DNA from: Escherichia phage FL04
Direction: 5' to 3' (one strand)
DNA length: 64,000 nucleotides
Sequence record: PP358550
Numbering within the stretch: the stretch's first letter is position 1; the number at the start of each line of letters is the position of its first letter. Both the position numbers and the translations under genes were made by a program. The notes under the pieces are model-generated. The model ran no database searches. It saw only the letters and a program-made list of their open reading frames with translations, and was not told where the DNA came from. Below are positions 1 through 64,000 of the stretch, in pieces.

Positions 1-2
1 CT

Positions 3-629
3 AATGCTTTACCGCCAAAATGGATCGTAAGTCGCTTTTATACTCTCAAGGAAGGTAACGCACCTGATGGTCGTCCGATCCGAGATCTGTTTCTGGAGAT
101 GACTACAGCCGAAGCACAGTTTTATAATGATCTGACAGACGATAAGCCATTTCTCGTAAATTCGGTGGACCTTGATGGCAATGTCACATCAATCATCACA
201 CATGGTGGGGGAGTGAAAAATATTACTTCTCTGCGTGATCACGGTTGGGAAATTGCTTGTGTATTTCCTGCGGATGTACGCGGATTCTTTGATGAGGTAT
301 CTGATATTAAAGTAAATGCACTGGAACCATATGACGAGATCCCACCACTGAAAGAAGAAAAAGAGTTGACACCAGAAGATGTAGATAGTACACTACACCC
401 AGACCTATTTAAGAAGATTAGCGGTTTATGGACTGTTACCCTGTATCCAACCGCATTAGGTCTAGAATTGGGTATGCCAACTTATTCTGATATTGATAAC
501 TGGAATAAGAGCATTGATAAAGAGGTTACAAGAGAGCGAAATAATGCTAAAATGCAACTTAAAGAGAAACGCAAAAATCTTGAACGACAACTGAAAGAAA
601 CAAAACATTTGCTTTCTACATTCGATTGA
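3..629 (+). CDS. hypothetical protein, 5-prime partial (reading frame open to window start)
   Basis: No stop codon in this frame between position 3 and 629; internal Met at 99; same orientation as downstream primase gene. Identity not recognised. Confidence 0.5.
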   Translation, partial: NALPPKWIVSRFYTLKEGNAPDGRPIRDLFLEMTTAEAQFYNDLTDDKPFLVNSVDLDGNVTSIITHGGGVKNITSLRDHGWEIACVFPADVRGFFDEVSDIKVNALEPYDEIPPLKEEKELTPEDVDSTLHPDLFKKISGLWTVTLYPTALGLELGMPTYSDIDNWNKSIDKEVTRERNNAKMQLKEKRKNLERQLKETKHLLSTFD

Positions 630-659
630 TCTATAATGAAACTCTAAGGAGACTATATT

Positions 660-1037
660 ATGAAAAATATGATTACGCCGGAAGATGTAGCATTCAAAAC
701 CGCATTCAACGGAGATATTCTTATTTTTATCGACGGTAAACACGCCGGAATGATTGAACCGGAAGGTCGCTGGGGTGTTGCTGAACTATATAACGTGGCG
801 GGTGTAGAAGGTCATAAAACAGCACTTGTTTTCTTGTCAGATAAAGATCAAATGCGTCGAAAAATTGCTGCGCTCTATAATGAAGCAGTATATTTCTACG
901 AACCGTTTCATCGTATTAAAACGATCTCCCGCGTGACTCGAAAAGATGTTAATGCTTGTGTTATCAAGATTGTAGAGAATCAGGATAAACTGACGAAAGA
1001 CCAGATTGTTGACTTACTGAAAGAGATTATTCTATGA
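660..1037 (+). CDS. hypothetical protein (125 aa)
   Basis: ATG preceded by AGGAGA; stop overlaps next start (ATGA). Confidence 0.65.
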   Translation: MKNMITPEDVAFKTAFNGDILIFIDGKHAGMIEPEGRWGVAELYNVAGVEGHKTALVFLSDKDQMRRKIAALYNEAVYFYEPFHRIKTISRVTRKDVNACVIKIVENQDKLTKDQIVDLLKEIIL

Positions 1038-1210
1038 TTGGATTTAAACAGTTTGTTGAAGAAAATAAACTCAAAGAAGATATGACCGCTGGCGATGCTG
1101 GCGGCAATCCTGAGAAGATCGCAGCAGGGGAAACGAGCGGATCTATTACCAATCGTGGACCTAGTGTAGCGGGTAAAGAAAAACGCAAAAAGGAGAAAGA
1201 CGGTGCTTAG
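1034..1210 (+). CDS. hypothetical small protein (58 aa, Lys-rich C-terminus)
   Basis: ATG overlapping upstream stop (ATGA); not in the ORF track (under 60 aa); part of a chain of translationally coupled small ORFs. Confidence 0.4.
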   Translation: MIGFKQFVEENKLKEDMTAGDAGGNPEKIAAGETSGSITNRGPSVAGKEKRKKEKDGA

Positions 1211-1361
1211 TATCATCATGTTTATCGTTGGCTTGCTGTCCGCTATTGTCGGTGTTGTTGTTTTCGGATTATCTGGACACAAAACAAAAACAGAAAAGTT
1301 ATCCGAGATCACAATGTATGTTGGTGTAGTTCTCATTCTGTTGTCGGTGGCGCTTAAATGA
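1203..1361 (+). CDS. hypothetical small membrane protein (about 52 aa, GTG start; alternative ATG at 1218)
   Basis: AAGGAG 7 nt upstream of GTG 1203; hydrophobic segments; stop overlaps ATG of next ORF. Confidence 0.35.
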   Translation: MLSIIMFIVGLLSAIVGVVVFGLSGHKTKTEKLSEITMYVGVVLILLSVALK

Positions 1362-1561
1362 TTACGATGAAATGTCTTAAAAGCACATATGCACTTTTTG
1401 AAGCCGGAAAAGAATATGAATTTACAGAACTTGATTCGGTAGGCCGTTTTCGTGTATTCTCTTACACATCGCCAGATGGTAGTGTCTACAAATTTGGCTT
1501 AGATGAGAACGGAGAGAATGAAAATGAAAGTGTGGGAACTTTCATGAAATTTGAGCTATAA
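1358..1561 (+). CDS. hypothetical protein (67 aa)
   Basis: ATG overlapping upstream stop; ends 10 nt before primase start. Confidence 0.55.
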   Translation: MITMKCLKSTYALFEAGKEYEFTELDSVGRFRVFSYTSPDGSVYKFGLDENGENENESVGTFMKFEL

Positions 1562-1570
1562 GAGGTTAAT

Positions 1571-2599
1571 ATGATTTACTACGCAGATTATGAAATAGCG
1601 GAAAAAGCCATATACGGCGAACGAAATTTTAAACGGTTGCATACTAGCTCATTTACGCTGGTCTGTAGTTGTCCGATCTGCGGTGACTCAAAGAAAAATC
1701 ATACTCAAGCGCGATTCCGTATCTATACCTATAAGGATAGTTTGCGTTGCGGCTGTTTCAACTGTAACTACAATCAGCCGTTAGGTGAATTTCTCAAACA
1801 GTATAAGCCGGACCTATTCAGGGAATGGCTTATGGAACGACGGAAGGAACAAGGCGACCACAAGAACACCACGTTCAAGCCACTGAAAAAGGTAGAAAAG
1901 CCGGAGATTAAGAAAGTGCAAACATTGCCTTTCTGCGAGAGATTAGATACTCTTCCGGCTAATCATCCTATAATAAAGTATGTCAGTGATCGCTGTATTC
2001 CTCACGATAAATGGGATCTTCTGTATTTCACTAGAGAATGGCAAAAGGTAGCAAATCACATTAAGGCTGATACTTTCAAGAATCCACAACCTGAACCGCG
2101 TTTAGTGATTCCTATCTTTAACCGCGAGAACAAGATAGAATCCATTCAGGGGCGAGCATTGAGAAAGGATTACGGAAAGACCAAATATATGACGATTAAA
2201 ACTCATGAGTTAGCGAGTAAGGTCTATGGTCTTGAACGCGCCGATCCGAGTAAACCAGTGTATTTCTTAGAAGGTCCGATCGATTCATTGTTTATTGATA
2301 ACGGGTGTGCAATTACTGGCGGTACTTTGGGATTAGATGAAATCCCTTTCCCAGACCAGCGAGTGTTTGTACTTGATGCGGAACCACGGTCTGCCGATAC
2401 AATGCACCGACTGGAAAAGTTTATCAATGCAGGTGAAAAGATTGTATTGTGGGACCGTTGCCCGTGGCATTCTAAAGACGTTAACGCCATGATTCAGGAC
2501 GAGGGCGCTACACGCGACCAGATCATGGAATATATCAAAGAGAACACCGTACAAGGTCTGATGGCTAAAATGCGGTTTATGAAATATTGTAAATTTTAA
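1571..2599 (+). CDS. 61: DNA primase gp61
   Basis: 342 aa; N-terminal Zn-ribbon CPICGDSKK...CFNCNY, conserved PIIKYV, LEGPIDSLFI, KDVNAMI..GAT motifs matching T4 gp61 along its length. Confidence 0.93.
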   Translation: MIYYADYEIAEKAIYGERNFKRLHTSSFTLVCSCPICGDSKKNHTQARFRIYTYKDSLRCGCFNCNYNQPLGEFLKQYKPDLFREWLMERRKEQGDHKNTTFKPLKKVEKPEIKKVQTLPFCERLDTLPANHPIIKYVSDRCIPHDKWDLLYFTREWQKVANHIKADTFKNPQPEPRLVIPIFNRENKIESIQGRALRKDYGKTKYMTIKTHELASKVYGLERADPSKPVYFLEGPIDSLFIDNGCAITGGTLGLDEIPFPDQRVFVLDAEPRSADTMHRLEKFINAGEKIVLWDRCPWHSKDVNAMIQDEGATRDQIMEYIKENTVQGLMAKMRFMKYCKF

Positions 2600-2607
2600 T
2601 TAATGAG

Positions 2608-3132
2608 GTGAATATGTCAGAATTTAATTCTTGTGCTGGTCTGGTTAACGAAAAAGATATTAACGCGGCTATCGCCGCATATCATCACGCTATTGCAGAA
2701 GGTAAAGATCCGTTTCAGGTGATGCTAGAAATGCAAACTGGTTTGCAGGTTGCATTATCAGAAAAATTTGATTGGGTCCCAAATCCAACTAAGCTAGAGA
2801 CTTGCGGTGAAATGCTGGATTGGATGCAGCGGATGGATGACGCTATCGCAGACGAAACACGAGAGCTTTACACATCGCTGGGTGGAATGTCCAATGGTAA
2901 AGATGCAAGTGCAATCTGGAAAATGTGGAAAAAGAACCACGGGGAAGCGCGAGCGCGTAAATTCTCTGAACTGTCACCGGAAGATCAGCTTGAAGTGAAA
3001 TTTGAATTTGTGGATGCGATCCACTTCATTCTGTCAAAGATGATCCCGCTGGGTATTGACGCTCAAGAACTCTTTATTCTGTACTATCTGAAAAATGCTG
3101 AAAACTTCGCCCGTCAAGAACGCGGCTACTAA
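2608..3132 (+). CDS. hypothetical protein, possibly all-alpha NTP-pyrophosphatase-like (candidate dCTPase gp56 analogue)
   Basis: 174 aa; acidic ExxxE / ExxD patterns (ETCGEMLDWMQRMDDAIADETRE, EDQLEVKFEFVD); T4 gp56 is recalled as a similar length, but that match is from memory and unverified. Confidence 0.35.
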   Translation: MNMSEFNSCAGLVNEKDINAAIAAYHHAIAEGKDPFQVMLEMQTGLQVALSEKFDWVPNPTKLETCGEMLDWMQRMDDAIADETRELYTSLGGMSNGKDASAIWKMWKKNHGEARARKFSELSPEDQLEVKFEFVDAIHFILSKMIPLGIDAQELFILYYLKNAENFARQERGY

Positions 3133-3139
3133 AAATTAG

Positions 3140-3168
3140 TTGACACTACTCTATAATGGTTTTATTAT
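3140..3168 (+). promoter_or_regulatory. sigma70-type early promoter (TTGACA-17-TATTAT)
   Basis: -35 TTGACA 3140-3145, -10 TATTAT 3163-3168; immediately followed by hairpin plus T-run. Confidence 0.5.
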
Positions 3169-3198
3169 GCCTCCCGTCGAAAGATTGGAGGCTTTTTT
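3169..3198 (+). terminator. hairpin plus T-run (terminator/attenuator) whose 3-prime arm contains the GGAGG Shine-Dalgarno of the next gene
   Basis: GCCTCC...GGAGGC stem followed by TTTTTTATT, 4 nt before ATG 3202. Confidence 0.55.
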
Positions 3199-3201
3199 AT
3201 T

Positions 3202-3705
3202 ATGCAATTTACACCAGAAGAACTTAACATCATTGATGAATTGATGAACTCTAAAGAAAATATCGATATGTCGATCCTTAATGGATTGATCGAAAAGACT
3301 GAACGGTTAGTGCATCATGAAGCCTTGTATCGCGGTGTGAGCAAAAGAGAAGGCCGTAAGCTGGATACCTTAATTGTAGGTGATTCTTTCGTTGTAGATC
3401 GTCCTATGAGCTTTACGCCACTGCAATCAACAGCAGAGGACTTTGCAACCGATGTTTATGCAACAGGAAAGATTATTGCAATAAAACCTACCAAGCCTTG
3501 CATGAATTATTACGAACATGCTATTGACCGAGTGGTGTCTAAAGAGTATGACAATCCGACTACTCGACTGTCTTTGTATGCTATGTTGGCAGATGAGCGC
3601 GAGTGCATATACAAGACAGGGACGACCATGATCCTTGATGAGATCGAGGAAGTTTACGCGTGTAATGGCGATCTGATAGAGATTTACAAATTTTCTTTAA
3701 TTTAA
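3202..3705 (+). CDS. putative ADP-ribosyltransferase (ModA/ModB-like)
   Basis: 167 aa; R (LYRGVS), S-x-T (MSFTPLQST) and E-x-E (ADERECI) motifs in the order expected for R-S-E type ARTs. Confidence 0.4.
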   Translation: MQFTPEELNIIDELMNSKENIDMSILNGLIEKTERLVHHEALYRGVSKREGRKLDTLIVGDSFVVDRPMSFTPLQSTAEDFATDVYATGKIIAIKPTKPCMNYYEHAIDRVVSKEYDNPTTRLSLYAMLADERECIYKTGTTMILDEIEEVYACNGDLIEIYKFSLI

Positions 3706-3708
3706 GTG

Positions 3709-3738
3709 TTGACAGCACAAACCAGATAGACAATAATA
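3709..3738 (+). promoter_or_regulatory. sigma70-type early promoter
   Basis: TTGACA 3709-3714, 17-nt spacer, AATAAT-like -10 at 3732-3738. Confidence 0.55.
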
Positions 3739-3766
3739 CACACATACCAACTAAGGAGAATCAATT

Positions 3767-4522
3767 ATGAAACTGTTTGCTTTTAAATCTAACGAAGAAT
3801 TGGCGCTGGTTGTTTTCCGGCTGAACTCTATCATGGCTGGCGCTTCACGTCGCAACAAAGACTTCTCTATGAGCTTAGTCACTGTTCGTAACATTTACCG
3901 TCAGACTCATTGTGTCTATTCAGGTGAGGCTTTCGGTGAAGGTGATGACGGACTCTCCTTAGAGCGCATTGATTGCAATCTGGGATATGTTGATGGCAAT
4001 GTAATTCCGGTTAAACTGAAATACAATTCTTTCCGTGGCAATCACACTATCGAATCTCTTAAAGAGATCCAAGAACTAGGAACTAACGGTAAACTTTCTG
4101 ATGATGAAATTGCCCTACGTGCGAAGTACATCGAGTGGATCGAACTTAACGAGAATCGCATCAAAAATCAGGAAATGGCAATCGAAGAAAAGAAATTAGC
4201 AATCGAGCGCCACAAAAAGCACAACGAACCGGAGAAAGCAGAGGCAGCCGAGCGAGCGATTAAAAATACTCTCTTCCGTATGGAAGAACGTTATCAGAAA
4301 ATTGCAGATCTCAAGCAAGCCCTTAGCGAAATCAACAAGAAAGAAGAAAAACTTAAGGCTATTGCAAACAATACCGAAATCGTGCTAAAATATACCAGCG
4401 TTTTGATTGAATCTCTTTCTAAGTATGAGAACTTAACGCCAGCACAAAAAGAACGCGTGAAATACGGGCTTCCGATTGATGCGTCGTGGATTGAATTGAT
4501 GAAAGCGAAGGTAGGTTTATAA
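3767..4522 (+). CDS. hypothetical protein with C-terminal coiled coil
   Basis: 251 aa; RBS AAGGAGA; N-terminal region has a degenerate HNH-like stretch (SLERIDCNLGYVDGNV) without His; C-terminal half is K/E-rich. Confidence 0.6.
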   Translation: MKLFAFKSNEELALVVFRLNSIMAGASRRNKDFSMSLVTVRNIYRQTHCVYSGEAFGEGDDGLSLERIDCNLGYVDGNVIPVKLKYNSFRGNHTIESLKEIQELGTNGKLSDDEIALRAKYIEWIELNENRIKNQEMAIEEKKLAIERHKKHNEPEKAEAAERAIKNTLFRMEERYQKIADLKQALSEINKKEEKLKAIANNTEIVLKYTSVLIESLSKYENLTPAQKERVKYGLPIDASWIELMKAKVGL

Positions 4523-4836
4523 TGCATGTATTTGCTGTATGTTATCGTGATAAAGACGGATTCTTTCAATACTCAGTGGACGCGAAAGGTCGCGTCCTAA
4601 CTTGCGAAACACATGATGCTGCGTTAGCGTCAATGTGTGATCAGATAGATTATTGTGAGAGTCTATTGGCGGGTGAACCGAAATACAAGGTTGTACCTAA
4701 ACGAAAATTTGGCATAATCCGGTCTTCTGAAATTGTTCGGGATGGTATAGAATATAAAATTCCTGAATATGAAAAAGAACGGGTACGGCGAGAACTCAAT
4801 ACTATCTGTGTTCGCAAGGTGAGGATTTTAGGATAA
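4522..4836 (+). CDS. hypothetical protein (104 aa)
   Basis: Start overlaps upstream stop (TAATG); stop overlaps dda start. Confidence 0.55.
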   Translation: MHVFAVCYRDKDGFFQYSVDAKGRVLTCETHDAALASMCDQIDYCESLLAGEPKYKVVPKRKFGIIRSSEIVRDGIEYKIPEYEKERVRRELNTICVRKVRILG

Positions 4837-6227
4837 TGAGCAGAGTATTAACTTTCGATATGTTAACAGACGGGCAAAAACATGCTTTTGATGTTCTAAT
4901 GAAACGCATTGAACAAAAGAAGCATACAACTGTCCGGGGTGCGGCGGGTACTGGTAAAACCGCAATGATGAAATTCATTGTTCAGGAAATGGTCCGCCGT
5001 GGTGTAACTGGTGTGGTTTTGGCAACGCCTACCCACCAGGCTAAAAAAGTTTTGAGTAAAGCGGTAGGTCGTCAAGCATTTACTTTACATGCACTACTGC
5101 GACTAAACCCGACCAACTATGAAGATACTCAAGTATTTGAGCAAAAAGATACTCCTAAGCTAGATGATGTTCAGATCATCATTGTTGATGAAGCGAGTAT
5201 GGTCGATAAGAAACTATTTGATATTCTCATGAAGAGTATCAACGGTCGAATTGTTATTATTGCCGTGGGTGATCTGTACCAGTTACGACCAGTTGATCCG
5301 AGCGGTGCAACGTCGATCTCTCCTTTCTTCACCGATGAAAGGTTTCAGAATGTAGAACTTACAGAGATTAAACGATCTAATGCGCCAATAATTGATGTGG
5401 CGACCGCTGTCCGTAATGGTAAATGGGTATTCGAAAAGCAGTGCGGTAACGAGGGTGTATTCCATAGCTCAACTCTGCCGGAGTTTATGAAGCATTATTT
5501 CGAAACCGTTAAAACGCCGGAAGACCTTCTAGAAAACCGTATTCTGGCCTACACTAACAAGAGCGTCGAAAAACTCAATGAAATTGTGCGTAAGCGCGTT
5601 TATAACACCGATGAACCAGTGATTGTAGATGAAATTCTGGTTACTCAGGAACCATTGATCGAATATCTGCGAGATGAACGCGGGAAGAAGATTCCCAATG
5701 TTATTTTTAACAATGGTGAGATGATCCGAGTTAAAGAGGTCATCCCGCGTGAATTTACATTACGTTGCACGGGTGTAGATCCGCAACCAGTTTTAGGATA
5801 TACTCTGAAAGTGGAAAGCGTCGATGATGACGAAGACAAAGAAATCCTAAATCAGAAAGTCGGTTTAGATGCAGTCGGAATAACTACAGATAAACCAGAT
5901 TTAGTAGAAATCAACATTCTGACAGAACAACGTCAGAAGAACATTTTCTCTATCTATCTGAATACGGTCGCCGGACAATATCGCGAAATGAAGAAAGAGA
6001 ATCCGAATTTTAAACCGGATTGGGATTCTTTCTGGACGATGAAGCGTATGTTCTTGAATGTAAAAGCATTACCAGCTTGCACTATTCATAAGTCACAAGG
6101 AATCAGCGTAGACCGCGTGTTCCTGTATACCCCTTGCATGTGTACAGATAATGTTGACTTTGAATTGGCAATGCAGTTATTATATGTGGGTGTTACCCGT
6201 GCACGGTATCGTGTAGACTATATTTGA
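4836..6227 (+). CDS. dda: DNA helicase Dda (SF1B)
   Basis: 463 aa; Walker A GAAGTGKT, IIVDEASMVD, VGDLYQLRPV, RSNAPIIDVAT, LYVGVTRARY; collinear with T4 Dda. Confidence 0.93.
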   Translation: MSRVLTFDMLTDGQKHAFDVLMKRIEQKKHTTVRGAAGTGKTAMMKFIVQEMVRRGVTGVVLATPTHQAKKVLSKAVGRQAFTLHALLRLNPTNYEDTQVFEQKDTPKLDDVQIIIVDEASMVDKKLFDILMKSINGRIVIIAVGDLYQLRPVDPSGATSISPFFTDERFQNVELTEIKRSNAPIIDVATAVRNGKWVFEKQCGNEGVFHSSTLPEFMKHYFETVKTPEDLLENRILAYTNKSVEKLNEIVRKRVYNTDEPVIVDEILVTQEPLIEYLRDERGKKIPNVIFNNGEMIRVKEVIPREFTLRCTGVDPQPVLGYTLKVESVDDDEDKEILNQKVGLDAVGITTDKPDLVEINILTEQRQKNIFSIYLNTVAGQYREMKKENPNFKPDWDSFWTMKRMFLNVKALPACTIHKSQGISVDRVFLYTPCMCTDNVDFELAMQLLYVGVTRARYRVDYI

Positions 6228-6238
6228 GGAATATTATT

Positions 6239-6406
6239 ATGATTATGCGAAGTATCCCAGAATTTGACGAAGTGAAAGTATCGTATCATGGCGAATGTGT
6301 ATACATGCATTTCAGGTGGGGTAACTACGGATGGGGTATATCTGGAATCAGCGAGGCCGATTGTATTAATTCCATGATAGATCACTTCACTAAGCGGGGT
6401 TACTGA
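6239..6406 (+). CDS. hypothetical small protein (55 aa)
   Basis: ATG 6239 with GAGGA 8 nt upstream; track ORF begins at an upstream TTG. Confidence 0.45.
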   Translation: MIMRSIPEFDEVKVSYHGECVYMHFRWGNYGWGISGISEADCINSMIDHFTKRGY

Positions 6407-6407
6407 T

Positions 6408-6647
6408 ATGATGATTATTGATGAACTTGATAAACTGTTATGTTTAGATGCCATCGTAACATTCCATCGTGATAAAATTCACGCTGATTATGCACAACAT
6501 GTAATGTCTTTTCGACATAAAGTACAGTCGGTACAGGCGATGGAAAGTTTACTGATTAATGTTTGCAATTATCGGTCAACCAAATGCAATCTAGTGTTAG
6601 ATAAAAACGATCTGGAGTTATTCCGGCACATCGCGGAGGATATTTAA
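6408..6647 (+). CDS. hypothetical protein (79 aa)
   Basis: Tightly packed between upstream ORF and dexA. Confidence 0.5.
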   Translation: MMIIDELDKLLCLDAIVTFHRDKIHADYAQHVMSFRHKVQSVQAMESLLINVCNYRSTKCNLVLDKNDLELFRHIAEDI

Positions 6648-6648
6648 A

Positions 6649-7317
6649 ATGCTTCCAGTGGATTTAATGATTGACTTTGAAAGTTTAGGTTATCCGCCTG
6701 ATGGGGCGGTTATCAATATGGCGGCAATCGGATTTAAAGAAGATCCGCACAATCCACCTACATTTAAAGAACTGGTCGACAATTCCTTTCTGGTAAAATT
6801 TGATATTCCTTCCCAGAAAGGTGTAAGGGTGTTTGATCATGGTGTGGTTGAATGGTGGAAGAATACCGCCTCAGAAGGCATGAGAAAGCAATTAATCACA
6901 AATGGTACGGAAGTATCAACTAAAGAAGGTTTAGCGCGTTTTAACGCATTCTGTGAAGCCGTAGGAGTAGATCCGGTTAAATCCGTAATGTGGTCACGCG
7001 GTAATGCGTTTGATATTCCGTTACTAGTTGATATGATCCGCCGTGCACACAATACACGAGAGACGTTCAGCCTTGAACCTGTGCGATTCTGGAATATCCG
7101 AGATGTTCGCACCGCCATTGAGCGTACATTGATGCATCGCGGGATGTGTGAGTGTCCGTTACCAATGGGTACGCTAGATGGTTTTATCGCACATGATGCA
7201 ATTCATGATTGCGCTCGCGATATTCTTATGCTAATCTATGCACAACGTTATGCTATGGGTCTGGAAGACCTACCAGAAAATCCAGATCCAAATTCAGTTA
7301 AGAAACAAAGGGGATAA
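6649..7317 (+). CDS. dexA: exonuclease A (DexA, DnaQ-like 3-prime to 5-prime exonuclease)
   Basis: 222 aa; N-terminal DFESLG exonuclease motif, later HDAIHDC; T4 synteny (dda-dexA). Confidence 0.8.
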   Translation: MLPVDLMIDFESLGYPPDGAVINMAAIGFKEDPHNPPTFKELVDNSFLVKFDIPSQKGVRVFDHGVVEWWKNTASEGMRKQLITNGTEVSTKEGLARFNAFCEAVGVDPVKSVMWSRGNAFDIPLLVDMIRRAHNTRETFSLEPVRFWNIRDVRTAIERTLMHRGMCECPLPMGTLDGFIAHDAIHDCARDILMLIYAQRYAMGLEDLPENPDPNSVKKQRG

Positions 7318-7318
7318 T

Positions 7319-7492
7319 ATGCCATTATACGATTATTCTTGTGAAGAACACGGTCAATTTCAGAAAATCCGCAAAATTTCCGAACGTGAAAAGGCAGAAT
7401 GCCCTGAATGTGGTAAAGAATGCAAACAGGGATTAACTGCCCCGCGCGGTATTAATGGCGGGTACTATGATAAAAATGTGCGCGTGTCATGA
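7319..7492 (+). CDS. FmdB-like zinc-ribbon protein (57 aa)
   Basis: MPLYDYSCEEHGQF...CPECG pattern typical of FmdB-family Zn-ribbons; not in track at this start (track ORF starts further upstream). Confidence 0.5.
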   Translation: MPLYDYSCEEHGQFQKIRKISEREKAECPECGKECKQGLTAPRGINGGYYDKNVRVS

Positions 7493-7595
7493 GTCATATA
7501 CTTGACAATCACTCAATTTTTAATATGATTGTTGCAGCCGTCTTTGTGGCGGTTGCAGTAAGTTATGGTTATGTTATGTATTGGAGAGAGAAAAA

Positions 7596-8324
7596 GTGAA
7601 CATCAAAAAGTTTATTGTTGATGTTCTGGAGGCGAAAAGCGGAAATAGACTAAACTCAAATCTTTTTAAAGAAAATAAAATTCCAGAAATGGAAAAATTG
7701 TATCCTGCGGAATTTCAGATTATAAGGAATGAGTTTAAGTTCTGTAATGGAGGTCTCAGAAATCAACAACCATATAACGAGGCTGTTTATAGATTGCGCC
7801 ACGGAATAACAGGAAGAGTTAAATGTGCAAGATGCCCAAATCCTGTAAATTATCATACATACTCTAGAGGCTATCATAAATTTTGCTGTTCTCGTTGCGC
7901 ATCGTTGGACCAGGCACAAAACATAAAGATTGAACGAGAATGCGCTAAATGTGGTAAACCATTTGTTGCAATAAACGTATCTCAAAAGTATTGTTCTGAT
8001 GAGTGTCGATTGTTCGAGAAGCGAGAGCGAGAACTAGATAGGCCATATCATCATGCCGAAAATGGTATAAAAATATCAAAAAGAGAAGCGTTAGAAATTT
8101 TAGGCAGAGTTGACAATTGCGAGATATGCGGTGTAAAATTCATAAATGAACGATGCGGCGTGAGAAAACGCCAAAAGTGGAAACATCTTGACCATAATCA
8201 TAAGACTGGTAAGATAAGAGGTGTTCTTTGTGGAAAATGTAATGCCGGATTAGGGATGTTCAAAGACGATCCTCAAAGATTATATGCGGCATTGGAATAC
8301 CTGAAACGAACTGACGGAGAATGA
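7596..8324 (+). CDS. Endonuclease VII-domain (HNH-like) nuclease with N-terminal Cys-rich zinc-ribbon repeats; putative homing endonuclease
   Basis: C-terminal HLDHNHKTGKIRGVLCGKCNAGLG matches Endo VII catalytic motif; several CxxC pairs upstream; probable GTG start at 7596 after GGAGAGAG (track starts at TTG 7581). Confidence 0.7.
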   Translation: MNIKKFIVDVLEAKSGNRLNSNLFKENKIPEMEKLYPAEFQIIRNEFKFCNGGLRNQQPYNEAVYRLRHGITGRVKCARCPNPVNYHTYSRGYHKFCCSRCASLDQAQNIKIERECAKCGKPFVAINVSQKYCSDECRLFEKRERELDRPYHHAENGIKISKREALEILGRVDNCEICGVKFINERCGVRKRQKWKHLDHNHKTGKIRGVLCGKCNAGLGMFKDDPQRLYAALEYLKRTDGE

Positions 8325-8330
8325 TATAAT

Positions 8331-10154
8331 ATGTCTGAATTTTTGCTGTTAGATGATCGCGCTCACTGTCTTAAGAGACCTTCAATGTACATCGGGTCAA
8401 CGACTTATGAATCACACAATCGTTTCCTATTTGGAAAATGGACCAAAGTTTCATACGTTCCTGGTCTAGTTAAAATTATTGATGAAATTATCGACAATTC
8501 TGTAGACGAGGCGATCCGCACTAATTTTGAGTACGCTAATGTTATTAGTGTGGATATAAAAGATAACATTGTGTCAGTAACAGATAATGGTCGCGGTATT
8601 CCGCAACATATTGTTACGACGCCAGAAGGGAAACAGATTCCACAACCAGTTGCTGCATGGACACGAGCTAAAGCAGGGTCTAACTTTGATGATACAAATC
8701 GTGTTACTATGGGTATGAATGGGATCGGAAGCGCGCTCACATCATTTTTCTCGTCCTGGTTTACTGGTGTGACGTGTGACGGAGAGAATGAACTGACCGT
8801 TCAATGTACCAATGGTGCAGAAAATATTAGCTGGTCATCTAAGCCGTCAAAACTGAAAGGAACTAAGGTTACGTTCTGCCCCGATTTCGATCATTTTGAA
8901 GGTATGATCATGTCACAAGAAATTTCAGATGTAATTTGTGACCGTATGTATTCCTTAAGTGTAATCTTTCCTAAGATCACGTTTAAGTTTAATGGCAAAA
9001 AGATAACCAGCAAATTCAAGGATTATGCTAAACTATACAATGATGATCCGTTTGTCATTGAAGATAAAAACTTTTCACTTGCCCTAGTTCCTGCGGTTGA
9101 AGGTGAAGGTTTTAAATCAGTATCATTTGCTAATGGTCTGTTTACCAAAAACGGGGGAACACACGTTGATTATGTGACAGATGATCTTTGTGAAGAGATT
9201 GTAAAACGAATCAAGAAAGAATATAAGGTTGATGTTACTAAAGCTGCGGTTAAGTCTGGATTGACCTGTATTCTTATTGTTCGTGAATTGCCAAACCTCC
9301 GTTTTGATTCACAGACAAAAGAACGATTGACTAATCCAACTGGTGATATCAAGCGTCATATTGATCTTGATTTTAAAAAACTGGCTAAAGTCATTGCGAA
9401 GAAAGAAAACATTATCATGCCTATTATTGCTGTAGTCCTGGCACGCAAAGAGGCAGCAGATAAAGCGGCAGCGACTAAGGCAGCAAAGGCAGCGAAACGG
9501 GCTAAGGTGGCAAAACACGTTAAAGCTAACCTTATTGGAACTGACGCAGAAACTACCCTGTTTTTGACGGAAGGTGATTCCGCGATCAACTATCTGATCT
9601 CTGTACGTGATCAAGATTTACATGGCGGTTTCCCGTTGCGAGGCAAAACTCTTACAACGTGGGAACAACCGGAGGCAAAGATCGTTAAGAACGCCGAAAT
9701 TTTTAACATCATGGCGATCACTGGCTTGCAATTTGGTGTTGATGCATTGGAAGTTATGCAATACAAAAATATTGCGATTATGACAGACGCTGATACTGAC
9801 GGGATTGGGTCTATTAAGCCTAGTCTGATCTCTTTCTTTGCACGTTGGCCTGAATTGTTCGAAGATGGACGAATCCGGTTTATCAAAACACCTATTATCA
9901 TTGCGGAACCAAAGAAAGGTGATGATGTTCGATGGTATTATGACCTAGAAGATTTTGAGAACGACCGAGATAATATCAAAGGTTATAGCATTCGATATAT
10001 CAAAGGGTTAGCATCGCTTACAGAATCAGATTATCATCGCGTGATCAACGATCCTGTAATGGAAATCATCACGTTACCGGAAAACTATAAAGAGCTATTC
10101 GATTTGCTCTATAGTGAAGATGCAGATCAGCGCAAAATTTGGATGCAATCATAA
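8331..10154 (+). CDS. 39: DNA topoisomerase II large subunit gp39 (unsplit, GyrB-like ATPase)
   Basis: 607 aa; Bergerat ATPase motifs (IDEIIDNSVDEAIR, DNGRGIP), Toprim region (LTEGDSA, MTDADTDG); length matches a fused gp39+gp60 as in T2-type phages. Confidence 0.93.
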   Translation: MSEFLLLDDRAHCLKRPSMYIGSTTYESHNRFLFGKWTKVSYVPGLVKIIDEIIDNSVDEAIRTNFEYANVISVDIKDNIVSVTDNGRGIPQHIVTTPEGKQIPQPVAAWTRAKAGSNFDDTNRVTMGMNGIGSALTSFFSSWFTGVTCDGENELTVQCTNGAENISWSSKPSKLKGTKVTFCPDFDHFEGMIMSQEISDVICDRMYSLSVIFPKITFKFNGKKITSKFKDYAKLYNDDPFVIEDKNFSLALVPAVEGEGFKSVSFANGLFTKNGGTHVDYVTDDLCEEIVKRIKKEYKVDVTKAAVKSGLTCILIVRELPNLRFDSQTKERLTNPTGDIKRHIDLDFKKLAKVIAKKENIIMPIIAVVLARKEAADKAAATKAAKAAKRAKVAKHVKANLIGTDAETTLFLTEGDSAINYLISVRDQDLHGGFPLRGKTLTTWEQPEAKIVKNAEIFNIMAITGLQFGVDALEVMQYKNIAIMTDADTDGIGSIKPSLISFFARWPELFEDGRIRFIKTPIIIAEPKKGDDVRWYYDLEDFENDRDNIKGYSIRYIKGLASLTESDYHRVINDPVMEIITLPENYKELFDLLYSEDADQRKIWMQS

Positions 10155-10157
10155 CAC

Positions 10158-10185
10158 TTGACATACAAGGGAGATTCTCTATAAT
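10158..10185 (+). promoter_or_regulatory. early promoter cassette with hairpin (PeSL-like)
   Basis: TTGACA 10158-10163, TATAAT 10180-10185; inverted repeat AGGGAGA/TCTCCCT brackets the -10. Confidence 0.6.
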
Positions 10186-10219
10186 GGGAGTCTCCCTTTT
10201 CTTTTATGAGGATTTAATA

Positions 10220-10519
10220 ATGAGCAAAAAGAATAACATGATGATGAGTATGGCAAAGTTCATGGAAGCAGACCTGATCAAAAATACAGTACAGCATGAA
10301 CGCCAGAGAGAAGCCGCAGTGATTGCAGAACAAGGTTTTCAGGTTATCCACAATCCACCTAAAGACACGGTTAAATCGAAATACAGAGACGATCTGAAAG
10401 ACCATGAAGTACGGGAACTGGTTAATGATCTGCGTGACATTGCCATCAAATATCATGGTTATCAGTGCTTACGAGAACTGATCGCAGAGCGAGTAATGGA
10501 TGCATTGAAAAAAGATTAA
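10220..10519 (+). CDS. hypothetical protein (99 aa)
   Basis: ATG 10220 with GAGGA upstream, downstream of promoter cassette. Confidence 0.55.
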   Translation: MSKKNNMMMSMAKFMEADLIKNTVQHERQREAAVIAEQGFQVIHNPPKDTVKSKYRDDLKDHEVRELVNDLRDIAIKYHGYQCLRELIAERVMDALKKD

Positions 10520-10526
10520 AAATCTG

Positions 10527-10555
10527 TTGACACTGGATCGGGGATATATCATAAT
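10527..10555 (+). promoter_or_regulatory. early promoter cassette with hairpin (PeSL-like)
   Basis: TTGACA-17-CATAAT; GGGGA/TCCCC inverted repeat spanning the -10. Confidence 0.6.
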
Positions 10556-10585
10556 GTCCCCATCGAAAACAAAAGGTTGACTTAT

Positions 10586-10780
10586 ATGAAACCGTTTAAG
10601 AATGAAGAAACTCAAAAATTTTGTGAAAAAATTGCAGAAATCTACTTGACAGGGAATAAGGAAAAAGCTAATATTATGTTCAAAGAGTCGGTTTCCATGA
10701 TGAAAGTAGCACGCTGGGAACTGATCGCAATGCAAGACCAAATTCGTTATCTAGTAACAAAGGAGAATCAAAATGCGTAA
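10586..10780 (+). CDS. hypothetical protein (64 aa)
   Basis: ATG 10586 downstream of promoter cassette. Confidence 0.5.
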   Translation: MKPFKNEETQKFCEKIAEIYLTGNKEKANIMFKESVSMMKVARWELIAMQDQIRYLVTKENQNA

Positions 10781-10967
10781 CCATTACATCGAACTGGCAA
10801 GCCGTAAAGTTTCAGACCTGAAAGGCGTAATTGCTTACTATGAAGAAGTCCTGAAAAACAAAATTGCTGATTGGGAACGTAAAGAATACAGCAAGTGCTT
10901 AGAGAAAAGCCGCGCTGAACTGGTTGACGCAGAAGCCCATCTGCAATGGGTAATTGAAAATGTATAA
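10773..10967 (+). CDS. hypothetical protein (64 aa)
   Basis: AAGGAGAATCAAAATG initiation region. Confidence 0.55.
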   Translation: MRNHYIELASRKVSDLKGVIAYYEEVLKNKIADWERKEYSKCLEKSRAELVDAEAHLQWVIENV

Positions 10968-10978
10968 GGAGTAGAAAA

Positions 10979-11236
10979 ATGAGTCGAAGTTTTGATTTTA
11001 TGATCGCCAAGTGTCATCGAGAAAAGAAATCGATGGACCTGTTTATGAAATGTCTGAGGTATGAATATGCACACCTTCGTAAACACAAAATTGATCCGCA
11101 AGTTTCCTACGAAAACATCAAGAAATATGCGAAAGAAGTGATTGACAACGATTGCACCGTGACATATAATGCGTTTATTGATTTATGGGCGTGGGATGTA
11201 ATCTACGCAGAGATGGACAAAGAAGATTTTAATTAA
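10979..11236 (+). CDS. hypothetical protein (85 aa)
   Basis: RBS GGAG upstream; precedes rIIA. Confidence 0.55.
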   Translation: MSRSFDFMIAKCHREKKSMDLFMKCLRYEYAHLRKHKIDPQVSYENIKKYAKEVIDNDCTVTYNAFIDLWAWDVIYAEMDKEDFN

Positions 11237-11250
11237 GTGAGGATTATATT

Positions 11251-13359
11251 ATGAAAATGCATATTGATAATGAAGAAGTATTTGGCAGTGACTTGAGCGG
11301 TGCGGTTGATTTTTCTCTGAAAGCAAGTAGCAAGGCTTTTATGGTGCTTTCTAAAAACACTTATCAATATTGTGAACGTGCTTGTGTCCGTGAGTATTCA
11401 TGTAATGCCACCGACACCCACAAAGAAGCCGGAACCTTAGATCGTCCGTTTGACATTCATTTACCGACTGCAATCGAACCGTATTTTTCTGTGCGCGATT
11501 ATGGTACTGGTATTCCGTCTAAGAAAGAATTAGAACAACTGTTTACGGTTTACTTTGAATCAACAAAAGACCAGACTAATGATTATATCGGATCTTTTGG
11601 TTTAGGTGCGAAGTCTGCTTATAGCTATACCGACACCTTTACAATCGTAAACTATTACAATGGTCGCGCTTATGGCTTTACGGCATTTGTGCAAAACTCT
11701 ATGCCGAAAATGGTGCAGATTTTCGACGAACCGACCTGTGAAGACAATGGTCTGAAAATCACTATTCCGGTGAAAGAAAAAGACATTCAGACATGGCATC
11801 GAGAAGCGCAATTTGTACTGCGTCATTTTGGGGAACACAAACCGAATATCAATGCAATCGAAATTAATTATTTCCCTAGCTTTGATAATTATTATGTTTG
11901 TAATGGGCGTGATAACGATTCCTATGTAGTATATGCAATCATGGGTAAGATCCAGTATCCGATCCCGTATGAATATGTTCGCGGAACATGGTTAGAAGCT
12001 GTAAACCGCCAGCACCAGACCATTTACATTAATTTTGAGTTGGGTGATCTAGACCTTATGCCATCGCGTGAAGAAGTTCACTTGTCAATTGAGACTAAAG
12101 CGAACATCGAAAAACGCATTGCAGAAATCAATGAAATGATGTTGGAAAAGGTTAAAGAAAAGATCGCCAACATTAAAACAGAGCGTAAACTTGCGCAATT
12201 TATGAGCGAGTATTCATCGACTCAACGCAATATTATTAGCAAGATGGGTAAGATCGGACAATGGGATGATCCGGTAGCAATCTATAATAAGTTTGTGAAT
12301 GCGGGTAAAGATTCGCCTAATGACGTAGAAGGTCAGGTGTATACTCTGTATCGTACTCGTCACACAATCAGTAAATTGCGCCCTGCTTTCGTTAGCAGTC
12401 AATACAACATTACGCATTTTGTATGGATGCATAAAGAAGATATTCTGTGTGTAATTGATGATACCGATAAACCGAAACTGCGTGCACTGACTCTTAACGG
12501 CATGGTCCAGGAATACGGAATCAATAAAAAGGTACTGGTGTTCCGTCAGCGCAACGAAAAACATATGGAGACTTTCGAGTACATCAAACAGTATTATGAT
12601 GATTCTGAAATGACCGTGATTAAGGTATCAGAGGCCGATGATCTGCGTGCTAAAGCAGTTAAACCGGAGAAGACCGAGCGTACACAACGTGAAGCTACTC
12701 CCAAGCTGCCTAACGTGTATATTATGGAAAAGATTGGTGACAGTTGGCATAAAACCAGCCATCACATGAAAGCGGCAGAGATTCGCGAGTTATCAGGCTT
12801 GCACATGTTCCGCGTAGGTGATGCATTCGAAAGCCGTAGTCGTAAATCGATCTATAGTGAAAATACATTACATACGGCGCTTGACTACTTCGGGGTAACA
12901 AAGTATATTATTACTCGAAACGAGACACAAAAATATCTCGTTGACGAACAATTGGAATGTGCGCTAGAATTTGTTCGCGGTAAGCTGGCTGGTCTGGCTA
13001 AGAAGGTTAAGACCAATCATCTGGGGTATGGCGAATATCTGGGTGTGATCACTATGTTGTTTCATGACGATGAACTAGAACGCTGTGTTCCAGAATTTAT
13101 TGACAGACTGTACGGTCGTCATTATAATAAAGAGGTTTCCAAGTTACTCCTTCGTACTCGTTGGATTATGGACGAAGAAACTAAAAAGATCTGTGATGAA
13201 AAATTCACGGCAGCAAACGAACGAATTAAAGCAGTTTGTGCGAAGTTTAAAGAGAATAGCCCGTTACTGTATGATATTGTAGATAACTGGTATCGTATTC
13301 TGCACAACGACAAACGCGCACAAGACTTTATGAAACTGGTTAAGAATGTTAAATTTTAA
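11251..13359 (+). CDS. rIIA: rIIA protein (lysis inhibition / membrane integrity protector)
   Basis: 702 aa; N-terminal region and overall length similar to T4 rIIA; adjacent to rIIB in conserved order. Confidence 0.8.
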   Translation: MKMHIDNEEVFGSDLSGAVDFSLKASSKAFMVLSKNTYQYCERACVREYSCNATDTHKEAGTLDRPFDIHLPTAIEPYFSVRDYGTGIPSKKELEQLFTVYFESTKDQTNDYIGSFGLGAKSAYSYTDTFTIVNYYNGRAYGFTAFVQNSMPKMVQIFDEPTCEDNGLKITIPVKEKDIQTWHREAQFVLRHFGEHKPNINAIEINYFPSFDNYYVCNGRDNDSYVVYAIMGKIQYPIPYEYVRGTWLEAVNRQHQTIYINFELGDLDLMPSREEVHLSIETKANIEKRIAEINEMMLEKVKEKIANIKTERKLAQFMSEYSSTQRNIISKMGKIGQWDDPVAIYNKFVNAGKDSPNDVEGQVYTLYRTRHTISKLRPAFVSSQYNITHFVWMHKEDILCVIDDTDKPKLRALTLNGMVQEYGINKKVLVFRQRNEKHMETFEYIKQYYDDSEMTVIKVSEADDLRAKAVKPEKTERTQREATPKLPNVYIMEKIGDSWHKTSHHMKAAEIRELSGLHMFRVGDAFESRSRKSIYSENTLHTALDYFGVTKYIITRNETQKYLVDEQLECALEFVRGKLAGLAKKVKTNHLGYGEYLGVITMLFHDDELERCVPEFIDRLYGRHYNKEVSKLLLRTRWIMDEETKKICDEKFTAANERIKAVCAKFKENSPLLYDIVDNWYRILHNDKRAQDFMKLVKNVKF
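13100..13128 (+). promoter_or_regulatory. internal sigma70-type promoter near the 3-prime end of rIIA
   Basis: TTGACA 13100-13105, 17-nt spacer, TATAAT 13123-13128. Confidence 0.45.
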
Positions 13360-13370
13360 GAGGTGATATT

Positions 13371-13502
13371 ATGACTAAACTGACCGCTATCCAGAAAGAA
13401 ACCATCCGTAAACAATACGCTCGCGGCTTGACTAAAGGCGAACTGGCACGAATCTATAATGTATCAGACCGCACAATCCGCAAGGTTGTAGAAGCAAAAT
13501 AA
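13371..13502 (+). CDS. small helix-turn-helix protein (43 aa)
   Basis: ATG after GAGGTGA; HTH-like GLTKGELARIYNVSDRTIRKV; not in track (under 60 aa). Confidence 0.45.
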   Translation: MTKLTAIQKETIRKQYARGLTKGELARIYNVSDRTIRKVVEAK

Positions 13503-13514
13503 TTCTGGTATAAT
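13486..13514 (+). promoter_or_regulatory. promoter with extended -10 (TTGTAG-17-TGgTATAAT) followed by leader hairpin
   Basis: TGGTATAAT at 13506-13514; hairpin GGGCG...CGCCC at 13525-13542 in the rIIB leader. Confidence 0.5.
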
Positions 13515-13564
13515 GATGTGAATCGGGCGGCGATAGTCGCCCAACTAATAGAGGAATGAATACT

Positions 13565-14557
13565 ATGACTAAAGCAAAAATCACCGTCTCTGACCGTAAC
13601 GTTCAATGCCTGGATTCTGCGAAACAAATCAAACTGGCTAAACAGTGGGGCGAAGGTAAGTTTACTACCCGCGAAGCACTTGCGGCAGCATTTGGTGTAT
13701 CTCGTCGCACTGCCTCCCGTGTATTACTGATTCAGAAAGACGCAGTAGCGGAAGGTCGCCAGGCACTAGAAAAACGTAAAGCACGCCGTAAAACCAGTAA
13801 AGGAAAAGGCGGTGAACGCGCAAAAAAGCCCGTGACTACTTCCTCAAAAATCGTAGCAATAGCCTCAACTAAGTTTATTACTATTACATGCGGTGACATT
13901 GTTTATACTGCTGATCCGTCGCATGTTAACTTTAATGAAGCACTGGAAGCGATTAAACATAATGATTTCATCAAAGCTATTACGCTGATTGACATTAAGA
14001 AAGCGGTTGAAGTATATTATCACGGCGCTTTCCGTATCGAAAATGGTATTGTGTATTATCATAATATTGTTCTTGATAATAATCTGACTCGTCGAGTTGT
14101 GGAGTCGATTAAAGAGAATAAGCCATATACGCACTATCTGAACTTCTTTGAGAAGTGCAAGAAAAACCCTAGCCGTAAGGCCGTAGATCGTCTATTTGAC
14201 TTCTTAGAGCACAACGACATTGAGATCGTGGAAGATGGTTGTTTCTATGCATGGAAACGTGTTGATGTTGATTATAAAGATTTCTTTACGCATACGTTTG
14301 ATAATAGCCCAGGTCGCACGGTTAAAATGAAGCGTAAAGACGTGGACCCAGATGATGATCGCACTTGCTCTAATGGACTCCACGTTGCAGCGAAACACTA
14401 TATTCCGCACTATGGCGGTGGACGAGGCCGAATCATTAAATGTAAAGTTGATCCGCGTCACGTTGTAAGTATCCCGAAAGATTATGCGAATGCCAAAATG
14501 CGCTGTCATCGTTACTATGTGGTTGAAGATGTGACCGAAGGGTTTAGCCATTACTAA
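13565..14557 (+). CDS. rIIB: rIIB protein
   Basis: Conserved blocks SRLFDFLEHNDIEI, FYAWKRVD, FDNSPG, SNGLHV, PRHVVSIP, AKMRC..Y.VVEDVTE matching T4 rIIB; start 13565 preferred over 13556 (RBS spacing). Confidence 0.88.
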   Translation: MTKAKITVSDRNVQCLDSAKQIKLAKQWGEGKFTTREALAAAFGVSRRTASRVLLIQKDAVAEGRQALEKRKARRKTSKGKGGERAKKPVTTSSKIVAIASTKFITITCGDIVYTADPSHVNFNEALEAIKHNDFIKAITLIDIKKAVEVYYHGAFRIENGIVYYHNIVLDNNLTRRVVESIKENKPYTHYLNFFEKCKKNPSRKAVDRLFDFLEHNDIEIVEDGCFYAWKRVDVDYKDFFTHTFDNSPGRTVKMKRKDVDPDDDRTCSNGLHVAAKHYIPHYGGGRGRIIKCKVDPRHVVSIPKDYANAKMRCHRYYVVEDVTEGFSHY

Positions 14558-14571
14558 CAGAGGAATTAATT

Positions 14572-14898
14572 ATGATTGATATGAAAGTTACTTGCGAAAG
14601 TGCACATGTTGAAGTTGAAAGTAGCCAATATTCATTGCGTCCGTCCGGTCGCGTTACTGTGACTATGGATGATGTTGATTTGGTTAATAATGTTAGTGTT
14701 GAAGATATCGTTAATGAGTATGATCATAGCGAACTGCTAGACGCAATTCCTGAACATGTTGTGATCCAGCACGTAGTAAGCAATAATGATCCATCGACTT
14801 TCATTAAAGAATATGGCGCTGATGAAATGCTCGATGAAATTGGTGAAAAGATTGTTATTGCATGGCTTGAAAACAACGGTTATACTGTAGAACAATAA
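14572..14898 (+). CDS. hypothetical highly acidic protein (108 aa)
   Basis: About 20 percent Asp+Glu, few basic residues; followed by terminator. Confidence 0.6.
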   Translation: MIDMKVTCESAHVEVESSQYSLRPSGRVTVTMDDVDLVNNVSVEDIVNEYDHSELLDAIPEHVVIQHVVSNNDPSTFIKEYGADEMLDEIGEKIVIAWLENNGYTVEQ

Positions 14899-14906
14899 TC
14901 AACATA

Positions 14907-14930
14907 GGCCGCTTTGCGCGGCCTTTCTTA
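14907..14930 (+). terminator. rho-independent terminator
   Basis: GGCCGC-TTTGC-GCGGCC hairpin followed by TTTCTTA. Confidence 0.6.
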
Positions 14931-14943
14931 GAGGGAATACATT

Positions 14944-15237
14944 ATGACGGTCACGGTTATTACCAAATACGACGACGAAAATGTGATTTACGGTGATGTG
15001 GTTGTTGTTCACGGTCGTAGCATGAAAGTTACTGGTAATTGTAAAGATGGTGCTATTATTTGCGGTGAATTGGTGAGAACAGTCAATCCTATCACCGACG
15101 AACAAAAGCGAGTCATTATCAGAAAACTTAAAGACAGTGGATATTGTAACGTCGTGGTGATTCAAGAAAAAATTGAAGTAGGCCAGTTATACACAAATCA
15201 GAAAACAATTCCAGTATCAATGATGAAAGGCGGTTAA
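14944..15237 (+). CDS. hypothetical protein (97 aa)
   Basis: RBS GAGGGA upstream of ATG. Confidence 0.55.
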   Translation: MTVTVITKYDDENVIYGDVVVVHGRSMKVTGNCKDGAIICGELVRTVNPITDEQKRVIIRKLKDSGYCNVVVIQEKIEVGQLYTNQKTIPVSMMKGG

Positions 15238-15239
15238 TA

Positions 15240-15602
15240 ATGCTAGGTCATTCTAAAATAGAAGATTGCTCATTCAGAGCAATGAAAGATGATTTTTCGG
15301 TCCTGTACGCGTCTATCCGAGAGTTGTTTGTAGATTTTAAGCAATTCAGGGAATACAAAGGCGTTAAGATGCGGGAGTGGGTATTCTGGCCTTTCTATAT
15401 CATTACTCTGTTTTCTATGGTATTTTGTTTTGTCGGGATCACTATCGCTAGTTTTGTCACTTGCGTTTTCCTGATTATCAGGTGTATCATGTTTGCTTTG
15501 ATTGCTGCCCCGTTTATTGTGTCAATCCTTCCGTTAAAATGGCTATTGGATTGGGCTGATAAATCTGATAAAGTAAAGAATGTGATTTGTAAGCGTGTAT
15601 GA
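15240..15602 (+). CDS. hypothetical membrane protein (120 aa)
   Basis: Two long hydrophobic segments (WVFWPFYIITLFSMVFCFVGITIASFV, MFALIAAPFIVSILPL). Confidence 0.55.
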   Translation: MLGHSKIEDCSFRAMKDDFSVLYASIRELFVDFKQFREYKGVKMREWVFWPFYIITLFSMVFCFVGITIASFVTCVFLIIRCIMFALIAAPFIVSILPLKWLLDWADKSDKVKNVICKRV

Positions 15603-15609
15603 GGTGAAG

Positions 15610-16956
15610 ATGAATAAATCAGTTACTTACCGCAGCCTTGAAAGCATTGTACATAATGAAGCTAAGGAATATGCGATCTATTCTGCCGAGGAACGCGGGA
15701 TTCCTCAATTAGTAGATGGGCTTAAACCAGTGCAACGCTTTGTTATGGAATGTGCTTTGCAAAAGAGTAAAGGCGACCGTAAGAAATTCCGTAAGATGGC
15801 AGATATTGGATCTGGTGTTGCTGAATTGGGGTATCACCACGGCGAAACTAATGCCGTAGAAGCCGGATCACTCATGGCGAATACATGGAGCAATAATACT
15901 CCACTGCTTGACGGTCAAGGTAACTTCGGATCTCGTTTAGTCCAGAAAGCAGGTGCAGCACGTTATATCTTTGCTCGTGTGCATGAAAACTTCTTTAAAA
16001 TCTATAAAGATATGAATTGCGCACCTAAGCACGAAGATCTGGAACACATCCCGCCAGCGTTCTACTTGCCAGTTGTGCCAATGGTATTGGCTAATGGTAT
16101 TAGTGGTATTGCTACAGGGTATAAAACTGACATTTTACCGCATTCACTGGAAAGCCTCATTGAATGCACAGAGCTAGCACTTGCCGGAAAACTGGATAAA
16201 GAACCTAGTGTTCAATTCCCGAAATTCACGGGTAAAGTTATCCCGCGAGATGATCGCGATGGTGTGATTCTTGAGGGTACATATGAACTAAACGGAAAGA
16301 CTAAGCTGACAATATCAGAAGTTCCTTATAAGTTCGACCGTGAGGAATATGTAGCGGTACTGGATGCACTGGAAGAAAAAGATCTGATTGTCTCATATAA
16401 TGACCGTTGCTCTAAGGACGGATTCAGATTTGAAGTAACACTGAAACGCGATTATTTCAAAAGCGAAGATGAATCCGCTCGACATGAGCAAATCATGAAG
16501 GATTTTAAACTAACGCAGTTAGTAGCCCAGAATATCGTAGTGGTTAATGAACGTGGTTTAGTAGAAGTATTCGAGAAAGCGAGCGATCTGATCCGTCGAT
16601 TCGTCGAAATCCGATTAGGGTATGTCGATAAACGCATTGAATTGATGCAAGCGGAAACGCTGGAAGCATACAATTATGCAATGGCTAAAGCCGAATTTAT
16701 CGATCGCGTAATTAAGGGCGAAATCGAGCTACAGGGCAAGAAAAAGGCCGAGGTAATGCAATCCATCAATGGACATGAAAAACTGCGTCCATACGCCGAT
16801 AAGCTAGTTTCTATGCCATTGTATAGCGTTACTCAAGAAGAGTATGATCGACTGGTCAAAGATGCCGATAAACATCATAGTGAATATGAGTATTGGACAA
16901 AGACGACCGCAATGAAGGAATATAAGAAAGATCTTAAAGAACTTAAGAAGGGTTGA
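15610..16956 (+). CDS. 52: DNA topoisomerase II medium subunit gp52 (GyrA-like)
   Basis: N-terminal AIYSAEERGIPQLVDGLKPVQRFV matches gp52/GyrA N-terminus; ATG 15610 after GAGGTGAAG. Confidence 0.9.
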   Translation: MNKSVTYRSLESIVHNEAKEYAIYSAEERGIPQLVDGLKPVQRFVMECALQKSKGDRKKFRKMADIGSGVAELGYHHGETNAVEAGSLMANTWSNNTPLLDGQGNFGSRLVQKAGAARYIFARVHENFFKIYKDMNCAPKHEDLEHIPPAFYLPVVPMVLANGISGIATGYKTDILPHSLESLIECTELALAGKLDKEPSVQFPKFTGKVIPRDDRDGVILEGTYELNGKTKLTISEVPYKFDREEYVAVLDALEEKDLIVSYNDRCSKDGFRFEVTLKRDYFKSEDESARHEQIMKDFKLTQLVAQNIVVVNERGLVEVFEKASDLIRRFVEIRLGYVDKRIELMQAETLEAYNYAMAKAEFIDRVIKGEIELQGKKKAEVMQSINGHEKLRPYADKLVSMPLYSVTQEEYDRLVKDADKHHSEYEYWTKTTAMKEYKKDLKELKKG

Positions 16957-17156
16957 TTATGAAAGAATATCCAGAAGGCGGTTATATTGCATTTCTGTAC
17001 AACAATAAAAAGATTGTGCCAATTGTCGTTGAAACACTGGAAGAATCCAACCGGATCACCAGTGAATCTCTGAGCAAATTAGCAGAAATGACAAACACGC
17101 CAGAACACAGAGCAAAGATCGACAGCTTGATGAAAGAATTATCAGAGAGGAAATAA
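16953..17156 (+). CDS. hypothetical protein (67 aa)
   Basis: Start overlaps gp52 stop (ATGA). Confidence 0.5.
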   Translation: MIMKEYPEGGYIAFLYNNKKIVPIVVETLEESNRITSESLSKLAEMTNTPEHRAKIDSLMKELSERK

Positions 17157-17159
17157 ATT

Positions 17160-17555
17160 ATGACTGAACGACGCATCACTTCAAATGGTTTGGGTACTCA
17201 TCATGCATGGATGGTTGACCCAGACAAAAATCCTTATAAACTTTACGATACAACAATTAAACCGTGGAATAATGGTGTGTGGAAAACACCACCCACAACA
17301 GCACCTATTATGACTGATCCGAAACCGATTAGCCCGATGGCGGAACCAGTACAGATCAAGCCGTTACCTTACCAGATAACGACGAATAGCATCACCAACA
17401 AACAAGAAAATGATATTGATATGATCTACGAGATGATTAAACTTTGGCGTGATGTTTATCTGGGTGTTCTATGCAACACAGATAAAAGTGCACATGCGGC
17501 AGCGGTGCTGGCATCTCATGCAGTAGACGAAGCCAAAAAGAAATTTAGTAAGTAA
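17160..17555 (+). CDS. hypothetical protein (131 aa)
   Basis: Followed by strong terminator. Confidence 0.55.
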   Translation: MTERRITSNGLGTHHAWMVDPDKNPYKLYDTTIKPWNNGVWKTPPTTAPIMTDPKPISPMAEPVQIKPLPYQITTNSITNKQENDIDMIYEMIKLWRDVYLGVLCNTDKSAHAAAVLASHAVDEAKKKFSK

Positions 17556-17565
17556 CTGACTATTA

Positions 17566-17592
17566 AGCCGATCCTTGTGGTCGGCTTTTTTA
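17566..17592 (+). terminator. rho-independent terminator
   Basis: AGCCGATC-CTTGT-GGTCGGCT hairpin plus TTTTTT; near-identical hairpin in opposite orientation at 28821-28853. Confidence 0.75.
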
Positions 17593-17605
17593 TTTGAAAA
17601 GTTGT

Positions 17606-17634
17606 TTGACTTCCATAATCCAGCATTGCATAAT
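17606..17634 (+). promoter_or_regulatory. sigma70-type early promoter
   Basis: TTGACT-17-CATAAT. Confidence 0.55.
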
Positions 17635-17665
17635 ACACACAGTGAAACAAAAAGGAGATTCAAAA

Positions 17666-17872
17666 ATGAAAGTACGTTGCATTGAAACCGATCACATCAA
17701 TTATAGCTTTGGTGTCGGGTGTGATTATGATGTTGATGTATTCACGGACAATAGCGGAAACACATTTGATGTAGTTCATGGTGACTATATTTGGTTTTAC
17801 TTTGACAAACAACAACTTACTGCAACCAAACGAAACGGTGATCCGGTAGCAAAATTTGAAATAATCGAATAA
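17666..17872 (+). CDS. hypothetical small protein (68 aa); paralog family with 47020 and frameshifted 44474
   Basis: AAGGAGA-N7-ATG; MKVRC...FGVG..YD... KFEIIE pattern shared with 47020..47238. Confidence 0.6.
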   Translation: MKVRCIETDHINYSFGVGCDYDVDVFTDNSGNTFDVVHGDYIWFYFDKQQLTATKRNGDPVAKFEIIE

Positions 17873-17878
17873 AATCTA

Positions 17879-17913
17879 TTGACACTGAATAATGGGAGTA
17901 GTAATATACTCCC
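17879..17913 (+). promoter_or_regulatory. PeSL-type early promoter (hairpin GGGAGTA-N6-TACTCCC overlapping -10)
   Basis: TTGACA 17879-17884, 17-nt spacer, TAATAT 17902-17907 inside hairpin. Confidence 0.65.
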
Positions 17914-17938
17914 ATTCCAAACAAAAGGAGAATCAAAG

Positions 17939-18211
17939 ATGAGCAACGAAAACAGCAAAGTGTTAGCAATTGCAAATAAAGTAGGTTACTGGAAATGCTG
18001 GGATGATATGGAGAAATTAGGCGGTCGCTATCTCGATAACTTAGAGTTGCATTATTGCCAAGCGCGTAATGCAGAAGTTGCTGGAGTAGCAATTGAAGAT
18101 ATCCCGTCTAAGGTCTTCGGATTCTCTAAAGATGATACTCTAGAATATGTTTTCAAGGCTGTTATGGATCAAGCATGGGAAGACGCAGAGACACGCGCTC
18201 TTGATTGGTGA
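17939..18211 (+). CDS. hypothetical protein (90 aa)
   Basis: AAGGAGAATCAAAGATG initiation region. Confidence 0.6.
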   Translation: MSNENSKVLAIANKVGYWKCWDDMEKLGGRYLDNLELHYCQARNAEVAGVAIEDIPSKVFGFSKDDTLEYVFKAVMDQAWEDAETRALDW

Positions 18212-18215
18212 TAAT

Positions 18216-18386
18216 ATGAACTGGTATAAAATTTGGAAAAATCAGGTGGAGGCTTATCTAGGGTATAAGCCCACCGACAAAGAATTACTTGATGCAATGT
18301 ATGAAGACGGACTAAATCCGAAAGTAGCCGCGCAAGAATACGCGGAATGGGTGAAGGTCGAAGATAACCTAAAGAGGAAACTATGA
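18216..18386 (+). CDS. hypothetical small protein (56 aa)
   Basis: ATG 18216 just after upstream stop. Confidence 0.45.
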   Translation: MNWYKIWKNQVEAYLGYKPTDKELLDAMYEDGLNPKVAAQEYAEWVKVEDNLKRKL

Positions 18387-18607
18387 AGAAAATGATTGCG
18401 ATTGCTTTGTTGGCGAGCGCATGTACTGTAAATGCTAACACCGCAGCGATGGTCGCGGCTGTAACTGCCGCAAATGCTTCCGTTATGGCATCGCAAGAGG
18501 CAGCACGCCAGCAAGCACAACAAGAAGCCAAGCGAAAAGCACATGAGGCGACGAAAAATTTTCACGAAAATAACAAAAAACTAGTTGACGCCAAAGGTCA
18601 TCGGTAG
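18383..18607 (+). CDS. hypothetical secreted protein (74 aa)
   Basis: Signal-peptide-like N-terminus MKKMIAIALLASACTVNA; Ala/Gln-rich mature part. Confidence 0.55.
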   Translation: MKKMIAIALLASACTVNANTAAMVAAVTAANASVMASQEAARQQAQQEAKRKAHEATKNFHENNKKLVDAKGHR

Positions 18608-18613
18608 TATTAT
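18585..18613 (+). promoter_or_regulatory. PeSL-type early promoter (degenerate hairpin)
   Basis: TTGACG-17-TATTAT; imperfect GGTAGTA/TACTCCC repeat. Confidence 0.55.
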
Positions 18614-18647
18614 ACTCCCATACCGAAACGAACTGGAGGAAATAAAA

Positions 18648-18890
18648 ATGGTTAAAGTGAATGTTATCGAAGTTGCACTGTACGACGCTGGGATCTTCCT
18701 GAATGAAAAAGAAGCTGCCGTGCTCGATGAACTGAAAACTGTTTTTGTTCCTGTAGTCGAAGACGATGAAGCAATCAAAATCGCTTCTCGTAAACTGTCC
18801 CGCGAAGCATTCGACATGATTGATCCGGTTTTCAAAGTTATGCACGAATGCGCGGTTATGATGACCGAAGAAGAAGCGAAAAATTTCTAA
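18648..18890 (+). CDS. hypothetical protein (80 aa)
   Basis: GGAGGAAATAAAAATG initiation region. Confidence 0.6.
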   Translation: MVKVNVIEVALYDAGIFLNEKEAAVLDELKTVFVPVVEDDEAIKIASRKLSREAFDMIDPVFKVMHECAVMMTEEEAKNF

Positions 18891-18897
18891 AAACTAG

Positions 18898-18932
18898 TTG
18901 ACGTAAAGATAAGGGAGTAGTAATATACTCCC
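18898..18932 (+). promoter_or_regulatory. PeSL-type early promoter
   Basis: TTGACG-17-TAATAT with GGGAGTA/TACTCCC hairpin. Confidence 0.65.
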
Positions 18933-18955
18933 ATACCAAACGAAAGGAGAATCAC

Positions 18956-19168
18956 ATGAAATCTATTGAGCAAGTAGTGACTGAATTTATGAGCTACGAA
19001 GGAAACCGCATCTTTGGACGTTCTCAAGTTCGCGAGATCGTAGAAGAAGTTGCGGGAGAGTTTGCGGAATCTGGTCACGTTATCACGCAAGAACGTAAAG
19101 AAGAAGCAGTAAGCCAGATCATGGCTATGCAGAAAATGCGTATTAATGCACGAGCGGGTAAAAATTAA
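18956..19168 (+). CDS. hypothetical protein (70 aa)
   Basis: AAGGAGAATCACATG initiation region. Confidence 0.6.
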   Translation: MKSIEQVVTEFMSYEGNRIFGRSQVREIVEEVAGEFAESGHVITQERKEEAVSQIMAMQKMRINARAGKN

Positions 19169-19178
19169 AAAATAGTTG

Positions 19179-19207
19179 TTGACAGGGGATCGCCGATCCC
19201 CTATAAT
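19179..19207 (+). promoter_or_regulatory. PeSL-type early promoter with palindromic 17-nt spacer
   Basis: TTGACA-GGGGATCGCCGATCCCC-TATAAT. Confidence 0.7.
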
Positions 19208-19238
19208 GAACTCATCAAGACAACGAAGGAGAATCAAA

Positions 19239-19394
19239 ATGAAACATACTCACAAATTAATGGTTAAATTTGAAGGCGCTAAGGGATATGAACGTTACGG
19301 TGTATTCTTCTCTGAGGATGATGCATGGGATGCTGGTTTGGCGACGTTCGCCGAGCACAACAACATTGAAGACTTTACTGTAGAAGAAATTTAA
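19239..19394 (+). CDS. hypothetical small protein (51 aa)
   Basis: AAGGAGAATCAAAATG initiation region. Confidence 0.5.
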   Translation: MKHTHKLMVKFEGAKGYERYGVFFSEDDAWDAGLATFAEHNNIEDFTVEEI

Positions 19395-19401
19395 AAAGTA
19401 T

Positions 19402-19436
19402 TTGACATCGGATTAAGGGAGTAGTAAGATACTCCC
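19402..19436 (+). promoter_or_regulatory. PeSL-type early promoter
   Basis: TTGACA-17-TAAGAT with GGGAGTA/TACTCCC hairpin. Confidence 0.65.
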
Positions 19437-19464
19437 ATCAAGACAAAACACTGAGGAATATATT

Positions 19465-20211
19465 ATGAAAAACATTATCGCTGCTATCGTTCTTTCTGCT
19501 ACTGCTTTCGGTGCTAACGCTGCGTCCTTTGATTGCGCTAAAGCTACTACCAAATCAGAGAAGTTTATTTGTGCTAATGAGTCTATCTCCGCACTGGACT
19601 CTAAACTTCATGAGGTGTATGTTAAGGCTGTTAAGATTGATCCGTCTCTGAAACAAGAGCAACGAAACTGGAATAAAACTGTTCGTGATACAATGATCAA
19701 TATCGGGCAGATTCAGCCACTGGAGGCTGTATATAACGCTCAAATCCAAAACTTGATGAATGTATTACCTAAAGAAGAAAGCGATTCAGAGACTTCTGCG
19801 AAGGTTGAAGAAGAACAACCGAAACAGGAAGCAAAAGTGGTAGAAGAACCGAAGGTCGAAACTTTTACCTATCAATGCACCGTTCGTTATGAGTGGAGTA
19901 TGAAAGATGGAATTTCCACAAAAATTAAAGAGGCTCCACTGTATGCAAAATATGGAAACCAGCCAGGGGATCTTAAAGTAACCATTAAAAATGGGAAGAT
20001 GGTTGATTTTGTATACATTGATGAATACAACGTACACAAAGCAAACGTACAAGAAACCGTTATGACTAAAGGCGGGTTTTATAAGAATGTTGGCAAGAAA
20101 GATCTATATGAATACTCCGTTTTCGAACCAAACGACGGAACTATTCGATTTGAAAAACGTCATCCTACATTCGGTGGCGCAATTGATGTAGATCAATACG
20201 TTTGCAAGTAA
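19465..20211 (+). CDS. secreted DUF1311/LprI-like domain protein
   Basis: 248 aa; signal peptide MKNIIAAIVLSATAFGANA; FDCAKATTKSEKFICANESISALDSKLHEVY...QRNWNK pattern typical of DUF1311 (LprI-like); acidic linker; C-terminal Cys-containing domain. Confidence 0.6.
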   Translation: MKNIIAAIVLSATAFGANAASFDCAKATTKSEKFICANESISALDSKLHEVYVKAVKIDPSLKQEQRNWNKTVRDTMINIGQIQPLEAVYNAQIQNLMNVLPKEESDSETSAKVEEEQPKQEAKVVEEPKVETFTYQCTVRYEWSMKDGISTKIKEAPLYAKYGNQPGDLKVTIKNGKMVDFVYIDEYNVHKANVQETVMTKGGFYKNVGKKDLYEYSVFEPNDGTIRFEKRHPTFGGAIDVDQYVCK

Positions 20212-20222
20212 GAGGTTAAATT

Positions 20223-20495
20223 ATGCAATTCAATAACATGAAGATTACAAAAGATTGGTGGAAGGCGATGCAAGATACTCCAGAAACCAAATTAAGCGAG
20301 ACAACAACCACAATACAAGTTGATTACGAAGATCCGAAAGACATATACAGAGAGCTTATAAAAGCTGGAAACTATCAAACACCAGATGGCCTTATTGACA
20401 TGATGGTTAAAGGTCTGTATAGTGGTAAAAATCCAGATATTTTACCGTGGTACGAGGGATATTTTAAAACATATCGTGACCACAACCGAAAATAA
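20223..20495 (+). CDS. hypothetical protein (90 aa)
   Basis: GAGG RBS. Confidence 0.55.
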   Translation: MQFNNMKITKDWWKAMQDTPETKLSETTTTIQVDYEDPKDIYRELIKAGNYQTPDGLIDMMVKGLYSGKNPDILPWYEGYFKTYRDHNRK

Positions 20496-20518
20496 TTTGT
20501 TGACGTGAGGATTATATT

Positions 20519-20710
20519 ATGGTAATTTTTAATCGTGATGGTATTATAGTTCGACAGCATCCATTCCTTGAATACTATCAGGTTGAACAATGGGGATATG
20601 GAGATTGCAACCGCTCATACGGTCAAAGCTGGGGATACCGTACAGTTTTTGAATCAACTAATATTGACAAAGTACGACAGAAAGTTTTAGAACTTCTTAA
20701 CGATAAGTGA
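20519..20710 (+). CDS. hypothetical protein (63 aa)
   Basis: GTGAGGATTATATTATG initiation motif. Confidence 0.55.
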   Translation: MVIFNRDGIIVRQHPFLEYYQVEQWGYGDCNRSYGQSWGYRTVFESTNIDKVRQKVLELLNDK

Positions 20711-20720
20711 GGATTACATC

Positions 20721-21089
20721 ATGGAAATTCAAAACAATTACGAAAAATGTGTTATTATCAATGATCTGCAACGTCAATTGCATCATTACGAAACCGATTA
20801 TAAAACAGCAACCAAAACCGGAAAGCTGAAAGTGTGGGAAGTCTGGTATAACCGGAACTATCTGGGAAGCATCCACAAACTTGATCGCAGTGATGTTTAT
20901 ACAATGCATGTGGGCGCGTGTGGCGAATCGGATGTAGCATCTAATTTCATGGAAGCACTTGCATTCTATGTAGAATATCTGGTAGACTATATCGAGTTGG
21001 AAGAGGAAGTGGTAGAATTGCTTCCTCCACCGGAAGAAGCGCCGGAAGCAACGATCCTGAAAGCATTAAAGAAAATCTTTGTTAAGTGA
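20721..21089 (+). CDS. hypothetical protein (122 aa)
   Basis: GTGAGGATTACATCATG initiation motif. Confidence 0.55.
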   Translation: MEIQNNYEKCVIINDLQRQLHHYETDYKTATKTGKLKVWEVWYNRNYLGSIHKLDRSDVYTMHVGACGESDVASNFMEALAFYVEYLVDYIELEEEVVELLPPPEEAPEATILKALKKIFVK

Positions 21090-21097
21090 GGTGAACT

Positions 21098-21430
21098 ATG
21101 AAAAATGTACTGATTGTGTGGGAACTGATTCCAGAAACTACTGAATTATATATGGTACAGGTTGATAATAAAGAATTTGAAATTCTGAAACGCGTCAACT
21201 GCAAATATATTAACATTGATGACATGACCCCAGAAATGGACTATGTAAACTATGCTCTCATGCAGCCTAGTTGGATTATGGATGAAACCAAAGCAGACGC
21301 CGAATCGCTGGGTGTGCCGGAAGAAGTATTAGCGAAATGGCATCAATTCAAAGTTGAAATAAAAGAGGGTGAACCGTTTATTCCTAGCGGTATGATCGAT
21401 GCGGTGATTGTAACAGGTTTTCATCTGTAA
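21098..21430 (+). CDS. hypothetical protein (110 aa)
   Basis: GTGAGGTGAACTATG initiation motif. Confidence 0.55.
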   Translation: MKNVLIVWELIPETTELYMVQVDNKEFEILKRVNCKYINIDDMTPEMDYVNYALMQPSWIMDETKADAESLGVPEEVLAKWHQFKVEIKEGEPFIPSGMIDAVIVTGFHL

Positions 21431-21442
21431 GGACATTATACA

Positions 21443-21775
21443 ATGTTTAACTATGACAAATATGAATCATGGAAAGCGACCGAATTGAAAGAGGCAGCGC
21501 GGTTAATCACACCGCGTCTTTATCCGGTGTTGTTTAGCGCCGATAAAGTAACAAGGGAAGTAAACGAGGCTCTATCGGTTTTAGGCTATCTGATCGATAA
21601 AGTAGAGAAAACATCGGTATTCACAAATAGTGTAGAATATACCCGGTATCGAGTGTTTTTAGATTCCTTGCTCGTTGTCATTAAGGCACTAAATGATCAT
21701 AACTACACCATGAACATGACGAAAATAATCGACGAAGCAAGAATTATGACAGAGAATATTTTCGGTAAATTTTGA
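21443..21775 (+). CDS. hypothetical protein (110 aa), tandem paralog of 21890..22213
   Basis: C-terminal ...DEARIMTENIFGKF versus paralog ...NDARKLAENVYGKF. Confidence 0.55.
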   Translation: MFNYDKYESWKATELKEAARLITPRLYPVLFSADKVTREVNEALSVLGYLIDKVEKTSVFTNSVEYTRYRVFLDSLLVVIKALNDHNYTMNMTKIIDEARIMTENIFGKF

Positions 21776-21889
21776 TTATGAAAGATGATGAATCATTGAA
21801 AATTGCACTGGTTATGCTATTACAAGGTATAGAATTAGCAAACCACGAAAAAATGTTGACACAACAGCGTGAAATTATGAGAGGTGATT

Positions 21890-22213
21890 ATGATCGAGTT
21901 TGAAATTGACAACTTTCACGAAAAAGCAGAAGACCTAACCAAAATTTTGATTAGTCGAGGTGCATATAATACGAAAGATATTATAAAAGAAGTTAATGTA
22001 GCGATGGACGCGATCCGAAAGGAATTTAAACATATTTCAGCGATTGGAGAAAATGGTCATCTTGAAGATGTTGAGCTGGTAGCACTGCGACGCTATTACT
22101 TCTTTGTTGATTGCATCATTGATCTAGCTAAAAATTATAGTCATTACATGAAAGATATTGTAAACGATGCACGTAAGTTGGCAGAGAATGTTTACGGGAA
22201 GTTTCCAGAATGA
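21890..22213 (+). CDS. hypothetical protein (107 aa), tandem paralog of 21443..21775
   Basis: ATG 21890 after GAGGTGA; shared C-terminal motif. Confidence 0.55.
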   Translation: MIEFEIDNFHEKAEDLTKILISRGAYNTKDIIKEVNVAMDAIRKEFKHISAIGENGHLEDVELVALRRYYFFVDCIIDLAKNYSHYMKDIVNDARKLAENVYGKFPE

Positions 22214-22458
22214 AATTAGAACAAGCGATTGTATACTTTGAGATGGGCTATGATATTGCTCGTGTAGAGTGGGAAGATGGTGATTTTGTCCGATTGATTG
22301 ATCTTCCAGAAACAGCTATTGCACTGGTCAAAGTAGAAAACGGCATACAACGAAATTACGCGTTTTCTGACGAAGACAAACAAGCCGATGACTGGTACGC
22401 TACCTGTTTTCATCATACAGCGTCAAAATGTGATTCAGGGGCTTCTATGCGCCAATAA
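22210..22458 (+). CDS. hypothetical protein (82 aa)
   Basis: Start overlaps upstream stop; last + strand gene before convergent terminator. Confidence 0.5.
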   Translation: MKLEQAIVYFEMGYDIARVEWEDGDFVRLIDLPETAIALVKVENGIQRNYAFSDEDKQADDWYATCFHHTASKCDSGASMRQ

Positions 22459-22490
22459 AAAGAAGGGGAGGCCGAAAGGCTTCCCCTTTA
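22455..22490. terminator. bidirectional terminator between convergent early (+) and late (-) units
   Basis: GGGGAGGCC-GAAA-GGCTTCCCC hairpin; T-run on - strand side (TTCTTTTTAT), short T-run on + side. Confidence 0.65.
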
Positions 22491-22492
22491 AG

Positions 22493-23149
22493 TTATCTAA
22501 TCCTTCCGAGGATTCTGGCAGATTGATTGCAAAGAGTATCTAAATTCTCAATGTCAATATCCGGTTTATTCTTCCATGAAATGGCGATACTACCAGAATA
22601 GACATTATCGAGATTGAATATAGGACAAGAATACATGAAACCTATATCGATATTCTCTAATTTCTTTTCTCTTGATGGAATATACTGGAAATCTTTATCG
22701 GTAAAATAGGATTTACCTAAAAGATGCCTACGATATTCTTCACTCGTTTTATTGATAGGGAATCCGCCTAAATTTTTTTCATCGATTGTATGCGGTAGCT
22801 TTCCTTCATATGCCACCAAATCAACAAAATAGTTTAGGTTTTTCGGACGAAAACTAAAAACAGCAGAAAAATCGGCATCAGCCGACACATGAACTATCTG
22901 TAACTGCTCCTGTGCTGCATTATCAAAATTGCGGTCTTTCTCTACCTGGAGAACGTGAGCATAAGTCTCATAACGAGTCTCTTTATACAAGGCAAATAAC
23001 TCGTTTTTACTATAGACGACAAATGCTAATATGGACAACACGACGGCAGCAAAAACACGAAGTACGAGCAACTCCGTGCTTTTAGTTGTGAAAATAGCGC
23101 GCAGGACATTTGAGATAGCAAAGTCTTTCCCTTTTTCAGAAACTTGCAT
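22493..23149 (-). CDS. t: holin T
   Basis: 218 aa, same length as T4 holin; conserved blocks EQLQIVH.S..ADFSAV.SFRPKNLNYFVD..AYEGKLP, MYSCP.FNLDN.Y.G, ARILGR; single N-terminal TM. Confidence 0.9.
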   Translation of the reverse strand: MQVSEKGKDFAISNVLRAIFTTKSTELLVLRVFAAVVLSILAFVVYSKNELFALYKETRYETYAHVLQVEKDRNFDNAAQEQLQIVHVSADADFSAVFSFRPKNLNYFVDLVAYEGKLPHTIDEKNLGGFPINKTSEEYRRHLLGKSYFTDKDFQYIPSREKKLENIDIGFMYSCPIFNLDNVYSGSIAISWKNKPDIDIENLDTLCNQSARILGRIR

Positions 23150-23182
23150 ATAATGCCCTAAGATAACTATGACAGTGTACTC

Positions 23183-23422
23183 TTATTTAGGTACTTGACT
23201 ATCACTATTTTTATTTTGCTCGTTGCTATCTTCTGACTGATCTTTATTAAACTCCTTATAAAGTTCTTCCACAAAACGATCATCAATTGGCGTATTGGTA
23301 TAAGCCGCAAGACGACGAGCGCAATAGAAGAAAATTTTAGTGAGCATCTTTTCACTAATTAACTTTGACAATAATTTCATTCCGAAATTAGACAAAGCAC
23401 CAATGACGATATTATAGACCAT
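23183..23422 (-). CDS. hypothetical small protein (79 aa) between adhesin and holin genes
   Basis: AAGGAG 7 nt upstream of ATG on - strand; hydrophobic N-terminus, acidic C-terminus. Confidence 0.5.
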   Translation of the reverse strand: MVYNIVIGALSNFGMKLLSKLISEKMLTKIFFYCARRLAAYTNTPIDDRFVEELYKEFNKDQSEDSNEQNKNSDSQVPK

Positions 23423-23487
23423 AGCCGTTTCTCCTTAGTAGTTTCCCCTTCCGTGGGAGTTTTCCTTAATTCTTTTTATAATTGCGT

Positions 23488-24270
23488 CTAAACAGCCGGT
23501 CCGTAAATAGCTCCGCGATTTTGCCACGTTGGAGAAGACCCTATAACAGCATATCCAGAATCGCCGCCATTATATTCAGATCCTTGACCACGAATATTAC
23601 ATCTACCTCCTGCGGCGCCTACCTCACCACCGCTTCCACCATTATAGATACCGTTCACGGACCCCGAACCGGGCGCATAAAGAGTACCAGCAGTTGCGCC
23701 TGATTGCATATCAATAGATCCGCCCGGCGCACCAAACGGACGCCCACCGCCACCGCCAAAGGTTAATCTCATTTGTGAAAAAGGAGAATAATACCCACCA
23801 CCGCCACCGCCACCGCCACCTGCAATAGCTCCACCATTATTAATTCTTAGTCTCCCACCAATATCATTTTGAATACAATGCCCACCGGCTGATCCAGGAC
23901 CATTGCTACCGCCATTCCCGCCACGACCATACATCGTTACGCCATGTATATTCAACTGAACATATTCATTCGGTGTATCTCCGTACATAAAGAATAAAGG
24001 AACATCTTTAGAATATGATACTAAATCTCCAGTGATATTAAACACTATAGGTGTACTACCTGCTTCAAAGCATCTATCACGGAACCACTGACCGTTGAAG
24101 TTATGGTCTGCACCAAGTGTATGAATAATTTCTCGCGAGCGACCTGCAAATTGACTCATCCAGCAAGGAACACCCAATCTTAATTGACCAGCCGCTTGAC
24201 TCATCCATCTTTGTCCTGTTTCATTTGCGGCTGAACTTCCAATCCAACCAGGAACACCAACTACTGCCAT
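23488..24270 (-). CDS. 38: receptor-recognising tail fibre adhesin gp38 (T2-type, glycine-rich motifs)
   Basis: 260 aa; N-terminus [48 protein letters not shown] matches T2-type gp38 attachment domain; poly-Gly motifs ([11 protein letters not shown]). Confidence 0.88.
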
Positions 24271-24285
24271 AATTTATACTCCAAA

Positions 24286-24300
24286 GGGGGCGTTGCCCCC
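24286..24300 (-). other. GC hairpin (GGGGGC-N3-GCCCCC) in the 37-38 intercistronic region, no U-tract
   Basis: Perfect 6-bp G/C stem; member of a recurring hairpin family (also 30017, 42099, 54848). Confidence 0.5.
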
Positions 24301-24306
24301 TTGTTG

Positions 24307-27105
24307 TTAGAATTTAAAATATTTACTAATTTTGCGAGCAATTTTAGTAAAGAGAGGCGTTTTCAATTCTTTAATTTCTTCACTCATTTCCTGAATAGCC
24401 TTAATTAAAAGAGCATTCACAGCGGAGTTAGAAATTGTCAGAACATCAGATCCATCAACTTCAACTTTAGACACAGCTTCCGGTAATTCTTTTTCAAGAT
24501 CCTGAGCAATAATACCAACTTCGCGTTTAATCACGCTACGATCTTTAATAGACTTAACTTTATCGTAAGTATAAACTTTCAGTCGGCAAACTTTTTCGAC
24601 CGCTCCATATTCTAATTCTTCTTTATTAATCTTGAGACGGGAGTCAGAACGAATATACACATCGCTAAAGCTACCATTTCCTGGTGTATAAAAGAATCCA
24701 TCATGATGGAATTCAAATATAGCTTGTGGGTGTCCAGCATCAGGAGAAGCCTCCGTGGATCCGACGCGAATGATTGCTTGCCCCCACTGTGATGGAATAC
24801 GACGCATACCAAAGTCAACAGCGGTGCTATATCCTTGATTGGTTATAACGCTTCTTGCTTTAAGAATAGGATAATAACTATCTTGACCAACATAACCATG
24901 ATCAACGAATAATGGAGCTTCTACTCGCCATTGGTTGCCCCAATCACCCGGTTGTCTAGCAATCCATCCAGAACCGTTAATGTGTACACGGTCGCGGTTA
25001 ACGTTAACCATTAAGGTATTTTGCGGGTTTAACGCAATCTCACCATTGTTTGTTATATGTACTGCCGCCTGAGTAGCATAGCTATAAAATGCTAGCGAAT
25101 TATCAGCACCACCTTTACCAATATACCAGTTACCATTCCCGTCTACGTCACCGCGAATATGCAAAGCGTTGCTGGCTGTAGTCGATAATACAATAGCATC
25201 ACCCGGACGTTTAATAGTCAATCGACCAGTTGATTCAACTTCACCAAAGAATTTAGTTTTAATTGCACCAGTCGCTAAAGTACGTTCAGTGGAAAAATGA
25301 GCGCCTTTACTATCTTCTAACTGAATAATGTTATCACGAGCGTTATTGCTATCACCCCAATGATTAAACCGGAAATAATCGCGTGATTGCTTACCACCCG
25401 CTTCAAACGTCAGCGTACCTTTACTTAAATTAACATCACCGCTAAAGGTAGCAGCAAGAGAACCGCCTTTTAATACTAAAGCGTTAGCACCGCTAGTGCC
25501 ACCCAAAGTAACATCGCCAGTTTTTAATTGATAGCGGAAAGGTCTATTTGTATTAAAGTTTCCATCTTGATCATTTTCGTCGGTGGAAAGAATATAAAGA
25601 CTTTCACCATCATTACGGAAAATTGTGCCAAATTTACCGCCATACATACGGAATGCATTAGATGAGCGGAATTTAACTTCTGTTTTAAATGTGGTAGTGT
25701 TATTAAGGTTAACAGTAGAGTTAAAATTGGTAGGAGCACCGAAGTTAACAGCACCATTAAAATCTTGTTGAGCTGTCCATGTGTGGCGACCATCTTCAAG
25801 AACAACACGGCGGACTGTGTAAGTTCTATTTCCAGAATTACCGAACACACGAACGACAAAATAACGGTAGTTTGTCTGGGATACAGTACCGCGCCAAACC
25901 TGAACAGTACGCCCTGTGCTAGTGTGTTCACTAGGACCAACGGAAAACATAACCAGGTTTCCGTCAATCGTCCCCCAATCCATATTTGCTGGCATGTTCT
26001 TTATTTTGTTCAAAGGAACGCTAAACATACTACCAGGAACAAAATCAAAGGTTTGCCAATCTAACTCCGCTAATTGAGCTTTAATACCACCCATACCCAA
26101 AGTAATTGGAAGAGAATAAGATGTATATACTTCGTTCCATACACCCCACGCACCACCAGTATATGCACGCTCAAAAATACGATCGCGAGTAGTTGCACCC
26201 GTTCCGGCAGTAGTAAATTTTTGGAAAATAGCACCACCAGAAGCACGCTGTTTAACTTCCAGCAAACCAACAATAACGGCTGGTAAACCTTCACCAGTAG
26301 GACAGTTAATAACGGCATCAGTGCCTAAAATGTTATATAACCCAGGAGTTTTAAAATCATTCAGATCTCCATCATAGAAAGTCGCTGGTGTGCCATGACC
26401 AACCTGCTTCCATTCCTCCCACTTAGGTGCACTAGCATCCCATGCAGCAGCGAGACAACGAGTATAAACCATACCCATGCGGGTAGTATAACGCTGCGTT
26501 CTTGTGTAGAAACCACCTTCAAATATTTCTAAAAATCCTTGTGCGGCTGATCCTTCTTCTGGATAATGGCGATCAAATGATGCGATTGCGCTTGAACTGT
26601 TTCTCCATAAGCCACAATGTTCTAATTCTCCCAAGCTATCAAGGTCAATCGTTTGTGAAAGTGGACGAGTTGACGCTTGAACATTACGCCACACACCCCA
26701 TGGACCATCTACACCATTCCATTTCGCAGACAAAGAACGGATATAAACGTTACCAGACCGAACAGTATAACGCTGAGTGCCAGCAAATTGACCAGCCACA
26801 AATACTTCTAATACACCTACAGCATTCTCTTCTGGGAATTTATTTGCTGGCTGCGCATTTGTTGAAGTTGATTTAGACCAAACGCCAGTAAATTTACCAG
26901 TAGGTCCATAATTATCTAAATTTGCATCAGATGGCAACTCACCGCGAAAGTGTCCCAAAGTAATTACATTATTGCTGTCATCTTTTGTATATAGTTCTCG
27001 ATCCGCTAGGTTAATAGCAAGTTCACCCGGAGTTAGAATATTCGCATCCGGCTTGCGACCTGCCGTACTTGTTCTTTTAAATTGGATTCTCTGTAAATCT
27101 GCCAT
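24307..27105 (-). CDS. 37: long tail fibre distal subunit gp37 with C-terminal intramolecular chaperone (S74-like) domain
   Basis: 932 aa; N-terminus MADLQRIQFKRTSTAGRKPDANILTPGELAINLADRELYTKDD matches gp37; C-terminal SDVYIRS/DSRLKINKEE...AVNALLIKAIQEM resembles autoproteolytic chaperone domain. Confidence 0.88.
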   Translation of the reverse strand: MADLQRIQFKRTSTAGRKPDANILTPGELAINLADRELYTKDDSNNVITLGHFRGELPSDANLDNYGPTGKFTGVWSKSTSTNAQPANKFPEENAVGVLEVFVAGQFAGTQRYTVRSGNVYIRSLSAKWNGVDGPWGVWRNVQASTRPLSQTIDLDSLGELEHCGLWRNSSSAIASFDRHYPEEGSAAQGFLEIFEGGFYTRTQRYTTRMGMVYTRCLAAAWDASAPKWEEWKQVGHGTPATFYDGDLNDFKTPGLYNILGTDAVINCPTGEGLPAVIVGLLEVKQRASGGAIFQKFTTAGTGATTRDRIFERAYTGGAWGVWNEVYTSYSLPITLGMGGIKAQLAELDWQTFDFVPGSMFSVPLNKIKNMPANMDWGTIDGNLVMFSVGPSEHTSTGRTVQVWRGTVSQTNYRYFVVRVFGNSGNRTYTVRRVVLEDGRHTWTAQQDFNGAVNFGAPTNFNSTVNLNNTTTFKTEVKFRSSNAFRMYGGKFGTIFRNDGESLYILSTDENDQDGNFNTNRPFRYQLKTGDVTLGGTSGANALVLKGGSLAATFSGDVNLSKGTLTFEAGGKQSRDYFRFNHWGDSNNARDNIIQLEDSKGAHFSTERTLATGAIKTKFFGEVESTGRLTIKRPGDAIVLSTTASNALHIRGDVDGNGNWYIGKGGADNSLAFYSYATQAAVHITNNGEIALNPQNTLMVNVNRDRVHINGSGWIARQPGDWGNQWRVEAPLFVDHGYVGQDSYYPILKARSVITNQGYSTAVDFGMRRIPSQWGQAIIRVGSTEASPDAGHPQAIFEFHHDGFFYTPGNGSFSDVYIRSDSRLKINKEELEYGAVEKVCRLKVYTYDKVKSIKDRSVIKREVGIIAQDLEKELPEAVSKVEVDGSDVLTISNSAVNALLIKAIQEMSEEIKELKTPLFTKIARKISKYFKF

Positions 27106-27140
27106 TTTATAAAATCCTTAACGGTTGTTAGAATAATATT

Positions 27141-27167
27141 ATTTAGAAAAGCGGGGATAATCCCCGC
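27141..27167 (-). terminator. rho-independent terminator after gp36 (- strand)
   Basis: GCGGGGA-TTA-TCCCCGC hairpin followed on - strand by TTTTCTAAAT. Confidence 0.6.
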
Positions 27168-27172
27168 TAGAA

Positions 27173-28663
27173 TTAGAAAGTACCAAAATCAATTACCGCA
27201 TTAAGCGGAACAGCGCCAACATCATCAGGAGTTGGTTTGTGTCCTTCGTGGTATAATTCAAATGTATCGGTGTCCTGAGTATTGTTGCGTGATTTAACGA
27301 AAATAATTTTAGAATCATGTGTGATGCCTAGTTTCTCGTGCGCTTTAATATCACTAACACGATGAATCATTGCTGTGCCATCTAAGCTATTAAGTCCAGC
27401 GTAGCAATTATCACCATTATAGTTAGCTTTTGCGGTACGAACGCCGTTTGCCGCCGGAACAGTTAACGGTCCTGTCATGGTATCGCCAGTTACGTTAACA
27501 TAGCGAATATCAGCCAATTTACGGTGATCTACATAGTTCCATGCAGTCCATGATTCATTAGAACACGAACGCCAGCACATCGGATGGTCAATAGATTCAG
27601 GATAATACACCTGAACAATTCGACGAGTACCGACCGCATCTTCTGGGCGATATACCATCAAAACGCCGTTATAATAGCTATCAGACGGTTTATTAGTACC
27701 TGATCCAGCATTTTCCACACGATAGATACCGCGATTAATAAGAGTGTTCCAATCAACGTTTCCAATGATTGTTGGATTTGCTACCATTGATTTTTTCTCA
27801 AAGTAGCTCAAACGAACCAATTCATTCGGACCAGCAGGATCGTTTGTCGCCAACATTCTAGGCGCTTGCAAGTTACCTTCCATAATATCACCAGCACGTT
27901 TAACCTGTGCATCATTGGTGACATTACCTAGTCCAACATCGGCTTTAGTTGGTTTATTGTTGGTGTGATAAAAACGACCTTCTTTGCCATTAACAAAAAT
28001 GGTAGGCTCATCTTTGCTACGGAATACCAACGTATCAAGAACGTTACCATAATAGATCTTAGTCGCATCAAAATTAATTAAATCACGTTCCCTTGCAATT
28101 AATTTCGAATCAACCGATAGTTTAACAGTGACAGTGTTTAAATTATATGTTCCTGTGAGAGTATCACCGCGACGAGACACCAAATCTAAATCATTATTCG
28201 TTGGTTTATTAACAGGGCTATAGACGCGTTGACCTGTGTCTTTAATGGTTGTCCCTTCGATAGTCCCTTTAGACTTAAATTCGCCCGTTGTGGTGTCAAT
28301 ATACGCCATAATAACGCCATCACGGGCATTAACAAAGCCTATTGACTTCCATGAATGCAAACCCCAGCTTACGCCGTCAAAATTAGCAGCGTCGCTCTGA
28401 CCTTTAAAGATACCATTCTTTTTGGTTTCCCCAGCCGATGCGCTACCTACGCTTAAACCTTCCTCGAAATGAACTTGCTTTTGAAATGTGCCACCTTCGG
28501 ATGCACTAACAGCATCAAAATCGGTAGCCGAAGGTCTATCAAAAGCGGTATAGATTTTATGACCTTTGTAGAAAAGCTGATCCCCCGCTGGCTGGATCGT
28601 CAAGTTTCCTTGCGTCCAAATGGGAGATCCACCTACAGTAGATCCATATTTCAAATCTGCCAT
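27173..28663 (-). CDS. 36: long tail fibre hinge/distal connector gp36 (enlarged, 496 aa)
   Basis: N-terminus MADLKYGSTVGGSPIWTQGN...PAGD matches T4 gp36 N-terminus; C-terminal extension relative to T4 (221 aa). Confidence 0.8.
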   Translation of the reverse strand: MADLKYGSTVGGSPIWTQGNLTIQPAGDQLFYKGHKIYTAFDRPSATDFDAVSASEGGTFQKQVHFEEGLSVGSASAGETKKNGIFKGQSDAANFDGVSWGLHSWKSIGFVNARDGVIMAYIDTTTGEFKSKGTIEGTTIKDTGQRVYSPVNKPTNNDLDLVSRRGDTLTGTYNLNTVTVKLSVDSKLIARERDLINFDATKIYYGNVLDTLVFRSKDEPTIFVNGKEGRFYHTNNKPTKADVGLGNVTNDAQVKRAGDIMEGNLQAPRMLATNDPAGPNELVRLSYFEKKSMVANPTIIGNVDWNTLINRGIYRVENAGSGTNKPSDSYYNGVLMVYRPEDAVGTRRIVQVYYPESIDHPMCWRSCSNESWTAWNYVDHRKLADIRYVNVTGDTMTGPLTVPAANGVRTAKANYNGDNCYAGLNSLDGTAMIHRVSDIKAHEKLGITHDSKIIFVKSRNNTQDTDTFELYHEGHKPTPDDVGAVPLNAVIDFGTF

Positions 28664-28696
28664 AAAGTAACCTCAAAAATTAGTTATAGTTCCGAG

Positions 28697-28704
28697 TATT
28701 TATA
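28697..28704 (-). promoter_or_regulatory. T4-type late promoter TATAAATA (for gp36)
   Basis: Exact TATAAATA on - strand about 35 nt upstream of gp36 ATG. Confidence 0.6.
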
Positions 28705-28820
28705 GAATGTTAACAAAATATCGCTTCGCGACGTGCCGTAGGCACTGACTAATTTTTAACCGAAACAAATTTCTATTATTCTAAAGATCTTTCTTCGTTT
28801 TGGTTACATTTTAACCAACT

Positions 28821-28853
28821 GTATAAAAATAAAGCCGACCACATGGATCGGCT
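28821..28853 (-). terminator. rho-independent terminator after gp35 (- strand)
   Basis: Hairpin AGCCGACC-ACATG-GATCGGCT (reverse complement of the 17566 terminator) followed on - strand by TTATTTTTAT. Confidence 0.7.
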
Positions 28854-28864
28854 TGTTAAAAATG

Positions 28865-30004
28865 TTAATCAACATCGAACTCTTTAAAGTTGTTGGATGT
28901 GATGTGTTTATTATCTCTAGGCAGTTTAAGAAGACTCATTACAGGGTTAGTAAAATCACCGTTATCCTGAATATGAGTTGTTCTAACACCATTAACACCA
29001 AATGAAGTAGGACCAGTAGTTTTGACGACTCCACTGATCGGCGTTATTAGTATGTTTCTAATTTTAACAATACCTTCATTGGAGTTGGTTGGATATCTGA
29101 TACAACCAGTTACTACACTATCAACTCCTTCCGGTACGGTATAGACGGCTTCAAACTTTTCCCATTGGTCTTTTTTGCTGGCATTGTATCGAACACCAGT
29201 TTGATATTGTCCATCGGTGAAGTAGTTGTGATAGAAACGCGCTGTTACGTTGGCTGCGGCTGCGGCACTATCACGGAACAATTCAAAGGATATTGATAGT
29301 TTGTCACCTGCCTTTATGTTAAAATCCTCAAGTGGGGCGCTGGTCTCATCATGAGGCCATTGTATTAGCTCGAAATGTTCGGCATCTTCGCTAACATACT
29401 CAACCGGATAATCTAAAAATCGTTGTGGTGTTCCTGTTATAGCAAGATCATCTATAGTATCATAGACTTTCTCAATTTGTATAGATGAATCTTGTCCTTC
29501 CCCGTTGGTCGCTTGCATCCCTTCACACACAATTTTACCCATTTTAGTAGAATAAATTGCTGCATAGGATACACGAGGCATTTGCTGTAGCAAAATGTGA
29601 TTCGGGAATGATACAGATCCCATCTTAGAAAATACAACATCACTTATCGGATCTGCAAACAATTCTCCATGCGTTGCCATCGCAATGATATAGTCACCTT
29701 TCAGCAAAGAAAGATAATCACGCATTGCCAAAACAGCACCGCGACCATAGAATACCTTTTCTTCGTGTAGTTGTCCAGTTGGAGTAAGAACTTTAAAATT
29801 TAGGCCATTTTCATAGCCAGTGCCAACGATCTCCACTCCATTAAATCTAATCCTTGCTGGTTTGGTAGAATCCGCATTAGATCCGCGTACTTCCAGCTTA
29901 TACATCACAGAGTTATTTTCTGAAATGCTGGTAAATGTCGCAGAGTCTTCGTCGAAATGCGCAAACCTAATTCCAGTGTTGCGTAATTCTATATCTTGTG
30001 TCAT
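28865..30004 (-). CDS. 35: long tail fibre hinge protein gp35
   Basis: 379 aa (T4 gp35 372 aa); position between gp34 and gp36. Confidence 0.7.
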   Translation of the reverse strand: MTQDIELRNTGIRFAHFDEDSATFTSISENNSVMYKLEVRGSNADSTKPARIRFNGVEIVGTGYENGLNFKVLTPTGQLHEEKVFYGRGAVLAMRDYLSLLKGDYIIAMATHGELFADPISDVVFSKMGSVSFPNHILLQQMPRVSYAAIYSTKMGKIVCEGMQATNGEGQDSSIQIEKVYDTIDDLAITGTPQRFLDYPVEYVSEDAEHFELIQWPHDETSAPLEDFNIKAGDKLSISFELFRDSAAAAANVTARFYHNYFTDGQYQTGVRYNASKKDQWEKFEAVYTVPEGVDSVVTGCIRYPTNSNEGIVKIRNILITPISGVVKTTGPTSFGVNGVRTTHIQDNGDFTNPVMSLLKLPRDNKHITSNNFKEFDVD

Positions 30005-30016
30005 AATAACCCCATA

Positions 30017-30032
30017 GGGGGCTTTCGCCCCC
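30017..30032 (-). other. GC hairpin GGGGGC-GAAA-GCCCCC (GNRA loop on - strand) between gp34 and gp35, no U-tract
   Basis: Perfect stem; 12 nt upstream of gp35 ATG. Confidence 0.5.
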
Positions 30033-30038
30033 CTTTAA

Positions 30039-33000
30039 TTAGTCTTCCCAGATAAAGTCTACGGTACGAGTCAGATTATTGGCGATGATTTTAACATTAC
30101 CAACTTTGATCCAATCACGAACCGTCATAGAGTTCATTAAACCACCTTCTGCAACTACTGCCCCGATTTCCTGAGCGGTAGGCTTATTCTGTTTGGTGTA
30201 AATTTCACCCCATGCGGTCCATTGACCACCAGTACCGGAACGGATATAATGTTTATGAGTACCATCAGGGGACCAAAGCTGGGTAAGCCCGTCCTCGTCA
30301 GTACCCCATTGCATCAGAGTACCGTTTTTCTTCTCTGGATAAGTTTCTTTGATGTTCTGGGTAGTAACTCGCATATTCCAGAAACCGATGTTACCGATTG
30401 CCGGAGCGGTTGCCGCGCTAGCTTCATGCTTAACAGAAACAATAGGCGCATTATCCATAGTCAGCTTACCGACCATTGTATCGCCAGCATTCTTAACAAA
30501 CTGACGGTTAAGAACTTCGTCAGCGTTTCCTGCGTGTACGATCTGATATTTCTGTCCGGAGATCTCTGTAGTTAACGTTTGAGAACCTGCCTTGATGTTA
30601 ACACTTCCACCGTGACCGATATTCAGCATACCATCTGGGGAACGAGTCATTGCCGGATTAGACTGGTCAACAATGTATAAACCGCCTTGTTTCGCATACA
30701 GGTTACGACCTGCAATAAAGTCTCTATATGCTGTCGCGTCGCCATTGTGTTCCATAGCAAAGGCGTAATGCTCGACGACTCCACCATCATTGATTTTACC
30801 GAAAGCAATAGCATCACTATCAACAACTTGCGCTGTTCCAGTACCACCAACGATAATAGACCAAGAGTTTTTCATGCCTTCCGATGCGGTTGTGCCATGC
30901 AGAGTAATTCCGGTGTGACCGTCAACTCCACGCTCCCCCAACACCAGATGACCATTACTCGGAACATCGGTCGAGTTCTTAGTCACAGACAGAGTTTCAA
31001 AGGAACCTGATTTTAAGCACTCTAAATCGCCCTTCACGTTAACGTTTTTATTAAACGTGTAATTGCTCTCTATGATCTGGTCAATGTCTCTACGCGCCCA
31101 TTTAGCGGCCTCTACGTTACCCAATTTCAAACTATTCTGAGCGGTTGCCATCTTAGGTAAGAAATTAGCAAGTGCGTAGTTTAATCCTTTCGGAGTTACC
31201 GCAATCCCGTCATGCTGGTAGTTTCCTAGCTCTTGAGTAGAACCTTGCAGATTATCACCAACAAAACAGTTTTCCTGAGTAGCAACTTTCAAGAAACCAC
31301 GACGCGCTTCGGTTGCTTTCCATGTATCCTCTGTCTGAACAACATATTTGAAGTTCTTCGGAGAAATTGCTACATTAGCCAGTGCACCAGCCACGGTTTC
31401 GGCTTGAGTACCAACTCGGATAATACCTTCTTTACCTTCGGTGGCCTTTTTGCCTTGCAGCTTTTTAGGAGTGATGATTGTAGTATCATCTTGACCAGCA
31501 TCCGTAAGCTGAGTAGTAGCAACTTTAGCGACACCTTTTGTGTCTTCGGTTGCATCCAGACCGCTGATCATGATACCTTGCCACAAATCACCAGTAAGGT
31601 TAAGCCCCTGAGTCGGATCTACTTTCAAACGCTGTGCATTCTCAAAGAAGGTTTTAATCTTCAATGGGGTAGAAATGCGAGCATCGTCACGACCTGCGTC
31701 AAATTCCGACTGAGTTGCAATTTCTGCTAAACCGTGTAAAGTTTCCGTAGCACGGCGAGTATGCAGTTTTTTAGGTGTGATAATATGGTTATCACTTTGG
31801 CCTAAGTTAGTTTCTTCCTGCGTAGCAATTTCAGCGATACCAGTACGGGATTCGGTAGCAGTACGCTTGGTTAACGTGCGAGTAGTGATCAGCAATGCAT
31901 CTTGCGGGGTTGATTCAGTAGCCCCTTGCACTTCCGCGTCAGTTGCCAGATACCCAACACCACGAGAAGTTTCAGTAGCTTTAACTTCGTTGATGTTTTG
32001 CGGAGTAACGATTTTAGCGTGGTCGTCGATGTTATAGATCCCTGTACCAGCTTCACCCCTTCGAGCGGCAGCATTACCGCCTACCTGAACAATTTCAGCG
32101 ATACCAGCAAGATCCTCGGACGCGCGACGTTCTTCTAACTTCTTAGGAGTGATTGCGCGGGTATCGTCTAAACCTTCGTTTGTTTCATGTTGAGTTGCAA
32201 TTTCCATCACACCACGACGGTCTTCGGTAGCAACACAGTCATTTAACTTTTTAGGTGTAACGATAACATCATCCAGGAAGCTGGAACCAGTATCTTGATG
32301 CGTTTCCGCTTGAGTTGCAATGCGAGCAATACCGCGTCGAGTTTCGTTGGCTGTTTTATTAGCCAGAACCTTTGGGGTCACCGCAACTTCGTCGCTAGGA
32401 TTATCTTCATGGTTTTTGTTTGTTTCATCCTGGGTAGCCAGTGCAATTACACCAACACGATCTTTACGAGTCGGATCTACTCGTTCTACAATCGGGTGAG
32501 CATGTGCCACCAACCAGTATTTCTTACCATCATCACCTTCTGAATAAGAGAACTCCAGATAAGGTACATAATCATTTGCAGCGTTGAAAGACAATTCAGA
32601 CACTCCAGTCCATGTATCGGTCCCATTGAATGGGTACTCGCTACGCTTAGGAAACTGAACCATGTTTTTCTGCATAAGGATTTTTGTATCCTCTTCTGAG
32701 GTAATGATTCGGCAAGTCTGGTTTCCGTGCATATACTGCATAGAAACTTGGATACGATCACCCGGCTCGACATTGGTCGGTAAAGTCAAGGTAACATCAC
32801 GATCACCAAATACTGCAACATAGCTATTAGGGGATAAGCGAGTATCACTAATGATAGGATTCAAGCGAACAGACTGATCGCCATCCCACAAACGCCATAA
32901 GTTTTCCGGTTTGTCAAAGATGAATACACCATGACCGCTACGCTTACCAACAATTTCTTTTACCCCGAAAGTACCGATCGATTGTTCTTGCGCACCTTCA

Positions 33001-33779
33001 TGTACTTTTACTGTAACATGGTTGGTTGCAGTCAATCCGTCAAGATCGGTAGTCTGGATCATATCACCGTTATTAGCAAACTTAGGAAGCATCAAAACAA
33101 TGTTACCTAAAGAACTACGACGGAATACCTGATCACCGTTTTGCATCTGAATCGGATCAATAGATGGCTGTGCATATACCCCGCGCGGCTCCGTTCCCGT
33201 CTGGTAAACGTGCCAGCGATTGCGAACAAAAATGAAGTAGTTCATTGCATAAGGGGTAGTACAATACCATTTGCGGTTGTTTACCACACCGTTATGATAG
33301 AACTCATGACCAGCCGCAAGGAACGATAACTCATTAACACCGCACTTGCCACCGATATCTTTTACTGTTATAGTGTCGCCCTCTGCCGGATTAGTAGGCA
33401 TTGAGAATGTCAAGTTTGCAAACTGACAGTCCGCTGCGATATAATCACCGGACTTTAAAGGAGTATCGCCGGAAGTTGCTGCAACATAATCCCAACGTGG
33501 GTCCGTGCGCAGTGCTTGCCATTTAGTCGGGTCAAAGTCACCTGCTGGTTTTGCGATATCTTCTTTTGCATAATACGGACGGTTTTGATAGATTGTAGTT
33601 CCGTATTGATCATAACCGCGAGTTGTGTCATACTGAGTAATACCATTATGGTAATTGAAAAATTCAACGTTGACCGCATCCGTTGATGTGTTTTTATCTG
33701 CGTATGCTACATTGACGACCTTTTCATTACCAGCGTCAAAGCCAAATGTGGCCTTGAAATGTTGAGAAAAATCTGCCAT
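30039..33779 (-). CDS. 34: long tail fibre proximal subunit gp34
   Basis: 1246 aa; N-terminus MADFSQHFKATFGFDAGNEKVVNVAYADKNTSTDAVNVEF resembles T4 gp34; internal repeats of type G(I/V)AxIATQxET. Confidence 0.88.
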   Translation of the reverse strand: MADFSQHFKATFGFDAGNEKVVNVAYADKNTSTDAVNVEFFNYHNGITQYDTTRGYDQYGTTIYQNRPYYAKEDIAKPAGDFDPTKWQALRTDPRWDYVAATSGDTPLKSGDYIAADCQFANLTFSMPTNPAEGDTITVKDIGGKCGVNELSFLAAGHEFYHNGVVNNRKWYCTTPYAMNYFIFVRNRWHVYQTGTEPRGVYAQPSIDPIQMQNGDQVFRRSSLGNIVLMLPKFANNGDMIQTTDLDGLTATNHVTVKVHEGAQEQSIGTFGVKEIVGKRSGHGVFIFDKPENLWRLWDGDQSVRLNPIISDTRLSPNSYVAVFGDRDVTLTLPTNVEPGDRIQVSMQYMHGNQTCRIITSEEDTKILMQKNMVQFPKRSEYPFNGTDTWTGVSELSFNAANDYVPYLEFSYSEGDDGKKYWLVAHAHPIVERVDPTRKDRVGVIALATQDETNKNHEDNPSDEVAVTPKVLANKTANETRRGIARIATQAETHQDTGSSFLDDVIVTPKKLNDCVATEDRRGVMEIATQHETNEGLDDTRAITPKKLEERRASEDLAGIAEIVQVGGNAAARRGEAGTGIYNIDDHAKIVTPQNINEVKATETSRGVGYLATDAEVQGATESTPQDALLITTRTLTKRTATESRTGIAEIATQEETNLGQSDNHIITPKKLHTRRATETLHGLAEIATQSEFDAGRDDARISTPLKIKTFFENAQRLKVDPTQGLNLTGDLWQGIMISGLDATEDTKGVAKVATTQLTDAGQDDTTIITPKKLQGKKATEGKEGIIRVGTQAETVAGALANVAISPKNFKYVVQTEDTWKATEARRGFLKVATQENCFVGDNLQGSTQELGNYQHDGIAVTPKGLNYALANFLPKMATAQNSLKLGNVEAAKWARRDIDQIIESNYTFNKNVNVKGDLECLKSGSFETLSVTKNSTDVPSNGHLVLGERGVDGHTGITLHGTTASEGMKNSWSIIVGGTGTAQVVDSDAIAFGKINDGGVVEHYAFAMEHNGDATAYRDFIAGRNLYAKQGGLYIVDQSNPAMTRSPDGMLNIGHGGSVNIKAGSQTLTTEISGQKYQIVHAGNADEVLNRQFVKNAGDTMVGKLTMDNAPIVSVKHEASAATAPAIGNIGFWNMRVTTQNIKETYPEKKNGTLMQWGTDEDGLTQLWSPDGTHKHYIRSGTGGQWTAWGEIYTKQNKPTAQEIGAVVAEGGLMNSMTVRDWIKVGNVKIIANNLTRTVDFIWED

Positions 33780-33807
33780 TATTGGGTCTCCTTTTATAGT
33801 ATGTTCA

Positions 33808-33815
33808 TATTTATA
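33808..33815 (-). promoter_or_regulatory. T4-type late promoter TATAAATA (for gp34)
   Basis: Exact TATAAATA on - strand about 30 nt upstream of gp34 ATG. Confidence 0.6.
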
Positions 33816-33853
33816 AAATAAGGCTTGATAGAAACAAAAGAGGATGATATATT

Positions 33854-34039
33854 ATGGTTAAAGTTGATTTGTCAGACGGTGCAAAATGGGTAGTTGACCG
33901 AATCCCTGATAAGGATTACAATTATTTTCGCGCAGAACTAAACAATGCAATTCTGCGAGTTATGGAGAAATACGGGTATGATCGTGAAGTATCTAGCTCG
34001 TTTGATGAGTCTGTTGTTGTGAGAGTGGAGAGAACTTAA
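33854..34039 (+). CDS. hypothetical protein (61 aa)
   Basis: Immediately upstream of rnh, same strand. Confidence 0.45.
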   Translation: MVKVDLSDGAKWVVDRIPDKDYNYFRAELNNAILRVMEKYGYDREVSSSFDESVVVRVERT

Positions 34040-34041
34040 TT

Positions 34042-34989
34042 ATGACGTATAACCCGTTTACAAAAACTACCGCTACACTTAATGATTTCTTTGATGATCC
34101 AGAAGATAAACTGCCGGAAGGTGTGCATTTGATTGATATGTCGCAGCTTATGATTGCTACTATCTCGCATACCTTTAAACCGGAAGATCCTATTAATGAA
34201 GGCATGATCCGTCATCTTATTCTTGACACCATGCGTTATAATATGACAAAATTCAAAGATCAATACCCAATCACGGTACTTGCTTTTGATTCAAGCAAAG
34301 GTTACTGGCGACGTGATATCGCACCTTACTATAAACGCAACCGTAAGGAAAAACGAGACGCAGATCCTCGTGATTGGGAGATGATCTTTGCTGCGATCAA
34401 TAAGATCACCGAAGAGTTTAAAGAGAACATGCCTTATCACGTTATTAAGGTTGACAAAGTTGAAGCAGATGATATAATCGCTGTGTTAACTAAAAAGTTT
34501 TCTGTAGAAGGTCGTCAGGTGCTAATCAACTCCGGCGATGGTGACTACACACAGTTGCACAAATACAAAAATGTGAAACAGTGGGCGCCAGTACAGAAAG
34601 CATGGAAGAAATGCAAATATGGTAGCCCTTACAAAGACCTTATGGTAAAATGTGTTAAGGGTGACGCAAAAGACGGTGTGGCTTCTGTCAAGTGTCGTAG
34701 TGATTTCATTATCTCTCGACTGGAAGGGGAACGAGCTAAACCAGTTCCAACCAAATGGTTGGAGCAAATTTTCGATGCCGAAGATCCAAAGTCTTTGATG
34801 ACAGAGGAAGAAGCACGACGATTTGACGAAAACCGCGAACTTATTGATTTCGATTACATCCCAGATGATATTCAGAATCAGATTCTGGAGTCATGGGAAA
34901 AATCTAAACCAGCACCACGCGGTAAAATTTATAACTATTTTGTAACAAATGCGTTAGTTAAAATGTTGCAGAAAATTGGTGAGTTCTAA
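34042..34989 (+). CDS. rnh: RNase H (5-prime to 3-prime exonuclease, FEN family)
   Basis: 315 aa; GYWRRD, MPY.V.K.DK.EADD.IAVL.KKFS.EG, DGD.TQLHKY.NVKQW, KDNVASVK.RSDF, LIDFDYIPD, PRGKIY.YFV matching T4 RNase H. Confidence 0.93.
   Translation: MTYNPFTKTTATLNDFFDDPEDKLPEGVHLIDMSQLMIATISHTFKPEDPINEGMIRHLILDTMRYNMTKFKDQYPITVLAFDSSKGYWRRDIAPYYKRNRKEKRDADPRDWEMIFAAINKITEEFKENMPYHVIKVDKVEADDIIAVLTKKFSVEGRQVLINSGDGDYTQLHKYKNVKQWAPVQKAWKKCKYGSPYKDLMVKCVKGDAKDGVASVKCRSDFIISRLEGERAKPVPTKWLEQIFDAEDPKSLMTEEEARRFDENRELIDFDYIPDDIQNQILESWEKSKPAPRGKIYNYFVTNALVKMLQKIGEF
34451..34478 (+). promoter_or_regulatory. internal sigma70-type promoter within rnh
   Basis: TTGACA 34451-34456, 16-nt spacer, TATAAT 34473-34478. 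Confidence 0.4.
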
Positions 34990-34999
34990 GGGTTGACAT

Positions 35000-35599
35000 A
35001 TGAAAGAACTTGAATTAAAATGCTATGCACACTCACAAATTGGCGTCGAAACCATCTGTGATTTGTGGGTGGCAATGTATGACGGATACAATCTCTTAGA
35101 CCGAGATAACATTCTAAAACACGAATTTTATTATGATACCGAAGATCATGCGCTACGTCAAAAAGGAATTTATGCACGACTTGACTGTCGAAAATCAGAG
35201 ATCATGGTCAAAATGGGTGATAATGAATCTGGACTATTCAACCGCGAGGAAATTACATTTTCAAATTGGGATGAGTTTGTCCATTTTATTGATAGTATAG
35301 GGGTAAACTCAGACTATATCACTACAACAATGCAAGTAATGACATATCGCAAGTCATTGACTATAGATATGGGTTGTGGTATAGTGGAAATGTGCAAAGA
35401 CACTTTCTATTATGGCAAAGTAGGCGAAGGATTGGGCGACACTGCTCATTATGAACTTGAGTTCGAGTTAAAATCAGGTGATGAAAAAGCACTTGACATT
35501 ATCCGAGAAATGATGCTAGAATATGTGGGTGACGATTTACGTCCTAGCGAAATCTCAAAAGCTGAACGTGGTTTTCAATTAATGACGAAAGAGGGTTAA
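35000..35599 (+). CDS. CYTH-like domain protein (triphosphate tunnel metalloenzyme family)
   Basis: 199 aa; N-terminal ExExK (KELELK), HEFYYDTEDHALRQKGIYARLD, REEITF, C-terminal HYELEFELK acidic strand motifs in the order typical of CYTH domains. Confidence 0.65.
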   Translation: MKELELKCYAHSQIGVETICDLWVAMYDGYNLLDRDNILKHEFYYDTEDHALRQKGIYARLDCRKSEIMVKMGDNESGLFNREEITFSNWDEFVHFIDSIGVNSDYITTTMQVMTYRKSLTIDMGCGIVEMCKDTFYYGKVGEGLGDTAHYELEFELKSGDEKALDIIREMMLEYVGDDLRPSEISKAERGFQLMTKEG

Positions 35600-35603
35600 T
35601 ATT

Positions 35604-36128
35604 ATGACTGAACAGAAAAAAGAAAAAGTAGTATTTGACGAAAATGTACACGGAAATACCCTGGCACAACTGATTAAAGAAGCCAGCGATCAGAAAACCA
35701 TTCAAGAAGCATACGGCGATAAGATCAAAGAGATCAAACAGCGTGCTAAAGAAGAATTAGGCGTAGACGGTAAAATGTGGGGCATTCTGTTTAAACTGTG
35801 TATCACCAGCAACAGCGCGAAACCTTCGAAGCAGAACGCGATGAAGCGGCAGAACTCTATGATCGGGTGTTCAATGCTTAATGAACATGCGGTAAAAGCC
35901 GCGAATAAAACAGCAAACGGTCTTGCAATCGAAAAACTGGTTGTTGAAGAGGGATTGACTTATCTTGAAGCGACCACTCAGTTTGTAGAGGAAAACTCTA
36001 TCGAATATGGTCACTATCAGAAATATATTCCGGTGTCCATTATTGACAAGATCACACAAGAATGTATAGTAAATAGAACGCTCAGGAAGGGAGTGATCGA
36101 CGAACCGACCAACACTCTCGATATTTAA
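35604..36128 (+). CDS. hypothetical protein (174 aa); positional equivalent of T4 gene 33
   Basis: Located between rnh-proximal gene and gp59; C-terminus ...TNTLDI; function not verifiable from sequence. Confidence 0.5.
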   Translation: MTEQKKEKVVFDENVHGNTLAQLIKEASDQKTIQEAYGDKIKEIKQRAKEELGVDGKMWGILFKLCITSNSAKPSKQNAMKRQNSMIGCSMLNEHAVKAANKTANGLAIEKLVVEEGLTYLEATTQFVEENSIEYGHYQKYIPVSIIDKITQECIVNRTLRKGVIDEPTNTLDI

Positions 36129-36137
36129 GGGGTATGT

Positions 36138-36818
36138 ATGATCAGAAACCGTCTTCCTCCAGATCCAGATATGCGAATTAATGCTAAATCTGTGTATATG
36201 TTATATTGCATGATGAAAGCTCACATGAACGGGCGTTATGATTGCGTAAAATATAATTGGAGGATGCGGTTGTCTGATGCCGCATTCAATAAACGCAGAG
36301 ATAAGTATTATTTCGCAAAATTAGCGGAAAAGTACAATCTAAGAGAATTATACTTCCTATTCCTAAGCAATCTGGTAGCTAATACCGATGCATGGGTAGG
36401 TGAAATCACCGATGTTGACGCATACGGGTTTTACATGGAGTACATCGGTAAAATCACTGATGCGGCAACACGATTTGACGATGACATTAAAAGTCTTGTA
36501 TACTTCTCAGAGAAACGCGGGGTTACTCTTAAAGAGCTAATTACATATAATCCCGCAACCGAAACTAGCGGTATCTTTAAACTACTGCAAAATCGGATTA
36601 TATCGTTTGAGTCGTTTATGTTGTTAGATAGCTTTCTAAATATAATCGACGAACACGACAAGGTAGCCAAAGACTTGATTTGGCAAACTTATAGTGTTAA
36701 AATGAAGGCGTACAAGAAACTACTTGTTATTGACGTCGCAAAAGCAAGAGCATTATTTGTTAAAGTAGTTAAAGAGTGTAAAGAAATATCTCAATTAAAA
36801 GCCGAAACAAATAGTTGA
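36138..36818 (+). CDS. 59: helicase loader gp59
   Basis: 226 aa; KSVYMLYCMMKAHMNGRYD.VKYNW.MR.SDAA..KRRDKY.F.KL.EKY.L.EL, LSNLVAN.DAW.G.I.D.DA matching T4 gp59. Confidence 0.92.
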   Translation: MIRNRLPPDPDMRINAKSVYMLYCMMKAHMNGRYDCVKYNWRMRLSDAAFNKRRDKYYFAKLAEKYNLRELYFLFLSNLVANTDAWVGEITDVDAYGFYMEYIGKITDAATRFDDDIKSLVYFSEKRGVTLKELITYNPATETSGIFKLLQNRIISFESFMLLDSFLNIIDEHDKVAKDLIWQTYSVKMKAYKKLLVIDVAKARALFVKVVKECKEISQLKAETNS

Positions 36819-36842
36819 CAAGTAAATTTAAATCTGTATAAT
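36815..36842 (+). promoter_or_regulatory. sigma70-type promoter upstream of gene 32
   Basis: TTGACA 36815-36820, 16-nt spacer, TATAAT 36837-36842. Confidence 0.55.
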
Positions 36843-36872
36843 AGTCTAGTAAATTAATCAAAAGAAGGAATA

Positions 36873-37847
36873 GTGAATATGTTTAAACGCCAAGATTCTT
36901 CCAAACTGCAAGCTCAACTGGCCGCACTGAAAGGTGGCAACGGTTTCTCCAAAGAAGATCCGAAAGAGTGGAAGATTAAGACTGATGCAGCAGGTAACGG
37001 TGAAGCCCTGATTCGCTTCCTGCCGTCTAAGACAGAAGACGGTCTGCCGATTGTGAAACTGGTAAACCATTCCTTCAAAGTTAATGGCAAATGGTATTGG
37101 GAAAACTGCTCCAGCACCCACGGTGATTTTGATTCTTGCCCTGTGTGCAAATATATTAACGAAAAAGACTTGTACAATACCGATAAAACCGAATGGCAAC
37201 TGATTAAGCGTAAAGCGTCTTACTACGCAAACATTCTGGTACTGAAAGATCCTCAAGCACCAGAAAATGAAGGTAAGGTATTCAAATTCCGCTTCGGTCA
37301 GAAAATTTATGATAAGATCGTTGCAATGGTGAACGTGAATACCGATATGGGCGAAGTTCCGGTAGATGTAACTTGTGTGTTCTCTGGTGCTAACTTCCTC
37401 CTGAAAGCTAAGAAGGTTGATAAACACCAGAACTATGATGATTCTCGTTTCATGCAGCAATCACAGCTTCCGAAAATTGAAGACGAAGCATATCAGAAAT
37501 ATCTGATGGAAAACATGGTTGATCTGAGTGAGATTGTAGCGCCTAGCCAGTTTAAACCGTTCGATGAACTGGAAACCAAATTTAAGAAAACTATGGGCGT
37601 TTCTATGGTAGCTGGTGCTGCGGCTTCCAGTGCTGCGGCAGCGATTAACAGCCAGCTTGACGATTTTGACGCACAGATGAATGCATTCGATTCTGGTATG
37701 ACCGCAGCTAGCACTGTAGTTGGTATTAACGCAGCTAGCACGGCGTTAGATTCTTCCGCTGATGACCTGATGGCATCTCTGGACCTGGGTGGCGGTACTT
37801 CCTCCGCTTCTGATCTGGATGATCTTGACGCTCTGTTAGGGATGTAA
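36873..37847 (+). CDS. 32: single-stranded DNA-binding protein gp32
   Basis: 324 aa; MFKR...EWK.K.D.AGNG.A.IRFLPSK, NHSFK.NGKWY.E.CSSTHGD.DSCPVC.YI...[19 protein letters not shown], acidic C-terminus (DLDDLDALL). Confidence 0.95.
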
Positions 37848-37858
37848 TGAATTTTACA

Positions 37859-37882
37859 GCCTCCCTCCGGGGAGGCTTTTTT
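37859..37882 (+). terminator. rho-independent terminator after gene 32
   Basis: GCCTCCC-TCCG-GGGAGGC hairpin plus TTTTTT. Confidence 0.75.
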
Positions 37883-37908
37883 ATTGCCTAAAATTTTATG
37901 AAAAGGTG

Positions 37909-37936
37909 TTGACATGCTTATGTGGTAATGTATAAT
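37909..37936 (+). promoter_or_regulatory. early promoter cassette (TTGACA-16-TATAAT, type TGTATAATGCACA)
   Basis: Followed by conserved CATCGAAACAA-GGAGGA initiation region; same cassette repeated at 39170 and 39553. Confidence 0.6.
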
Positions 37937-37966
37937 GCACACATCGAAACAATGGAGGATAAAAAT

Positions 37967-39181
37967 ATGTTAGTACGTCAAGCGCATGAAATTGAATGGA
38001 CTAAGGAGAAACATAATTGTAGAGCGAAAAGCCCAACAGATTTTTATGGTAAAATTTTAGAAATATGTAAAACAGAAAATTTAGTTTTTGTCGGCTTTGT
38101 TGGGGAATGGGAAGGAAACAAAACAAAAATAAAACTTATCTGCGAACATGGTCATGAATGGATATGTTCGATAGATAAATTTGTAAGTAAAGGAACAAGA
38201 TGTTCTCATAAACAATGTAAAGGTAAACGAATATCTAAAAAATTGTCTATATCCGAAACGGAATACAAAACGAGAATTTTAGAAATATGTGAAACTGAAA
38301 ATCTAATTTTCTTAGGTTTTGTTGGTGAATGGAAAGGGTGTGATACTAAAATTCGCATAAAATGCAAATACGGTCATGAATGGGATGTATCTATATATAG
38401 CTTCACAAAAATGAATACCAGATGCCCTACATGCGCAGGAAAGAACAAGACAAAAGACGAATACAAAACGAGAATTTTAGAAATATGTGAAACTGAAAAT
38501 CTAATTTTCTTAGGTTTTGTTGGTGAATGGAAAGGATGCCGCACAAAAATAAAACTTAGCTGCAAACACGGTCATGAATGGATATCTTCCATATTACATT
38601 TTGTGTATCAAAATACTCGCTGTCCTGTATGTGTTGGTAGATTGTCTATCGACGATAGAATGATACAGATTAATCAAGTTTGCAATTCTTTAGGTTATGT
38701 AATAATTAAGATCCACGAAGAATGGAAAAACACAGAAACTAAAATTGATGTTAAATGTTTATGTGATTATATATGGACAACAACAATACATAGAGTCATA
38801 CATGGGACTACAGGTTGCAGAAAGTGTGCTACATATGGATACAATACAAAAAAATCGGGGACTCTTTATATACAGAAATTAACCAACGATGATTCCTTTG
38901 TTGGTGTGAAATTTGGAATAACAAACAGAGACACGAATGAACGAATGAAAAACCAATCATCAAAGTCTAAATTCGACCATGAGATCTTTTATGAATTGAC
39001 TTTACAAGACGGTCAAAAGATCTTAGAATTAGAGAACAAGATCAAGGAAGCGATGAAAGGTAAAACTTCCTATATCTCAAAAGAAGATATGCCGGATGGC
39101 TGGACCGAAACAGTAGCGCCGTCTGAATTGAGCACTATCATGTATATCGTAAAAACTTTTGAAAAAGAGTTGACAGCGTAA
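37967..39181 (+). CDS. T5orf172 (GIY-YIG-like) domain protein with four N-terminal zinc-ribbon repeats; putative nuclease/homing endonuclease-like
   Basis: 404 aa; four ~70-aa repeats each with C..HGHEW ... RC..C; C-terminal GTLYIQKL...VGVKFGITNRDTNERMK pattern. Confidence 0.65.
   Translation: MLVRQAHEIEWTKEKHNCRAKSPTDFYGKILEICKTENLVFVGFVGEWEGNKTKIKLICEHGHEWICSIDKFVSKGTRCSHKQCKGKRISKKLSISETEYKTRILEICETENLIFLGFVGEWKGCDTKIRIKCKYGHEWDVSIYSFTKMNTRCPTCAGKNKTKDEYKTRILEICETENLIFLGFVGEWKGCRTKIKLSCKHGHEWISSILHFVYQNTRCPVCVGRLSIDDRMIQINQVCNSLGYVIIKIHEEWKNTETKIDVKCLCDYIWTTTIHRVIHGTTGCRKCATYGYNTKKSGTLYIQKLTNDDSFVGVKFGITNRDTNERMKNQSSKSKFDHEIFYELTLQDGQKILELENKIKEAMKGKTSYISKEDMPDGWTETVAPSELSTIMYIVKTFEKELTA
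38261..38547 (+). repeat. intragenic tandem direct repeat (two near-identical ~78-bp copies 210 bp apart, 38261-38337 and 38471-38547)
   Basis: GAATACAAAACGAGAATTTTAGAAATATGTGAAACTGAAAATCTAATTTTCTTAGGTTTTGTTGGTGAATGGAAAGG present twice; more diverged copy upstream. Confidence 0.8.
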
Positions 39182-39197
39182 CGCAATAGTGTATAAT
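39170..39197 (+). promoter_or_regulatory. early promoter cassette (TTGACA-16-TATAAT)
   Basis: Overlaps 3-prime end of upstream CDS; followed by CATATCGAAACAACGGAGGA. Confidence 0.6.
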
Positions 39198-39226
39198 GCA
39201 CATATCGAAACAACGGAGGATTAACA

Positions 39227-39556
39227 ATGTTTTTGAATGCCACCCTTTCCCAGAAAAGTGATAAAATCGAACTTCTGTATGTCATTGCTGATGTGGACGT
39301 ACAACGAAGAAATATAGATTTAAAAATTCACAAATATTATACTATGAGCGAATATCATGAAATAGAGATCCCACATAGTGTGTATCCTGCATTATTGTTA
39401 GGAAAAGGAAATCTAAGTGAATATTCTTTGAAAGTCATCAAAGATTCTAAATCAATGCTTGCTCATATGGAAAAAGATTTTCTTGATGAAGTTTCCGCGC
39501 TAGTTATTAAACTGAAAGAAGAAACAGCACCGCTTTTCATGGAACAAAAAGGTTGA
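39227..39556 (+). CDS. hypothetical protein (109 aa)
   Basis: GGAGGA RBS. Confidence 0.55.
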   Translation: MFLNATLSQKSDKIELLYVIADVDVQRRNIDLKIHKYYTMSEYHEIEIPHSVYPALLLGKGNLSEYSLKVIKDSKSMLAHMEKDFLDEVSALVIKLKEETAPLFMEQKG

Positions 39557-39580
39557 CGCCGAACACAGATGATGTATAAT
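39553..39580 (+). promoter_or_regulatory. early promoter cassette (TTGACG-16-TATAAT)
   Basis: Followed by ACATCGAAACAAAGAGAGGA initiation region. Confidence 0.6.
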
Positions 39581-39611
39581 ACAAACATCGAAACAAAGAG
39601 AGGACTATATT

Positions 39612-39941
39612 ATGTGGACAGTAGAAAAAATCGTTGACGAATCAACCGAAATTGTCTCGTGTGGCACTATTGAAGAATGTCTTAAAGCCGCTAACCGTGA
39701 ATGTATTACGGTTTATGAATCCCGTCGCGGTGATGGTAGCTTGATTCAAAGTGATTATCGTTACACCGCACATAAAATTGTATTCCGTTTCTGGGAAAAC
39801 GGTGTCAATGTCGGTGTCAGCTTACTGAAAATGTGGCGTGATTATTCCGAACGCTACTATGTTTCTCCTGATGATGGTAATGAATTTAAGACAGCAATCA
39901 CAGAAGAAAATGTAAACGAAAACTATTTCAAACTGATTTGA
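39612..39941 (+). CDS. hypothetical protein (109 aa)
   Basis: AGAGAGGA RBS. Confidence 0.55.
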   Translation: MWTVEKIVDESTEIVSCGTIEECLKAANRECITVYESRRGDGSLIQSDYRYTAHKIVFRFWENGVNVGVSLLKMWRDYSERYYVSPDDGNEFKTAITEENVNENYFKLI

Positions 39942-39956
39942 TGGGAGATTTATATT

Positions 39957-40526
39957 ATGATTCAATGTGTATTTGCTATTGGTGACACTAAAATGTCAGA
40001 TGAAAATTGGGCTTTTGGTTTTAAAGGCGGTTTACCGTGGGGGCGTCCAATTAAAAAGGACATGGAAAACTTTAAAATGCGCACTATGGGAGATGTTGAT
40101 CTTGCGGCGGTTGTAATGGGACGTAATACCTTTGAAAGTCTGCCTAAAGCACTGGAAGGTCGTCTTAATGTGGTTATTAGTACCGATGCCAGCAAGCCGA
40201 CACCGAAAGCCAAAAACGGCGACCAGCCTAATGTGTATACTGGAATTGAATTAAAGGATCTGTTAAAAGTCCTGGAGAAAACGCAAGGTTTGGTAAGTGT
40301 TATCGGTGGACCTTCCCTGATTGAAAAAGCGGTTGACTTTGCGGATCGTATTGTGTTAACATATGTTCAACGAGCAGGAATTAATGATCCGTTCGAATAT
40401 GATGTTGGTATCTCTAAGGAAATGATTCAGGAATTATATTTTGACTTTGCAACAAAAGAAGAACATAATTACTTCCTTGATGATTACCTGATCAGCGAAC
40501 AAATTTTAGAACGTAAGAAGGCGTAA
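39957..40526 (+). CDS. frd: dihydrofolate reductase
   Basis: 189 aa; FGFKGGLPWGRPIKKDMENFK, VVMGRNTFESLP, VIGGPSLIEKA matching DHFR motifs; T4 synteny (frd-td). Confidence 0.88.
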   Translation: MIQCVFAIGDTKMSDENWAFGFKGGLPWGRPIKKDMENFKMRTMGDVDLAAVVMGRNTFESLPKALEGRLNVVISTDASKPTPKAKNGDQPNVYTGIELKDLLKVLEKTQGLVSVIGGPSLIEKAVDFADRIVLTYVQRAGINDPFEYDVGISKEMIQELYFDFATKEEHNYFLDDYLISEQILERKKA

Positions 40527-40527
40527 C

Positions 40528-40620
40528 ATGAAAATTCTGACAGATTATGAGTGCAAACATTGTGGTGAATCTTTGATGTTTGCTGGTAGTCGGTGCTTAC
40601 ATTGCGGACGGGAACAATAA
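40528..40620 (+). CDS. small zinc-ribbon protein (30 aa)
   Basis: MKILTDYECKHCGESLMFAGSRCLHCGREQ; start overlaps frd stop; not in track. Confidence 0.35.
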   Translation: MKILTDYECKHCGESLMFAGSRCLHCGREQ

Positions 40621-40889
40621 TGAAAGTCGGTATTATTCAATTATGGACGGCTACCAGTGAAAACTACGCAGTAGCCGTAGATTATTACGGTTTACAATAT
40701 CTCTATGATGAAGCGAGCGCATCATGGCTTCCTGTGCAAGAAAATAGCGATATCTCAAGACCTGCTACTATATTCGACCGTGGCGTTGTCTTTATCGATA
40801 TTGACGAGACAGTAGCAAAACTGCGTAAGAAAGCAATCAATAAGAAAAAGGTGATGTGGGATGAAAGAATATTTGAAACTATTGCGTGA
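40620..40889 (+). CDS. hypothetical protein (89 aa)
   Basis: ATG 40620 overlapping upstream stop; 3-prime end overlaps td start by 29 nt. Confidence 0.45.
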   Translation: MKVGIIQLWTATSENYAVAVDYYGLQYLYDEASASWLPVQENSDISRPATIFDRGVVFIDIDETVAKLRKKAINKKKVMWDERIFETIA

Positions 40890-42093
40890 TGTTCTTGATA
40901 ATGGATGGCCTCGTGAAGACCGAACTGGGGTAGGTACGCTATCTAAATTCGGCGCAGAGATGCGAATTGATTTAAGCAAGGGTTTCCCATTACTGACCAC
41001 TAAAAAGATGGCTACAGCCTCTGTAATTGGCGAATTGCTATGGTTTATGGAGGGATCACTTGACCGCCGTCGCTTACAGGAAATTACACGCGGTAAGTTT
41101 GACGAAGAAGCCTTCGACATTTGGCGCGGCAACTGTCTTGATATGAAAGAAAAGAATCCTTTGCGATTCAATGGTTATAATGTCGGCAATATGTATGGTA
41201 TGGCATGGCGACGCAAACCGATTCATCCACACGGTGAAATCAAAATTAAGCGCGTTAAGAGCAAATATGCACATACATTTAAGCACCCGTGGGTAGAAGA
41301 CTTTACGCCAACCAATGAAACAGAAGACCGTTTATGTGCTATCTGGCGTGGTATGCGTTATGAAGAGTTTGATTCTGAATATAATCAATTCTTAGTAGCA
41401 GACCACTGGAAGACTCAATCTAATTTTGTTAATGATGCATATTGCTTGTGGGGATTCCAGGAATGGGTAGATGATGGTTATTTCGGTTATCTGCTTGATA
41501 GTGATTATCTGGGCGGGGATATTTTAGCGCCAGATACCACGATCTTTGCTAGTATGGACGTAGACACATCGAGCACTAAAGACGATGAAGAATATGTCTA
41601 TCGACCGAAGATTTGGGAAGACCAGTTACAAAACGTGATTGAACAAATTAAAAACAATCCAACGGATCGACGTATCATCATTGACTCATGGAACGTACAA
41701 GGAACACATAATGCTGTATTAGGTGTATGTCATCCTTTCGTGCAATTCTACGTCAATGAAGGTAAACTGTCTTGTATGTGGTTTCAGCGAAGCGTAGACA
41801 GCTTTTTAGGCTTGCCCTTTAACGTCGCCAGCTATGCGCTGTTAACTCACATCATAGCGAAAATGTGTGATCTTGAGGTAGGAGAACTGATTTTCTCTGG
41901 TGGAGATACTCACATTTACAAAAACCATTTTGATCAAGTTATGGAACAGTTAAGCCGTGTTCCGTTTGATAAACCAACGATTGAGTTGCCGGAATTTGAA
42001 TCTTTAGATGAGGTATTGACAAAGACTCCGAAAGACTTTAAAATTCACAACTATCAAAGCCATCCAGCAATCACCGCTCAAATGGCAGTATAA
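40861..42093 (+). CDS. td: thymidylate synthase with large internal in-frame insertion
   Basis: 410 aa; TS motifs DRTG.GT, LLWF, YG.AWR, DRRIII.SWN, active-site CHPFVQFYV, RSVDSFLGLPFN.ASYALLTHIIA, GGDTHIY; residues about 119-254 have no counterpart in canonical TS. Confidence 0.88.
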   Translation: MKEYLKLLRDVLDNGWPREDRTGVGTLSKFGAEMRIDLSKGFPLLTTKKMATASVIGELLWFMEGSLDRRRLQEITRGKFDEEAFDIWRGNCLDMKEKNPLRFNGYNVGNMYGMAWRRKPIHPHGEIKIKRVKSKYAHTFKHPWVEDFTPTNETEDRLCAIWRGMRYEEFDSEYNQFLVADHWKTQSNFVNDAYCLWGFQEWVDDGYFGYLLDSDYLGGDILAPDTTIFASMDVDTSSTKDDEEYVYRPKIWEDQLQNVIEQIKNNPTDRRIIIDSWNVQGTHNAVLGVCHPFVQFYVNEGKLSCMWFQRSVDSFLGLPFNVASYALLTHIIAKMCDLEVGELIFSGGDTHIYKNHFDQVMEQLSRVPFDKPTIELPEFESLDEVLTKTPKDFKIHNYQSHPAITAQMAV

Positions 42094-42098
42094 ACAAA

Positions 42099-42114
42099 GG
42101 GGGCGAAAGCCCCC
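42099..42114 (+). other. GC hairpin GGGGGC-GAAA-GCCCCC between td and nrdA, no U-tract
   Basis: Perfect 6-bp stem with GNRA tetraloop 6 nt after td stop. Confidence 0.5.
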
Positions 42115-42161
42115 AATATGGAGGATAAACTTGTTCCTGCTAAAATATGAAGTGAGGTAAT

Positions 42162-44405
42162 ATGATTAAAAATGTTGTTAAGTCTTCCGGTCTGACTGTT
42201 CCGTTTGAAAAAGAAAAAGTAATGAAAATTCTGGAAGCGGCAGCCGAAGGTCATAACGTTGATCCATATGAATTGTTTGATATGGTTGAACCACTTCTGA
42301 CAGAAGGTATGTCTACCAATGATATCCAGAAAGTATTGATTAAGGTCGCAGCAGATAACATTACTGTCGAAACACCCGATTATCAATATGTAGCAAGTAA
42401 CCTTGCAATGTTCGCGCTTCGCAAATCAGTATACGGTCAATTCCAACCTATTGATTTTTATAGCCATATTGAGCGTAATATTGCAACCGGAAAATATGAT
42501 CGCGAAATTCTGCAAAAGTATTCCCGTGAAGAAGTGGAATATCTGGAGAAATTCATCGACCATAAACTTGATTTTAAAATGACCTATGCTGGTGCGATGC
42601 AGTTAAAAGAGAAATATCTTGTTCAGGATCGCAGCACTAAGAAAATCATCGAAACACCGCAATTTGCGTATATGCTGATCGGTATGTGCTTGCATCAAGA
42701 AGAGACCGAAAATCGACTTGAACATGTGATTGATTTTTATAATGCGGTTGCGAATAAGCAAATCTCTCTGCCTACTCCGATTATGGCAGGTGTGCGTACC
42801 CCAACACGCCAATTTAGTTCGTGTGTGGTGATCGAAAGTGATGACTCATTGCAGGGTATTAATGAAACCGCAAATGCAATCATTAAGTATATTAGCAAGC
42901 GTGCTGGTATCGGTATCAACGCTGGCATGATTCGCGCGGAAGGATCTAAGATCGGGCATGGTGAAGTTCGTCATACTGGCGTTATCCCATTCTGGAAACA
43001 TTTTCAGACTGCCGTTAAGTCATGCTCACAAGGCGGTATTCGTGGCGGGGCAGCGACACTCTATTACCCAATGTGGCATTTAGAGTTTGAAAGTCTGATT
43101 GTGTTAAAGAACAATAAGGGCGTGGAAGATAACCGCATTCGCCATCTTGACTACGGCGTACAGATTAATAACCTGATGGTAGAGCGATTCCTTAAACGGG
43201 ATTACATTACTCTGTTTAGTCCAGATGTTGCGGGTGGCTTGTTGTGGGATCTATACTTCCGAGATGAGGAAGGTTTCCGCCAACTTTACGAAAAACTGGA
43301 AAAAGATCCGAGTGTTCGTAAAACTCGTGTTAAAGCCGAAGACCTGTTTTTAGCGGTGGCAATTGAACGTTTTAACACTGGTCGAATCTACCCAACGTTC
43401 ACAGACAACATGAACAATCACGGGGCGTTTATTCGTAATGTAGCACCGATTAAACAATCTAACCTGTGTTGTGAAATTGCACTGCCTACTAAACCGATGG
43501 GTCGTGATGATTCAGAAATTAGCCTATGTACTTTGGCAGCATATGTTTTAGGTAATTTCGATATCGAAAATATGGAAGAAGTAGAACGCATTGCTATGGT
43601 TATGGTGCGTGCACTTGACAACCTGTTAGATTATCAGGATTATCCTGTAGAACAAGCTCTGACAGCCAAAAAACGTCGCTCTCTGGGTGTTGGTGTTACT
43701 AACTTTGCATCATATCTAGCAGATAATTTCTTCACATATGAAGACGCTAACGAGTTTACGCATAAAACGTTTGAACGCTTGCAATATGCTCTGATTAAGG
43801 CTAGTGTGCGACTGGCTAAAGAGAAGGGTGCTTGCGAACTGATGCACGAAACACGCTATGGTCGCGGTGAACTGCCTATCGACTGGTACAAAAAGACAGT
43901 AGATGAACTGGTTGATCCGGTGTATGAGATGGATTGGGAAGAACTGCGCGAAGACCTGAAAAAATATGGCATTCGTAACAGTACACTGTCGGCGCTGATG
44001 CCTTGTGAGTCGTCTTCTCAGGTATCTAACAGCACAAACGGTATTGAACCGCCTCGCGGGATTGTATCGGTTAAAGGATCGAAAGAAGGACAATTTAATC
44101 AGGTTATTCCGAACGTAGAGAATAATGCTGATGTTATTGACCTGCTTTGGACACTGATCAAGAAAGGTAACAAGCCTTATCTGACACTGGCAGCAATCAT
44201 GCAGAAGTTTGTGGATCAGGCGATTAGTTCCAATACATCCTATGATCCAAGCACTTATAAGACTGGTAAAGTCGATATTGCTGATGTATTAGATGATATG
44301 TTGTTTGCTCAATATTACGGTCTGAAAACCCTGTATTATGCGAACGTTCGCGACGGTGCAGATGGTACGGAAGACGCTAGCGAGTGCTCATCTTGCAAGC
44401 TGTAA
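42162..44405 (+). CDS. nrdA: ribonucleotide reductase large subunit (class Ia)
   Basis: 747 aa; N-terminal ATP-cone region, catalytic region with SNLCCEI, C-terminal CSSCKL redox pair. Confidence 0.92.
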   Translation: MIKNVVKSSGLTVPFEKEKVMKILEAAAEGHNVDPYELFDMVEPLLTEGMSTNDIQKVLIKVAADNITVETPDYQYVASNLAMFALRKSVYGQFQPIDFYSHIERNIATGKYDREILQKYSREEVEYLEKFIDHKLDFKMTYAGAMQLKEKYLVQDRSTKKIIETPQFAYMLIGMCLHQEETENRLEHVIDFYNAVANKQISLPTPIMAGVRTPTRQFSSCVVIESDDSLQGINETANAIIKYISKRAGIGINAGMIRAEGSKIGHGEVRHTGVIPFWKHFQTAVKSCSQGGIRGGAATLYYPMWHLEFESLIVLKNNKGVEDNRIRHLDYGVQINNLMVERFLKRDYITLFSPDVAGGLLWDLYFRDEEGFRQLYEKLEKDPSVRKTRVKAEDLFLAVAIERFNTGRIYPTFTDNMNNHGAFIRNVAPIKQSNLCCEIALPTKPMGRDDSEISLCTLAAYVLGNFDIENMEEVERIAMVMVRALDNLLDYQDYPVEQALTAKKRRSLGVGVTNFASYLADNFFTYEDANEFTHKTFERLQYALIKASVRLAKEKGACELMHETRYGRGELPIDWYKKTVDELVDPVYEMDWEELREDLKKYGIRNSTLSALMPCESSSQVSNSTNGIEPPRGIVSVKGSKEGQFNQVIPNVENNADVIDLLWTLIKKGNKPYLTLAAIMQKFVDQAISSNTSYDPSTYKTGKVDIADVLDDMLFAQYYGLKTLYYANVRDGADGTEDASECSSCKL

Positions 44406-44413
44406 AATAAGTG

Positions 44414-44442
44414 TTGACGCGGGGAGAAATCCCCGCTATAAT
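44414..44442 (+). promoter_or_regulatory. PeSL-type early promoter with hairpin spacer
   Basis: TTGACG-GCGGGGA-GAAA-TCCCCGC-TATAAT. Confidence 0.65.
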
Positions 44443-44473
44443 ACAACCATCAAAAACAAGTGAGGATTTTATT

Positions 44474-44642
44474 ATGACCAAATTAAAATGTGTTGCTGTA
44501 GATTTTTGAACTAGCTGATAGCTTTGTTGTTGGTGATGAATATGATGCTCGACATGATGGGACTTGCTACTACGTCGAGGATGAATATGGTGTAGAATGG
44601 GCGATTCTTCCTGATGATAAATGTTTTGAGGTTGTCGGATAA
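44474..44642 (+). pseudogene. small ORF disrupted by +1 frameshift at a T5 run (or programmed frameshift / sequence error)
   Basis: MTKLKCVAVDF-stop at 44507; continuing in +1 frame from 44508 gives ELADSFVVGDEYDARHDGTCYYVEDEYGVEWAILPDDKCFEVVG; joined product resembles paralogs at 17666 and 47020. Confidence 0.45.
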
Positions 44643-44815
44643 TGGCTACTGTATGGTTATTGATTGCAATCAGCAATTCAATGTATAATTACGGAAATAT
44701 GTCAAGCATTGAATTTGCAACAAAGCAGGATTGCGTTAAAGCTCGCGAGATTATCCGCGAAGACAATAAACGATTTATGAATCTATATTGCGTTGAAAAA
44801 CAAAAGGTGAACTAA
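44642..44815 (+). CDS. hypothetical small protein (57 aa), tandem paralog A
   Basis: MATVWLLIAISNS... ; ATG overlaps upstream stop; not in track. Confidence 0.45.
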   Translation: MATVWLLIAISNSMYNYGNMSSIEFATKQDCVKAREIIREDNKRFMNLYCVEKQKVN

Positions 44816-44982
44816 TGGCTACATTATGGTTATTGCTTTCCGTTAGCGTAGGAGTATATAATAAAGGAACTGTTACCAGCGTAGAGTTTTCATCATATCA
44901 AAATTGTTTTGAAGCTGTGCAGGAATTGCAGCAGGATAGCGAAATAAACAGAAATACTAAGTTCTTTTGTGTTAAAAAGTGA
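44815..44982 (+). CDS. hypothetical small protein (55 aa), tandem paralog B
   Basis: MATLWLLLSVSVG... similar to preceding ORF throughout; not in track. Confidence 0.45.
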   Translation: MATLWLLLSVSVGVYNKGTVTSVEFSSYQNCFEAVQELQQDSEINRNTKFFCVKK

Positions 44983-44997
44983 TAGTGAGGTGAATTA

Positions 44998-46158
44998 ATG
45001 AGCGTATTTAACCGCGAACATGTTGATATTATGAACGAACCGATGTTTCTGGGTAGTGGGTTGGGTATCGCTCGCTATGATATTCAGCGTCATCAAGTAT
45101 TTGAAGAACTGATCGAAAAGCAATTGTCATTTTTCTGGCGTCCAGAAGAAATTTCACTTGCAACCGACCGCATTCAATATCTTAATATGGGTGACGTTGA
45201 AAAGCGTTTCTTTACTGAAAACTTGAAGTATCAGACATTACTTGATTCTATTCAAGGTCGCGCACCGTCCGCAGCATTTGGTCCAATTGTATCTGATCCA
45301 ACTCTCGATACATGGTTGCAAACATGGACATTCAGCGAAACGATTCATAGCCGAAGCTATACACACATTATGCGTAACTGTTTCATTGATCCGGCTAGTG
45401 AGTTCGACCAGATCATCGATAACCCTGCTATCATGAAGCGAGCGGAATCTATCGGGAAATATTATGATGATGTTCTTTATTGGATTCGTAAGTATGAGAA
45501 TGCAAAAGAAGATCTCCGCTATTGGGAAGAACGAGACGACCAGACAGCATTAGATGATGCAAGAAGATTTTTTGAAGATACAAAACGAGATCTGATGGCT
45601 TCGATTTATCTGTGTGCACACTGCGTAAATGCACTGGAAGCAATCCGTTTTTATGTGTCCTTTGCATGTACTTTCAGCTTTGCCGAACGTGGTTTACTGG
45701 AAGGTAACGCGAAGATCATGAAATTTATTGCGCGTGATGAACAACTTCACTTAAAAGGAACACAATACATTATTCGTCAATGGCAAACGGGGGTTGATGG
45801 TGATGAGTGGAAACAGATTGCGGAAGAACTTGAAGGCGAAGCAACGAAAATCTTTCTGGATGTTGTCGAGCAAGAAAAAGAATGGGTAGACCACCTATTC
45901 GCAATGGGGGCAATTCCTAACCTGTCACCGGAAATTCTGAAAACCTATGTAGAATACCTGGCAGATTCCCGTATGCGTGCTGCCGGACTGAAAAGCCCGT
46001 TTAGTGTTCGTCGTCATCCGTTACCGTGGATGCGTAAATGGTTGAACTCTGACGAAGTACAGAATGCAGCGCAGGAAGTAGAGATTATGTATCTGGTATC
46101 TCAGGTTAATACCGATTTAACAGATGACGACTACAACCGATTCGGGAAATATCTATGA
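44998..46158 (+). CDS. nrdB: ribonucleotide reductase small subunit (class Ia), uninterrupted
   Basis: 386 aa; di-iron ligand region (SETIHSRSYTHI, EAIRFYVSFA, LHLKGTQYI); no intron-like interruption. Confidence 0.92.
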   Translation: MSVFNREHVDIMNEPMFLGSGLGIARYDIQRHQVFEELIEKQLSFFWRPEEISLATDRIQYLNMGDVEKRFFTENLKYQTLLDSIQGRAPSAAFGPIVSDPTLDTWLQTWTFSETIHSRSYTHIMRNCFIDPASEFDQIIDNPAIMKRAESIGKYYDDVLYWIRKYENAKEDLRYWEERDDQTALDDARRFFEDTKRDLMASIYLCAHCVNALEAIRFYVSFACTFSFAERGLLEGNAKIMKFIARDEQLHLKGTQYIIRQWQTGVDGDEWKQIAEELEGEATKIFLDVVEQEKEWVDHLFAMGAIPNLSPEILKTYVEYLADSRMRAAGLKSPFSVRRHPLPWMRKWLNSDEVQNAAQEVEIMYLVSQVNTDLTDDDYNRFGKYL

Positions 46159-46631
46159 TATATTTTGTCGATTTAGATTTTACGATCACAGATCCAACAC
46201 ATCGACTAGCAAAGATGCCAACCGAAAATCTTGATAAAGTCGAGTCATGGATCGAATATAACAAAGCATGTGGGGGAGATTCCCCCATTTACGATGTAAT
46301 TCGTGTTATTAATGCTCTTTCCGACAACGGGCATTTGATTTACATCCTCACCGGACGAAGTTCACATGCTTACATGGAAACAATTGATTGGTTAATTTCT
46401 AACGGGGTGTGTTTTGATAAAATCTTTATGAGAGGCCGTACCGATTCCCGTAAAGATTATCACATCAAATTAGAGGTAATTAAATCCTTTGATAAAGATG
46501 AAGTTGTCGGAGTCTTTGAGGATAACCCAGAAGTGATTAAAGTTTTGCGTGAAAATGGTTATCGTGTCTTTGACGTAGGAAATCACAAAGATAAGACGCG
46601 AGCGGATATTGCAAATCACGGTCATGATTAA
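46155..46631 (+). CDS. HAD-superfamily phosphatase-like protein
   Basis: 158 aa; N-terminal DLDFT (DxDxT-like motif I), later ILTGRS, GVFEDNP; start overlaps nrdB stop. Confidence 0.5.
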   Translation: MIYFVDLDFTITDPTHRLAKMPTENLDKVESWIEYNKACGGDSPIYDVIRVINALSDNGHLIYILTGRSSHAYMETIDWLISNGVCFDKIFMRGRTDSRKDYHIKLEVIKSFDKDEVVGVFEDNPEVIKVLRENGYRVFDVGNHKDKTRADIANHGHD

Positions 46632-46643
46632 TGTTTGTTCAAA

Positions 46644-46667
46644 GTCGCCCATAGTGGCGACTTTTTT
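46644..46667 (+). terminator. rho-independent terminator
   Basis: GTCGCC-CATAGT-GGCGAC hairpin plus TTTTTT. Confidence 0.7.
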
Positions 46668-46678
46668 GTTATTGGGTG

Positions 46679-46707
46679 TTGACAATCTGATCTTGCCATA
46701 GCATAAT
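46679..46707 (+). promoter_or_regulatory. sigma70-type early promoter
   Basis: TTGACA-17-CATAAT followed by ACGCACATCGAAACGGAGGA. Confidence 0.6.
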
Positions 46708-46731
46708 ACGCACATCGAAACGGAGGAACAT

Positions 46732-46950
46732 ATGGAAACAGAAGAACAAGTCATTGCACATTTTCATCGTAAAAAGATGAAACTTAGAATTGAAAAGCAG
46801 TACATCAATCACTACATTGACCGAGTTCACTTAACAAGTACACCTTACCTATTCCGGTTGATAAACCCTAGAAAACGGTGGGAGAAGTTGGATAGAAACA
46901 CAAAAATAATTGATAAGCTCACCCAGTGGTGGAATGAATACAACAAGTAA
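46732..46950 (+). CDS. hypothetical protein (72 aa)
   Basis: GGAGGA RBS. Confidence 0.55.
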   Translation: METEEQVIAHFHRKKMKLRIEKQYINHYIDRVHLTSTPYLFRLINPRKRWEKLDRNTKIIDKLTQWWNEYNK

Positions 46951-46957
46951 AAAGTAG

Positions 46958-46992
46958 TTGACACTGAATAACGGGGGTAGTAAGATACTCCC
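46958..46992 (+). promoter_or_regulatory. PeSL-type early promoter
   Basis: TTGACA-17-TAAGAT with GGGGGTA/TACTCCC hairpin. Confidence 0.65.
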
Positions 46993-47019
46993 ATCGAAAC
47001 GAAACAAAGGAGAATCAAA

Positions 47020-47238
47020 ATGAAATTTACTTGCACCGACTCTATCAGCAAACACTTTGTAGTAGGCGAAGTATACGAATCTACTACCATTCGCCAGCGT
47101 GACCTGATGGGTCGCCTTTACAATCAGCCAGTATTCATTATTGGCGAAGAATTGTTCTACATTGAAAACCGTCCGTGGGTTGCTTTCAATAAACGAGGAC
47201 GCAAGGTAGCAAAATTCGAACTTGTCATTAAAAAGTAG
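47020..47238 (+). CDS. hypothetical small protein (72 aa), paralog of 17666..17872
   Basis: MKFTC...FVVGEVYE...VAKFELVIKK. Confidence 0.6.
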   Translation: MKFTCTDSISKHFVVGEVYESTTIRQRDLMGRLYNQPVFIIGEELFYIENRPWVAFNKRGRKVAKFELVIKK

Positions 47239-47273
47239 TTGACAGCATGAAACGGGGGTAGTAATATACCCCC
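47239..47273 (+). promoter_or_regulatory. PeSL-type early promoter
   Basis: TTGACA-17-TAATAT with GGGGGTA/TACCCCC hairpin. Confidence 0.65.
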
Positions 47274-47296
47274 ATCGAAACGAAATACACTTTAAG

Positions 47297-47455
47297 GAGA
47301 ATCAAATGAACAACTTTGACGCGGTACTGAAAATGGCAATCGAAACTTACGCGGAGATCTCCGGCGAGAAAGTAGAGGACATTATCAAAGAATGTCAGAA
47401 CTTTGAAAGCCAGACAGCCAAGAATGTTCAAATGTTGATGTTTGCGGTTGCATAA
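47297..47455 (+). CDS. hypothetical small protein (52 aa)
   Basis: AAGGAGAATCAAATG; not in track. Confidence 0.45.
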   Translation, partial: ENQMNNFDAVLKMAIETYAEISGEKVEDIIKECQNFESQTAKNVQMLMFAVA

Positions 47456-47464
47456 AAAAAGCAG

Positions 47465-47499
47465 TTGACAGCATATCACGGGAGTAGTAAGATACTCCC
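47465..47499 (+). promoter_or_regulatory. PeSL-type early promoter
   Basis: TTGACA-17-TAAGAT with GGGAGTA/TACTCCC hairpin. Confidence 0.65.
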
Positions 47500-47526
47500 A
47501 TACCAAAACAACTAAGGAGTATCAAG

Positions 47527-47925
47527 ATGATTAAATTTCAAACTCGCAAAGACGTTCTGGACTTCGTTAAAGTTTTCGGTTACGCTGCATTGCAACATGC
47601 AATGGACAAAATGACCATCTCCCCAGATCAGACTATGCTGATCCGTATGGTTAAAGCAACCGCCTACAAAAACGACATTACCCTCTCAGAAATCAACGAC
47701 GGTAATACTGTTCGCGAGGTAATTGTTTCTTTCGAATCACCGAAAATTGGCGGTTTTCATACCACGATGTTAGGTGAAATCACTGTCACTGTATACGGGC
47801 AAGGTGGCGGAGTGTTTACCGTCAAAGAAGCAATGGAAAATGGAACGCTGAACAAAGAAAAACTGGAATTTGTCCTGAAAATCATCAAGGAGCGTAACGA
47901 AGCTCGCGATATTCTGGAAAGTTAA
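47527..47925 (+). CDS. hypothetical protein (132 aa)
   Basis: AAGGAGTATCAAGATG. Confidence 0.6.
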   Translation: MIKFQTRKDVLDFVKVFGYAALQHAMDKMTISPDQTMLIRMVKATAYKNDITLSEINDGNTVREVIVSFESPKIGGFHTTMLGEITVTVYGQGGGVFTVKEAMENGTLNKEKLEFVLKIIKERNEARDILES

Positions 47926-47932
47926 TAAGGTG

Positions 47933-47957
47933 GGCGGGAGAAATCCCGCCTTTGTTG
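47933..47957 (+). terminator. rho-independent terminator
   Basis: GGCGGGA-GAAA-TCCCGCC hairpin plus TTTGTTG. Confidence 0.6.
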
Positions 47958-47975
47958 TGACGTGAGGAAAGGATA

Positions 47976-48437
47976 ATGATTAATGAGCTAATAGAAAACT
48001 ATGGATTCGTTAAATATTCATGTTTAGAGTGTAAAGATGGTGATGTGATTCTGCCGCCTCAGAAGAACCGTTTAAATGTTCTTTACGCTATTGTTGTTGA
48101 TGATGAACTGGTATACATTGGTCAGACTGTCAATCTCAGAAAGCGGATCAATTATTACCGGACTAGCATTAACAGACAAACACCAACAGCGGATACTCGC
48201 AAGAGTAAGAATATTCATAAGGCGCTAGAGGAAGGTAAGACAGTAACATTCTATTACCGACAGTGCTTTGAGTTGTACATCGAGAATCCAACGGGTAAGG
48301 ATATTATAAGCACTGCCGATATCGAAGAACCTGTTTTGATCACCAAATTTAAACCAGAATGGAACACAAATTATGTCAACAAAAGAAAACAACAAAAAAG
48401 TTTTAGCATTGTTCAAAAATCTGATGACACTATGTGA
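47976..48437 (+). CDS. GIY-YIG-like endonuclease domain protein
   Basis: 153 aa; NVLYAIVVDDELVYIGQTVNLRKRINYY resembles GIY-(N10)-YIG...R motif; 3-prime end overlaps rnlA. Confidence 0.55.
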   Translation: MINELIENYGFVKYSCLECKDGDVILPPQKNRLNVLYAIVVDDELVYIGQTVNLRKRINYYRTSINRQTPTADTRKSKNIHKALEEGKTVTFYYRQCFELYIENPTGKDIISTADIEEPVLITKFKPEWNTNYVNKRKQQKSFSIVQKSDDTM

Positions 48438-49542
48438 CGGATCTGATACGTTCTATTACAAAGATGAAATTACGGCGATGCAAACCCGTATGCGCATTTT
48501 TAGTTATCTGTACTTGAGCAAACCGGAAATGTGGAATAAACCAGATGCGTTAGAGTGTCGCGGGATCATGTTTGAAATTGACGATAAAGGTCGTCCGGTC
48601 CGCATCGCATCTCGTCCTATGGAGAAGTTTTTTAATTTGGGTGAGAATGATCGCGCTCGCTTTAAGCCGGAAGATGTGGAAATGGTCATGGACAAAATGG
48701 ACGGTAGTCTAGTAAGCACATACATTGATAACGGCTATGTTCAGTTGAAGTCTAAAGCGGCCTTGTACTCAAGCCAGGCAGAGAGAGCAAACGGTCTTCT
48801 GTATTCAGAGAAGTATGCGGATCTACGCGCTAAGATTGCTGATATTGGGTCTGATTATACTTTCAACTTTGAATATACAGCGCCCAGCAACCGAATTGTT
48901 GTAGAATATTCTGAACCGTCGCTAACACTTCTGAATGTACGCCATAACGTCACAGGAGAGTACGTACCGCATCAAATGCTATTTTCTGACGCAATCCTAC
49001 GTCCTCATCTGGTAAATGCGTTACAGGTTGATTCAGCGCGTTTTAGCAATATTCTTGATGAAGTTCGGACCGCAGAAGGTATCGAAGGAATTGTTGCACG
49101 CACTAAAGACGGTCAAATGTTCAAAGTGAAGAGTGAATGGTATATTGGTGTGCATAACATTAAAAACACATCGATGTTTCCTAATAACCTGATCTACTAT
49201 GTCGTAGAAAGCGAAACCGATGATTTGCGTGCTGCATATGAAGGCGAACCGGAAGCACTGGAACGAATCGAGCTATTCGAGGAAGCATTCAGGTCTATTC
49301 TTCGCAATGCCTTCACGACAGCAACAGAATTTTATAACGCACACGCGGGAGAAGACAGAAAGACATATGCATCAAATGCGACTATCGAATCACGTAAACA
49401 TGGTGATGCACAAGCATATATTTTCATGTGTCTGATGATTGCATTTGATGGTCTTGATTATGACCGTATTCTGGATTCAATGAAAACTTACTATCTACGG
49501 AATTATAAGAAACTTATTCCGGCTGATAAGATTGATTGGTAA
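48373..49542 (+). CDS. rnlA: RNA ligase 1
   Basis: 389 aa; conserved blocks ALECRGIMFE, PVRIASRPMEKFFNL, active-site DKMDGSLVSTY, NFE.TAP.NRIV, LLNVR.N.TGEY, KDRKTYA, FLKNYKKFIP-like C-terminus, matching T4 Rnl1. Confidence 0.92.
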   Translation: MSTKENNKKVLALFKNLMTLCDGSDTFYYKDEITAMQTRMRIFSYLYLSKPEMWNKPDALECRGIMFEIDDKGRPVRIASRPMEKFFNLGENDRARFKPEDVEMVMDKMDGSLVSTYIDNGYVQLKSKAALYSSQAERANGLLYSEKYADLRAKIADIGSDYTFNFEYTAPSNRIVVEYSEPSLTLLNVRHNVTGEYVPHQMLFSDAILRPHLVNALQVDSARFSNILDEVRTAEGIEGIVARTKDGQMFKVKSEWYIGVHNIKNTSMFPNNLIYYVVESETDDLRAAYEGEPEALERIELFEEAFRSILRNAFTTATEFYNAHAGEDRKTYASNATIESRKHGDAQAYIFMCLMIAFDGLDYDRILDSMKTYYLRNYKKLIPADKIDW

Positions 49543-49548
49543 TAATAA

Positions 49549-49572
49549 GCGGGGCTAGTTCCCCGCCTTTTG
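49549..49572 (+). terminator. rho-independent terminator
   Basis: GCGGGG-CTAGTT-CCCCGC hairpin plus CTTTTGT. Confidence 0.6.
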
Positions 49573-49586
49573 TCGTTGGGGGTAAT

Positions 49587-49910
49587 ATGTCAAAGCTGAT
49601 ATACATTGTTATCATCTCTGTGTTGCTAGGGGTAGGTGGTAATATGTGGTGGGAAAATAAAAAGGAGGTAGATCGACTGAATCAGGAATTTACAGAGTAT
49701 AAGAAAAAGACAGATGAAAAGATGAAGGTCGTAGACTCACTACAAAAGGAGATGTACGGAATAAGAACTAAGTTTGCAGAAGAACAAAACAAAGCAATGA
49801 AAGACGCTACACGAGGCTATGTAGTAGCACAAAAACCAAAGTTGGTAGAGAAACAGCTTAATGATTCATTTAAGGAGTTTACCGAAGAATTAAAGGAGGC
49901 TACTAAATGA
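49587..49910 (+). CDS. putative i-spanin (membrane-anchored coiled-coil protein)
   Basis: 107 aa; N-terminal TM (LIYIVIISVLLGVGG), charged helical remainder; position upstream of pseT as for T4 spanins. Confidence 0.5.
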   Translation: MSKLIYIVIISVLLGVGGNMWWENKKEVDRLNQEFTEYKKKTDEKMKVVDSLQKEMYGIRTKFAEEQNKAMKDATRGYVVAQKPKLVEKQLNDSFKEFTEELKEATK

Positions 49911-50026
49911 GCATAGAAATATTGCCTACACAAGAGCAGATAAGCAATTTTAATCTGGTTGATTATCTGTGGATAGGTGCAAGCATTATTATCCTGATGG
50001 TGTTTTCAATTTTCGTGATACACTGG

Positions 50027-50359
50027 ATGTTTAAGAAAGCACATAAGAATTTTCAGACCTCCATAATCCATGTCTTCGCTTTGCCTATTGTATTTGCGCT
50101 TTCTTCGTGTACAATGGACCATTATTCACAGGAACCGAAATTACATCCTCCACTACCAGCACCAATAGAAAAAGTTGACATTGACCTGAAAGTGGATACA
50201 ATAGACGGTAAACCTAGAGTTTCTATGTCGTGGGAGGACTCCCAAAAATTCAGAGTCTGGCTTGCGGATATTAAGAGATATACACTTGAAAGTAAGTTGA
50301 TCATGTGTTATTATCGAAAAGAACTTAATGAGGAACGGTGCAAACCGAAGGAGAAATAA
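50027..50359 (+). CDS. putative o-spanin (lipoprotein); alternative upstream start at 49907
   Basis: Signal peptide with lipobox ALSSC, Pro-rich mature region (PKLHPPLPAPIEK); start overlaps i-spanin frame. Confidence 0.45.
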   Translation: MFKKAHKNFQTSIIHVFALPIVFALSSCTMDHYSQEPKLHPPLPAPIEKVDIDLKVDTIDGKPRVSMSWEDSQKFRVWLADIKRYTLESKLIMCYYRKELNEERCKPKEK

Positions 50360-51237
50360 TGCCGAAATGTGAAGTGATTTTAACCGTTGGTTGTTCTGGG
50401 TCCGGTAAAACTACATGGGCGATGGAAACATGTAAACGGTTTAGTAATTATCGTAATGTGAATCGTGATGATCTTCGTCTTATGTTGTTTGGTGTTGACT
50501 CACATTTGAAATACAAGTATACTAAGGAAAAAGAAAAGCTGGTAGAGTCTATTCAGAGAATGATTGCTCGTGAGACTCTATCACGCGGATTGAGTATCAT
50601 TATCTCCGATACCAACCTGAAAGAAAAACATCGTGTATTCTACAAAGAACTTGCAAAAGAATTTAACGCGGTGTATACTGAACAAGTGTTCAATGAATCA
50701 TTTGAGACACTAAAGAAACGTAATTTATATCGCGGTGAGAAAGCAATTCCACTTTCTCATTTGCGCAACCAATTTTATCTGATGCAGGAATATATGGGTC
50801 AAGAAGTATACAAACCGAATACCATGCTGCCAAAGGCAGTGATCTTTGATATTGATGGGACATTAGCGGATAAGGGCGGTCGTCATCCGTTTGACTGGAC
50901 AAAGGTCAAAGAAGATAAACCTCGTCCGCAAGTGGTCGAAATGCTTAAACTGTATCGTGATAATGGTTATCGTATCATTACATGCTCAGGGCGTGAGGAT
51001 GTTTGCGAAGAAGATACTCTGCAATGGTTGCGTGAACAGGGTATTGAACCGAGTGATCACTTTCAACGTGAAACTAATGATCGTCGTCCTGATCATGAAG
51101 TGAAGAAAGAGATCTTCTTCTCTGAAATTGCACCGCGTTATCATGTTGTTTTGGCGGTAGATGACCGTGATCAAGTGGTTGACATGTACCGCTCAATTGG
51201 TGTAGAATGTTTTCAGGTTAACTACGGAGAATTTTAA
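50359..51237 (+). CDS. pseT: polynucleotide 5-prime kinase / 3-prime phosphatase
   Basis: Walker A GCSGSGKTTWA, NRDD.R, IISDTNL, phosphatase DIDGTLA, SGRE, KEEIF, AVDDRDQVVDMYRSIGVEC.QV matching T4 Pnk. Confidence 0.92.
   Translation: MPKCEVILTVGCSGSGKTTWAMETCKRFSNYRNVNRDDLRLMLFGVDSHLKYKYTKEKEKLVESIQRMIARETLSRGLSIIISDTNLKEKHRVFYKELAKEFNAVYTEQVFNESFETLKKRNLYRGEKAIPLSHLRNQFYLMQEYMGQEVYKPNTMLPKAVIFDIDGTLADKGGRHPFDWTKVKEDKPRPQVVEMLKLYRDNGYRIITCSGREDVCEEDTLQWLREQGIEPSDHFQRETNDRRPDHEVKKEIFFSEIAPRYHVVLAVDDRDQVVDMYRSIGVECFQVNYGEF
51179..51208 (+). promoter_or_regulatory. internal promoter-like element at the 3-prime end of pseT
   Basis: TTGACA-18-TAGAAT. Confidence 0.3.
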
Positions 51238-51440
51238 TGTTTACCGATAAACTCAAGCAATTAGGCGAAGCACTTGCTAAACGTGGTTTTAGTGTTGATA
51301 TTGAACCAGCGCCAGTTATGCCGTTTAGCGATGAACGTCGCAGTGTATATGTCATCATGAGAAATAATCATGGTGTGAATACATTCAATGTAAAACAGTA
51401 TAGCGACGGATCAGTAGAATACTTTCGCGTATACGGTTAA
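51237..51440 (+). CDS. hypothetical protein (67 aa)
   Basis: Start overlaps pseT stop (TAATG). Confidence 0.5.
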   Translation: MFTDKLKQLGEALAKRGFSVDIEPAPVMPFSDERRSVYVIMRNNHGVNTFNVKQYSDGSVEYFRVYG

Positions 51441-51461
51441 TTACTATGTGAGGATTATATT

Positions 51462-51968
51462 ATGTTGTCACAAACTTACATGCAGATCGCCTATCTAATC
51501 GCAAAGAACTCTAAATGCGTTTCGTGGAAGGTAGGCGCACTGATCGAAAAAGACGGGCGAATCATTTCTACTGGATTTAACGGAACTCCAGCAGGGCAAG
51601 TAAATTGTAGCTGTCATGCACATAAAAACGGTTGGCTGGATGATGACGGCAAAATGATCCCAGAAAAACGACCAGAGCATAGTGCATGGTCACAGAAAAA
51701 CGAGATCCATGCTGAATTAAATGCTATTTTGTTTGCTGCCCGTAGCGGTGTATCGATTGAAGGCGCTAGTATGTGGTGTACTGCTTCACCGTGTCCAGAT
51801 TGCGCTAAAGCAATTGCAAACAGTGGTATTAAACATCTATACTATTGCGACACATATGATCGAAATGGTGGGCGTGATTGGGCTGATATTCTGAATAATG
51901 CAGATATTACAATCACGCGTATTCCAAAAGCATTATTGACTGATTTGAAGGGTATTGATAATGACTGA
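51462..51968 (+). CDS. cd: deoxycytidylate (dCMP) deaminase
   Basis: 168 aa; zinc-binding HAELNAI and SPCPDCAK motifs. Confidence 0.88.
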   Translation: MLSQTYMQIAYLIAKNSKCVSWKVGALIEKDGRIISTGFNGTPAGQVNCSCHAHKNGWLDDDGKMIPEKRPEHSAWSQKNEIHAELNAILFAARSGVSIEGASMWCTASPCPDCAKAIANSGIKHLYYCDTYDRNGGRDWADILNNADITITRIPKALLTDLKGIDND

Positions 51969-52275
51969 ACAAGTTGATAATATCGCACTTCGTGAAGCAC
52001 TAAAGAAAATGTTTTCGGTCGGTACTCACTCTTTGCAGTTTACTAAGAAAGATGGTACTGTCCGTGAGATGATCGCCACGCGAGATCCGGCACTGATGCC
52101 GTTTGAAACATACGAAAAGTGGTTAGTTCCGAATGTTGAAAAACCGCGTAAAGAATCAGAAACATCTTTGCCAGTATATGAAATTGCAGTTGAAGGTTTC
52201 CGTAGTTTTGGGCTTGATAGTCTGATTAATGTAGACGGGCTGACTCCAGCGCAGATCGTCGAAATTTATAAATAA
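51961..52275 (+). CDS. hypothetical protein (104 aa)
   Basis: ATG 51961 overlapping cd stop. Confidence 0.5.
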   Translation: MTEQVDNIALREALKKMFSVGTHSLQFTKKDGTVREMIATRDPALMPFETYEKWLVPNVEKPRKESETSLPVYEIAVEGFRSFGLDSLINVDGLTPAQIVEIYK

Positions 52276-52316
52276 TTCATCATTAAACTGTATTGATTTG
52301 AAGAGGTAATAAAATT

Positions 52317-52640
52317 ATGACCGTTAAAACTCCTAAAGCACTTGGTGACTATGTGATCATTGAAGCTAAAGCAGAAAGCGCAGGGACAGAAGTAAAAAGC
52401 TCTATGGGGATCATTATTGAGCAAAAGCGCACTATGGGCGAGATTCCGCTGGTAGGTAAGATTATTGATATCGGTGAAACGGTAGATAAAGAATTGCTGG
52501 GTAAAACTGTTTTACTGCCACATGGCAAGATGAATAAAGTTCCTCATCCAGACGTTATTAACGGCGTTAAGAAGGAAGAAGAGATCGACCTGAAATGGAC
52601 TGTAACACACAAACAGAATATTGTGGTAGTTTACGGTTAA
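52317..52640 (+). CDS. 31: co-chaperonin gp31 (GroES-like)
   Basis: 107 aa; GroES-like pattern (GDYVIIEAKAES..., IIDIGETVDKELLGKTVLLP, NKVPHPDVINGV); T4 synteny (cd-31). Confidence 0.75.
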   Translation: MTVKTPKALGDYVIIEAKAESAGTEVKSSMGIIIEQKRTMGEIPLVGKIIDIGETVDKELLGKTVLLPHGKMNKVPHPDVINGVKKEEEIDLKWTVTHKQNIVVVYG

Positions 52641-52651
52641 TGATTTTAAAC

Positions 52652-52678
52652 GGCGGGAAATAATCCCGCCTATATTTT
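52652..52678 (+). terminator. rho-independent terminator
   Basis: GGCGGGA-AATAA-TCCCGCC hairpin followed by TATATTTTGG. Confidence 0.55.
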
Positions 52679-52723
52679 GGCTATATGATTTTGTAAGTTA
52701 TTGATTATTAAGGAAATTTTATT

Positions 52724-52888
52724 ATGAAAACTATGAATGTAAACATCCACGAAATCCATACCGAAGTATTCACCGAAGAAGACCAGTTTGGTGTATGGGT
52801 AAATCCTCATTCGATTACTATCGATATTCCTAATGACGATTATGATCCGTTCTCTCTGATTAGCGAGATTAGTTTCAATGACTTCTGA
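52724..52888 (+). CDS. hypothetical small acidic protein (54 aa)
   Basis: AAGGAAATTTTATTATG; not in track. Confidence 0.4.
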   Translation: MKTMNVNIHEIHTEVFTEEDQFGVWVNPHSITIDIPNDDYDPFSLISEISFNDF

Positions 52889-53357
52889 AATTGATATCTA
52901 TGCGGGTGGACCTTATCCATCGGGTGAATTGAGTAATTTCAATAAAAGACCATTCCGTTTATTTGGCTGCGATATTAACAGCACAGAAGGATTTTTACAG
53001 GGGCTAAGATTTAAGAACCCTCAGAGACAAAGAGAAATCTTTTTGATGCACGGTGGCAAAGCAAAAAGAACCGGAAGAACTGAAAAGATTGAGAATCACA
53101 TGTTATATTTTCAGGGTCGCCCGATTCATCGAATGAGTGAGCATTATTACAGACTGGTACATCTGGCATTTGTTACGATGGCACGGAATAACCCAGAATT
53201 TTGTAAAGCATTACTTGCTACCGGAAATAAGAAATTACGTCATAGCATAGGTGGAACTGATCCGTTAAAGACTATATTGACTGAATCGGAATTTTGTAGT
53301 ATCCTCAATGATATTCGTGAACGTTTAACAAAACGAGGTGAAAATGTCAATTCTTAA
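52878..53357 (+). CDS. NADAR-family (YbiA/DUF1768-like) protein
   Basis: 159 aa; GELSNFNKRPFRLFGCDINSTEGFLQGLRF and CKALLATGNKKLRHSIGGTDPL align with NADAR signature blocks. Confidence 0.65.
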   Translation: MTSEIDIYAGGPYPSGELSNFNKRPFRLFGCDINSTEGFLQGLRFKNPQRQREIFLMHGGKAKRTGRTEKIENHMLYFQGRPIHRMSEHYYRLVHLAFVTMARNNPEFCKALLATGNKKLRHSIGGTDPLKTILTESEFCSILNDIRERLTKRGENVNS

Positions 53358-54840
53358 TATCATTAATCAGCTTGCAGCAACAGACAAAACATCGCTGAAA
53401 GAAAAGATTCTGAAAGAATCCGCGAGCAATGAAACGCTGAAAGAATGCTTTTATCTGGCATATTGCAAACAGGTTACGTTTGGCGTAAAGAAATACGATA
53501 AACCGTCTCGCTATTCGTCTGTATTGTCTTTATCCGGTGCATTACAGGTCTTTAAAAATAAACTTGCCACGCGTCAAGTAACTGGTAATGCAGCATTACA
53601 GCTAGTTACCGATACTCTGACTTGCTTGTCAGAGGATGATGCTAAAGTTGCAATGATGGTCCTGAATCGTGATCTGGAATGCGGCTGTTCCGCTACCACT
53701 GCAAACAAGGTATGGAAGAAACTGATCCCCCAGCAACCGTGCCACCTTGCATCGTCATGTTCTGATAAGACTATTGCTAATATCAAGTATCCGGCGTATG
53801 CACAACTTAAAAGCGATGGCGCTCGTGGTATGGCTGATATTGACGGGGAAACATTAGCAATCTATACCCGCTCAGGTAATACCTATCAAGGGCTTGATGA
53901 TTTGTTTGCGGTTTTAGAGCGTCTACGAGGCCGTGGAATTGTTCTAGATGGCGAATTGGTATATATGCCTACCCTTTCGCAAACACCAGCGCAGAACTTC
54001 GTTGAAAGCGTTTATGATGGTACTCTGTCATGGATATTTGAAGAAGAGGAAATGCCATTAACGCCAGTAGCGGAAGCAGTGAAAGAATCCGTTGTTGCAG
54101 ATCGTCAGACCGGAAATGGTATCCTCAACAAATCACTTAAAGGAACTATTCCAAAAGAAGAAGCCCAATGTATTGTTTACACTGTCTGGGATGTTATCGA
54201 CCGTGATGTGTATTACGGAAACGAGAAAGCAACGAAGAAATATAAAGATCGATTCGAAGAACTAAAACAGATTGTTGAAGAACTTAACGATCCTCGTGTT
54301 CAGATCATAGAAAACACTGTAGTTAACAATATCGATGAAGCTCGCGAAGTATATCATCGTTATGTCAACATGGGCTTAGAAGGTATTATCCTTAAAAATT
54401 TACATGGTGTATTTGAAGATCGCCGTAGTAAAGATCAGGTTAAATTTAAAGAAGTGATTGACTTCGACGCGGAAATTGTTGATGTATATCCGCATAGTAA
54501 AGACCCCAATAAGGTAGGCGGTTTTACTGTCCGTAGTGCGTGCGGACGAATGATGACTAACACCGGATCGGGATTAACCGACACTACAACCGAAAAAGGT
54601 GATGATGGTACTGAACGTGTAATTCCGTTCGATCGTCGAAATGAACTCGACCGAGAAATGTTATGGGCTGACCGTCATAACCTGATTGGAAAAGTCATTG
54701 AGATGACATGCAACGGGTACATTCGCAGCAAATCACGTAAAGAAGATGAACCGGAGTTCTCTTTATTTCTCCCAATCATCAAACGTATTCGCTACGACAA
54801 GACCACTGCAAATACAGTAAAAGAGGTATTCGATGTGTGA
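53338..54840 (+). CDS. 30: ATP-dependent DNA ligase gp30
   Basis: 500 aa; adenylation motif I lysine in AQLKSDGARG, downstream nucleotidyltransferase motifs; N-terminus similar to T4 ligase. Confidence 0.92.
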   Translation: MKMSILNIINQLAATDKTSLKEKILKESASNETLKECFYLAYCKQVTFGVKKYDKPSRYSSVLSLSGALQVFKNKLATRQVTGNAALQLVTDTLTCLSEDDAKVAMMVLNRDLECGCSATTANKVWKKLIPQQPCHLASSCSDKTIANIKYPAYAQLKSDGARGMADIDGETLAIYTRSGNTYQGLDDLFAVLERLRGRGIVLDGELVYMPTLSQTPAQNFVESVYDGTLSWIFEEEEMPLTPVAEAVKESVVADRQTGNGILNKSLKGTIPKEEAQCIVYTVWDVIDRDVYYGNEKATKKYKDRFEELKQIVEELNDPRVQIIENTVVNNIDEAREVYHRYVNMGLEGIILKNLHGVFEDRRSKDQVKFKEVIDFDAEIVDVYPHSKDPNKVGGFTVRSACGRMMTNTGSGLTDTTTEKGDDGTERVIPFDRRNELDREMLWADRHNLIGKVIEMTCNGYIRSKSRKEDEPEFSLFLPIIKRIRYDKTTANTVKEVFDV

Positions 54841-55309
54841 TAATGAAGGGGCGAAAGCCCCTAAACCTAAAAAATTGTCAAAGAAAGAGCAACGCCAGAT
54901 CCTGAAAATGAAATATGGTGGACGTTGTGCCTATTGTGGTGAGGAATTAGGGGATCGCTGGCACGCAGACCACATCAAACCAGTATTGCGACGCTCAAAG
55001 GTAGTCTATGATGAAAATGGACGAATTGTCCGTAATGATGATGGATCGTGGAAGTATAAGGTTGTAGGAATGCATAAACCGGAGCATGATATACTTGATA
55101 ACATGAATCCGGCATGTGTGCAATGCAATCTTTATAAAAGCTGCATGGGCTTAGAATCCTGGCGTAAGTGTATACGCGAGAACTTCCAGAAGTACATTCA
55201 GCGCAATATGGGATTGCGAGCGGCTAAACGCTTTGGCTTGCTGTCAATCCACGACCAGCCAGTAGAATTTTATTTCGAAAAGTACGATCGCGAGCATCAA
55301 GAAAAATAA
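54833..55309 (+). CDS. HNH endonuclease
   Basis: 158 aa; CAYCGEEL...WHADHIKP...NMNPACVQCN HNH motif; start overlaps ligase stop. Confidence 0.7.
   Translation: MCDNEGAKAPKPKKLSKKEQRQILKMKYGGRCAYCGEELGDRWHADHIKPVLRRSKVVYDENGRIVRNDDGSWKYKVVGMHKPEHDILDNMNPACVQCNLYKSCMGLESWRKCIRENFQKYIQRNMGLRAAKRFGLLSIHDQPVEFYFEKYDREHQEK
54848..54861 (+). other. GC hairpin GGGGC-GAAA-GCCCC within the first codons of the HNH gene
   Basis: Same core as hairpins at 30017 and 42099. Confidence 0.45.
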
Positions 55310-55321
55310 TTCAAAAAGTTG

Positions 55322-55350
55322 TTGACAGGGGATCACGTATCCCCTATACT
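55322..55350 (+). promoter_or_regulatory. PeSL-type early promoter with palindromic spacer
   Basis: TTGACA-GGGGATCACGTATCCCC-TATACT. Confidence 0.65.
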
Positions 55351-55395
55351 ACACACATCAAAACGAAACACACTTTCTTAAACGGAGAATCAAAA

Positions 55396-55707
55396 ATGAA
55401 ATACATCGTAACGCTGCCAATGATTGACTTCGACGGAACCATGAACACTCAGAAGACCATGAGCGCGGAGAACCAACTGAAAAACGCTATCCTGATTCGT
55501 GAAGTTCGCAAGGCACTGGCAAAAGAATTTAACACCAAAATTCATTCTGTAACTGGCGAACGTTTCGCGGATCATCTTGATATCAATATCAAACCAGTGC
55601 GCAACGGTGTTATCTCTGTAACAACCAACCGCCCACATGCTGACGCTGATAATCTGACCGCTCGCGCAGAAGATGTAATTATGACCGTTATCATGGAAAA
55701 ACTTTAA
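55396..55707 (+). CDS. hypothetical protein (103 aa)
   Basis: ACGGAGAATCAAAAATG. Confidence 0.6.
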   Translation: MKYIVTLPMIDFDGTMNTQKTMSAENQLKNAILIREVRKALAKEFNTKIHSVTGERFADHLDINIKPVRNGVISVTTNRPHADADNLTARAEDVIMTVIMEKL

Positions 55708-55715
55708 AAAAGTTG

Positions 55716-55745
55716 TTGACAGGGGAGGTTAAACTCCCCTATAAT
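55716..55745 (+). promoter_or_regulatory. PeSL-type early promoter with palindromic spacer
   Basis: TTGACA-GGGGAGGTTAAACTCCCC-TATAAT. Confidence 0.65.
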
Positions 55746-55779
55746 ACACACATACCGAAACGAACTAGGAGAATCAATT

Positions 55780-55959
55780 ATGAACTTCAACGAAATCATC
55801 GCTAAAATCCGCTACAACGAAGAAACCATTGAACTGATGCAAAACAATATCACCAATGGCTATATGATTGCAGCGTCACAAGAAATCATTGATTTGACAG
55901 TAGCAGAAAATGCTCAGTTGAAACATCAACTTTCAACGGCTGGCGTAATTGTTATGTAA
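55780..55959 (+). CDS. hypothetical small protein (59 aa)
   Basis: AGGAGAATCAATTATG; not in track. Confidence 0.45.
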   Translation: MNFNEIIAKIRYNEETIELMQNNITNGYMIAASQEIIDLTVAENAQLKHQLSTAGVIVM

Positions 55960-55976
55960 TAAAGAGAGGTGACTAA

Positions 55977-56297
55977 ATGGCAAAAGTTCAGGTAGGCGAG
56001 GTCTTCAAAATGGAAGACCACACCGTGGAAGATATGAAAGGCGCAGTATTGAAAGTAATTAATTCAATGTGGCGTAGTGTGCTTTACATCAACTTTATCG
56101 ACGGTGATGTGTGGTGGGCTAGCGATAGCGTTAAATGGGATGAGGAAGGTAGTCTGATTATCAAGTTCTACAAAGGTCATACTCACTGGTTAGGATCAGA
56201 GGATGTTGTAGAAGTTCTGGCGGTTGATGTTATGCCAGGAGAGATAGAGAATCTTAGCGGAACAGCAAAAGAAGCATTGACACGCCATTTTGCGTAA
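55977..56297 (+). CDS. hypothetical protein (106 aa)
   Basis: AGAGAGGTGACTAAATG. Confidence 0.55.
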   Translation: MAKVQVGEVFKMEDHTVEDMKGAVLKVINSMWRSVLYINFIDGDVWWASDSVKWDEEGSLIIKFYKGHTHWLGSEDVVEVLAVDVMPGEIENLSGTAKEALTRHFA

Positions 56298-56353
56298 TGT
56301 AGTATAACAATAATCGGGAGGGTAATACTCTCCCACAAATTGAGGATAATATT

Positions 56354-56872
56354 ATGTGTGGTCTTAAAATGGTTGCTGAATACAAGCGGTCTGGTAATGT
56401 TATGATGTATCGACGCAATACCAACGAAGACTGGAAACCTTCCAAACGAATTAAATCCATCCAGACGTTTATGAATAACATAAAAGAAAACCTTTTCGTT
56501 AAGCGTGCTCTGGTGTTGGACATTGGGAAGTTTACGAAGCTGTATAATTTTGAGGAAAATACTATGGAACATACTAATTTGTTTGTAGCCGAACCTTTCG
56601 TTGAAGGCAATAAAAATCTTGCTAAAACAATCATTTTGTATTCGGATTGGATCTTTTATATCGATGGGAATTTAGACGTATATTGTCGCACAACTCCAAA
56701 TGATTCGTTTTATATCGAAGAAAACGACACTCATAATCATTGGTATGATGGAAACGACAAAACAGAACTAGCTGTTGTCCTAGCGTCAGACGTAGAACCT
56801 GAAAACGCGGACAAAGTAGCAGACAAATTTATGACGTACGCATATCAAGATAAAGATGAAGATGAAGAATAA
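56354..56872 (+). CDS. hypothetical protein (172 aa)
   Basis: TGAGGATAATATTATG. Confidence 0.55.
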   Translation: MCGLKMVAEYKRSGNVMMYRRNTNEDWKPSKRIKSIQTFMNNIKENLFVKRALVLDIGKFTKLYNFEENTMEHTNLFVAEPFVEGNKNLAKTIILYSDWIFYIDGNLDVYCRTTPNDSFYIEENDTHNHWYDGNDKTELAVVLASDVEPENADKVADKFMTYAYQDKDEDEE

Positions 56873-56879
56873 AAAGTTG

Positions 56880-56909
56880 TTGACAGGGGATCGGGAGATC
56901 CCCTATAAT
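56880..56909 (+). promoter_or_regulatory. PeSL-type early promoter with palindromic spacer
   Basis: TTGACA-GGGGATCGGGAGATCCCC-TATAAT. Confidence 0.65.
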
Positions 56910-56942
56910 ACACACATACCGAAACGAAATAGGAGAATCAAA

Positions 56943-57110
56943 ATGTTCGAGACTAAAGCAGCATGTGAAGCATATATCATTGAAACCCACGGCGAAGATT
57001 ATCTGAAATTTGACATTGTAGTAGCACAGAAGATTGTAGGGATGGTTGCGAAATACCTCGGAGTTAAAGAAGGTTACTATCCTAGCAACGCACCAGAAAT
57101 TAACAAATAA
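56943..57110 (+). CDS. hypothetical small protein (55 aa)
   Basis: AGGAGAATCAAAATG. Confidence 0.5.
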   Translation: MFETKAACEAYIIETHGEDYLKFDIVVAQKIVGMVAKYLGVKEGYYPSNAPEINK

Positions 57111-57124
57111 TTTTATAAAAAGTG

Positions 57125-57153
57125 TTGACAGGGGAGGATAACTCCCCTACAAT
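57125..57153 (+). promoter_or_regulatory. PeSL-type early promoter with palindromic spacer
   Basis: TTGACA-GGGGAGGATAACTCCCC-TACAAT; heads a six-gene operon. Confidence 0.65.
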
Positions 57154-57193
57154 ACAACCATCAAGACTAGATACCACTTAGGAGAATCAAACA

Positions 57194-57445
57194 ATGGCTA
57201 ACATCGAAACCGCAAAGAAAATCGCTAAAGACCTGAACGTTAAAGGCTTCCGTAAACTGAAATTACAGCGTGTACGCTACACCATCGGCAAACAGTGCTC
57301 TTTCATGAGCGAAGAAGTTGCTAACAGCCTCATTGATAACCTGATTGCGGCTGGCTGGGAAGTTGCGGATCTGAAAACTTGCCGCGAACTGGCTAACAAA
57401 GGTCTTTTAGATTCTGTTACTATCAAACCAATGGGGGCAGCGTGA
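57194..57445 (+). CDS. hypothetical protein (83 aa)
   Basis: First 16 nt of the ORF (ATGGCTAACATCGAAA) identical to ORF at 59748. Confidence 0.6.
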   Translation: MANIETAKKIAKDLNVKGFRKLKLQRVRYTIGKQCSFMSEEVANSLIDNLIAAGWEVADLKTCRELANKGLLDSVTIKPMGAA

Positions 57446-57687
57446 AAAGAAAATTAATTAAACGCAATAAGGAATTTCTTAATAACTGCATTAAGGCCGC
57501 TAATGGTTGGCCTTTGTGCCTCTTCCTTTATGATTGGTATTCTAAACAATCGGCTGAGGAAGCACGACACTATAAGAAGATCAGAAAAGAATCATATACA
57601 AAACAAGGCCGCATTAATGGACTTTACTTAATGTGGCACGGCAAAGAACCTTCTAAAATCTGTGTTGGATTAAAGGGGCGTATATGA
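57442..57687 (+). CDS. hypothetical protein (81 aa, GTG start)
   Basis: GTG overlapping upstream stop; stop overlaps next ATG. Confidence 0.5.
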   Translation: MKRKLIKRNKEFLNNCIKAANGWPLCLFLYDWYSKQSAEEARHYKKIRKESYTKQGRINGLYLMWHGKEPSKICVGLKGRI

Positions 57688-58400
57688 AACAAAAATTAAT
57701 ATTCTGTAACTTTGACGGATCGGGGATAATGGGGCTAGAATGGGCTAAAGCAGGTCATAAGGTAGTCTGCTTTAATGCGGATGACGCCGACCACGGTACA
57801 TACAAAAAGTATAATACCAGATTTGAACACCCAAACATTACCTATGTAAACACATGGATTGATTTGAACTGGCTAGAAAGAGCAATGGACCTTGAATGGG
57901 GGAAACCGGATATTATCTTTGCATTCCCACCGTGCACCAATTTAGCTGTTAGTGGCGCTGCACACTTTGAACGAAAGAAACGAGAACAAGGACCATTGAT
58001 TCAAGTTCATGATGTAAGGGCAGCTAAAATAACCGCTTATTTGGGTGAATGGCTAGGAGTTCCCTACATGATAGAGAATCCTGTAAGCGTTATCTCTAGC
58101 ATGTGGCGTAAGCCTGATTACATGTTCCACCCGTGGGAATATGGCGGTTATTTGCCGGAAGATGATAAACATCCTACTTTTCCTGAGTATATCGCCGCCC
58201 GTGATATGTACCCGAAAAAGACTTGCTTATGGACCGGACAAGGCTTTATAATGCCAGAAAAGAAACCGTTGCAGATTAATAAAGGGTACAGTAAACAGCA
58301 TTCTAAGCTAGGCGGGAAAGGAACGAAAACAAAGACTATCAGGTCACTTACCCCGCGAGGATTCGCAAAGGCAGTATTTGAAGCAAATAAGGATCTATGA
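57684..58400 (+). CDS. C5-cytosine methyltransferase-like protein (minimal catalytic core, no obvious target-recognition domain)
   Basis: 238 aa; motif I-like FCNFDGSGIMGLEWAKAGHKVVCFNADD, motif IV-like IIFAFPPCTNLAVSGAA (Pro-Cys), motif VI-like YMIENPVS; no recognisable motif VIII/TRD. Confidence 0.6.
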   Translation: MKQKLIFCNFDGSGIMGLEWAKAGHKVVCFNADDADHGTYKKYNTRFEHPNITYVNTWIDLNWLERAMDLEWGKPDIIFAFPPCTNLAVSGAAHFERKKREQGPLIQVHDVRAAKITAYLGEWLGVPYMIENPVSVISSMWRKPDYMFHPWEYGGYLPEDDKHPTFPEYIAARDMYPKKTCLWTGQGFIMPEKKPLQINKGYSKQHSKLGGKGTKTKTIRSLTPRGFAKAVFEANKDL

Positions 58401-58735
58401 TGAGATTGTTTAAGTATTCGCTAACGTCAAATTACGATAAACAAGGTCATTGCATCCGTTGCCCTGATTGTCATAGCCATAACATCGAAAGCAAGATCAC
58501 CGATCATATTGATGGACTTTGGTCGCCAGCAAGTGAAATAGAATACTATTGCGCTGATTGTGGAATTGTAGTAGCATATTGGGCATACGGATCATATGAT
58601 CCATACTTCCAGATGGGAGAACGTTCAATCCCTGCGCTTATCTGGAGAATTAAGAACAATATCCGCTATTCATGGGATGAGTTCTTAAAAGATATTGATT
58701 TACGTGATGATCCATTCAGGAGAACTATATTATGA
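58397..58735 (+). CDS. zinc-ribbon protein (112 aa)
   Basis: CIRCPDCHSH ... CADCG; start overlaps upstream stop (ATGA). Confidence 0.55.
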   Translation: MMRLFKYSLTSNYDKQGHCIRCPDCHSHNIESKITDHIDGLWSPASEIEYYCADCGIVVAYWAYGSYDPYFQMGERSIPALIWRIKNNIRYSWDEFLKDIDLRDDPFRRTIL

Positions 58736-58910
58736 TAACACCACAACTACACGGTAAAGAGATTTGCGATCTTACTTGGGAAGAGTTGGTCATGTATCGC
58801 GACACCTACAAATGGTTTGAATCCATGAAAGAATTTGTAGCAGCAGTACGAGAAGAAATGAGCATTCGCCAGTATGCGGACGCATATATTGAAAAGGTAA
58901 GCACACTATG
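58731..58910 (+). CDS. hypothetical small protein (59 aa)
   Basis: Overlapping start/stop with neighbours; not in track. Confidence 0.4.
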
Positions 58911-59426
58911 AACCGTTTAACGCCTAAACGCCGTTACTATACCAATACTAAAAACTTTGTCATCTCTGTTTATGAGGCGTGGTTAGAAGATGGCTTTATC
59001 AACATGAACCCAGATTATCAGCGTCCTTTGGTATGGGACACCGAAAACAAACGTATGTTTATCGAAAACCTGATTAATGATTTTCCGGTTGGTGCTATCG
59101 CAATGGCTAAGATTGATGATGGCTCTCGCTATGAGATCGAAATCGTGGACGGTAAACAGCGTTTAAACGCAATATTCTCCTTCATGAAGGATGAGTTTAG
59201 CATTGCTGGTAATGATGATTCTATGTTGTATTACAGTGATTTTACGCCAGCAGAAAAGCGACGTTTCCGAAATCTCGGACTACCCGCGATCATGATGGAA
59301 GAGAGCACACGAGAAGACCGATTAGAGTATTTCTACAAAACAAACTTTTTCGGTGTGCCTCAATCGGAAGAACATCGCCAGCATGTGATTGCCCTATTGC
59401 AAGATGAGCAATTAAAAAATAACTAA
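58908..59426 (+). CDS. stand-alone DUF262 / ParB-like (GmrS N-terminal type) domain protein
   Basis: 172 aa; DYQRPLVW and VDGKQRLNAIF (DGQQR-like) motifs; start overlaps upstream stop. Confidence 0.6.
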   Translation: MNRLTPKRRYYTNTKNFVISVYEAWLEDGFINMNPDYQRPLVWDTENKRMFIENLINDFPVGAIAMAKIDDGSRYEIEIVDGKQRLNAIFSFMKDEFSIAGNDDSMLYYSDFTPAEKRRFRNLGLPAIMMEESTREDRLEYFYKTNFFGVPQSEEHRQHVIALLQDEQLKNN

Positions 59427-59433
59427 AAAGTTG

Positions 59434-59462
59434 TTGACAGGGGATCATCGATCCCCTATAAT
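59434..59462 (+). promoter_or_regulatory. PeSL-type early promoter with palindromic spacer
   Basis: TTGACA-GGGGATCATCGATCCCC-TATAAT. Confidence 0.65.
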
Positions 59463-59496
59463 ACACACATACCGAAACGAACTAGGAGAATCAAAC

Positions 59497-59676
59497 ATGA
59501 AACACTTAACCATCGAATCGGCAATCATCGCAATCGCTAAAGTTCAAGCGGCTTATAATTGCACTGACATTGAAGCCATTTCAAAAATGCAAGCAGAAGC
59601 AGCAAAAGCGGGTGACGAGAAATCTTTAGATGTTCTCTGCGAAATCAAAGCAGAATTGATTTCAAAAATGTTCTAA
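59497..59676 (+). CDS. hypothetical small protein (59 aa)
   Basis: AGGAGAATCAAACATG. Confidence 0.5.
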   Translation: MKHLTIESAIIAIAKVQAAYNCTDIEAISKMQAEAAKAGDEKSLDVLCEIKAELISKMF

Positions 59677-59682
59677 AAGTTG

Positions 59683-59717
59683 TTGACATAACAGAGGGTG
59701 TATATCATAATACACCC
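59683..59717 (+). promoter_or_regulatory. PeSL-type early promoter (hairpin GGGTGTA/TACACCC around -10)
   Basis: TTGACA-17-CATAAT. Confidence 0.65.
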
Positions 59718-59747
59718 ATACCGAAACGAACTACTAAGGAGTATCAA

Positions 59748-59960
59748 ATGGCTAACATCGAAATCATCATTACCGACGTAACTTATGACCGCATTAACGA
59801 AATCGGTACTGCATTACTGGAAGATGGAACAACTCGTACCATCAACTACGCAGAATACGTTGAAATGCGCGGTTGTATTAAACGAGTAGGAAAATATATC
59901 CTGATTGAAAAAGACTATTCAGGATACACCTTAGAGCAATTGCTCGATGGTGCATTATAA
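59748..59960 (+). CDS. hypothetical protein (70 aa)
   Basis: Starts MANIE like ORF 57194; followed by terminator. Confidence 0.6.
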   Translation: MANIEIIITDVTYDRINEIGTALLEDGTTRTINYAEYVEMRGCIKRVGKYILIEKDYSGYTLEQLLDGAL

Positions 59961-59965
59961 TAAAT

Positions 59966-59987
59966 GGGGGCGTTAAGCCCCTTTTTC
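59966..59987 (+). terminator. rho-independent terminator
   Basis: GGGGC-GTTAA-GCCCC hairpin plus TTTTT. Confidence 0.7.
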
Positions 59988-60027
59988 ATAAATATAGGTT
60001 TATAGGTTATCAACTAGAGGATATAAA

Positions 60028-62079
60028 ATGTTTAACTTAGAAATCGACGATCTAATGATTGAATCTTTCGAGAAATGGCTGTTGACGGAAGAGGAAGAAA
60101 ACTTTGGCAGTATTGCTCCGGTACAGTGCTTAAAGCCTAAGCAGAATCCTAAACAGCTTTTTGCAGTACAGACACGCGATAAAGATGTGATTGTCCGTCT
60201 TTGTAACTTCACCAACAAAACACCTAAAATCATTCGTATGGGTGACAAGACCGCACATGTTGTACTGTGCGAAATGAACAAAAGCGGTCGTATTGTACAG
60301 CTTAAAAATGGTCTAGGCGATAACCCGATTGCAGTTATGTCAAGTGCTTTTGATGTGGTTATGGAAACAGCCCGTAAAGCGCAATTAGACGCTGTTATGT
60401 TCCGTTTTAACGTATCCCGCATGAAAGGTAAGACCGAACTGGTTAAGCGCGTTATAGAGCGTTTGGTGCGTCGTACACCGAAGTTTGAAGTATTCCAGCA
60501 GGAAGTAATGACCAGCAAAAAGATCGCTTTAGTTGTTGTCAAGCGTCGCGGGATGGCGATTGATAAGATTAAAGGGATTAAACTTGATGAATCCTTGTTC
60601 ACTAAAGTAGAAAGTGATTTAGGTGATCGCTGGGTATCTAAGGCTACTGGTGAATCTCTGACTAAAGATGAGGCATATGCGGCTAGTCTTGTGTCAGAAG
60701 AAGAACGAAACGCGGAAGCAGAACAACGAGTAGCGGCTAAATCTCGTTTGACTAAAGAAGAAATGCTGAAAACTCAAGCGACCTATAACAGCGACTATGT
60801 GAATCATCCAGAAAAAATTAATCTTAAACCGGAAGAAGATATCACCGAAGCAGAACCTAAGAAACAGTTTAATACTCTGATTGACCGTCAAGCCTTAGAA
60901 CGTTCAACCGCTCGTTCTCTGAATGACTGGACAAGTGATATTATCACTCGCTATGGTTTCATGCGTACTATTTTTGAAAGCGAAGCCGATGCAAAATACG
61001 CAGTAAGCGAACTGGTAAAAGTTCAGGATCAATATGATCCATTGTCTGCGGAAGTTATCGCAGCATCAATCAAACGCTTAAAAGAAATCATGAGCGAGGA
61101 AGTATTCGAAAACAAGATCACCGCCCTGGCAATGGATCGAGTAGACCAGTCTATGCCAGCAGATGTAAAAGCTGAAATGCTGCGTAGTCACATCACCCAG
61201 ATTAAAACCGATGCCCTACGTAATGTTGCTTCCGGTATGTTTGAAGCAATTGCTAGCAACATGGGTGAAATGATGGCAGATATTGATCTTGATCTGCCGG
61301 GCGCGGAAGGTTTTGTGTTGAGCGAATATGCCGATGCAGCATACATCAATATGAACAACTTCCTAACCGACCGTAAGCTGGAAGAGTTTGAAGGCATCGC
61401 AGATCCAGAAGAATTGGTCAAGATGTGCGATGCATTGGATAATGCCTTCTCCAACTATGGCGTTAAACTTGATCCGGGTACTATTCTGTATCGTGGTATG
61501 GACTTCCGGTCGCAAATGTGGGAAACTGCACGTAAGCAAAAAGCGTTTTACTTTAAAAACTATGTGAGCACTTCCCTTGCACCTAACATTTTTGGCGGCT
61601 GGAATGCAAACGTGGCTAGTGCCGTTGCTGGTGTTGATTCTATGGCTGGCTCTCGCGGTGAAGGTGGCGCTAATGTTGCTTTCTCCATTGCTGGCGCGGA
61701 AAACATCCCTGTATTGCCAGTAGGTAACAAAGCATTTGCTTACAAAGAATGCGAGATTTTACTTCCTCGCGGTGTTGTGTTATCCTTTGATACGGTAACT
61801 CGTGCTACGGCATCGACGGATTCACAAGAAACTTATTACATTGAGGCACATATTATGAACAAAAATGAACTGGCAGCATTACAAGAATCTGGCGAGATGA
61901 TCGCGGACGGTGATGCATTCATCCGTGAAGGTGTTATTAAACCTGCTTCTGACCTGTCTTTCTCCAGCTTCATTAGCGAAGCTAAAACCGAACGTAAGAA
62001 AGCAGATAAGGCAACTCTACGTCAGCTTATCGCTGATCTGGTATCTGTAGACGCAATGCCAGATAAATTTAAAATGTAA
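60028..62079 (+). CDS. alt: ADP-ribosyltransferase Alt
   Basis: 683 aa (T4 Alt 682 aa); C-terminal catalytic region with R (LYRGM), STS (YVSTSL) and ExE (KECEILLPRG) motifs. Confidence 0.8.
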   Translation: MFNLEIDDLMIESFEKWLLTEEEENFGSIAPVQCLKPKQNPKQLFAVQTRDKDVIVRLCNFTNKTPKIIRMGDKTAHVVLCEMNKSGRIVQLKNGLGDNPIAVMSSAFDVVMETARKAQLDAVMFRFNVSRMKGKTELVKRVIERLVRRTPKFEVFQQEVMTSKKIALVVVKRRGMAIDKIKGIKLDESLFTKVESDLGDRWVSKATGESLTKDEAYAASLVSEEERNAEAEQRVAAKSRLTKEEMLKTQATYNSDYVNHPEKINLKPEEDITEAEPKKQFNTLIDRQALERSTARSLNDWTSDIITRYGFMRTIFESEADAKYAVSELVKVQDQYDPLSAEVIAASIKRLKEIMSEEVFENKITALAMDRVDQSMPADVKAEMLRSHITQIKTDALRNVASGMFEAIASNMGEMMADIDLDLPGAEGFVLSEYADAAYINMNNFLTDRKLEEFEGIADPEELVKMCDALDNAFSNYGVKLDPGTILYRGMDFRSQMWETARKQKAFYFKNYVSTSLAPNIFGGWNANVASAVAGVDSMAGSRGEGGANVAFSIAGAENIPVLPVGNKAFAYKECEILLPRGVVLSFDTVTRATASTDSQETYYIEAHIMNKNELAALQESGEMIADGDAFIREGVIKPASDLSFSSFISEAKTERKKADKATLRQLIADLVSVDAMPDKFKM

Positions 62080-62096
62080 TTTTTAAGAAATAATGG

Positions 62097-62125
62097 TTGA
62101 CTCAAACGGGGACTAGTTTTATACT
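62097..62125 (+). promoter_or_regulatory. early promoter overlapping a hairpin/terminator after alt
   Basis: TTGACT-17-TATACT; imperfect inverted repeat CGGGGACTAGT/ACTAGCCCCG followed by TTTTCTG. Confidence 0.55.
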
Positions 62126-62157
62126 AGCCCCGTTTTCTGTTATATGGGAGGTTTAAA

Positions 62158-62982
62158 ATGTTCAAGAAATTACAGGATTTTCGTCTTTCAGAAGAATCAC
62201 GCGAATCAATGATGGAACGTATGGATAATTACATCGAAACATATGACATTGAGGGGATTAATGGTTACATGATCACTGAGATGATCAGCGATCAGATTAA
62301 CTTTGATGATTATGTGAAGGTTATCCGCTTCCTTGAGCGCGAGACACAAGATTATGGATTTGTCAAGAAAATCATTAATGTGATGTATGAAGTACACTCC
62401 GAAGACTTTGGAGATAATGTATTCAAACATTACAAACATAACAACATAACCCCAGCAGAATATAATGCAATCTGTGATTATGTGTCTGAACAATACGAAT
62501 GGGTAAATGGTGCTCTCTTAGGGGAAGAAGACATGACCGATGAGATATCAGAGATTGTTGATTTGATGGATTGTGTCATGGATAAAACCGAAAAGTTAAA
62601 CGGTACTCTTTATCGAGGTCAACATCTTGACATTCAGACAATAGAGCGTATCATTGAAGATAAGGAGTTTACCTTTAAAAACTTTGTATCTACCAGCATG
62701 ACACCGATCATCTTTGGAGGATGGCTATCAAACAGCACTAGCCTTTATTGTGAGAATCGATATGAATCAATGACCGGAAAGATGCAACATTCTTGTAATG
62801 TATCATGGGTAATTGACGTAAAAGATCATAAAGGTTTTGTTGTTGGGTCAATTGCATGGAACCCTTGCGAATGTGAAGTAATTTTACCGCGAGGGACTTG
62901 CGTCAAGGTAAACGACGTAGTAGAATCTTTCGGCGATGAGAATCGTAGACAATTTACAATTTTCGGTGAGGTGACTAAATGA
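62158..62982 (+). CDS. Alt-like ADP-ribosyltransferase paralog (274 aa)
   Basis: LYRGQ, FVSTSMTPIIFGGW, CECEVILPRGT mirror the Alt catalytic motifs. Confidence 0.65.
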   Translation: MFKKLQDFRLSEESRESMMERMDNYIETYDIEGINGYMITEMISDQINFDDYVKVIRFLERETQDYGFVKKIINVMYEVHSEDFGDNVFKHYKHNNITPAEYNAICDYVSEQYEWVNGALLGEEDMTDEISEIVDLMDCVMDKTEKLNGTLYRGQHLDIQTIERIIEDKEFTFKNFVSTSMTPIIFGGWLSNSTSLYCENRYESMTGKMQHSCNVSWVIDVKDHKGFVVGSIAWNPCECEVILPRGTCVKVNDVVESFGDENRRQFTIFGEVTK

Positions 62983-63464
62983 AAATGATTAAACTGATTG
63001 GTCTTGCGGCTGCATTCATGCTTACTGGTTGTGCCAACATGGAAGCTATGATGAATGCTAAATCAGATCCGGTTTTCTTGCTTCGTGAATGTAAAGCAGC
63101 ATATGCAAGTGATGATCAGATCGAATCATGCTTTATTTCTAAAATGGAACGTCGAGACGTGGATCGCGTTAAAGTTGGTTTAGCACCACAAACGCAGATG
63201 TTCAAGGATGCAATCAAAGAAGCGCGGGAAGAGAAAGCACAAGAAGAAAAGAAGCGTCAAGAAGAATTGCGCAAGCAGAAAGAAGAGTCTATACAACTTG
63301 AGAAGATGAAAGCGCGGGATCGCTGTATTATCATGTCTGACATGCAGATAGAGCAAGAAGCAAGAAAGGCAGCATTAAACGGTGATTATGACCGTTATGA
63401 AGAACTTAACAGCGCAGAATTTCAAACTAAGGCACTAAAATATTGCAATGATTTAGCAAAATAA
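62979..63464 (+). CDS. putative lipoprotein with coiled-coil region
   Basis: 161 aa; signal peptide with lipobox LTGC; K/E-rich central region. Confidence 0.6.
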   Translation: MKMIKLIGLAAAFMLTGCANMEAMMNAKSDPVFLLRECKAAYASDDQIESCFISKMERRDVDRVKVGLAPQTQMFKDAIKEAREEKAQEEKKRQEELRKQKEESIQLEKMKARDRCIIMSDMQIEQEARKAALNGDYDRYEELNSAEFQTKALKYCNDLAK

Positions 63465-63467
63465 AAA

Positions 63468-63486
63468 GGCGGGGATAATCCCCGCC
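63468..63486. terminator. bidirectional terminator between convergent genes
   Basis: GGCGGGGA-TAA-TCCCCGCC hairpin flanked by AAAAA and TTTCGTTT. Confidence 0.65.
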
Positions 63487-63495
63487 TTTCGTTTA

Positions 63496-64000
63496 TCAGA
63501 ACCAGTTAGTGACAGTATTCACCACACGTCCACCAACGCCATTTAGACGCGATAAAGCATTACCAGCAGCAGATAACCCACTATCAAGTAAATTATTGCC
63601 GAAAGTGTTTGTTATTGCGTTTATTGCCTTATCCTCAATCCATTCTCGCGCGGCTTGCTCTCCTACAGCACCAGTTTGCATAGTCCTATACGCAAAAGTA
63701 ACATCGAATGTTGTAATTTCGTTGTTGTTTTCATAGGTTAATTCCGGTGCACTCACACCAACAGGAACACAACCATTAAACATCATGATCGTGTGAGGAA
63801 CTCCCATTCGGTTATGTAAGTTAACCTGAATATCTGCTTCAACGTCAACAGGAAGCGCACGAAGCCCTGTAACTGGGTCTTCTACTGAGTTAACCCAATC
63901 CTGCATTGCTCTATAGTTTGATGCGCTAGAGTCCATTCTAAAGCTCAATACAAGCGGATCAAAATCACGTCCGGTAATTCGAATGTTTGGCGCATTGTGG
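63496..64000 (-). CDS. late structural protein, 3-prime part only (gene continues past window end); possibly tail-tube/baseplate family gp54 by synteny with alt
   Basis: Frame open on - strand from 64000 down to stop at 63496; convergent with alt operon; identity not verified. Confidence 0.4.
   Translation of the reverse strand, partial: HNAPNIRITGRDFDPLVLSFRMDSSASNYRAMQDWVNSVEDPVTGLRALPVDVEADIQVNLHNRMGVPHTIMMFNGCVPVGVSAPELTYENNNEITTFDVTFAYRTMQTGAVGEQAAREWIEDKAINAITNTFGNNLLDSGLSAAGNALSRLNGVGGRVVNTVTNWF

Follow-up and report, generated by a model that had tools for sequence, protein, structure and literature searches.

A stand-alone CYTH protein with an altered tunnel in the replication cluster of Krischvirus phages, most likely a triphosphate hydrolase

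Directly downstream of rnh, in its replication cluster, Escherichia phage FL04 carries a gene for a small protein with CYTH-like motifs, which raises the question of what such a protein might do there: whether it would make or destroy a nucleotide, and which triphosphate would be its substrate. The window analysed here is a stretch of 64,000 nucleotides (PP358550), which megablast places in Krischvirus, i.e. the RB49/Phi1/JSE 'pseudo-T-even' group of the Straboviridae, with vB-Eco-KMB43 as the nearest relative at 99.8%. The ORF listing gives an ATG-initiated frame of 199 aa on the + strand, and it and the elements around it are the following:

34042..34989, + strand: rnh (T4 RNase H/5'-3' exonuclease), the conserved upstream neighbour, with the Pfam domains RNaseH_C and 5_3_exonuc_N
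34990..34996, + strand: a weak Shine-Dalgarno-like GGG (34990-34992) and an in-frame TGA (34994-34996)
35000..35599, + strand: the CYTH/triphosphate tunnel metalloenzyme (TTM) gene, orthologue of RB49ORF244c, in phrog_14893
35604..36128, + strand: dsbA and gene 33, the conserved downstream neighbours, here a single ORF with DsbA and gp33 domains

The rnh stop and the CYTH start are 10 nt apart and the CYTH end lies 4 nt from the dsbA-33 ORF, with genes 59 and 32 next in order; the in-frame TGA, two codons 5' of the ATG, rules out any N-terminal extension of the protein. The preliminary description had put the gene at the site where T4 carries small dsbA/33-region genes. Its position directly after rnh and within the rnh-59-32 cluster is borne out, but nothing has taken the place of dsbA and gene 33, which are still found between the CYTH gene and gene 59. 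The motifs quoted in that description were all located, namely KELELK at residues 2-7 (the ExExK signature being E3/E5/K7), YYDTEDHALRQKGIYARLD at residues 44-62 and HYELEFELK at residues 150-158. Minus-strand ORFs of 63, 43 and 53 aa overlap the gene. It is a real gene and not a chance ORF, because it recurs in 58 related phage records, evolves with a pairwise dN/dS of 0.2-0.35 and matches the family both in Pfam and by profile-profile comparison. It has a dedicated PHROGs family, phrog_14893, to which no function is assigned there.

Matches to the sigma-70 consensus are in excess around the locus (25 between 33700 and 38000 against 12.1 +/- 3.8 expected, nearly all on the + strand), and perfect 12/12 sites occur at 34451 within rnh, at 36815 before gene 32 and at 37909 before an endonuclease-like ORF. 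Two of the promoter-like elements bear directly on the gene and its neighbours:

34451..34478, + strand: TTGACA-16-TATAAT within rnh, a candidate for an early promoter that would serve the 3' part of rnh together with the CYTH gene
35493..35522, + strand: TTGACA-18-TAGAAT with a TG element (11/12), promoter-like, in the conserved 3' end of the CYTH gene and facing dsbA

A further 11/12 site, TTGACA-17-TAAAAT at 34993-35021 (+), was not taken as the CYTH promoter because it lies across the start codon and transcripts from it would begin within the ORF; the conserved sequence that codes for MKELELK may produce it by coincidence. The late promoter TATAAATA does not occur on the + strand upstream of the gene, the sole nearby copy being on the minus strand ahead of gene 34. 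Early promoters of the RB49 group follow the E. coli consensus, the group is without MotA-type middle promoters, and strong early promoters or PeSL elements have been described for RB49 and Phi1, with which the observed excess fits. Given these consensus promoters, the E. coli-like early promoters of the group and the lack of TATAAATA on the + strand, the CYTH gene is likely to be expressed early together with rnh. Rfam searches of both strands over 33000-38500 returned nothing in or near the gene.

The CYTH identity proposed for the 199-aa product is supported by three lines of evidence that agree with one another. Firstly, the Pfam CYTH model (PF01928) is matched at 27.4 bits against a gathering score of 23.2 (E 3.5e-6), i.e. 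above the family threshold, and most of the relatives have a precomputed match to the same model. Secondly, a profile-profile alignment of ten clade members with 146 cellular relatives gives a probability of 99.9% (E 1.3e-34). Thirdly, an AlphaFold2 model built with 15 homologues (pLDDT 91.3, pTM 0.84) has eight long strands and a C-terminal helix, corresponding to the superfamily's eight-stranded antiparallel β-barrel tunnel with a plug helix at the C-terminus, and in a Foldseek comparison with the PDB, a check that had been suggested at the outset, E. coli YgiF is the top match (E 4e-12, TMq 0.77) and other TTMs come after it. At the level of sequence and predicted structure, the phage protein is thus confirmed as a genuine member of the CYTH/triphosphate-tunnel superfamily. 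A search of NCBIfam gave no match, its cyclase model included, and hence this is a CYTH protein without a finer curated subfamily. The 'immunity protein TriTu' (7zhm), which headed a single-protein search of the PDB (E 0.11), was taken as a chance match because it was absent from the later profile search.

The domain assignment itself is not new, having been public since 2006: Nolan et al. listed RB49ORF244c with a CYTH Pfam match (E 0.0026), and Aeh1ORF004c in the same table (PMC1524935), so that the initial impression of a gene without precedent in characterised T-even phages was overstated. CYTH triphosphatases have also been noted scattered over jumbo phages (Iyer et al., 2021; PMC7824862). 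Our literature search turned up no work on the function of this gene, or of any CYTH enzyme from a phage, and the protein stands as an uncharacterised member of a well-known enzyme superfamily.

By tblastn the protein is found in 58 phage records, all of the Krischvirus group. The adjoining rnh gives matches in just as many records, so that no sequenced Krischvirus is without the gene, and its rnh-CYTH-dsbA placement is constant across all 58 genomes. The orthologues are mostly labelled hypothetical, with four called 'adenylate cyclase' and two 'inorganic triphosphatase'. A word-indexed search recovered 43 clusters, all Krischvirus-like, with identity down to 47%, while a HMMER profile search of 1.84 billion representatives gave 217 matches at E<1e-3, only six of them below 1e-10. 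The clade proper comprises the Krischvirus proteins together with P0043, P0044 (E 1e-30) and P0045 (E 1e-15), and its members span 185-206 aa with identity falling to 30%; the remaining matches are cellular proteins, either stand-alone CYTH (~200 aa) or CYTH-CHAD (~500 aa), and P0046, outside the clade proper, has an archaeal context. P0043, P0044 and P0045 are known only from short metagenomic contigs, in each of which the gene lies directly 5' of dsbA-33(-59), and in the case of P0043 also directly 3' of rnh. When the two clade members most distant from the rest served as tblastn queries, and when IMG/VR was scanned, nothing beyond Krischvirus was recovered, and the same two approaches indicate that the gene is absent from T4 and other sequenced phage groups. 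On this comparison of sequences and gene order, it is a long-standing positional orthologue within one T4-like lineage, since the three metagenomic relatives share its placement and other phage groups are without it. Other CYTH proteins are likewise phage-encoded, with a proposed action on nucleotide triphosphates, e.g. those of Aeromonas phages Aeh1 (ORF004c), 65.2 and D3, Ralstonia phage RP12 and jumbo phages. In comparison with the phage protein described here, these reach Foldseek TM values of only 0.3-0.5, tblastn with clade members does not find them and they are not situated at rnh-dsbA; being remote and at other positions, they are probably independent acquisitions.

The residues on which catalysis depends in characterised TTMs have counterparts in the phage protein. 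According to structures and mutants of YgiF and AtTTM3, E160 of YgiF holds metal 1, and E4, E6 and E162 hold metal 2, which activates the attacking water; R56 of YgiF, the first Arg of the RxR strand, is catalytic, K69 binds substrate and orients a metal-2 glutamate, and the neighbouring second Arg is dispensable for the PPPase activity of AtTTM3 (PMC4641920). Numbering in the PDB chain of YgiF is that of the paper +2 (chain K71 being K69 of the paper). Aligned to these, the phage clade has the following elements:

35006..35020, + strand: ExExK (E3, E5, K7), with E3/E5 corresponding to the metal-2 ligands E4/E6 of YgiF
35171..35185, + strand: Y58-A-R60-L-D62, a variant of the (small/W)xRxR strand, with R60 as the putative catalytic Arg (YgiF R56) and D62 in place of the second Arg
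35210..35212, + strand: K71, corresponding to YgiF K69
35243..35251, + strand: R82-E-E84, a basic tunnel residue and an acidic-patch glutamate, from the alignment columns
35348..35350, + strand: R117, an invariant tunnel arginine, also present in 146/146 cellular relatives
35399..35407, + strand: D134 (Asp in 146/146) and the clade-specific F136 (Gly in 111/146 cellular relatives)
35447..35467, + strand: the clade-specific H150, then E152-L-E154-F-E156, with E154 as YgiF E160 (metal 1) and E156 as YgiF E162 (metal 2)
35555..35572, + strand: SKAERG, with which the C-terminal plug helix begins (K187, R190); YgiF has the matching SKAARG

Invariant throughout the clade are E3, E5, K7, R60, K71, R82, E84, R117, E130, D134, E152, E154, E156, K187 and R190, and the residues aligned to these positions occur in 89-100% of the 146 cellular proteins. 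The E3-L-E5-L-K7 motif is intact in 15/15 and 10/10 clade sequences, and its two glutamates and lysine in 142-144/146 of the cellular ones. The acidic ExE ligands of metals 1 and 2 and the basic tunnel residues of the superfamily are thus aligned with the family consensus.

The assignment of R60 depends on the register of one strand. The profile-profile alignment (hhalign) sets the phage 'ARLD' opposite the consensus 'LRIR', with a two-residue deletion in the next hairpin, and finds Arg in 143/146 cellular relatives at R60 and in 141/146 at D62. An alignment to YgiF by HMMER only, with a gap before the strand and Y58 opposite the catalytic Arg, was set aside in its favour because, in an ungapped comparison, YgiF, P0046, P0047 and the phage protein all have the same spacing between YYDT and the first Arg. 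The equivalence of R60 with YgiF R56 is therefore the more reliable reading of the alignments, with a real ambiguity of register; if the HMMER register were right, the central Arg would be missing from the phage protein, as it is in cyclases.

While the catalytic residues are conserved, the lining of the tunnel appears remodelled. A column-by-column comparison of ten clade sequences with the 146 cellular relatives sets the following positions apart:

Position 62 (second Arg of RxR): Arg in 141/146 cellular relatives and never Asp; Asp in nine clade members, Asn in one
Position 58: Ala, Ser, Gly or Thr in 130/146 cellular relatives; Tyr in eight clade members, Val in P0044, Ile in P0045
Position 69: Thr in 130/146 cellular relatives; Met or Leu in nine clade members, Thr in one
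Position 136: Gly in 111/146 cellular relatives; Phe in nine clade members, Val in one
Position 138: mostly Ile or Val in cellular relatives; Tyr in all ten clade members
Position 9 (35024..35026, + strand): Tyr in 0% (0/146) of cellular relatives; Tyr in all ten clade members
Position 40 (35117..35119, + strand): Lys in 0% of cellular relatives, which have Leu, Gln or Met; Lys in all ten clade members
Position 150: His in 1% of cellular relatives; His in nine clade members

Strand parity, anchored on the inward-pointing catalytic residues, suggests that all of these positions face into the tunnel, and strand direction would put the clade-specific residues toward the mouth away from the metal-2 site. 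By strand register K40 may adjoin D62 and represent a relocated positive charge. Triphosphatases hold the non-leaving part of the substrate at the mouth away from metal 2, and in thiamine triphosphatase the residue that corresponds to Y58 is the Trp stacked on the thiazole (PMC8233210, PMC4641920). Since the second Arg is lost (D62) and Y9, K40, Y58, F136, Y138 and H150 are gained at the apparent mouth, the pattern hints at a substrate that carries an organic group, i.e. a nucleoside triphosphate or other organic triphosphate, as opposed to bare tripolyphosphate; the variation of Y58 in the wider clade is a point against this. The combination of YxRxD with K40, F136 and H150 is present in none of the 146 nearest cellular CYTHs and provides a handle for a substrate search.

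Taken together, these observations lead us to favour, with a probability of about 0.6, a stand-alone, CHAD-less and catalytically competent TTM of the YgiF-like branch, which acts on an organic triphosphate in an early accessory function. The published two-metal TTM mechanism would most likely apply: the complex of the substrate with Mg2+/Mn2+ would be held in the barrel by E154 (metal site 1), the β-γ bridging oxygen would be stabilised by R60 and the phosphates bound by K7, K71, R82, R117, K187 and R190, with the diphosphate form and Pi as products. It would be an accessory function, and its exterior is evolving fast. In general layout it resembles B. halodurans BH2851 and S. acidocaldarius SaTTM, which are likewise single-domain TTMs of ~180-200 aa with a plug helix and two-metal sites.

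Of the alternatives, an inorganic triphosphatase or short-chain polyphosphatase like YgiF and Nitrosomonas NeuTTM, clearing PPPi or short polyphosphate, survives best, and we consider it unlikely. Among solved structures YgiF is by far the closest, and, as this nearest characterised enzyme is a specific PPPase, similarity alone points to PPPi; moreover, all phosphate- and metal-binding residues but one Arg are kept, AtTTM3 acts as a PPPase without need of that second Arg, and some GenBank records use this name. Against it, the full RxR pair and the small tunnel residues of the YgiF type were not found: the Arg present in 141/146 relatives is D62, and bulky aromatic residues (Y58, F136 and Y138 in place of small or aliphatic ones), a His and a Lys that are absent from PPPi-type relatives line the tunnel. 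In comparison with E. coli YgiF (PDB 5a60/5a61), a CYTH-CHAD inorganic triphosphatase, the phage protein has a β3-β4 hairpin shorter by two residues and clade-specific Y9, K40, Y58, M69, F136, Y138 and H150; at 199 aa, with CYTH as its only match, it also lacks the polyphosphate-binding CHAD domain. Furthermore, PPPi has no established physiological role in E. coli, where the host pyrophosphatase already clears it (PMC3440374).

Thiamine triphosphatases, which carry WxRxR and in which as in related enzymes the ExE motif supplies metals 1 and 2 (PMC8233210), differ from the phage protein in that Y58-A-R60-L-D62 shares only the catalytic Arg and an aromatic residue at the W position with them; identity to the mammalian enzyme, with WxRxR against the phage YxRxD, is only 14%.

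The company of rnh might suggest an RNA or primer 5'-triphosphatase, which would take the γ-phosphate off 5'-ppp ends, e.g. those of Okazaki primers on the way to RNase H or of transcripts bound for decay. We regard this as very unlikely, since the synteny may reflect no more than insertion into a conserved early operon. At E values up to 1 Pfam scored CYTH alone, with nothing for the Cet1-like family (PF02940) or any other, and the SKxxRG plug helix, which closes one end of the tunnel in small-molecule TTMs, is kept and should hinder a polymeric substrate.

The cyclase activity raised in the preliminary description is if anything even less probable. As a class IV (CyaB-type) adenylate or nucleotidyl cyclase, the protein would make cAMP or another cyclic nucleotide to reprogram the host or disturb signaling. 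The superfamily is the same, four records bear the label 'adenylate cyclase', two-metal chemistry is common to cyclases and hydrolases, and the HMMER alignment to YgiF puts a residue other than Arg at the central Arg position; CyaB (Y. pestis 2fjt/3n10), which shares the fold and the two-metal chemistry, is also the source of the label. Some plant TTMs are reported to have triphosphatase and weak cyclase activity together. However, the study of SaTTM defines class IV cyclases by an HF motif four residues before ExExK, which stacks the adenine, and by the replacement of the central Arg with a small neutral residue (PMC8233210), and both hallmarks are absent here. The phage protein starts M1-K2-E3 after an upstream in-frame TGA, which makes an HF motif impossible, and in the hhalign register the invariant R60 occupies the central Arg position. 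In Foldseek, class IV cyclases are also far less similar to the phage protein than YgiF is. The annotation of CYTH proteins as cyclases is a routine error, and YgiF itself is a PPPase with no cyclase activity that does not hydrolyse ATP, GTP or ITP (Kohn et al., 2012; PMC3440374). Thus, judged from its motifs, the phage protein is most likely a Mg/Mn-dependent triphosphate hydrolase rather than an adenylate cyclase. With the published hallmarks of a cyclase missing, the 'adenylate cyclase' label carried by some GenBank records is probably an error, and this would correct an annotation that is propagating.

The gene also shows an unusual mode of evolution, centred on the following segment:

35000..35450, no strand assigned: divergent allele cassette, 54-62% nucleotide identity to phage Skers, without indels

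The flanks of this ~450-bp cassette are 95-100% identical to Skers over 4 kb. Within it, codons 1-148 have saturated synonymous sites (pS 0.72) and a dN/dS of about 0.2 against Skers, whereas codons 149-199 retain 96-98% nucleotide identity. At the protein level the neighbours are 97-100% identical to those of Skers and the CYTH protein 57%; against uncultivated relatives the corresponding values are 69-92% and 31-47%. The N-terminal 148 residues exist in four or more deep lineages among Krischvirus-type genomes; those farthest from one another are 43-50% identical, about as far apart as the orthologue of another lineage. Identity at the tunnel-facing positions is nevertheless 69-79%, as against 29-34% elsewhere (Fisher p 1e-4 to 6e-8). 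Both ends of the cassette fall at conserved sequence, namely the ExExK and ExExE coding motifs and the flanks, where recombination would have homology to use. The pattern is what repeated replacement of alleles, with selection for catalysis staying constant, would produce, and does not by itself imply positive selection. It is also typical of genes that interact with the host. Although it lies within the replication cluster that is most conserved in all sequenced Krischvirus, the gene therefore resembles a host-interaction gene in its evolution, with divergent allele cassettes that replace one another around a frozen catalytic tunnel. Both the altered pocket and the fast, cassette-like evolution appear to be new results.

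That the protein merely binds, as a sponge or decoy for a triphosphorylated nucleotide or as a protein-protein inhibitor of a host factor, would suit the extremely fast divergence of its exterior by allele replacement and the established phage strategy of sponges for immune nucleotides, but it is the least probable of the alternatives, as the invariance of all metal-binding and catalytic residues despite 30% identity is hard to explain without catalysis.

Returning to the favoured hydrolase of an organic triphosphate, its biological role can be given a tentative and, as it stands, rather improbable specific form. Triphosphate-bearing nucleotides take part in anti-phage immunity, with dITP in the Kongming system and dTTP and p3diT in Clover. 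Phages counter such nucleotide systems by destroying the messengers or their precursors, and prokaryotic viperins make ddhNTP chain terminators. The enzyme could accordingly be imagined as a counter-defence or nucleotide-pool sanitising triphosphatase directed at dITP, ddhNTPs or another non-canonical NTP, in which Y9, K40, Y58, D62, F136 and H150 would recognise the organic part and the rapid turnover of alleles at the exterior, around an unchanging active site, would record an arms race with host factors able to sense or inhibit it. A search of PADLOC-DB at E values up to 10 gave no match to a defence model, our literature search found no paper that ties a phage CYTH to counter-defence, and we know of no triphosphate-tunnel enzyme in such a role. 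Should the substrate turn out to be an immune or toxic nucleotide of the host, the protein would represent a new class among the counter-defence enzymes of phages; with PPPi or ordinary NTPs as substrate, the gene would be a minor metabolic accessory.

Several further features of the locus were recorded. Compared with KMB43, the CYTH protein in the window has two private substitutions, Y8C (35021-35023) and L122I (35363-35365), and no synonymous changes; codon 8 is Tyr in the other 14 aligned sequences and is predicted by strand parity to face outward. In the single 174-aa dsbA-gene 33 ORF (35604-36128, +), a 2-bp 'TG' insertion at about 35798-35799 (AAACTGTGTATC as against AAAC--TGTATC in KMB43 and Skers) puts dsbA into the gene 33 frame from about codon 65 onward, leaving a DsbA domain remnant that covers only profile positions 1-43 of 67. 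This fusion is either a real frameshift of the isolate or a sequencing error, and the own start of gene 33 is probably still usable.

After gene 32, a 419-aa ORF at 37922-39181 (+) has four CapR-homology repeats, treble-clef zinc-finger matches and a weakly GIY-YIG-like (MUG113) C-terminus, and falls in phrog_681 'endonuclease'; it is probably a homing-endonuclease-like mobile gene. Its position is taken by a different small ORF in KMB43 and by a GIY-YIG nuclease in Skers, which also has an HNH endonuclease between genes 59 and 32. At 37814-37888 (+) Rfam gives a match to the sRNA STnc100 that stays below threshold (25.8 bits, with a gathering score of 47; E 0.012); it overlaps the strong terminator hairpin downstream of gene 32 (37858-37877) and most likely reflects no more than this terminator. 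Finally, between the divergently transcribed gene 34 and rnh lies a conserved 61-aa ORF (33854-34039, +; phrog_3594) with no Pfam match, which is found at the same place in KMB43 and Skers, with an 85-aa ORF at the equivalent place in the metagenomic relative L006.

What the first reader, a model, noticed from the sequence alone, without database searches (positions are those of the whole stretch)
41215..41622. Thymidylate synthase carries an in-frame insertion of roughly 125-135 aa inside the catalytic domain
The td product is 410 aa against about 264-290 aa for canonical enzymes. All TS motifs are present and collinear, but between the YG.AWR block and the DQLQNVIEQIK...DRRIIIDSWN block there is an extra, Trp- and acidic-rich, stop-free segment. 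It is not an intein (no Cys/Ser at the N-terminal junction, no HN at the C-terminal junction) and is very unlikely to be a group I intron because it stays open in frame. It may be an inserted protein-interaction or regulatory domain.
Basis: seen in the sequence. Interest (0 to 1): 0.6.

Follow-up and report, generated by a model that had tools for sequence, protein, structure and literature searches.

The report
Endonuclease relic embedded in thymidylate synthase
The extra 136 amino acids in this phage's thymidylate synthase are a translated, well-folded but apparently inactivated remnant of a homing-endonuclease domain sitting in a surface loop, and fuller copies occupy the same loop in many phage and bacterial enzymes with no intein or intron to remove them.

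Summary
The td ORF (40861-42093, 410 aa) of this RB49-like Krischvirus carries 136 extra in-frame residues (aa 118-253, nt 41212-41619) between YGMAWR and DQLQ.

It is not an intein, an intron, or the L. casei-type small-domain insert. It is homologous to the atypical HNH domain of putative free-standing phage homing endonucleases, the "IPA-HNH" family exemplified by ICP1 gp59. Profile-profile probability is 92.6%, E 4.5e-7.

Longer versions (about 190-285 aa) occupy the same loop in at least 55 distinct thymidylate synthase (TS) clusters from phages, and in bacterial chromosomal thyA. These keep an N-terminal beta domain, a conserved D-K-D...N beta-beta-alpha site and, in the bacterial copy scanned, an I-HmuI NUMOD-like tail. 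TS genes 83-94% identical in their flanks differ only by the insert: Calidithermus chliarophilus versus three congeners, and phage P0024 versus P0031. That pattern is the signature of a mobile element.

The Krischvirus copy is truncated, acidic (net -12), and has lost the K and N of the motif. It is nevertheless fixed in 58 phages, modelled confidently by AlphaFold2 (block-mean pLDDT 74-98) and under purifying selection (dN/dS 0.22). I read it as a nuclease-dead relic, possibly exapted. No paper describing it was found.

The parts
40861..42093 (+). td gene, thymidylate synthase, 410 aa including the insert
   Evidence: ORF. PF00303 E 1.4e-84. TIGR03284 283 bits. Catalytic residues kept. 99.9% identical to Escherichia phage kaaroe td.
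40861..41211 (+). TS N-terminal core (aa 1-117), ending in YGMAWR
   Evidence: Aligns to E. coli TS 1-82 and onward. dN/dS 0.03.
41212..41619 (+). The inserted segment (aa 118-253): a truncated IPA-HNH-like homing-endonuclease module
   Evidence: Absent from E. coli and T4 TS. Homologous to the longer TS inserts. hhalign to free-standing IPA-HNH-type proteins gives probability 92.6%, E 4.5e-7. Weak phrog_2081 match, E 0.1. dN/dS 0.22.
41212..41250 (+). Ascending stalk strand (aa 118-130, RKPIHPHGEIKIK)
   Evidence: AlphaFold2 strand E118-130. The PHG and RK motifs are shared by most of the long inserts in the basal grade.
41317..41472 (+). Helical part of the module (aa 153-204). It holds the family-invariant W162, V179, W183 and N188-F189, and the CLWGFQEWVD motif (aa 195-204), which is specific to the phage TS-embedded copies.
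   Evidence: Helices 153-169, 181-193 and 199-204. Invariant columns in A3. Motif positions.
41488..41553 (+). Beta-hairpin corresponding to the two strands of the beta-beta-alpha (HNH-like) motif: LLDSDY (aa 211-216) and GGDILAPDTTIF (aa 218-229). The family's D-K-D is D-S-D here.
   Evidence: Strands 210-213 and 228-231. Column table. The triad is not conserved in the short-insert clade.
41554..41592 (+). Acidic linker (aa 232-244, MDVDTSSTKDDEE). It replaces the alpha-helix of the beta-beta-alpha motif (LNKxLN) and the C-terminal module that is NUMOD-like in the bacterial copy.
   Evidence: No helix in the model after strand 228-231. N185->D and N189->T. The C-terminal module is present in long inserts.
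41593..41622 (+). Descending stalk strand (aa 245-254, YVYRPKIWED), rejoining the TS core at DQLQ
   Evidence: Strand E245-254. The RP.I motif is nearly invariant in TS-embedded copies.
41620..42090 (+). TS C-terminal core (aa 254-410) with catalytic Cys290
   Evidence: Aligns to E. coli TS 110-264. Residue map.

Best explanation
The segment is a relic of a homing-endonuclease domain. It was inserted in frame into a permissive surface loop of thymidylate synthase and is translated as part of the enzyme, not spliced out.

The ancestral element belongs to the atypical-HNH 'IPA-HNH' family of putative phage homing endonucleases. It consisted of a small beta domain, a helical/beta-beta-alpha module with a conserved D-K-D...N site, and a C-terminal module that is I-HmuI NUMOD-like in the bacterial copy. 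A two-stranded beta stalk carries it out of the loop that follows the YG.QWR motif.

In its full form the element behaves as a mobile insertion specific for this one site of thyA/td, in both phages and bacteria. The inferred mechanism is that the TS-endonuclease chimera cuts insert-free alleles, and recombinational repair then copies the insert in.

In the Krischvirus lineage the element has been cut down to the stalk plus the helical/beta-hairpin core. It has lost the flanking beta domain and C-terminal module, and the Lys and Asn of the putative active site, and it has become acidic. It is therefore most likely no longer a nuclease.

The core is retained under purifying selection. Either it has become structurally coupled to TS, or it has acquired a secondary role. 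TS chemistry itself is unaffected.

Shown: homology, placement, fold confidence, selection, distribution, and presence/absence polymorphism. Inferred: translation without splicing, homing by the full-length forms, and loss of nuclease activity in this copy.
For: Homology
- Long TS inserts hit PHROG phrog_2081 'HNH endonuclease' at E 1.7e-33. The bacterial copy scores E 1.1e-47.
- tblastn with the phiKp_21 insert finds 1435 phage records, and the rows shown are mostly free-standing putative HEGs. It also finds the Krischvirus td insert at E about 1e-11.
- The short-insert clade profile against the free-standing proteins (ICP1 gp59 and others) gives hhalign probability 92.6%, E 4.5e-7.
- ICP1 gp59 is a named IPA-HNH HEG (PMC10448857).
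- The residues invariant across the family (W, V, W, NF, LD.D) are kept in the window.

Fold
- The AlphaFold2 model of the whole protein has pLDDT 92.6 and pTM 0.91. The insert is confidently modelled as a stalked domain.
- The long-insert model has pLDDT 90.8.
- BFVD hits are another long TS, then free-standing phage proteins, some of them named homing endonuclease or I-HmuI NUMOD-like.

Translation and selection
- Among 9 Krischvirus td genes, dN/dS is 0.22 in the insert versus 0.01-0.03 in the non-mosaic core.
- 26 of 44 variable sites are at third codon positions.
- There is a 12-nt in-frame indel.

Mobility
- P0024 (552 aa) and P0031 (276 aa) are 92% and 83% identical in the flanks, lie in syntenic phage contigs, and differ by the insert.
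- Calidithermus chliarophilus thyA (455 aa, plsY-thyA-folA context) has flanks 87% and 94% identical to C. roseus. C. roseus, C. terrae and C. timidus have 264-267-aa TSs 91-94% identical over the aligned part.
- Long inserts are scattered in a TS core tree.
- At least 55 TS clusters at 50% identity carry the module.

Decay in this copy
- K164->S, Y172->L, N185->D and N189->T, and the triad is variable within the short-insert clade.
- Net charge is -12, against +1 to +17 for all but two of the long inserts (-2 and -6).
- There is no helix after the hairpin.
Against: - No experiment shows that any member of the IPA-HNH family cuts DNA. The naming paper says homing is unverified.
- The family lacks the canonical catalytic His, and no Pfam HNH model matches it.
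- The window's own insert matches phrog_2081 only at E 0.1. It is not found by an HMM built from five free-standing proteins alone. Its assignment therefore rests on profile-profile comparison and on the chain through the longer inserts.
- dN/dS of 0.22, fixation in a whole genus, and two independent reductions to the same ~140-aa core could mean a selected function rather than a passive relic.
- Absence of splicing is inferred, not measured.
Confidence: 0.72

Rival explanations
1. Exapted functional domain. The retained core is kept because it now does something useful for the phage, for example docking Td into the T4-type dNTP-synthesising complex, binding RNA or DNA for autoregulation, or modulating TS activity. 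This is compatible with the same endonuclease origin.
For: - Purifying selection, dN/dS 0.22.
- Fixed in 58 of 58 Krischvirus records.
- 48-55% identity in the insert where the core is 62-72% identical.
- Strongly conserved motifs CLWGFQEWVD and GGDILAPDT.IF, even though the putative catalytic triad has decayed.
- Two independent lineages, Krischvirus-type and P0010/P0014, were reduced to the same core.
Against: - No partner, ligand or regulatory phenotype is known.
- The conserved motifs may only be the packing interface with TS and the fold's hydrophobic core.
- The strongly acidic charge argues against nucleic-acid binding.
- Selection is 7- to 15-fold weaker than on the TS core.
Confidence: 0.3
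2. The Krischvirus insert is still an active homing or competition nuclease.
For: It keeps both Asp and the Tyr of the D-x-D-Y motif, as well as T226 and F229. A mosaic divergent patch starts at the 3' junction of the insert in JSE and KFS-EC. This resembles a co-conversion tract.
Against: - It has lost the Lys, the two Asn, the helix of the beta-beta-alpha motif, the N-terminal beta domain and the C-terminal module.
- The triad is not conserved among its closest relatives.
- Net charge is -12.
- No insert-free Krischvirus td allele exists among the 58 records to home into.
Confidence: 0.05
3. The segment is removed before the mature enzyme forms, by protein splicing, RNA splicing or translational bypassing.
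For: Mobile elements in essential genes normally rely on splicing. T4 td itself carries a group I intron (established knowledge).
Against: - No intein/Hint match at E<=10, and none of the obligatory junction residues (sequence).
- No Rfam family at E<=1 in 39900-44500 apart from a chance 5.8S hit inside nrdA.
- Coding-type substitution pattern and in-frame indels.
- AlphaFold2 places it confidently as a docked domain on a beta stalk.
- The same arrangement occurs in the bacterial thyA gene that sits in a plsY-thyA-folA context.
Confidence: 0.03
4. It is a lineage-specific elaboration of the TS small domain with no relation to mobile elements, and the similarity to endonucleases is spurious.
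For: This loop is a known indel hot spot. Eukaryotic TS has a short insert here (established knowledge), and many phage TSs have 28-34 aa here.
Against: - The long forms match HNH-endonuclease PHROGs at E 1e-33 to 1e-47.
- Thousands of free-standing homologues exist.
- The window insert is collinear with them.
- Nearly identical TS genes occur with and without the insert.
Confidence: 0.03

Closest known systems
IPA-HNH homing endonuclease genes (ICP1 gp59, gp115-116, gp209; Barth, Dunham & Seed 2023, PMC10448857)
   Same: The helical plus beta-hairpin module, with W...W..NF...LD.D...P.T..F, is homologous. Like these genes, the module associates with nucleotide-metabolism and replication genes. 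In its long forms it shows presence/absence variation.
   Different: - IPA-HNH genes are free-standing ORFs with a C-terminal AP2 domain.
- Here the domain is fused in frame inside a host enzyme's loop and has no AP2.
- The window copy lacks the conserved Lys and Asn.
- The paper does not mention thymidylate synthase at all (0 occurrences).
ShiLan domain of actinobacteriophage DNA methylases (Arsenault, Gosselin & Gogarten 2025, PMC11855218)
   Same: It is an insertion in a phage enzyme gene that reads through in frame. It has no intein or intron features, shows homing-like distribution, and is predicted to loop out of the host protein.
   Different: In ShiLan the HNH endonuclease is encoded in a different reading frame, hidden inside the insertion. 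Here the endonuclease-like domain is in the host frame. No alternative-frame ORF of 40 aa or more lies within 41300-41620.
Inteins with HNH or LAGLIDADG homing endonucleases, including those in phage ThyX (PMC5050341; bioRxiv 10.1101/2025.01.02.630785)
   Same: An in-frame mobile element carrying an endonuclease domain, inserted at a conserved site of a nucleotide-metabolism enzyme.
   Different: There is no Hint splicing domain and no junction nucleophiles. The insert apparently stays in the mature protein.
T4 td group I intron with I-TevI
   Same: The same host gene (td) in a related phage family is invaded by a homing endonuclease element.
   Different: The T4 element is an RNA intron carrying a GIY-YIG endonuclease ORF, at another site of td. 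Here there is no intron, and the domain is part of the polypeptide.
Lactobacillus casei TS 50-residue small-domain insert and eukaryotic TS insert 2
   Same: All are length variation in the surface 'small domain' region of TS. The present site coincides with that of eukaryotic insert 2 (alignment plus established knowledge).
   Different: The L. casei insert lies before the YG.QWR motif. Eukaryotic insert 2 is about 8 residues. Neither is related to endonucleases.
PacI (HNH beta-beta-alpha-metal restriction endonuclease, PDB 3m7k)
   Different: Sequence identity is 9% and the score is marginal. PacI has two zinc sites that are absent here.

Membership tests
Thymidylate synthase ThyA (PF00303 / TIGR03284) | Significant full-length match to the family profile | tested here: met
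Thymidylate synthase ThyA (PF00303 / TIGR03284) | Catalytic Cys146 and the dUMP/folate-binding residues (R21, E58, Y94, R126', R127', R166, S167, D169, N177, H207, Y209) | tested here: met
   All are conserved. N177 is kept, so dUMP rather than dCMP specificity is expected (established knowledge).
Thymidylate synthase ThyA (PF00303 / TIGR03284) | Enzymatic activity and obligate homodimer | not testable with these tools
   Needs a biochemical assay or thyA complementation.
IPA-HNH homing endonucleases (PMC10448857) | Homology to the atypical N-terminal HNH domain of ICP1 gp59-type proteins | tested here: met
   hhalign of the short-insert clade against free-standing proteins including gp59 gives probability 92.6%, E 4.5e-7 over 71 columns. 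Long TS inserts match by tblastn and PHROG at E 1e-11 to 1e-47.
IPA-HNH homing endonucleases (PMC10448857) | C-terminal AP2 DNA-binding domain | tested here: not met
   No AP2 in the window insert or in the long TS inserts. AP2 is present in two free-standing relatives, E 4e-5 and 1.6e-5. The bacterial TS insert instead has an I-HmuI NUMOD-like match at 25.1 bits, just below the cut-off of 27.
IPA-HNH homing endonucleases (PMC10448857) | Free-standing gene with variable presence among close relatives | tested here: not met
   The window copy is embedded in td and present in all 58 Krischvirus records. Variable presence is seen only for the long forms.
IPA-HNH homing endonucleases (PMC10448857) | Conserved polar residues of the beta-beta-alpha site (D-K-D-Y ... 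N ... N) | tested here: not met
   The window has D-S-D-Y, N185->D and N189->T, and no helix after the hairpin. The triad varies in the short-insert clade.
IPA-HNH homing endonucleases (PMC10448857) | Site-specific DNA cleavage and homing | not testable with these tools
   This is unverified experimentally even for the named family.
Canonical HNH nucleases (Pfam HNH, HNH_3 and related) | Match to an HNH profile, with the catalytic His at the end of strand 1 | tested here: not met
   No Pfam HNH match for window, long, bacterial or free-standing copies at E<=1-10. The position holds Lys in the family and Ser in the window.
Inteins | Hint splicing domain, Cys/Ser/Ala at the first residue, His-Asn at the end, and Cys/Ser/Thr at +1 | tested here: not met
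   No Hint/intein family at E<=10. The junctions read WR|RKPIH and KIWE|DQLQ.
Group I / group II introns | Ribozyme core detectable by covariance model, with no coding constraint in the host frame | tested here: not met
   No intron family at E<=1 in 39900-44500. dN/dS 0.22, third-position bias and in-frame indels.
ShiLan-type hidden out-of-frame endonuclease insertions | Endonuclease ORF in an alternative frame of the insertion | tested here: not met
   The only other-frame ORFs of 40 aa or more are 41171..41296 (+) and 41074..41286 (-), at the 5' edge. The endonuclease homology is in the td frame.
L. casei-type long small-domain TS | About 50 extra residues located before the YG.QWR motif | tested here: not met
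   The extra residues lie after YGMAWR (aa 118-253). The position of the L. casei insert is from established knowledge.

The most novel reading that the evidence does not exclude
The window's insert is the decayed member of an undescribed class of mobile element. The element is a homing endonuclease that invades an essential gene (thyA/td) directly, as an in-frame domain in a permissive surface loop. It needs no intein or intron, because the host enzyme tolerates it.

The full-length forms are active in both bacteria and phages and spread across phyla. They may use the obligate TS homodimer to bring two nuclease heads together.

In Krischvirus the remnant core may have been domesticated for a phage-specific role.
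Probability: 0.4. Interest if true: 0.85.

Novelty: new variant of a known kind. Interest (0 to 1): 0.68.

Why it matters
The standard view is that a homing endonuclease can live inside an essential gene only if a self-splicing intron or intein removes it. Here an endonuclease-type domain sits unspliced inside thymidylate synthase, at one and the same loop. It occurs in dozens of phage lineages and in bacterial chromosomal thyA genes, and nearly identical alleles exist with and without it.

If the long forms home, this is a third way for such elements to invade essential genes, by domain insertion into a tolerant loop. It would also give a natural series running from an active invader to a decayed or domesticated remnant, the Krischvirus copy.

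There are practical points as well.
- The TS loop after YG.QWR is shown to accept folded domains of up to about 285 residues, which is useful for enzyme engineering.
- Some of these TS genes are currently mis-annotated as 'HNH endonuclease' or 'hypothetical protein'.
- For the window itself the result is modest: an ordinary, probably active TS carrying a fossil.

Tried and rejected
- Searching the word-indexed protein database with the insert alone found nothing. The full-length query was needed.
- Pfam, NCBIfam and PDB sequence searches have no family for the module.
- The scan of viral contigs with the whole-protein alignment returned mainly ordinary short TS genes, because the search patterns came from the core.
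- The AlphaFold database library was not available.
A narrower alignment worked.
- An HMM built from five free-standing proteins does not detect the window insert, and no second IPA-HNH-like ORF exists in the 64-kb window.
- Intein, group I intron, hidden out-of-frame ORF and L. casei-type small-domain explanations were each tested and rejected (see the membership table).
- Literature searches for a description of the RB49 td insert or of endonuclease domains inside ThyA found none.
Contacts between the insert and the TS core, and the insert's distance from the active site and dimer interface, could not be measured.
Full report
**Where the window comes from and what the gene is.** The region is 99.9% identical to Escherichia phage kaaroe and 97.7% to RB49 (genus Krischvirus, Straboviridae). 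The gene order is frd, a 98-aa ORF, td, nrdA. The td ORF (40861..42093, +) encodes 410 aa. Pfam PF00303 matches residues 2-410 (E 1.4e-84) and NCBIfam TIGR03284 passes its cut-off. E. coli TS structures align to residues 1-82 and 254-410. All catalytic and ligand-binding residues checked are conserved except W83->N, which T4 Td also has.

**The observation.** The extra residues lie between YGMAWR (aa 112-117) and DQLQ (aa 254-257). The segment has 6 Trp and 19% acidic residues. A stop-free frame of this length occurs in only 0.015% of shuffles. The segment is present in all 58 Krischvirus records retrieved, at 90-100% protein identity. The site is not that of the L. casei small-domain insert, which precedes YG.QWR. 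It coincides with the short eukaryotic 'insert 2' (established knowledge plus the alignment).

**It is coding and folded, not spliced.**
- No Rfam family, including introns, matches 39900-44500 at E<=1. The one exception is a chance 5.8S hit inside nrdA.
- No intein or Hint domain matches at E<=10. The junctions read WR|RKPIH and KIWE|DQLQ, which lack intein nucleophiles.
- Among nine Krischvirus td genes the insert has dN/dS 0.22, against 0.03 and 0.01 for the non-mosaic cores. 26 of 44 variable sites are at third codon positions. One indel is exactly 12 nt.
- AlphaFold2, run on a 29-sequence alignment, models the whole protein at mean pLDDT 92.6 and pTM 0.91. In the insert, block means are 74-98.
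- The modelled insert has two long strands (118-130 and 245-254) forming a stalk, helices 153-169, 181-193 and 199-204, and a hairpin at 210-213/228-231.
- No other-frame ORF of 40 aa or more lies inside the insert beyond its first 85 nt. The ShiLan-type hidden endonuclease (PMC11855218) therefore does not apply.

**What the domain is.** A full-length search found a set of long TS proteins of 401-613 aa. Their extra residues align with the window's insert.
- The longer inserts, about 245 aa as in Klebsiella phage phiKp_21, match PHROG phrog_2081 'HNH endonuclease' at E 1.7e-33, as well as phrog_953 and phrog_374. The window's insert matches phrog_2081 collinearly but weakly, at E 0.1.
- tblastn with the phiKp_21 insert hits 1435 phage records. 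The rows shown are mostly free-standing genes annotated HNH endonuclease or hypothetical, next to DNA polymerase, primase and similar genes. It also hits the Krischvirus td insert at E about 1e-11.
- One of these relatives is ICP1 gp59. Barth et al. (PMC10448857) name its family 'IPA-HNH': an atypical HNH domain detectable only by profile-profile search, usually followed by AP2, with homing not yet verified.
- A profile of the short-insert clade (window, P0002-P0006) aligns to a profile of five free-standing proteins including gp59. The probability is 92.6%, E 4.5e-7, covering Td residues 148-230.
- The columns invariant across free-standing and embedded copies (W, V, W, N-F, L-D-x-D) are all kept in the window.
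- In the viral structure library the model matches another long TS and then many free-standing phage proteins. A few of these are named homing endonuclease or I-HmuI NUMOD-like.
- Pfam, NCBIfam and PDB sequences have no model for the module.

**The element is widespread and behaves as a mobile insertion at one TS site.**
- A profile of the inserts finds 14,847 proteins at E<=1e-3 among 1.84 billion cluster representatives, and 5,270 at E<=1e-10. Of the 79 top hits longer than 400 aa, 55 are thymidylate synthases.
- In a neighbour-joining tree of TS cores with the insert removed, the long-insert TSs form a basal grade that contains the Krischvirus clade. Three further long-insert TSs (P0023, P0024, P0025) are each nested separately among insert-free TSs or TSs with only 28-34 extra residues.
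- P0024 (552 aa) and P0031 (276 aa) are 92% and 83% identical on either side of the site. They sit in syntenic phage contigs (DHFR-TS) that are about 78% identical in DNA.
- The same module sits at the same site in bacterial chromosomal thyA. The cases are Calidithermus chliarophilus DSM 9957 (455 aa, plsY-thyA-folA context, on a 928-kb contig), Hymenobacter ruricola, Fictibacillus nanhaiensis and several MAGs.
- C. chliarophilus ThyA has flanks 87% and 94% identical to C. roseus. The 264-267-aa enzymes of C. roseus, C. terrae and C. timidus are 91-94% identical over the aligned part. It differs from C. roseus by a 194-aa insert.
- That bacterial insert matches phrog_2081 at E 1e-47. It has an I-HmuI NUMOD-like match at its C-terminus, at 25.1 bits against a cut-off of 27.
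- It aligns directly to the window's insert at E 9e-5.
- Nearly identical host genes with and without the insert, at an identical site, in distant TS lineages, is the classical signature of homing. Cleavage itself has not been shown.

**The Krischvirus copy is a reduced, probably inactive derivative.**
- Compared with the long forms it lacks the N-terminal beta domain and the C-terminal module.
- In the beta-beta-alpha region the family's conserved D-K-D-Y...N...N is D-S-D-Y...D...T in the window. No helix follows the hairpin.
- Within the short-insert clade the triad is not conserved (LDSD, LDCD, LSCD, LTQK, LSCK, LSLV). The motifs CLWGFQEWVD and GGDILAPDT.IF and the stalk are conserved.
- The insert has net charge -12, against +1 to +17 for all but two of the long inserts, which are -2 and -6.
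- A second lineage (P0010/P0014) was independently reduced to a similar ~145-aa core.
- In more distant relatives the insert is 48-55% identical where the core is 62-72% identical.
- Taken together, the nuclease function seems lost while the core is kept. Either it has become part of the enzyme's fold, or it has a new role.

**Mechanism, with shown and inferred steps.**
- Shown: homology to IPA-HNH-type domains, the insertion point, the coding constraint, the confident stalked-domain model, presence/absence polymorphism of long forms, and decay of the putative catalytic residues in this lineage.
- Inferred: an ancestral endonuclease gene inserted in frame in the loop after YG.QWR.
- Inferred: the chimera remains an active TS because the module projects from the surface on a beta stalk.
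- Inferred: full-length chimeras cut insert-free alleles and spread by repair.
- Inferred: in Krischvirus the element lost its peripheral modules and its activity, leaving a fixed remnant.
- The idea that the TS homodimer pairs two nuclease heads is speculation.

**Comparison with known systems and novelty.**
- The nearest named family is IPA-HNH (PMC10448857). Membership as a homing endonuclease gene fails on three features: AP2, a free-standing gene with variable presence, and the conserved polar residues. The correct claim is 'derived from', not 'is'.
- The nearest described phenomenon is the ShiLan domain (PMC11855218). There the endonuclease is out of frame.
- Inteins and the T4 td intron are functional analogues only.
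- Six full-text searches plus targeted reads found no description of the RB49-type td insert or of endonuclease domains inside ThyA. Subscription-only literature was not covered.
- I rate it a new variant of a known kind. Interest is moderate to high for the family, and lower for the window's own fossil copy.

Noticed in passing
window 41593-41940 (td aa ~245-360), compared with L085 (JSE) and L090 (KFS-EC): The td genes of JSE and KFS-EC carry a mosaic patch with only 62-83% nucleotide identity to the window, against 92-100% elsewhere in the gene. The patch begins at the 3' junction of the insert, so it looks like a recombination or co-conversion tract with a divergent td allele.
   Followed up: partly
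window 41374-41385 (td aa 172-175, SEYN): A 12-nt in-frame indel inside the insert separates Krischvirus td alleles of 410-411 aa from those of 406-407 aa.
   Followed up: yes
L001:2138-3571 (Vibrio phage D181; also D148 and D69): A 477-aa thymidylate synthase carrying the same kind of insert is annotated 'HNH endonuclease' in the public record. The phiKp_21 homologue is annotated 'hypothetical protein'.
   Followed up: yes
P0027, P0060, P0035, P0055, P0071 (TS loop after YG.QWR): Many phage TSs have a 28-34-aa insert at the same loop. In some, the N-terminal part (HIERKNFGPAH) resembles the first stalk strand of the long inserts (IERKTYIDEY.E.H). These may be stalk-only deletion scars, or a pre-existing hairpin that the endonuclease invaded.
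   Followed up: partly
L100:2117-3481, L105:2075-3433, L107:1778-3421: Bacterial chromosomal thyA genes of Calidithermus chliarophilus, Hymenobacter ruricola and Fictibacillus nanhaiensis carry the full-length module at the same site. Three congeners of Calidithermus lack it.
   Followed up: yes
window 40593-40889 (+): A 98-aa ORF, the homologue of RB49ORF236c and annotated hypothetical in all relatives, overlaps the start of td by 29 nt.
   Followed up: no
L088:1916-2218 (Shigella phage SSG23): An extra 100-aa hypothetical ORF lies between td and nrdA. It is absent from the window and from the other Krischvirus loci fetched.
   Followed up: no
P0010, P0014 (417-418 aa TS): This is a second, independent reduction of a ~245-aa insert to ~145 aa. 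It is nested within the phiKp_21-like long-insert clade and keeps the same central core as the Krischvirus copy.
   Followed up: partly
window 42596-42707 (+), inside nrdA: A weak Rfam 5.8S rRNA match (18.1 bits against a gathering score of 42, E 0.15). It lies within a coding region and is almost certainly chance.
   Followed up: no

What the first reader, a model, noticed from the sequence alone, without database searches (positions are those of the whole stretch)
42099..42114. Recurring GGGGGC-GAAA-GCCCCC hairpins without U-tracts at gene junctions on both strands
Nearly identical G/C-only hairpins, mostly with a GNRA-type loop, occur between td and nrdA (42099), between gp34 and gp35 on the - strand (30017), between gp37 and gp38 (24286, loop AAC) and inside the first codons of the HNH gene after the ligase (54848). 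None has the U-run of an intrinsic terminator. They may be RNA-processing or stability determinants, translational coupling elements, or footprints of a mobile element.
Basis: seen in the sequence. Interest (0 to 1): 0.45.

Follow-up and report, generated by a model that had tools for sequence, protein, structure and literature searches.

The report
Stable RNA hairpins between phage genes
The repeated GGGGGC-GAAA-GCCCCC sequences are real, very stable RNA hairpins just after gene ends in an RB49-like T4-type phage; they belong to an already described class of phage stem-loops that punctuate multi-gene messages, so the finding is correct but ordinary.

Summary
The exact 16-mer is at 42099(+) and 30017(-), with near-copies at 54847(+) and 24286(-); chance expects 0.03-0.14 matches. 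The window is a Krischvirus (RB49-like, 99% to phage kaaroe). The four sites belong to a genome-wide set: in kaaroe 53 of 66 stable G/C hairpins lie in the 7% of the genome that is intergenic. RB49/phi1 'G_N-loop-C_N' stem-loops were described in 2010 as part of PeSL promoter/stem-loop cassettes. One stem-loop with no U-tract, also present at window 55327, cut reporter expression. Sibling genomes annotate the td/nrdA hairpin as a terminator. Special tetraloops are always on the sense strand, and the hairpins start 4-7 nt after the upstream stop codon. Orthologous junctions in other genera keep a hairpin with different stems, loops and U-tails. gp35, gp37, gp38 and nrdA have no promoter downstream of their hairpin, so the hairpins must be leaky. 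Most likely they are intra-operon RNA punctuation: a 3'-exonuclease barrier plus weak attenuation. No transcript data exist. They are not mobile-element footprints: copies share no flanks, and the same 16-mer recurs in at least 120 unrelated viral contigs. Novelty and interest are low.

The parts
42099..42114 (+). td|nrdA hairpin GGGGGC-GAAA-GCCCCC, no U-tract
   Evidence: -14.8 kcal/mol. Annotated as a terminator in phages TB34 and G37-3. The same hairpin is at the td|nrdA junction in Pseudotevenvirus leE and, with a compensated stem, in L008.
30016..30034 (-). gp34|gp35 hairpin AGGGGGGC-GAAA-GCCCCCU, 4 nt after the gp34 stop and 11 nt before the gp35 ATG
   Evidence: Present in Krischvirus relatives and in L027, where the loop is UUU and the tail UUUU. 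Absent in T4, 44RR and Slopekvirus.
24284..24302 (-). gp37|gp38 hairpin AAGGGGGC-AAC-GCCCCCUU, followed directly by the gp38 GGAG
   Evidence: Eleven different hairpin sequences occupy the same junction in T-even-type relatives.
54847..54862 (+). Hairpin AGGGGC-GAAA-GCCCCU, 6 nt after the ligase stop, in codons 5-10 of the HNH ORF (54833-55309)
   Evidence: HNH homologues outside Krischvirus align only from residue 19-21.
   Evidence: -14.3 kcal/mol.
13525..13542 (+). Further U-less intergenic G/C hairpin (GGGCGGC-GAUA-GUCGCCC)
14906..14924 (+). Further intergenic G/C hairpin (AGGCCGC-UUUGC-GCGGCCU, tail UUCUUAGAG)
55327..55345 (+). PeSL stem-loop AGGGGAU-CACGU-AUCCCCU in the spacer of a TTGACA/TATACT promoter. 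It is identical to the RB49 PeSL211/210 stem-loop that was tested experimentally, and it has no U-tract.
   Evidence: Arbiol 2010.
44419..44436 (+). PeSL after nrdA: TTGAC-GCGGGGA-GAAA-UCCCCGC-TATAAT
59967..59981 (+). Sibling hairpin GGGGC-GUUAA-GCCCC with a UUUUUC tail (canonical terminator look)
28832..28854 (-). gp35|gp36 hairpin with a U-run, at the operon end and followed by a late promoter
   Evidence: Nolan 2006 reports a terminator predicted here in all six T4-like genomes compared.
33808..33815 (-). Late promoter TATAAATA, 29 nt before gp34
28697..28704 (-). Late promoter TATAAATA, 34 nt before gp36
42016..42044 (+). Sigma-70-type promoter TTGACA-17-TAAAAT inside the td 3' end, upstream of the 42099 hairpin
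   Evidence: TTGACT-17-TATAAT lies at the homologous place in phage leE.
22463..22488 (.). 11-bp hairpin with a GAAA loop at the convergent junction after the holin gene (likely bidirectional terminator)
   Evidence: read from the sequence.

Best explanation
The four sites are sense-strand RNA hairpins of the 'G_N-loop-C_N' stem-loop class of RB49-type phages. Three are capped by the extra-stable C(GAAA)G tetraloop. Each sits 4-7 nt after the stop codon of an upstream cistron (td, gp34, gp37, ligase), inside a polycistronic unit.

The downstream cistron (nrdA, gp35, gp38, HNH) has no promoter after the hairpin. With no U-tract as well, the hairpins most likely act as leaky punctuation rather than efficient terminators. 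They would pause or weakly attenuate RNA polymerase. Above all they would block 3'->5' exonucleases, giving the upstream cistron a protected 3' end after cleavage or occasional termination. This would set the ratio of upstream to downstream product.

Shown here: the hairpins exist, are enriched in intergenic DNA, are biased to the sense strand, hug stop codons, are kept at some orthologous junctions, and lie within operons. Inferred, not shown: the barrier and attenuator activity.
For: 1. Enrichment. In the closest complete genome, 53 of 66 hairpins with dG <= -10 are intergenic, although 93% of the genome is coding. Block shuffles give 0-2 intergenic.
2. Strand bias. In kaaroe, 11 of 13 intergenic tetraloops are GNRA or UNCG on the sense strand and none on the antisense. 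Among unrelated viral contigs carrying the exact 16-mer, flanking ORFs run with the GAAA strand in 41 cases against 1.
3. Position. Stop-to-hairpin distance is 4-12 nt in 22 of 33 promoter-less hairpins.
4. Conservation with change. There are 11 different hairpins at the g37|g38 junction (GGGGC/GCCCC, GGGCC/GGCCC, GAGGGC/GCCCUC; loops AAC, AUU, UUCG, CUCG, UUAG). td|nrdA has GGGGGC-GAAA-GCCCC in another genus and GGAGGC-GAAA-GCCUCC in a third lineage, with U-tails that vary.
5. Read-through is required. Perfect late promoters occur only before gp34 and gp36. The nrdA promoter lies upstream of the hairpin.
6. Literature. E. coli RNA polymerase needs at least 3 U next to the hairpin, and U-less 3' structures may instead stabilise RNA or define processed ends (PMC3993855). 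A 2026 preprint makes the U-tract a defining terminator feature.
7. The class is described for RB49/phi1 (PMC2839356; PMC4122927).
Against: There are no transcript-end or half-life data for any RB49-like phage. The activity is therefore inferred.

Arbiol et al. report that the PeSL211/210 stem-loop, which has no U-tract, lowered lacZ as much as rrnB T1. If that generalises, these hairpins could terminate strongly.

The split between U-less and U-tailed hairpins is a continuum. It does not correlate significantly with a downstream promoter (p = 0.43) or with early versus late genes (p = 0.11).

The gp34|gp35 hairpin is missing in T4, 44RR and Slopekvirus, so it is not essential for tail-fibre operons in general.
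Confidence: 0.6

Rival explanations
1. They are efficient transcription terminators despite lacking a U-tract. Termination might need a host or phage factor or phage-modified RNA polymerase, and downstream genes would be expressed from the minority of read-through transcripts.
For: The U-less stem-loop of RB49 PeSL211/210, identical to window 55327-55345, reduced lacZ like rrnB T1 (Arbiol 2010). Orthologous td|nrdA and gp34|gp35 hairpins in other lineages carry U-runs. ARNOLD and other annotators call 42099 a terminator.
Against: gp35, gp37, gp38 and nrdA have no promoter after the hairpin. E. coli RNA polymerase needs U residues next to the hairpin. The lacZ assay cannot separate termination from RNA processing or decay.
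Confidence: 0.2
2. They act on translation. They might insulate or present the downstream ribosome-binding site. At the ligase/HNH site, a hairpin at +15 to +30 of the HNH start might make HNH translation depend on ribosomes that finish the ligase gene and melt the stem.
For: In T4 the orthologous g37|g38 UUCG hairpin is the known 'split RBS' element that brings the SD close to the AUG of gene 38 (PMC3014915). The HNH ATG overlaps the ligase stop (ATGTGTGA), and the hairpin begins 14 nt after that ATG. Homing-endonuclease genes of T4-type phages are often held down by RNA hairpins.
Against: In this window the SD sequences of gp38, gp35 and nrdA lie downstream of the hairpin at normal spacing and are not sequestered. 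The nrdA start is 47 nt away. This cannot explain the genome-wide population or the convergent-junction members.
Confidence: 0.1
3. They are terminators for antisense transcription. The A-rich 5' flank on the sense strand gives a U-rich tail on the opposite strand.
For: The terminator scan flags 42099 and 30017 only on the antisense strand (GGGGGCUUUCGCCCCC-UUUGUUUAUA and -CUUUAAUUAG). All four antisense tails are more U-rich than the sense tails.
Against: Special tetraloops are on the sense strand in 11 cases against 0, and 41 against 1 across phages. The A-rich 5' flank is largely the stop codon plus AT-rich spacer. No antisense promoters are evident: TATAAATA occurs only 3 times in the window, none positioned to read towards these sites.
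Confidence: 0.05
4. They are DNA-level elements: footprints of a mobile element, HNH targets or recombination linkers.
For: PeSL cassettes containing similar stem-loops do bound indels between this window and RB49 (Arbiol 2010). One copy touches an HNH gene.
Against: The copies share no sequence beyond the hairpin. There are no terminal repeats or target duplications. All Krischvirus sequences inspected have them, and other genera have them at two of the same junctions. The breakpoints of the imported gp37-gp38 cassette (23478, 27000) do not coincide with hairpins. The orientation follows the direction of transcription on both strands.
Confidence: 0.03

Closest known systems
Stem-loop structure (SLS, 'G_N-loop-C_N') of the PeSL cassettes of phages RB49 and phi1 (Arbiol et al. 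2010; Comeau et al. 2014)
   Same: Same phage group. Same poly-G/poly-C stems, intergenic position just after the upstream stop codon, and often no U-tract. Bona fide PeSLs with such stem-loops are in this window (44419, 55327, 55721 and others).
   Different: Three of the four sites (30017, 24286, 54847) have no sigma-70 promoter or AT-rich UP region. They lie in core or late operons rather than before ORFans in hyperplastic regions, and they share no ~100-bp cassette similarity. At 42099 a promoter exists, but it is 55 nt upstream inside td.
Extra-stable tetraloop hairpins of T4 intercistronic regions (C(UUCG)G, Tuerk et al. 1988; C(GNRA)G)
   Same: Short G/C stems closed by C-G around a special tetraloop, on the mRNA sense strand between cistrons. 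The g37|g38 junction of T-even phages carries the UUCG version of the same hairpin.
   Different: Here the loop is GAAA or AAC rather than UUCG. No biochemical data exist for these copies.
Intrinsic (Rho-independent) terminators
   Same: G/C-rich hairpin just after a gene. Orthologues in other lineages have U-runs. The exact 16-mer is followed by a T-rich tail in 59 of 121 occurrences in unrelated viral contigs.
   Different: There is no U-tract at three sites and only UUU at the fourth. The downstream genes depend on read-through.
Intercistronic mRNA-stabilising stem-loops (REP-type 3' exonuclease barriers within operons)
   Same: A stable stem-loop inside an operon, directly after an upstream cistron, without terminator features.
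   Different: They are not an extended repeat family with conserved flanks. The stabilising activity is untested here.
Split ribosome-binding-site hairpin of T4 genes 38 and 25
   Same: Orthologous junction (g37|g38) and similar hairpin.
   Different: In this window the SD lies after the hairpin at normal spacing, so the hairpin does not bridge SD and AUG.

Membership tests
Intrinsic terminator | G/C-rich RNA hairpin | tested here: met
   dG -12.6 to -16.5 kcal/mol.
Intrinsic terminator | U-tract (at least 3 U adjacent, 7-9 nt U-rich) directly after the stem on the transcribed strand | tested here: not met
   The tails are AAUAUGGAG, UAUGGGGUU and AAACCUAAA. Only 24286 has UUU. The simple scan flags 42099 and 30017 on the antisense strand only.
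Intrinsic terminator | Lies at the end of a transcription unit | tested here: not met
   There is no promoter between the hairpin and gp35, gp37, gp38 or nrdA.
Intrinsic terminator | RNA polymerase releases the transcript at the site | not testable with these tools
   This needs in vitro transcription or 3'-end mapping.
PeSL cassette (RB49/phi1) | G_N-loop-C_N stem-loop in an intergenic region after the upstream stop codon | tested here: met
PeSL cassette (RB49/phi1) | Near-consensus sigma-70 promoter (-35/-10) overlapping or adjoining the stem-loop, with an AT-rich upstream region | tested here: not met
   None at 30017, 24286 or 54847. At 42099 an 11/12 promoter lies 55 nt upstream within td, which is outside the five described arrangements.
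PeSL cassette (RB49/phi1) | About 100 bp of sequence similarity among copies; location before ORFans in hyperplastic regions | tested here: not met
   The flanks of the four copies are unrelated. The neighbours are td/nrdA, gp34/35, gp37/38 and ligase.
Extra-stable tetraloop intercistronic hairpins (T4 type) | C-G closing pair around a UNCG or GNRA tetraloop, on the sense strand, between cistrons | tested here: met
   C(GAAA)G at 42099, 30017 and 54847, all on the sense strand. 24286 has the triloop AAC, but its orthologues carry C(UUCG)G.
Split-RBS hairpin (T4 genes 38/25) | SD upstream and AUG downstream of the hairpin, so that folding restores the spacing | tested here: not met
   GGAG lies downstream of the hairpin, 8 nt before the gp38 ATG. 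T4 itself shows the split arrangement.
Operon-internal mRNA stabiliser (3' exonuclease barrier) | Stable stem-loop directly after an upstream cistron inside a polycistronic unit | tested here: met
Operon-internal mRNA stabiliser (3' exonuclease barrier) | The upstream RNA segment is stabilised and 3' ends accumulate at the stem base | not testable with these tools
   No transcript data were found for RB49-like phages.
Miniature mobile element / footprint | Conserved flanks, terminal repeats, target duplication, presence/absence polymorphism | tested here: not met
   No shared flanks. Present in every Krischvirus sequence inspected, and at the same junction in other genera.

The most novel reading that the evidence does not exclude
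The promoter-less, U-less hairpins could be a distinct functional class: translation-gated attenuators, or terminators specific to phage-modified RNA polymerase. Each stem starts only 4-7 nt after a stop codon, so a ribosome finishing the upstream cistron would mask the 5' arm. The polymerase would then read through only when the upstream gene is being translated, and the naked hairpin would stop or destabilise untranslated transcripts. This would reconcile the strong effect of an isolated U-less stem-loop in the lacZ assay with the need for read-through in the phage.
Probability: 0.12. Interest if true: 0.5.

Novelty: new member of a known kind. Interest (0 to 1): 0.2.

Why it matters
For annotation, these sequences should be labelled as intercistronic stem-loops (leaky punctuation), not as operon-ending terminators or mobile-element scars. 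For phage biology, they give a simple, testable handle on how T4-type phages set unequal expression of neighbouring genes within one transcript: tail-fibre subunits against connector or adhesin, and ligase against a potentially toxic HNH nuclease. For engineering of RB49-like therapeutic phages, swapping tail-fibre cassettes carries these hairpins along, as happened naturally in this window. Nothing here challenges current understanding.

Tried and rejected
- Rfam scan of the whole window at gathering threshold gave no family.
- PeSL membership was rejected for three sites and is only loosely met for 42099, because no adjoining promoter exists.
- Mobile-element or MITE reading was rejected. 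There are no shared flanks, and the cassette breakpoints against kaaroe (23478, 27000) are not at hairpins.
- Split-RBS reading was rejected for this window, although it is true for T4.
- I tested whether U-tailed hairpins mark operon ends and U-less ones mark operon interiors genome-wide, and whether U-less ones are enriched in late genes. Both trends go the expected way but are not significant (p = 0.43 and p = 0.11).
- My first hairpin census underestimated stabilities through a scripting error and missed two of the sites. It was redone with full folding.
- Literature searches for T4 Term-seq or RB49 RNA-seq data found nothing usable. The T4 genome review and Tuerk 1988 are not held.
- The IMG/VR searches with NrdA and gp35 returned only 3-5 loci, so the cross-genus comparison rests on few lineages.

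Full report
**Observation.** GGGGGCGAAAGCCCCC is exact at 42099-42114 on the + strand and at 30017-30032 on the - strand. AGGGGCGAAAGCCCCT is at 54847-54862. On the - strand, GGGGGCAACGCCCCC is at 24286-24300. A fifth relative, GGGGCGTTAAGCCCC at 59967, is followed by TTTTTC. Shuffles that keep dinucleotide content expect 0.14 matches for the 16-mer with up to three mismatches (3 seen) and 0.03 for GGGGC-N3-8-GCCCC (5 seen). As RNA the sites fold at -12.6 to -16.5 kcal/mol, z = -2.4 to -3.6. The sense-strand tails are AAUAUGGAG, UAUGGGGUU, UUUGGAGUA and AAACCUAAA. 'No U-run' is therefore correct for three sites and nearly so for the fourth.

**Context.** The window is a Krischvirus, an RB49-like T4-type phage, 99.4% identical to Escherichia phage kaaroe around td-nrdA.
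- 42099 lies 5 nt after the td stop and 47 nt before nrdA.
- 30017 lies 4 nt after the gp34 stop and 11 nt before gp35.
- 24286 lies 4-6 nt after the gp37 stop and 13-15 nt before a gp38 adhesin (Pfam GP38 and Gp38_N).
- 54847 lies 6 nt after the ligase stop, within codons 5-10 of an ORF with an HNH domain at residues 32-53.
Annotators of two sibling genomes already mark the td/nrdA hairpin as a terminator, one of them by ARNOLD.

**A genome-wide population, not four oddities.** I assembled the whole kaaroe genome with its 263 annotated genes (93% coding). I then listed every perfect hairpin with a stem of at least 5 bp, at least 4 G-C pairs and a loop of 3-8 nt.
- With full folding, 66 hairpins have dG <= -10 kcal/mol, and 53 of them are intergenic. 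Block shuffles give 1-15 in total and 0-2 intergenic.
- The intergenic ones fall into three overlapping groups. About 23 sit within a TTGAC...TATAAT promoter. About 17 have a T-rich tail. About 15 are 'bare'.
- The window itself holds about 26 intergenic hairpins. The bare ones are at 13525, 14906, 24284, 27150, 30016 and 42099, plus 54847.

**What is already known.**
- Arbiol et al. 2010 described about 51-52 'PeSL' cassettes in RB49 and phi1. [quoted passage not shown] They proposed the stem-loop as a terminator/attenuator.
- Comeau et al. 2014 call it the 'G_N-loop-C_N' sequence.
- The stem-loop of PeSL211/210, cloned alone, lowered lacZ as much as rrnB T1. I located that element in RB49. 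It is AGGGGAU-CACGU-AUCCCCU followed by AUACUACAC, so it has no U-tract. An identical copy is at window 55327-55345.
- In T-even phages, extra-stable C(UUCG)G hairpins in intercistronic regions have been known since 1988 (cited).
- The T4 g37|g38 hairpin is the known 'split RBS' element of gene 38.

**Evidence that the hairpins act as sense-strand RNA.**
- Thirteen intergenic hairpins of kaaroe have tetraloops. Eleven are GNRA or UNCG on the sense strand and none on the antisense strand.
- The exact 16-mer occurs in at least 120 unrelated IMG/VR contigs. Where both flanks are clearly coding on one strand, that strand is the GAAA strand in 41 cases against 1.
- In that sample 59 of 121 copies have a T-rich tail, 27 have an A-rich 5' flank and 47 have neither. 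Many of the last group lie between a stop codon and a Shine-Dalgarno sequence.
- The hairpin is therefore a generic form that arises convergently. It is not a lineage-specific repeat.
- In kaaroe the distance from stop codon to stem is 4-12 nt for 22 of 33 promoter-less hairpins.

**Comparative evidence.**
- At the g37|g38 junction, thirteen relatives of the gp38 gene plus T4 give eleven different sequences, and all fold into a hairpin of -10 to -15 kcal/mol. The stems are GGGGGC/GCCCCC, GGGGC/GCCCC, GGGCC/GGCCC and GAGGGC/GCCCUC. The loops are AAC, AUU, UUCG, CUCG and UUAG.
- At td|nrdA, the Pseudotevenvirus leE (about 68% identical in nrdA) has ...GCAGTATAAACAAAGGGGGCGAAAGCCCC followed by UUUCUUAAC. 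A third lineage (L008) has GGAGGC-GAAA-GCCUCC followed by UUUUUUAU.
- At gp34|gp35, contig L027 has GGGGGC-UUU-GCCCCC-UUUU. T4, 44RR and a Slopekvirus have no room for a hairpin at this junction.
- The stem is thus the selected feature at two junctions. The U-tail comes and goes, and one junction hairpin is lineage-limited.

**Operon logic.**
- Perfect late promoters (TATAAATA) on the tail-fibre strand occur only 29 nt before gp34 and 34 nt before gp36. The only near-match close to gp38 ends 1 nt before its ATG.
- The units are therefore P-gp34-[30017]-gp35-[U-tailed hairpin 28854-28832], and then P-gp36-[27150]-gp37-[24286]-gp38-...-holin-[hairpin 22463-22488].
- gp35, gp37 and gp38 can only be made from transcripts that pass the hairpins.
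- For nrdA, an 11/12 sigma-70 promoter (42016-42044) lies inside the td 3' end, upstream of the hairpin. TTGACT-17-TATAAT sits at the homologous place in leE.
- E. coli RNA polymerase needs U residues adjacent to the hairpin, and U-less 3' structures are more plausibly stability or processing determinants.
- Together this favours leaky punctuation, meaning an exonuclease barrier plus weak attenuation, over efficient termination.

**The HNH site.** All 58 Krischvirus hits carry the HNH gene after the ligase. The 103 homologues outside the genus align only from residue 19-21 onward. The hairpin therefore lies in a Krischvirus-specific N-terminal extension. That fits an original ligase 3' hairpin over which the HNH reading frame now starts; its ATG overlaps the ligase stop. 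A role in restricting HNH translation to ribosomes arriving from the ligase gene is possible but untested.

**Caveats and rivals.**
- No transcript data exist for RB49-like phages, so the mechanism is inferred.
- The lacZ result for a U-less stem-loop keeps the 'real terminator' rival alive. The assay cannot separate termination from RNA decay.
- The simple terminator scan flags 42099 and 30017 only on the antisense strand, because the sense 5' flank is A-rich. The sense-strand tetraloop bias argues against an antisense role.
- U-less versus U-tailed is a continuum. Its association with a downstream promoter (p = 0.43) or with late genes (p = 0.11) is not significant.
- The mobile-element reading fails. 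The copies share no flanks. The hairpins are fixed in every sequence inspected. The imported gp37-gp38 cassette has breakpoints at 23478 and 27000, not at hairpins.

**Verdict.** The elements are new members of a known kind: promoter-less copies of the RB49-type G/C stem-loop, equivalent to the extra-stable tetraloop hairpins of T-even intercistronic regions. They most likely serve as leaky RNA punctuation inside operons. Interest is low.

Noticed in passing
window 23479-26999: The C-terminal part of gp37 plus a gp38 adhesin form a T2/T6-type cassette. It is about 94% identical to Tequatrovirus-like and Yersinia phages and 99% to Krischvirus KMB43, and it sits in a Krischvirus backbone. The closest genome, kaaroe, has no gp38 and an unrelated gp37 tip. 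This looks like host-range module exchange across genera.
   Followed up: partly
window 55287-55293 and 56871-57111 versus L149 (RB49 116000-127000): The window lacks RB49 ORF211 (about 355 nt) and about 4 kb of the RB49 ORF192-205 region. Both indels end at PeSL promoter/stem-loop repeats, as the PeSL shuffling model predicts.
   Followed up: partly
window 40861-42093: The thymidylate synthase ORF is 410 aa, and the 266-position Pfam ThyA profile spans residues 2-410. The protein therefore carries an insertion of about 140 aa within the domain; phage leE has a normal 284-aa td. The nature of the insertion is unknown.
   Followed up: no
window 42016-42044; L150 about 19945-19975: A near-consensus sigma-70 promoter is embedded in the last codons of td (TTGACA-17-TAAAAT). 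The equivalent position in the distant phage leE has TTGACT-17-TATAAT. This is probably a conserved nrdA promoter inside coding sequence.
   Followed up: partly
window 42118-42150: A 10-codon mini-ORF (ATGGAGGATAAACTTGTTCCTGCTAAAATATGA) with a GGAG motif begins 3 nt after the td|nrdA hairpin. GGAG is the target of the RegB endoribonuclease of T4-type phages (kaaroe encodes a homologue). Cleavage there would leave the hairpin at the 3' end of the td message.
   Followed up: no
window 22463-22488 and 63465-63489: Long G/C hairpins (11 bp with a GAAA loop; AAAGGCGGGG-AUAAU-CCCCGCCUUU) sit exactly at the two convergent gene junctions. They are likely bidirectional terminators. The first contains a G-U pair and was missed by my perfect-stem census.
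   Followed up: no
window 17891, 18913, 19184, 19417, 44419, 47254, 47480, 55327, 55721, 56885, 57130, 59439, 59696: There are thirteen PeSL-type cassettes, in two sequence subfamilies. In one the stem-loop fills the -35/-10 spacer (TTGAC-AGGGGA...TCCCCT-ATAAT). In the other the stem-loop overlaps the -10 (GGGAGT-AGTAANAT-ACTCCC).
   Followed up: partly
L150 22290-22335 (phage leE): In phage leE an HNH gene inserted after nrdA is directly preceded by a canonical GAAA-loop terminator (AAGCCCC-GAAA-GGGGCUU-UUUGAU), 5 nt before its ATG. This is another case of a homing-type nuclease gene placed right behind a hairpin.
   Followed up: no
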